From Candidatus Helarchaeota ASGARD archaeon Hel_GB_B (GTDB lineage Archaea; Asgardarchaeota; Lokiarchaeia; Helarchaeales; HEL-GB-B), in contig SUPR01000138.1 of the NCBI GenBank assembly GCA_005191425.1, positions 1-7,087 on the forward strand: 7,087 nt of DNA, given 5' to 3'. Numbering within the stretch: position 1 is the first letter of the stretch; every line of letters starts with the position of its first letter. The translations under genes and the position numbers were made by a program. The notes below the pieces were generated by a model. The model ran no database searches, had not been told where the DNA came from, and worked only from the letters and a program-made list of their open reading frames with translations. Below, piece after piece: positions 1 through 7,087 of the stretch.

Positions 1-1
1 T

Positions 2-1345
2 GGTTCGTTCATTTACGTTATATATTCTTTATATCAAAATCAGAAACATACCTATTTGTTCGTTTTTTATGATGGTGCTAATTTTAATGAAATTAGACGC
101 ACTAATTTAAATGAAATTAAACTCGATTATTCAATTCTATATAAACCTCATTTTTTCAAGATTAAGCATCATTTTTTCAAGACTAAGCATGGTAAAAAAT
201 TCATTTTTTCTTTTAAAAAAAATCAAATTAATTTATACGAAGTCGAATACGATCAACTTTTTACCAGACCAGTTCATGGCAAGAGTTTTATTTACGGTAC
301 GAATATTTCCTATTTTTCAGACATTGTTGACCATTATTATATTCCTGAGCTTTATTCATATGCTATAGGTTACGAATGCGGGTGCATAGAACTCTGGTCT
401 CCTGATTTTGAGTTTGTTCAATCTCTCGTTTTCAATTTTGAGTATTGGGAAATTGACTCAAGTACCCTTAGTGACTATATGTTGCAATATTGTCGTTATT
501 GGTCGAAGAGGGATTATTACAATTATTATTCCGAATTTCACACTCTGAACCCCATTTCCATTACTATTTCCCCTGATGGTAAGATGATTTTTACCTTGTT
601 TGATAATGGATTTATATACGGCTTTTTAAATAACTGGGTTTATTTTAATATCTCCAATCAAATCTTTTTTGGGAATAGTAGTTCTAAGATGGCTAAAATC
701 TCTTTTACGAATGACCAGAAATATTTAATTACAAAAGATGAATATTCCATTAAAATTCTCGAATTTAAACTGGGTAAAAAAAAGCCCTATTATCATTTGC
801 TTGATGATAAGGTCGATTTTATCACAAAGATTTCTCCTATTCTTAAACTATATTATCTCAAGCCAGATTATGGAGCTCGGCTCGGTAAATTCCCTCTTTA
901 CGATAAATTTACTATCTTGGTCTTCGACCCTGTTATCTCTACTGTCTGGGACTCCAACTTCGAACGACTCATTAAAAATTTAATGGAACGTTGTAAACTT
1001 AATAAACGAGTATTTTCCACTAACCAATATTTTTTTAAAAAAATTGAGCGATACTTAAAGCGGATTGGTAAAAAAATTACAAACGACATGACCCCTGAAT
1101 CTGTCCTACCAATTCACGTCCAAGACTTGATGATCAATGATTTCAAGCTCACTCCTGATAAAAAGTATCTTTTGGTTAGATATAATGACTCTATTGAAAT
1201 CTGGGACATTCTTAGTGGGTCTATAGCTTACCAACTAGTTGATGAATATAAAATTGTAAGCGCATTTCCCTTGAATAACAACAAAGTCTTTATCTGCGAT
1301 AAAGCTGGTAATGTGTTTATCTGGACCTACTTTGAAAACTCATAA
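2..1345 (+). CDS. WD40-repeat/beta-propeller protein, 5'-truncated by the window edge
   Basis: The frame of the 56..1345 ORF has no stop back to base 2 (GSFIYVIYSLYQNQKHTYL...), so the TTG at 56 is probably not the real start. WD40-like blades: YAIGYECGCIELWS, PISITISPDGKMIFTLFDNGFIYGF, KISFTNDQKYLITKDEYSIKILEF, INDFKLTPDKKYLLVRYNDSIEIWDILSG, IVSAFPLNNNKVFICDKAGNVFIW. TAA at 1343-1345. Confidence 0.75.
   Translation, partial: GSFIYVIYSLYQNQKHTYLFVFYDGANFNEIRRTNLNEIKLDYSILYKPHFFKIKHHFFKTKHGKKFIFSFKKNQINLYEVEYDQLFTRPVHGKSFIYGTNISYFSDIVDHYYIPELYSYAIGYECGCIELWSPDFEFVQSLVFNFEYWEIDSSTLSDYMLQYCRYWSKRDYYNYYSEFHTLNPISITISPDGKMIFTLFDNGFIYGFLNNWVYFNISNQIFFGNSSSKMAKISFTNDQKYLITKDEYSIKILEFKLGKKKPYYHLLDDKVDFITKISPILKLYYLKPDYGARLGKFPLYDKFTILVFDPVISTVWDSNFERLIKNLMERCKLNKRVFSTNQYFFKKIERYLKRIGKKITNDMTPESVLPIHVQDLMINDFKLTPDKKYLLVRYNDSIEIWDILSGSIAYQLVDEYKIVSAFPLNNNKVFICDKAGNVFIWTYFENS
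149..190 (+). repeat. In-frame 21-bp tandem duplication (HFFKIKH/HFFKTKH)
   Basis: CATTTTTTCAAGATTAAGCAT (149-169) and CATTTTTTCAAGACTAAGCAT (170-190); 20/21 identical. Confidence 0.9.
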
Positions 1346-1947
1346 TCCTCTTTTTTAATAACCTATTGTCTGGTCTCATGACATTCCTCGGATGTATCTT
1401 GAAACCACCTCCTCAATTTTGGATATTGGTTCCTTTCTTTTTTTTTATATATCTTAGAACCTAATACCACCAATGTGTTGAATATCATCGATTCTATATT
1501 TATCTTCATTATCATTATCCTGATTTTGTATTCGCCACTACGTAGTTTTTCTATGAAAAATCTCTGGATACTCTAGTTAATTCTAATCGATAGTCGAAAA
1601 TTACTAATTCAATTTTCAAAACCTAATTTTCCTTTAAATTTTTAAAAAAAACATTTCATGAAGTGTTAAAGCAAAGTCCCTTTTTATTCTCATATAGCTA
1701 TTATCTTTTCTCTCAAAAATCCCCTTTTATTAATTAGTTATTAGAGAGACAATTAAATAAAAAATTATTCAAAAATAAATTAAAATGTTCTAATATTTTA
1801 CAATAAAATCAAATATGGTCTAGTAATAATATTTTTAAGGTTTTTAATAAATAAATCAAACTCTTAAATTTAGGTTTCTATTTATTTTCTATTAATTTAA
1901 TTATCTTTGTCAATATTTTTTATTTTTACCCCGAATCAAAAATCTAA

Positions 1948-1962
1948 CATAAAATTTAAATA
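1948..1962 (+). promoter_or_regulatory. Candidate BRE + TATA box for the tRNA pair
   Basis: cATAAAA-TTTAAATA matches the archaeal BRE (RNWAAW) followed by TTTAWATA, ~80 nt upstream of tRNA-Asp. The region is very AT-rich, so a chance match is possible. Confidence 0.4.
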
Positions 1963-2041
1963 TCATGTACATTTTATTTTGATATCTAAAGTTTTCTTAT
2001 CATTCATAATCAACAATAAGAGAAAAATACCGATAAAAAAT

Positions 2042-2150
2042 GCCCCTGTGGTGTAGTCCGGCTTAGCATCTAGGACTGTCACTCCTAGAACCCGGGTTCA
2101 AAGTATATTCGATAAAATGAGTATACGAACATATCCCGGCGGGGGCGCCA
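2042..2150 (+). tRNA. tRNA-Asp(GTC) with a 31-nt non-canonical T-loop intron and encoded CCA
   Basis: Acceptor stem GCCCCTG(2042-2048)/CGGGGGC(2140-2146); discriminator G2147; CCA 2148-2150. D stem GTGT/GCAT. Anticodon stem TAGGA/TCCTA with loop CT-GTC-AC (anticodon 2078-2080). T stem CCGGG/CCCGG; TTCAAAT loop is restored once the intron is removed. Confidence 0.97.
2102..2132 (+). other. tRNA-Asp intron at position 58/59 (BHB-type)
   Basis: Central helix GTTC(2096-2099)/GAAC(2127-2130); 3-nt bulges AAA(2100-2102) and ATA(2131-2133); intron helix GTATATTC(2103-2110)/GAGTATAC(2119-2126). Cutting after the second bulge base gives 2102-2132. Position 59/60 (2103-2133) would give the same mature sequence. 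Confidence 0.85.
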
Positions 2151-2196
2151 CTACTTTAAAAAATTCTAAAACATGGACACGTAGCTCAGCTAGGAT

Positions 2197-2223
2197 AATA
2201 CTCTTAAAAATAGTATTCCTAAC
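2197..2223 (+). other. tRNA-Lys D-loop intron (~27 nt, 20a/21 or equivalently 21/22; boundaries +/-1)
   Basis: Helix TAGG(2191-2194)/CCTA(2218-2221); 3' bulge ACA(2222-2224); intron stem AATACT(2197-2202)/AGTATT(2212-2217). Removal gives the normal D loop AGCTAGGATA before GAGC. The 5' bulge is only 2 nt if the stem pairs fully. Confidence 0.8.
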
Positions 2224-2240
2224 AGAGCGTTGGGCTTTTA

Positions 2241-2260
2241 AAGAGAATTAAACTAAAGAA
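2241..2260 (+). other. tRNA-Lys canonical 37/38 intron (20 nt)
   Basis: Strict BHB: CTTT(2235-2238)/AAAG(2255-2258); bulges TAA(2239-2241) and AAA(2259-2261); 2-bp intron helix AG/CT. Confidence 0.92.
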
Positions 2261-2296
2261 ACCCAATGGTCGCGGGTTCAATTCCCGTCGTGTCCG

Positions 2297-2325
2297 TATT
2301 TCTTTTATCATTACATTATCTTTTT
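2297..2325 (+). terminator. Possible oligo-T terminator of the tRNA transcript
   Basis: TATTTCTTTT immediately after G73 and CTTTTT at 2320-2325. Archaeal termination on U-tracts is established; the exact site is inferred. Confidence 0.35.
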
Positions 2326-2393
2326 GGTCAAATTTAATTTAATTTACATTATCTTACCTTCTTTTTATTAAAATAGAAAAAAAATAGAATAAT

Positions 2394-3677
2394 TTACTCT
2401 AATTTCTTAATGACAAAAAAGATGAGAAATGATGCTAACGCTAAAACTGTTGAGCCCAAAAACAATATAAAATACCCTGTGTTAAATGAGTCAGCGATAT
2501 ATCCACTTACGTAAGACCCAATAATACCTGCTAAGCTACCAACAATGCTAAATATTGATAACATTTCACCTAAATTTTCGCGGTTTGGAAATAATCTGGG
2601 GTAAATATTTGAAAACGCGATCTTGATAAAACTAATACTGAACCCTGCAATACCAGCAATAATTAATAACGCGACAAATGAACTGAGCCAGGGGAACGCC
2701 ATAAGGGAGAATACAGAAAATAAGACATACGTAAATATCCTTAGAACCAAGCCTAGCAGTAACATTTTTCTATTTCCATATTTGTCGATAGCTTTACCCA
2801 CAAATATAAAAGAGATCGTTAGAATAACGTAATAAGACAGAAATATTAAAAATATCCAGCTATCACTCAAGTTAAGTCTTAGTTTCATAAATGCTGATAG
2901 TGGAGTAAATGTCAAACTGCTGGATAAATAGAAAATGAAAATTGCTACGAGAAATATTACCACATATTTAGTAAAATGATACTTGCTTTTAGCGCTTATA
3001 TTATTTTTTTGTTGCACGAAGGCAATTTTTTTGAAGAAAATTGATGAATATATTGGTATTTCCATGTTCCCAATATTTTGATACTCGGTTTTTGGTTTGA
3101 TAAAATCTTTTTGTCGCAGGTCATGTAGTAATGAAATTCCCATTATTCCGCTGATTAAACACAGAATTGAAGATATTATAAAAAATAGCTGATAATTCAT
3201 AATAAAAATTTGAAATAAAGCACCAAATAACATGCCTATGCAAGAGCCAATACCATTCTGTAAGCTTAATTTGCTTAATTTTTCTTCCCACAGGTCAGGT
3301 GGATAATGTTCAAAAAGATACATGCTTGTAGCAGTAGATTCGGCGCCTAGAAGCAGCCCACTAATTATTGCCAAAATTAAGAGATGGACTAGAGAAAAAG
3401 AGAAAGCATACCCTAGAAGTATACCAGTTCCGCTAAATAGAGTAATTAAGATAAAAATTTTCCGCTTTCCAGTATCATCAGTAAGTTTTCCCCAAATAAA
3501 AGTTAATATTAAACTTATTATTGAAGTTATCGATGAGAATAAACCAATATAAGAAACTGAGCCATTAGATAAAGATAATATAAACAGCGGAATTAATGTC
3601 CCTGAGGCTGACATTCCCGTTGCAAATGGAATATATAAACTCATCCAAATATCTTTTTTAAAGCTACTTACACCCAT
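2394..3677 (-). CDS. Major facilitator superfamily (MFS) transporter, substrate unknown
   Basis: 427 aa with ~12 hydrophobic segments in two halves. MFS motif A-like GKLTDDTGKRK and its C-terminal repeat GKAIDKYGNRK. SD-like GAGGT (3685-3689, minus strand) 7 nt before the ATG. Confidence 0.92.
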   Translation of the reverse strand: MGVSSFKKDIWMSLYIPFATGMSASGTLIPLFILSLSNGSVSYIGLFSSITSIISLILTFIWGKLTDDTGKRKIFILITLFSGTGILLGYAFSFSLVHLLILAIISGLLLGAESTATSMYLFEHYPPDLWEEKLSKLSLQNGIGSCIGMLFGALFQIFIMNYQLFFIISSILCLISGIMGISLLHDLRQKDFIKPKTEYQNIGNMEIPIYSSIFFKKIAFVQQKNNISAKSKYHFTKYVVIFLVAIFIFYLSSSLTFTPLSAFMKLRLNLSDSWIFLIFLSYYVILTISFIFVGKAIDKYGNRKMLLLGLVLRIFTYVLFSVFSLMAFPWLSSFVALLIIAGIAGFSISFIKIAFSNIYPRLFPNRENLGEMLSIFSIVGSLAGIIGSYVSGYIADSFNTGYFILFLGSTVLALASFLIFFVIKKLE

Positions 3678-3746
3678 TTAATTAACCTCAATTTTTTGTT
3701 CTTATTTTATCTTGTCTGACGTTTGATAATTATACTGTCTTAATTA

Positions 3747-3765
3747 AAGTTAAATTATTTAACTT
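3747..3765. promoter_or_regulatory. Perfect 9-1-9 inverted repeat, candidate operator in the divergent promoter
   Basis: AAGTTAAAT-T-ATTTAACTT in the 109-bp gap between the MFS and methyltransferase genes. Confidence 0.55.
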
Positions 3766-3786
3766 ACTATCATTTATTAATATTGA

Positions 3787-4476
3787 TTGGACAATGAAAA
3801 AATGAGAGATCTGACTTCAAAATGGACGGAATTTAATTATAATGAAATACCGCATAGTTTAGAATTGTTTCAAGTTTTTTATGATTACGTAAAAAGTAGA
3901 TACCAGATACTGGATATTGGGACTGGAACTGGATATACTGCAATTAAGTTAGGACTACAAGGATATCACGTTATTGGAATAGATATTAATAAAAAGGGCA
4001 TTGAAAAAATAACGAGAAATACAGTTCATGGAAATATTTCTAATTTAATTAATTTTCAAATATCTACTGCAACAAATTTGCCTTTTAAAAGTGAAAGCTT
4101 TGATTTTATAATAATGCAGGCGTTTTTAACGACAATTATAGAGAAAGAAAATAGAAATAAGATCATTAAGGAATGTTACAGAGTTTTAAAAAAGTGTCAA
4201 TATTTATACCTGGCTGTTTTTGGTCAAACATGGCATTCTGAGTTATATCGCAATAGATATTTACGAGATTTCCCCATCACCAAAGAAGAAGGTTCTTTTC
4301 TATCTTTTAATAAATCTTCTAATAAATTTGAATATATTGCTCACCATTATACTGAAAAAGAGCTAGTTTTCTTACTTGTTAATAATGGATTTAAATTAGA
4401 TTATTTTCAACACCAAGAATTAATGACGAAAAGTGGTAATAAAATAAATGGCTTCGTAATTATCGCTAAAAAGTGA
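3787..4476 (+). CDS. Class I SAM-dependent methyltransferase (Methyltransf_11/25-like), substrate unknown
   Basis: Motif I ILDIGTGTG, motif II VIGIDIN, and ATNLPFKSESFDFII. Start is either TTG 3787 or the in-frame ATG 3802. Confidence 0.9.
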   Translation: MDNEKMRDLTSKWTEFNYNEIPHSLELFQVFYDYVKSRYQILDIGTGTGYTAIKLGLQGYHVIGIDINKKGIEKITRNTVHGNISNLINFQISTATNLPFKSESFDFIIMQAFLTTIIEKENRNKIIKECYRVLKKCQYLYLAVFGQTWHSELYRNRYLRDFPITKEEGSFLSFNKSSNKFEYIAHHYTEKELVFLLVNNGFKLDYFQHQELMTKSGNKINGFVIIAKK

Positions 4477-4807
4477 ATTATAGAAGAGTAATTTAGTTAT
4501 ATATTATAGATAAGGTTATATTCAAATTTTTGGAACATTTTAGAAATTTAATTTATTCTGTTTGATTTATCTTTTTCGTAAATATGTCTTTTAATGGCTT
4601 ATTTAATTTAAAAAATTACTATATTATTTCTTCTTGCATTTTAATTTACAATAAGTGCTCTTACAACATTCAATTTTTTAAAAAATCATTTTAAAATATT
4701 TATCCGATTTTATTTAAATGAAATCAAATTATAAAAAAGTAATCAAAAAACAACATAATTAAGAATTTTGATTTTTTCTTAAATATCCAAGTTGGTGAAA
4801 TGATAAA

Positions 4808-5695
4808 TTGAATTTTCGAGTTAGACTGATTGAAAAAATTAGACAGAAAAAGAGTCTTGTCTGTTTCGGGATTGACCCTGACGTTGAGTCGGAATTTTTC
4901 CCGAGATATGTATTAGAATATAACAAACCTAAATTAGAGTTTGCAAAAATGATTTTAGATGAAGTAGAAGACAAGATACCAATTATAAAAATAAATACGC
5001 GATATTTTTTTATAGATGAGATGGACCAGTTAAAATCTATAGTCCAGTATGCACATACAAAAGATTTAGAAGTAATAGGTGATTGTAAAGAGAATGATAT
5101 TGGACATTCAATGTCAATGGCATACAAGAAGCATTTTTTAGGATTTAAATATGATGCAATTACGGTAAATGGATATTTTGGAAGTGAAGGGGTTATAGGA
5201 ACTACTGAACGACCTATATTTAAAAAGTGGTTCGACCAAGGAAAAGGATTATTTGTATTGATAAAAACCTCTAATTTAAGTGGAGCAGAAGTTCAAGATT
5301 TAAAAATAGTAGAAACTTCAAATGGACAAAATAATAAAAATGAAATTCCATTATATAATTATTTAGCCCAATTAGTTGAAAAATGGAGTTCAAAATATGA
5401 TTTTTGTATTGGAGGGGTAGTTGGAGCAACGTATCCCGATCAGTTGAAAATTATCAGAAATTTGATTTCGGGAGTTCTATTATTACCAGGTTATGGAACT
5501 CAAGGAGGGAGCGCGGAGAACATTAAATACTGCGTAAAAGGAGAAAAATTTTCAATTATTAATTCAAGTCGAAGTATAATGTATGCATACGCTAAAAAAT
5601 ATAGAGGTCAATTTAATCCAAATGATTTTCCCAAAGCATCAAGAAAGTACATCGAGGAAATGATTCAAAACATCAATAAATGCGTAAAATTCTGA
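4808..5695 (+). CDS. pyrF: Orotidine-5'-phosphate decarboxylase, long (subfamily 2-like) form
   Basis: CFGIDP; IIKIN (catalytic Lys); GDCKENDIG (DxKxxDIG); GLFVLIKTSN; GGVVGAT; LLPGYGTQGG; INSSRSIMYA. SD-like GGTGA (4794-4798) 9 nt before the TTG. Confidence 0.95.
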   Translation: MNFRVRLIEKIRQKKSLVCFGIDPDVESEFFPRYVLEYNKPKLEFAKMILDEVEDKIPIIKINTRYFFIDEMDQLKSIVQYAHTKDLEVIGDCKENDIGHSMSMAYKKHFLGFKYDAITVNGYFGSEGVIGTTERPIFKKWFDQGKGLFVLIKTSNLSGAEVQDLKIVETSNGQNNKNEIPLYNYLAQLVEKWSSKYDFCIGGVVGATYPDQLKIIRNLISGVLLLPGYGTQGGSAENIKYCVKGEKFSIINSSRSIMYAYAKKYRGQFNPNDFPKASRKYIEEMIQNINKCVKF

Positions 5696-5982
5696 CAAAA
5701 TTAGATAATAAAAAATATAATAGAAATAAAACGGATTATATTTGTTTCCAATTCTTTAATATTCGTTTTTGATAAATAAGACTATACAATTTAGCTCAAT
5801 TAATGAAGATATTTATCTTAAATCATAATAACAATGAGTAGTGATGTTTTTATAATTACATATTGATTATAATATTTAAAAAACCTAAAAAAGATTTAGA
5901 AATTGAATTTATTACCCTAAAATTAAAGGAATAATTTAAGTTGAAAATGAAGGAATAATTTTTTATACTAAAAAGATTATAA

Positions 5983-6065
5983 AAAAAATTAGATTAAATT
6001 ATCAAAAAAATTTGATTAAATCTTTATGAAATTTAAATAAAATATTCTAAAAAATTTGATTAAAT
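5983..6065 (+). repeat. 17-bp direct repeats AAAAAATTWGATTAAAT in 22-bp phase upstream of nrdD
   Basis: Copies at 5983-5999 (1 mismatch), 6005-6021 and 6049-6065 (identical to each other); offsets 22 and 44 bp. Confidence 0.8.
6026..6039 (+). promoter_or_regulatory. Candidate BRE/TATA box of nrdD
   Basis: ATGAAA-TTTAAATA (5/6 BRE match plus consensus TTTAWATA). An alternative TTATAAAA lies at 6086-6093. AT-rich context limits specificity. Confidence 0.4.
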
Positions 6066-6128
6066 TAGGACTTAAATTTAATTTGTTATAAAAACTAAAA
6101 AAAATAAAAAGGATTGAGGGTTTTTATC

Positions 6129-7087
6129 TTGCTTGAAGAAGAAACTATTAATAACGGGCGATTTGTACAAGAGTTACTACCACCTGTTAGGACTACAAAA
6201 GGAGATATAGAGCCTTTTGATAGTAAAAAGATACTTGAAAGTTTAATGAGAGAAACTGGAATTAATAGAGATGCAGCAACTAAAGTTACTAAACAAGTCT
6301 TAAAAAGAATTGTAAGTTCGGATATTGAATGGCTCTCTGGTCCCGAAATTAGGGAGTTGTGTTGCTCAGTTCTCGCAGAAAACGGTTTGTTAGCTGCTAG
6401 AAAAAGATATACTCGGTTAGGAATGCCTTTAATGGACTACGAAGAGTTATTAAAAAATGGTATTAAGGAAAATGCAAACCAATATAACAATCCCGAGTCT
6501 ATTCATTCTTGGGTCGCAGACCGGATAGCTTCTGAATATGCTTTACTCAGACTTTTACCGGAACAACATTCTAATGCGCACCTCCGTGGTGATATTCACA
6601 TTCATATGCTCAGATATTTTGATTTGAGGCCTTTTTGTCAGGAATGGGACCTCCGGGTCATACTTAAACACGGGCTACCACCAACGGGCTGGAGCCATTC
6701 CGCCGTAAGTTCCCCCGCAAAACACGCCATGGTCGCAGTTTTACACGCTGCAAAATGGCTTGGTATTGTCCAGGGCGAATTTTCGGGTGGACAGGGTTAT
6801 GACAATTTTACGGTCTTTTTAGCCCCGTATTTAAGGGGAAAATCACATGAAGAACTTGTCCAATTAGCACAATGCTTTCTGTATGAATCAAACCAAATTT
6901 ACGCAGCAAGAGGTGCACAGGTACCATTTACGTCCATATCATGCATTCCGACCGTTCCCAAGAGTCTTATGGACGTCCCTGCCGTCTCATTTGGGGGTAA
7001 AATAGACGGTGTTTATGGGGACTATGTTGACGAGTGCAATAGATTTTTCAGGGCAATCAACGAGGTCTACATGGCGGGAGATGGGAC
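6129..7087 (+). CDS. nrdD: Anaerobic (class III) ribonucleoside-triphosphate reductase with N-terminal ATP-cone, 3'-truncated
   Basis: Translated by hand; open from TTG 6129 (GAGGG at 6116-6120; in-frame TAA at 6105-6107) to the window end. ATP-cone-like PVRTTKGDIEPFDSKKILESL...SGPEIRELCCSVL; ENANQYNNPES; AHLRGDIHIH; RPFCQEWDLR; QGEFSGGQGYDNFTVFLAPY; ARGAQVPFTS. Confidence 0.95.
   Translation, partial: MLEEETINNGRFVQELLPPVRTTKGDIEPFDSKKILESLMRETGINRDAATKVTKQVLKRIVSSDIEWLSGPEIRELCCSVLAENGLLAARKRYTRLGMPLMDYEELLKNGIKENANQYNNPESIHSWVADRIASEYALLRLLPEQHSNAHLRGDIHIHMLRYFDLRPFCQEWDLRVILKHGLPPTGWSHSAVSSPAKHAMVAVLHAAKWLGIVQGEFSGGQGYDNFTVFLAPYLRGKSHEELVQLAQCFLYESNQIYAARGAQVPFTSISCIPTVPKSLMDVPAVSFGGKIDGVYGDYVDECNRFFRAINEVYMAGDG

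Follow-up and report, generated by a model that had tools for sequence, protein, structure and literature searches.

In archaeal tRNA precursors the sites of splicing follow from the geometry of a bulge-helix-bulge (BHB) motif, in which each strand of a 4-bp helix continues on its 3' side into a 3-nt bulge, with cleavage following the second base of the bulge. Within the T arm, the sites listed for Crenarchaeota are 53/54, 56/57, and 59/60, in an enumeration that does not name 58/59 and that ends in 'etc.' (Yoshihisa 2014, PMC4090602). In the Thermoproteales type at 59/60, one strand of the helix is formed by T54-N57 and the whole T stem serves as the outer helix. In three complete Asgard genomes, 92-95% of the tRNA genes bear introns, often at non-canonical sites (Valentin-Alvarado 2024, PMC11291895), and a census of 90 Asgard genomes finds two concentrations of called introns, at 37/38 and within the T arm, describes T-arm inserts as most often forming canonical motifs, and reports two EndA paralogues in most genomes (Goswami et al., bioRxiv 10.64898/2026.10.13.758758). 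Here, we describe a tRNA-Asp gene that shares with these published cases an Asgard host with several introns per gene and many non-canonical sites. With the T-arm introns of Crenarchaeota and Thermoproteales it shares protein splicing, a BHB that is built partly from exon sequence, and rapid gain and loss between relatives. However, the published Asgard studies centre on the Atabeyarchaeia and the Jordiarchaeia/Freyarchaeia, and their main text contains neither this lineage nor this gene nor a 58/59 site. Interrupted tRNA genes, among them genes with T-arm introns, are thus already known and common in Asgard archaea, and only the 58/59 register of the present intron is unusual; the gene adds to a published phenomenon one case with an uncommon register, shifted by one base.

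The window, by which we mean the whole stretch of DNA analysed (7,087 nt), is the entire 7-kb contig C46 of an assembly of 3.54 Mb with 28% G+C, a completeness of 93.7% and an estimated contamination of 4.9%. A full-length actin match (446 bits) fits the Asgard identity of the host, and a profilin search of the genome remained below the cut-off. The tRNA-Asp(GTC) gene is of archaeal type, lies on the forward strand at 2042-2150 and encodes its CCA end. Exon 1 (2042..2101) holds the 5' strand of the acceptor stem, the D arm, the anticodon arm with the anticodon GTC at 2078-2080, a variable region of 4 nt, the 5' strand of the T stem (2092-2096) and the T-loop nucleotides 54-58, terminating in T54 T55 C56 A57 A58 (2097-2101). 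After an intron of 31 nt (2102..2132), exon 2 (2133..2150) starts with A59 T60 and continues with the 3' strand of the T stem (2135-2139), the 3' strand of the acceptor stem (2140-2146), the discriminator G73 and CCA (2148-2150). When the exons are joined (2042-2101 and 2133-2150), ARAGORN folds the resulting 78-nt tRNA-Asp(GTC) into a perfect cloverleaf, in which a 5-bp stem carries the 7-nt loop with the anticodon GTC, the T loop is the 7-nt TTCAAAT, and all stems are without defect. Across 28 related genomes, the tRNA-Asp genes share 79-85% identity with these exons. An earlier sequence-only reading of this DNA had proposed a tRNA-Asp with a 31-nt intron in the T loop at 58/59, and both its length and its placement hold up, the former because removal of 2102-2132 restores the tRNA, the latter on the joined-exon cloverleaf and the register of the splice motif. 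The gene is a real archaeal tRNA-Asp(GTC) with a T-loop intron of the protein-spliced kind.

This gene escapes standard annotation, as that reading had anticipated. In the unspliced window no tRNA was called by ARAGORN, and the unspliced tRNA-Asp reached only 14.6 bits vs a cut-off of 29 bits with the Rfam model RF00005, the alignment covering its 5' part alone; in a scan of the window at the Rfam gathering score, the sole match was the adjacent tRNA-Lys. These misses confirm a gap in annotation and are no argument against a tRNA-Asp gene. In the whole genome, ARAGORN and Infernal each found 16 tRNA genes, and a scan for T arms with a matching acceptor stem located about 29 credible ones, the majority well beyond 76 nt in length; probably many more, including genes with inserts in the T stem or the acceptor stem, remain unfound. 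One ARAGORN call in this genome, a 'tRNA-Asp with 44-nt intron' on contig C166, proved to be a mis-call: the tRNA there is interrupted and has a CGA anticodon arm. Most tRNA genes of this genome, tRNA-Asp included, escape both ARAGORN and the Rfam tRNA model, and quality checks and codon-usage studies of Asgard genomes will report as missing tRNAs that are present. Inserts of 16-58 nt interrupt the T loop in 10 of the approximately 29 locatable genes, nine at 59/60 with complete motifs and one, tRNA-Asp, at 58/59. The sequence-only reading had called T-arm introns rare, which does not apply to this lineage, given this proportion and the published frequency of such introns in Asgard archaea.

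The 59/60 class is defined by a helix strand of nucleotides 54-57, by the whole 5-bp T stem lying outside the motif, and by a cut after nucleotide 59, an arrangement that differs from the one found in the window tRNA-Asp. In this gene the motif is displaced by one base, so that the exon strand of the central helix is G53 T54 T55 C56 (2096..2099, forward strand). As the earlier reading had claimed, it pairs with the intron sequence GAAC (2127..2130), and the helix GTTC:GAAC consists of four Watson-Crick pairs. The 5' bulge is formed by A57 and A58 of the exon together with A2102 of the intron (2100..2102) and the 3' bulge by A2131 and T2132 of the intron together with A59 of the exon (2131..2133), from which the geometry rule predicts a 5' cut at 2101/2102 and a 3' cut at 2132/2133. 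The intron hairpin h' fills the space between bulge and helix (2103..2126); in the RNAfold minimum-energy structure, 2103-2110 pair with 2119-2126 (8 bp) and enclose a loop of 8 nt (2111-2118). When the intron was shuffled 200,000 times, a central helix of 4 bp together with an intron helix of at least 5 bp arose in 40 cases, and with one of at least 8 bp in 2; the motif is not due to chance.

As A59 repeats the base before it, the junctions 58/59 and 59/60 cannot be told apart from the product sequence, and the same gene and the same mature tRNA would also result if the cuts fell after A59 and before T60 in a poorer motif. The site 59/60 is the usual one for T-loop introns, both in this genome (9/10) and in the sister-family alignment of distinct T-loop introns of 30 nt (16/16), and cutting there would leave the native T stem whole. 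In the 59/60 register, however, the intron sequence AACA faces TTCA and no 4-bp helix is formed, while an alternative pairing of CGAA with TTCA directs the cuts to positions that yield a T loop of 9 nt; a BHB geometry that yields a 7-nt T loop exists only in the 58/59 register. Moreover, the layout of GAAC (GAAT in one relative, G026) followed by two bases and AT is kept in both relatives that have the intron, G001 and G026, and fits 58/59. Cutting at 59/60 is on these grounds improbable, and 58/59 is the register used in the following.

The price of the 58/59 register is a competition with the T stem, as G53 is also the partner of C61. The outer helix can be obtained in two ways, either by a slip of the T stem that pairs G52.U60, G51-C61, and G50-C62 (3 bp, -7.9 kcal/mol), or by the native T stem without its G53-C61 pair (4 bp, -14.3 kcal/mol); the 3' bulge has the standard 3 nt in the slipped form only and is 5 nt in the other. 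Since the outer helix needs either a slip of the T stem or the loss of one pair, the motif is a relaxed one. In this the earlier reading was right about the outer side, but it had given the slipped helix 2 bp, and with G50-C62 added there are three. In the minimum-energy fold (-16.8 kcal/mol) the T stem is whole and the central helix unformed, so that the enzyme would need to capture a less stable form of the precursor.

The intron can be followed into related genomes. In another species of the genus (G001) the locus of the tRNA-Asp and tRNA-Lys genes is 66% identical to that of the window, and its tRNA-Asp has an intron of 32 nt at the same site, in which GAAC is kept and is followed by AC/AT. 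The intron helix of this relative is an unrelated one of 6 bp, CATGTC with GGCATG. That GAAC is kept and the hairpin replaced matches what selection on structure predicts. This homologous intron also bears on a further reading of the locus, according to which the insert is an assembly artefact, or an insertion private to one strain, without biological role. The window indeed comes from a metagenome-assembled genome and is a contig of only 7 kb, but an independent JGI metagenome contig (L045) is identical to it, and several sequencing runs, which belong to different studies and none of which is listed as an RNA run, yielded contigs with its DNA, among them one variant that differs at two bases. 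The variant, a strain present at low depth in run X3, carries A2102T in the third base of the 5' bulge and T2113A in the hairpin loop, with all helices intact. Next to these records, an artefact or a private insertion is hardly conceivable, and the insert is taken here as a genuine intron. No second copy of it was found in the genome by BLAST, and there is accordingly no sign of intron copying.

A strict 58/59 pattern occurs in 3 of 400 Asgard genomes, namely the present one (G000), G001, and G026, a member of another family. A 58/59 pattern applied to genome and metagenome contigs retrieved, apart from two chance matches to unrelated DNA, only the G001 record and the exact copy of the window, and brought no further sequence diversity. 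In G026 (locus L031, G026:C93:3981-4039, minus strand) the tRNA-Asp intron has 30 nt and the 58/59 register, with GAAT in place of GAAC, so that the pairing is kept through a G.U pair. Neither of the two examined genus-mates of G026 (G010 and G032) has a T-loop intron, which suggests a separate gain in G026. The sister family contributes 16 distinct tRNA-Asp genes whose 30-nt intron sits at 59/60; there T54-A57 supplies the helix strand, and the outer helix is the entire T stem. When these genes are aligned, 8 of 9 intron hairpin pairs are changed on both sides, and the covariation score was reached in none of 500 shuffles, with the qualification that this covariation comes from the 59/60 series and that conservation in the exact 58/59 register rests on three sequences. 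The 58/59 intron may be regarded as a descendant of the 59/60 type that slid by one base, or as its parallel, which arose at least twice (in the genus of the window and in G026) and whose motif competes with the T stem. This view is speculative and, taken as a whole, rather unlikely. If true, the locus would offer a natural setting in which to test intron sliding and the tolerance of the Asgard (alpha-beta)2 enzyme to a displaced register.

Among order-mates the tRNA-Asp intron is found elsewhere in the gene, in the variable region in G002 and in the D arm in G004. In related Asgard genomes the gene is interrupted in the variable region, after the anticodon stem, in the D arm, in the T loop, or at two of these sites combined (loci L020 in G002, L032 in G004, L025-L027 in G035, G033, and G011, and L014, L021-L023, and L028-L031). 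Such varied sites in one orthologous gene fit a rapid gain and loss of introns. Two further candidates, on contig C115 of G004 (L009) and in G006 (L019), were rejected as tRNA-Asp, both being tRNA-Glu genes.

The machinery predicted from the genome agrees with splicing at such a site. Two genes for subunits of the splicing endonuclease (PF01974) are present, on contigs C36 and C98. The 192-aa protein on C36 can be aligned from end to end with the A. pernix EndA catalytic subunit (E 2.5e-42) and retains the motifs containing the catalytic Tyr, His, and Lys. It also has the extra loop, with the lysine K48 opposite K44 of A. pernix, the loop lysine that is required there to cut non-standard introns (Hirata 2011, PMC3241643). 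In the C98 protein (198 aa), the segment where the catalytic His is expected has an Ala in place of the His of M. jannaschii EndA, and the protein is likely the structural partner subunit. The pair in this way resembles the (alpha-beta)2 EndA of A. pernix (PDB 3P1Z/3AJV), in which the loop with its lysine is likewise found and a paralogue without the His is the structural part. Unlike the crenarchaeal beta subunit, however, C98 is closest to the EndA proteins of M. kandleri and M. jannaschii. This enzyme type with its Crenarchaea-specific loop, the L1 insert, has already been reported in Asgard archaea (Kaneta 2018, PMC5829648). A gene for the ligase RtcB is present as well (E 9e-171). As judged from these subunit sequences, the genome is predicted to encode an (alpha-beta)2 splicing endonuclease with a broad-specificity loop. 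The earlier reading had held that a T-arm intron needs a broad-specificity EndA of the alpha2beta2 or epsilon2 form; the loop of C36 agrees with this need, and of the two forms named it is the former that the genome points to and not epsilon2.

With high confidence, then, we regard the locus as a working tRNA-Asp(GTC) gene, the 58/59 intron of which is cut by the (alpha-beta)2 enzyme and the exons of which are joined by RtcB. The tRNA-Asp would be transcribed, probably together with the tRNA-Lys, as a precursor in which G53-C56 can pair with GAAC of the intron to give the 4-bp central helix of the BHB, and the T stem would complete the motif by giving up G53-C61 or by slipping one base. The endonuclease, with C36 as catalytic and C98 as structural subunit, would then cut after A58 and before A59, whereupon RtcB would ligate the exons and probably circularize the 31-nt intron as well. 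The T loop of 7 nt, the complete T stem, and the contacts between T loop and D loop would form only after splicing. It is a reasonable inference that before this step the T loop is unable to fold or to be modified.

In a scan of the whole assembly two Asp anticodon arms were found, that of the window gene and one on contig C49, and the former is the sole one of archaeal type. As the sole archaeal-type tRNA-Asp of the genome, the window gene would make every protein dependent on its splicing. The C49 gene (L046) is an intron-less tRNA-Asp(GTC) on the minus strand at 6462-6537 with a bacterial-type body, and with 67.8 bits it is the best tRNA match in the assembly. Upstream of it is a TTGACA box, downstream a hairpin with a T run that resembles an intrinsic terminator, and the 6.9-kb contig further carries DKNYY, NUDIX, and PLD-like genes. 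In 40 related genomes this tRNA had one partial match and was absent from the other 39, and an Atlas search to place the contig taxonomically gave weak and mixed hits. Given the type of the tRNA and its absence from related genomes, the terminator, and the genes nearby, C49 is probably contamination or foreign DNA.

The sequence-only reading had named an intron-less tRNA-Asp(GTC) elsewhere in the genome, together with an RNA that stays unspliced, as the mark of a pseudogene. Such a gene does exist, and with an intact tRNA of this kind at hand one could picture the window gene as a decaying or silent copy, which retains its insert while the Asp codons are read by the C49 tRNA. Yet that tRNA is bacterial in type within an assembly of 4.9% estimated contamination, has the TTGACA box, the hairpin with T run, and the DKNYY neighbour, and is all but missing from relatives (39/40), while the window gene shows no stem defect, compensating changes in its congener G001, and a place in the Asp-Lys gene pair that is conserved across the order. 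Pseudogene status does not follow from the C49 copy, and a decaying or silent window gene is very improbable; the tRNA-Asp of the window is treated as the working gene.

The DNA upstream of the two tRNA genes (1346-2041) consists of about 700 bases with 20% G+C. This region contains no open frame of at least 60 aa, and no clear promoter box was seen directly upstream of tRNA-Asp. The tRNA-Lys(TTT) gene (2175..2296, forward strand; Rfam RF00005, 50.8 bits) begins 24 nt downstream of tRNA-Asp, and the two genes are also adjacent in G001, G002, and G004; they are probably co-transcribed, as far as this arrangement tells. The Lys genes of G002 and G004 are without intron, and that of G001 is interrupted at the same two sites as the gene of the window, where the Rfam alignment accommodates two large inserts. 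The first of them, of about 28 nt, lies in the D loop and is flanked by the complementary sequences TAGG and CCTA, and the second is an intron of 20 nt at 37/38, the AAAG of which pairs with C32-T35.

Follow-up and report, generated by a model that had tools for sequence, protein, structure and literature searches.

NrdR is the repressor of ribonucleotide reductase (RNR) genes in bacteria and is rare in archaea. Lrp/AsnC-family factors typically wrap the DNA and recognize a series of boxes that are in helical phase, each an AT-centred palindrome; their boxes have a 13–15-bp form, and Ss-LrpB occupies three regularly spaced palindromic boxes. On the transcriptional control of dNTP synthesis in archaea, the literature that we searched describes no dedicated nrdD regulator, in keeping with the first-pass annotation of this DNA, which knew of none. 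NrdR recognizes partially palindromic boxes of 16 bp, which occur in multiple copies across the promoter and the start site and whose function is dependent on helical phase (PMC9110341, PMC13584703, PMC12051234). Paired NrdR boxes are separated by a linker of 15–16 bp, which places them ~31–32 bp apart from centre to centre (PMC13584703).

The window analysed here, a stretch of 7087 bp that makes up the whole of contig C46, belongs to an Asgard archaeal assembly of 3.54 Mb (G000; 28% G+C, 93.7% complete, 4.9% contamination) and carries a 22-bp-period array of AT-rich palindromes ahead of nrdD, the gene for class III RNR. As a cis element of this archaeal nrdD promoter the array is genuine, and it is conserved in part. 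We read it as a promoter-embedded operator for a dimeric or oligomeric regulator and give this reading a probability of about one half; the best candidate for the regulator, at a lower probability, is a 709-residue protein encoded on contig C141 of the same genome. Like NrdR boxes, the array sites are dedicated to an RNR promoter, partially palindromic, 16 bp long, present in multiple copies and placed across the promoter and the predicted start site. Unlike the NrdR pair with its longer linker, neighbouring boxes in the array lie 6 bp apart and 22 bp from centre to centre, the units number three to four rather than two, and the promoter is of the archaeal TATA type. The motif is also unlike the NrdR box, as the first-pass annotation had stated: against the NrdR-box consensus (ACACWATATATWGTGT-like), no match with three or fewer mismatches occurs anywhere in the window. 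Its further statement that NrdR is essentially bacterial agrees with the lack of any TIGR00244 match in the 93.7% complete assembly. Together, the absence of a box match, the 22-bp spacing and the lack of a detectable nrdR gene rule out an NrdR operator. In its predicted operator role the array resembles an NrdR-type multi-box operator in its working, while lying outside the NrdR family.

Architecture and rarity of the array

The array is built on a 17-mer, AAAAAATTWGATTAAAT, whose copies start at 5983, 6005 and 6049 on inspection of the sequence, in steps of 22 and 44 bp (Table 1). Copy 1 of the direct repeat reads AAAAAATTAGATTAAAT and copies 2 and 3 both read AAAAAATTTGATTAAAT, and a further core at 6074–6083, AAATTTAATT, lies in register with them. 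Each of the three copies overlaps a palindrome; these palindromes, starting at 5979, 6001 and 6045, leave gaps of 6 and 28 bp between them, and the third (O3) matches the 15-mer TCWAAAAWWTTWGAT. A-runs recur in the array region every 22–45 bp. The array extends from 146 to 64 bp ahead of the nrdD start codon and brackets the best candidate TATA box. When checked against the sequence, the coordinates given in the first-pass annotation for the 17-mer copies, the palindromes, the TATA box and the degenerate unit were all correct, and the slot missing from the lattice indeed holds TTTAAATA.

Table 1. Coordinates of the nrdD promoter array, its neighbouring features and the candidate regulator gene (positions are those of the window unless a contig is named)
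Feature	Position	Strand	Remarks
OMP-decarboxylase-family gene	4808–5695		followed by a 433-bp spacer (15% G+C), then nrdD
Alternative TATA-like octamer TTTTTATA	5960–5967	+	upstream of the array; candidate from sequence
22-bp-period tandem array, 4.2 units	5976–6067	.	Tandem Repeats Finder: 68% matches, score 86
O1, degenerate 16-bp palindrome ATAAAA-AAAA-TTAGAT	5979–5994	.	4/6 arm pairs; overlaps direct-repeat copy 1 (5983–5999)
O2, perfect 6-4-6 palindrome ATCAAAAAAATTTGAT (ATCAAA-AAAA-TTTGAT)	6001–6016	.	overlaps copy 2 (6005–6021)
Best candidate TATA box TTTAAATA	6032–6039	+	otherwise empty slot of the 22-bp lattice; putative promoter use
O3, 16-bp palindrome TTCTAA-AAAA-TTTGAT	6045–6060	.	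4/6 arm pairs; overlaps copy 3 (6049–6065)
Fifth lattice unit, degenerate	6071–6087	+	weak alone; 10/17 over the whole unit, core AAATTTAATT 9/10 with the G lost
nrdD 5' part, class III ribonucleotide reductase (ATP-cone + NRDD)	6129–7087	+	Pfam PF03477, PF13597; cut by the contig end
709-residue protein, candidate regulator (locus L009)	C141:18373–20502	minus	Pfam: DUF7347/ArsR-type winged HTH, ATP-cone, NRDD

Among the TATA-like octamers in the upstream regions of this genome, TTTAAATA ranks first (405 occurrences vs 180 for TTTATATA). In sequence it fits an archaeal TATA box, a T/A-only octamer that would follow a purine-rich BRE and lie ~25 nt before the start; the repeated units carry a G. 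If TTTAAATA is the TATA box, the usual archaeal TATA-to-start distance puts the start site near 6062, where it would be covered by O3. Were the alternative octamer TTTTTATA used, the whole array would instead sit at and downstream of the start site. The predicted N-terminus aligns with that of the same-genus orthologue when translation begins at TTG 6129 (preceded by GGATTGAGGG), which suggests this codon rather than 6114 as the nrdD start.

The rest of the contig includes a minus-strand MFS transporter gene, a methyltransferase gene and, at 2–1345, a frame of 447 residues that is open at the contig start and matches no Pfam family; a stretch of this frame is 86–87% identical to a translated stretch of contig C133. 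An Rfam tRNA match at 2175–2296, which is stretched over 122 nt and was missed by ARAGORN, fits an intron-bearing archaeal tRNA.

AT-rich palindromes and a 10–11-bp A-tract periodicity arise easily in DNA of 15% G+C, which counts against the operator reading. A triplet was defined as any 17-mer with two further copies, each with at most one mismatch, within 110 bp; when the 433-bp spacer was shuffled 5000 times with its dinucleotides preserved, three of the shuffles contained one. Measured against the shuffled spacer, the array thus exceeds chance and is non-random. By the same criterion the whole 3.5-Mb genome has 22 comparable arrays, of which several are GC-rich or belong to contig-end repeats, with just a few within its 604 kb of intergenic DNA, so that the concern voiced with the first-pass annotation, that similar arrays might be common, is not borne out. 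The exact 17-mer has four copies in 3.54 Mb, three of them in the array. The 15-mer TCWAAAAWWTTWGAT has 13 genomic copies, of which four are intergenic and two of those four fall in the array.

Searches of the genome with the 17-mer (up to four mismatches, together with pair spacing) returned no coherent gene set and no enrichment for nucleotide metabolism, and the same was true of searches with TTWGATTAAAT, with the 15-mer palindrome and with the A-run plus TTWGAT half-site. Since the genome has no other paired or strong site, the array stands without a regulon or an independent target, and the failure of the 17-mer, core, palindrome and half-site searches to give a second convincing target rules out a dispersed repeat or regulon motif. 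Across the seven genomes of the order, matches to GATARAACTATCAAAA away from nrdD are mostly internal to reading frames, and no nucleotide-metabolism gene has one ahead of it. The PF02867 reductase gene on contig C107 begins 17 nt after another gene and has no array. The array is also not a structured RNA leader or riboswitch: no Rfam match was found there, and the fold is not significant (z-score −0.84).

Conservation upstream of orthologous nrdD genes

The nrdD loci of 40 related genomes and 80 metagenome contigs were retrieved, and the upstream regions of the sister family (f2) were taken from G002, G006 and the metagenome loci L045 and L047–L049. When each of the five f2 regions is matched without gaps to the 433-bp spacer, its best 32-mer lies at 5980–6020, with 25–28 of 32 positions identical, a level that none of 200 shuffles reached. 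This block is the sole part of the spacer that is significantly conserved in the f2 nrdD upstream regions, the flanks having diverged. All f2 regions present the same succession of an A/T run, (C/A)TC-N10-GAT, ARAAC and TATC-A7-TT, followed by a consensus TATA box. Within it TTAGATAAA and TTATATAAA are spaced 22 bp apart, equal to the array step, and the G and C positions are kept, while the first part of the block forms a palindrome of 14–16 bp (TCTAAA-AA-TTTAGA in L047 and L048). The ungapped match pairs O1 with the f2 palindrome (TC-N10-GAT) and the left half of O2, TATCAAAAAAATT, with its BRE-proximal counterpart, which is identical in f2 and there has a TATA box after it. A MAFFT alignment offers the alternative pairing of O2 with the f2 palindrome and of TTTAAATA with the f2 TATA box. 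Under either alignment both lineages have a palindrome that precedes a TATA box by 21–22 bp. The 15-mer TCWAAAAWWTTWGAT, looked for among 183 fetched loci, occurs only in the window and in f2 nrdD upstream regions.

The same-genus relative and the two genomes of a further group (f3) have no significant match to the block when 32-mers are scored against shuffles, and the same-genus relative keeps ATC halves only, its GAT halves having been lost. The earlier proposal that the motif would be conserved upstream of orthologous nrdD therefore holds in part: f2 retains the core with its 22-bp step, and the same-genus and f3 regions do not match it significantly. In half-site and chain tests that were framed after inspection of the data, chains of three ATC or GAT at 21–23 bp are found in the same-genus locus L042 (4/2000 shuffles), in f3 locus L016 (5/2000) and in f2 loci L044 (14/2000) and L045 (34/2000). 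Phasing is kept more widely than sequence among the relatives.

Replication slippage or tandem duplication in an AT-rich spacer could have produced the array as a neutral by-product with no function of its own. Such an origin would be consistent with the 15% G+C of the spacer, with the loss of the GAT halves in the same-genus relative, and with a 48-nt repeat of 73% identity (5970–6017 vs 6036–6083) that takes in the core of the fifth lattice unit and forms a 66-bp duplication signature. However, the block is conserved across families where its flanks are not, and this cross-family conservation, which the shuffles did not reproduce, makes a neutral origin very unlikely. The scarcity of such arrays in the intergenic DNA of the genome also argues against it, as does the unchanged state of the array in metagenome contigs from three DNA runs, although the latter represent near-identical strains and add little weight.

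The f2 regions have features of their own. Approximately 10–45 nt after the nrdD TATA box, loci L045, L047, L048 and L049 carry a conserved leader element, GTAAT-N5-(G/T)TTACC followed by G(A/G)AAGGA(A/G)A. The window does not have this element, which forms an imperfect inverted repeat close to where transcription is expected to begin; it could serve as a second operator or as a feature of the leader. In L047 and L048 a perfect inverted repeat, TTGACAT-CAAA-ATGTCAA, precedes the conserved block by ~75 nt. It falls in the long spacer that separates nrdD from a divergent gene encoding 226 residues. The product of this divergent neighbour matches no Pfam family and so is not an obvious regulator.

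Operator and core-promoter readings of the repeated unit

In the operator form that we propose, imperfect palindromes of 16 bp, each reading (A)TC-N10-GA(T) around an A-run/T-run interior, would follow one another on a 22-bp lattice corresponding to two helical turns. Two of them precede the TATA box TTTAAATA, and a third would cover the predicted nrdD start site. This presumes recognition of the palindrome and not of the direct repeat. Each TC-N10-GA palindrome would be taken by one dimer of a DNA-binding protein, half-sites about one helical turn apart being usual for winged-HTH dimers. The 22- and 44-bp steps would put all sites on one helix face, and contacts between dimers could then lead to cooperative occupancy, with an oligomer bridging O1 and O2 with O3. 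The bridged array may hinder TBP/TFB or RNA polymerase, so that nrdD transcription would track the signal sensed. Protein binding and repression as its outcome are what we infer for the array; repression is a guess from the position of O3, and a site upstream of the BRE is equally compatible with activation. The locus presents a compact target of ~90 bp in an Asgard archaeon, comprising three strong sites round one TATA box, with a candidate protein in the same genome.

The strongest and a serious rival to the operator reading is that the units are duplicated core-promoter modules, each consisting of an A-run BRE and a TATA-like TTWGATTAAAT, with phased A-tracts and no dedicated regulator. The modules would act as several weak TBP/TFB entry points or as intrinsically bent upstream DNA; in a variant, an extended BRE would be read by a TFB paralogue. 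The unit does resemble an archaeal BRE/TATA element in having an A-run followed by a T/A-rich octamer, and where copy 2 would be, relatives have a consensus BRE/TATA. Both f2 and the same-genus relative have TATCAAAAAAA(A)TT continuing directly into a consensus TATA box, and in f2 the place of copy 2 is taken by A7 plus a consensus TATA module. In addition, TTWGATTAAAT is found 42 times in intergenic DNA vs 18 times for the reversed control. The fourth exact copy of the 17-mer (C56:16145–16161) is positioned 29 nt ahead of the ATG of an unrelated, gamma-glutamyl-cyclotransferase-like (GGACT-family) gene, where the promoter of a leaderless transcript is expected, and because of this position the unit may act as a core-promoter module. 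At its beginning, 16 kb from this copy, the same contig carries an nrdD 3' end. Consistent with the variant, a TFB paralogue drives cell-cycle promoters in Sulfolobus, where RNR transcripts cycle (preprint 10.64898/2026.09.06.749720).

On the other hand, the array units differ from BRE/TATA elements in their conserved G, with a C on the other arm, and in their repetition at 22 bp. The conserved upstream unit of f2, TC-N10-GAT-ARAAC, keeps these G and C positions and is not itself a TATA box, and in the window a separate consensus TATA box is located between the copies. Furthermore, GATTAAAT shows neither a strand bias nor a positional peak upstream of genes, its profile being flat where it was compared with TATA octamers on crude longest-ORF gene calls. 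Taken with the points in its favour, we consider the promoter-module explanation rather unlikely; if the units were merely promoter modules, the finding would be an ordinary one.

Candidate binding proteins and the second nrdD

If the array is an operator, the protein encoded on C141 is our tentative choice of binder. Alignment with four real NrdD proteins reveals that it is without the thiyl-cysteine loop (SQCCR region) and that it stops before the Zn ribbon and the RVTGY glycyl-radical motif. It therefore cannot be a reductase; its other domains, a winged HTH and an ATP-cone, are listed in Table 1. ATP-cones in this genome are found in the two nrdD genes and in the C141 protein only. An HTH-bearing relative of the protein is present in 38 of 41 genomes of the class searched, this genome included, and our literature search found no paper on a family that combines a winged HTH, an ATP-cone and a dead NrdD. 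In a protein of this kind DNA binding could be tied to an oligomeric state set by ATP/dATP, as it is in bacterial NrdR, and if it binds the array the ATP-cone would once again be the sensor. Carried to its full extent, the proposal is that the array is the operator of the dead-NrdD protein, whose dimers would sit on ATC-N10-GAT, assemble through their ATP-cones across sites two and four helical turns apart, and shut nrdD off at high dATP; we regard this as possible, though doubtful. If true, it would represent a ribonucleotide reductase turned transcription factor and an archaeal, independently evolved functional analogue of NrdR.

Members of the same family in a sister order (f4) have genes that share a cis element with nrdD (nrdD loci L017–L041 and regulator-gene loci L152–L176, for f4 and f5 together). 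In f4 a CCGACAAAA box lies 68–146 bp before nrdD in 23 of 24 loci, the remaining locus having CCGACGAAA. The box is sometimes present twice at nrdD, 10 or 31 bp apart. At the regulator gene it spans codons 2–4 on the same strand in 19 of 20 loci, and the C before it is kept regardless of the encoded residue. In f5 and in one f4 genus the box precedes the regulator gene and is read on the opposite strand. Each genome has just 21–29 copies of the 10-mer CCGACAAAA. Because the box is present at both genes, the f4 nrdD and regulator gene have a common cis element, which has the look of an operator or leader element through which nrdD is connected with the dead-RNR protein. It would provide a second and cleaner cis element for control of nrdD by the dead-RNR family, and, if the C141 protein does act on the array, the box of the sister order would belong to the same circuit with a changed recognition helix.

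The arrangement in the sister order differs from what is present here. In the order of the window neither nrdD nor the regulator gene has the CCGACAAAA box, and the predicted recognition helix reads RFGYHLR in f1–f3 vs NFSFHLK in f4, so that a different operator is expected in the lineage of the window. Since no motif is common to the nrdD and regulator upstream regions in f1–f3, the link between the C141 protein and the array is one that we infer, and as the C141 gene is on another contig it has no positional link to the array.

That nothing within the lineage of the window ties the C141 protein to the array leaves room for a different class of binder, in which the palindromes would still be operators but would be occupied by a chromatin protein or an oligomeric archaeal regulator of general function, e.g. 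an Lrp/AsnC-family factor. The short palindrome arms with a G or C, the A/T-only centre and the regular spacing are reminiscent of Lrp/AsnC multi-box operators, whose evenly spaced AT-centred palindromes would likewise be expected to bind a cooperative oligomer, and the genome encodes seven proteins with an AsnC-type ligand domain. However, Lrp-type factors usually have many targets and a global regulator of this kind should have many sites, whereas the 15-mer is nearly confined to nrdD promoters. The consensus also differs, as does the 16-bp 6-4-6 geometry when compared with the shorter boxes of Lrp-type factors. We consider an Lrp/AsnC-type binder unlikely, and the C141 protein is retained as the preferred candidate.

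The second nrdD is located on contig C14 and encodes a protein 85% identical to that of C46. The C46 and C14 genes are 5' parts that are both cut by contig ends at the same residue, and two separate nrdD 3' ends are found elsewhere in the assembly (C56:4–129 and C13:9819–9944). On account of the two 5' parts and the two 3' ends the genome probably holds two nrdD paralogues, the middle parts of which are unassembled, the alternative being a co-binned relative. The upstream region of the C14 gene differs from that of C46, a point against the operator reading, and has a direct repeat of its own, in which TTTTAATTTCATT occurs twice, ~27 bp apart.
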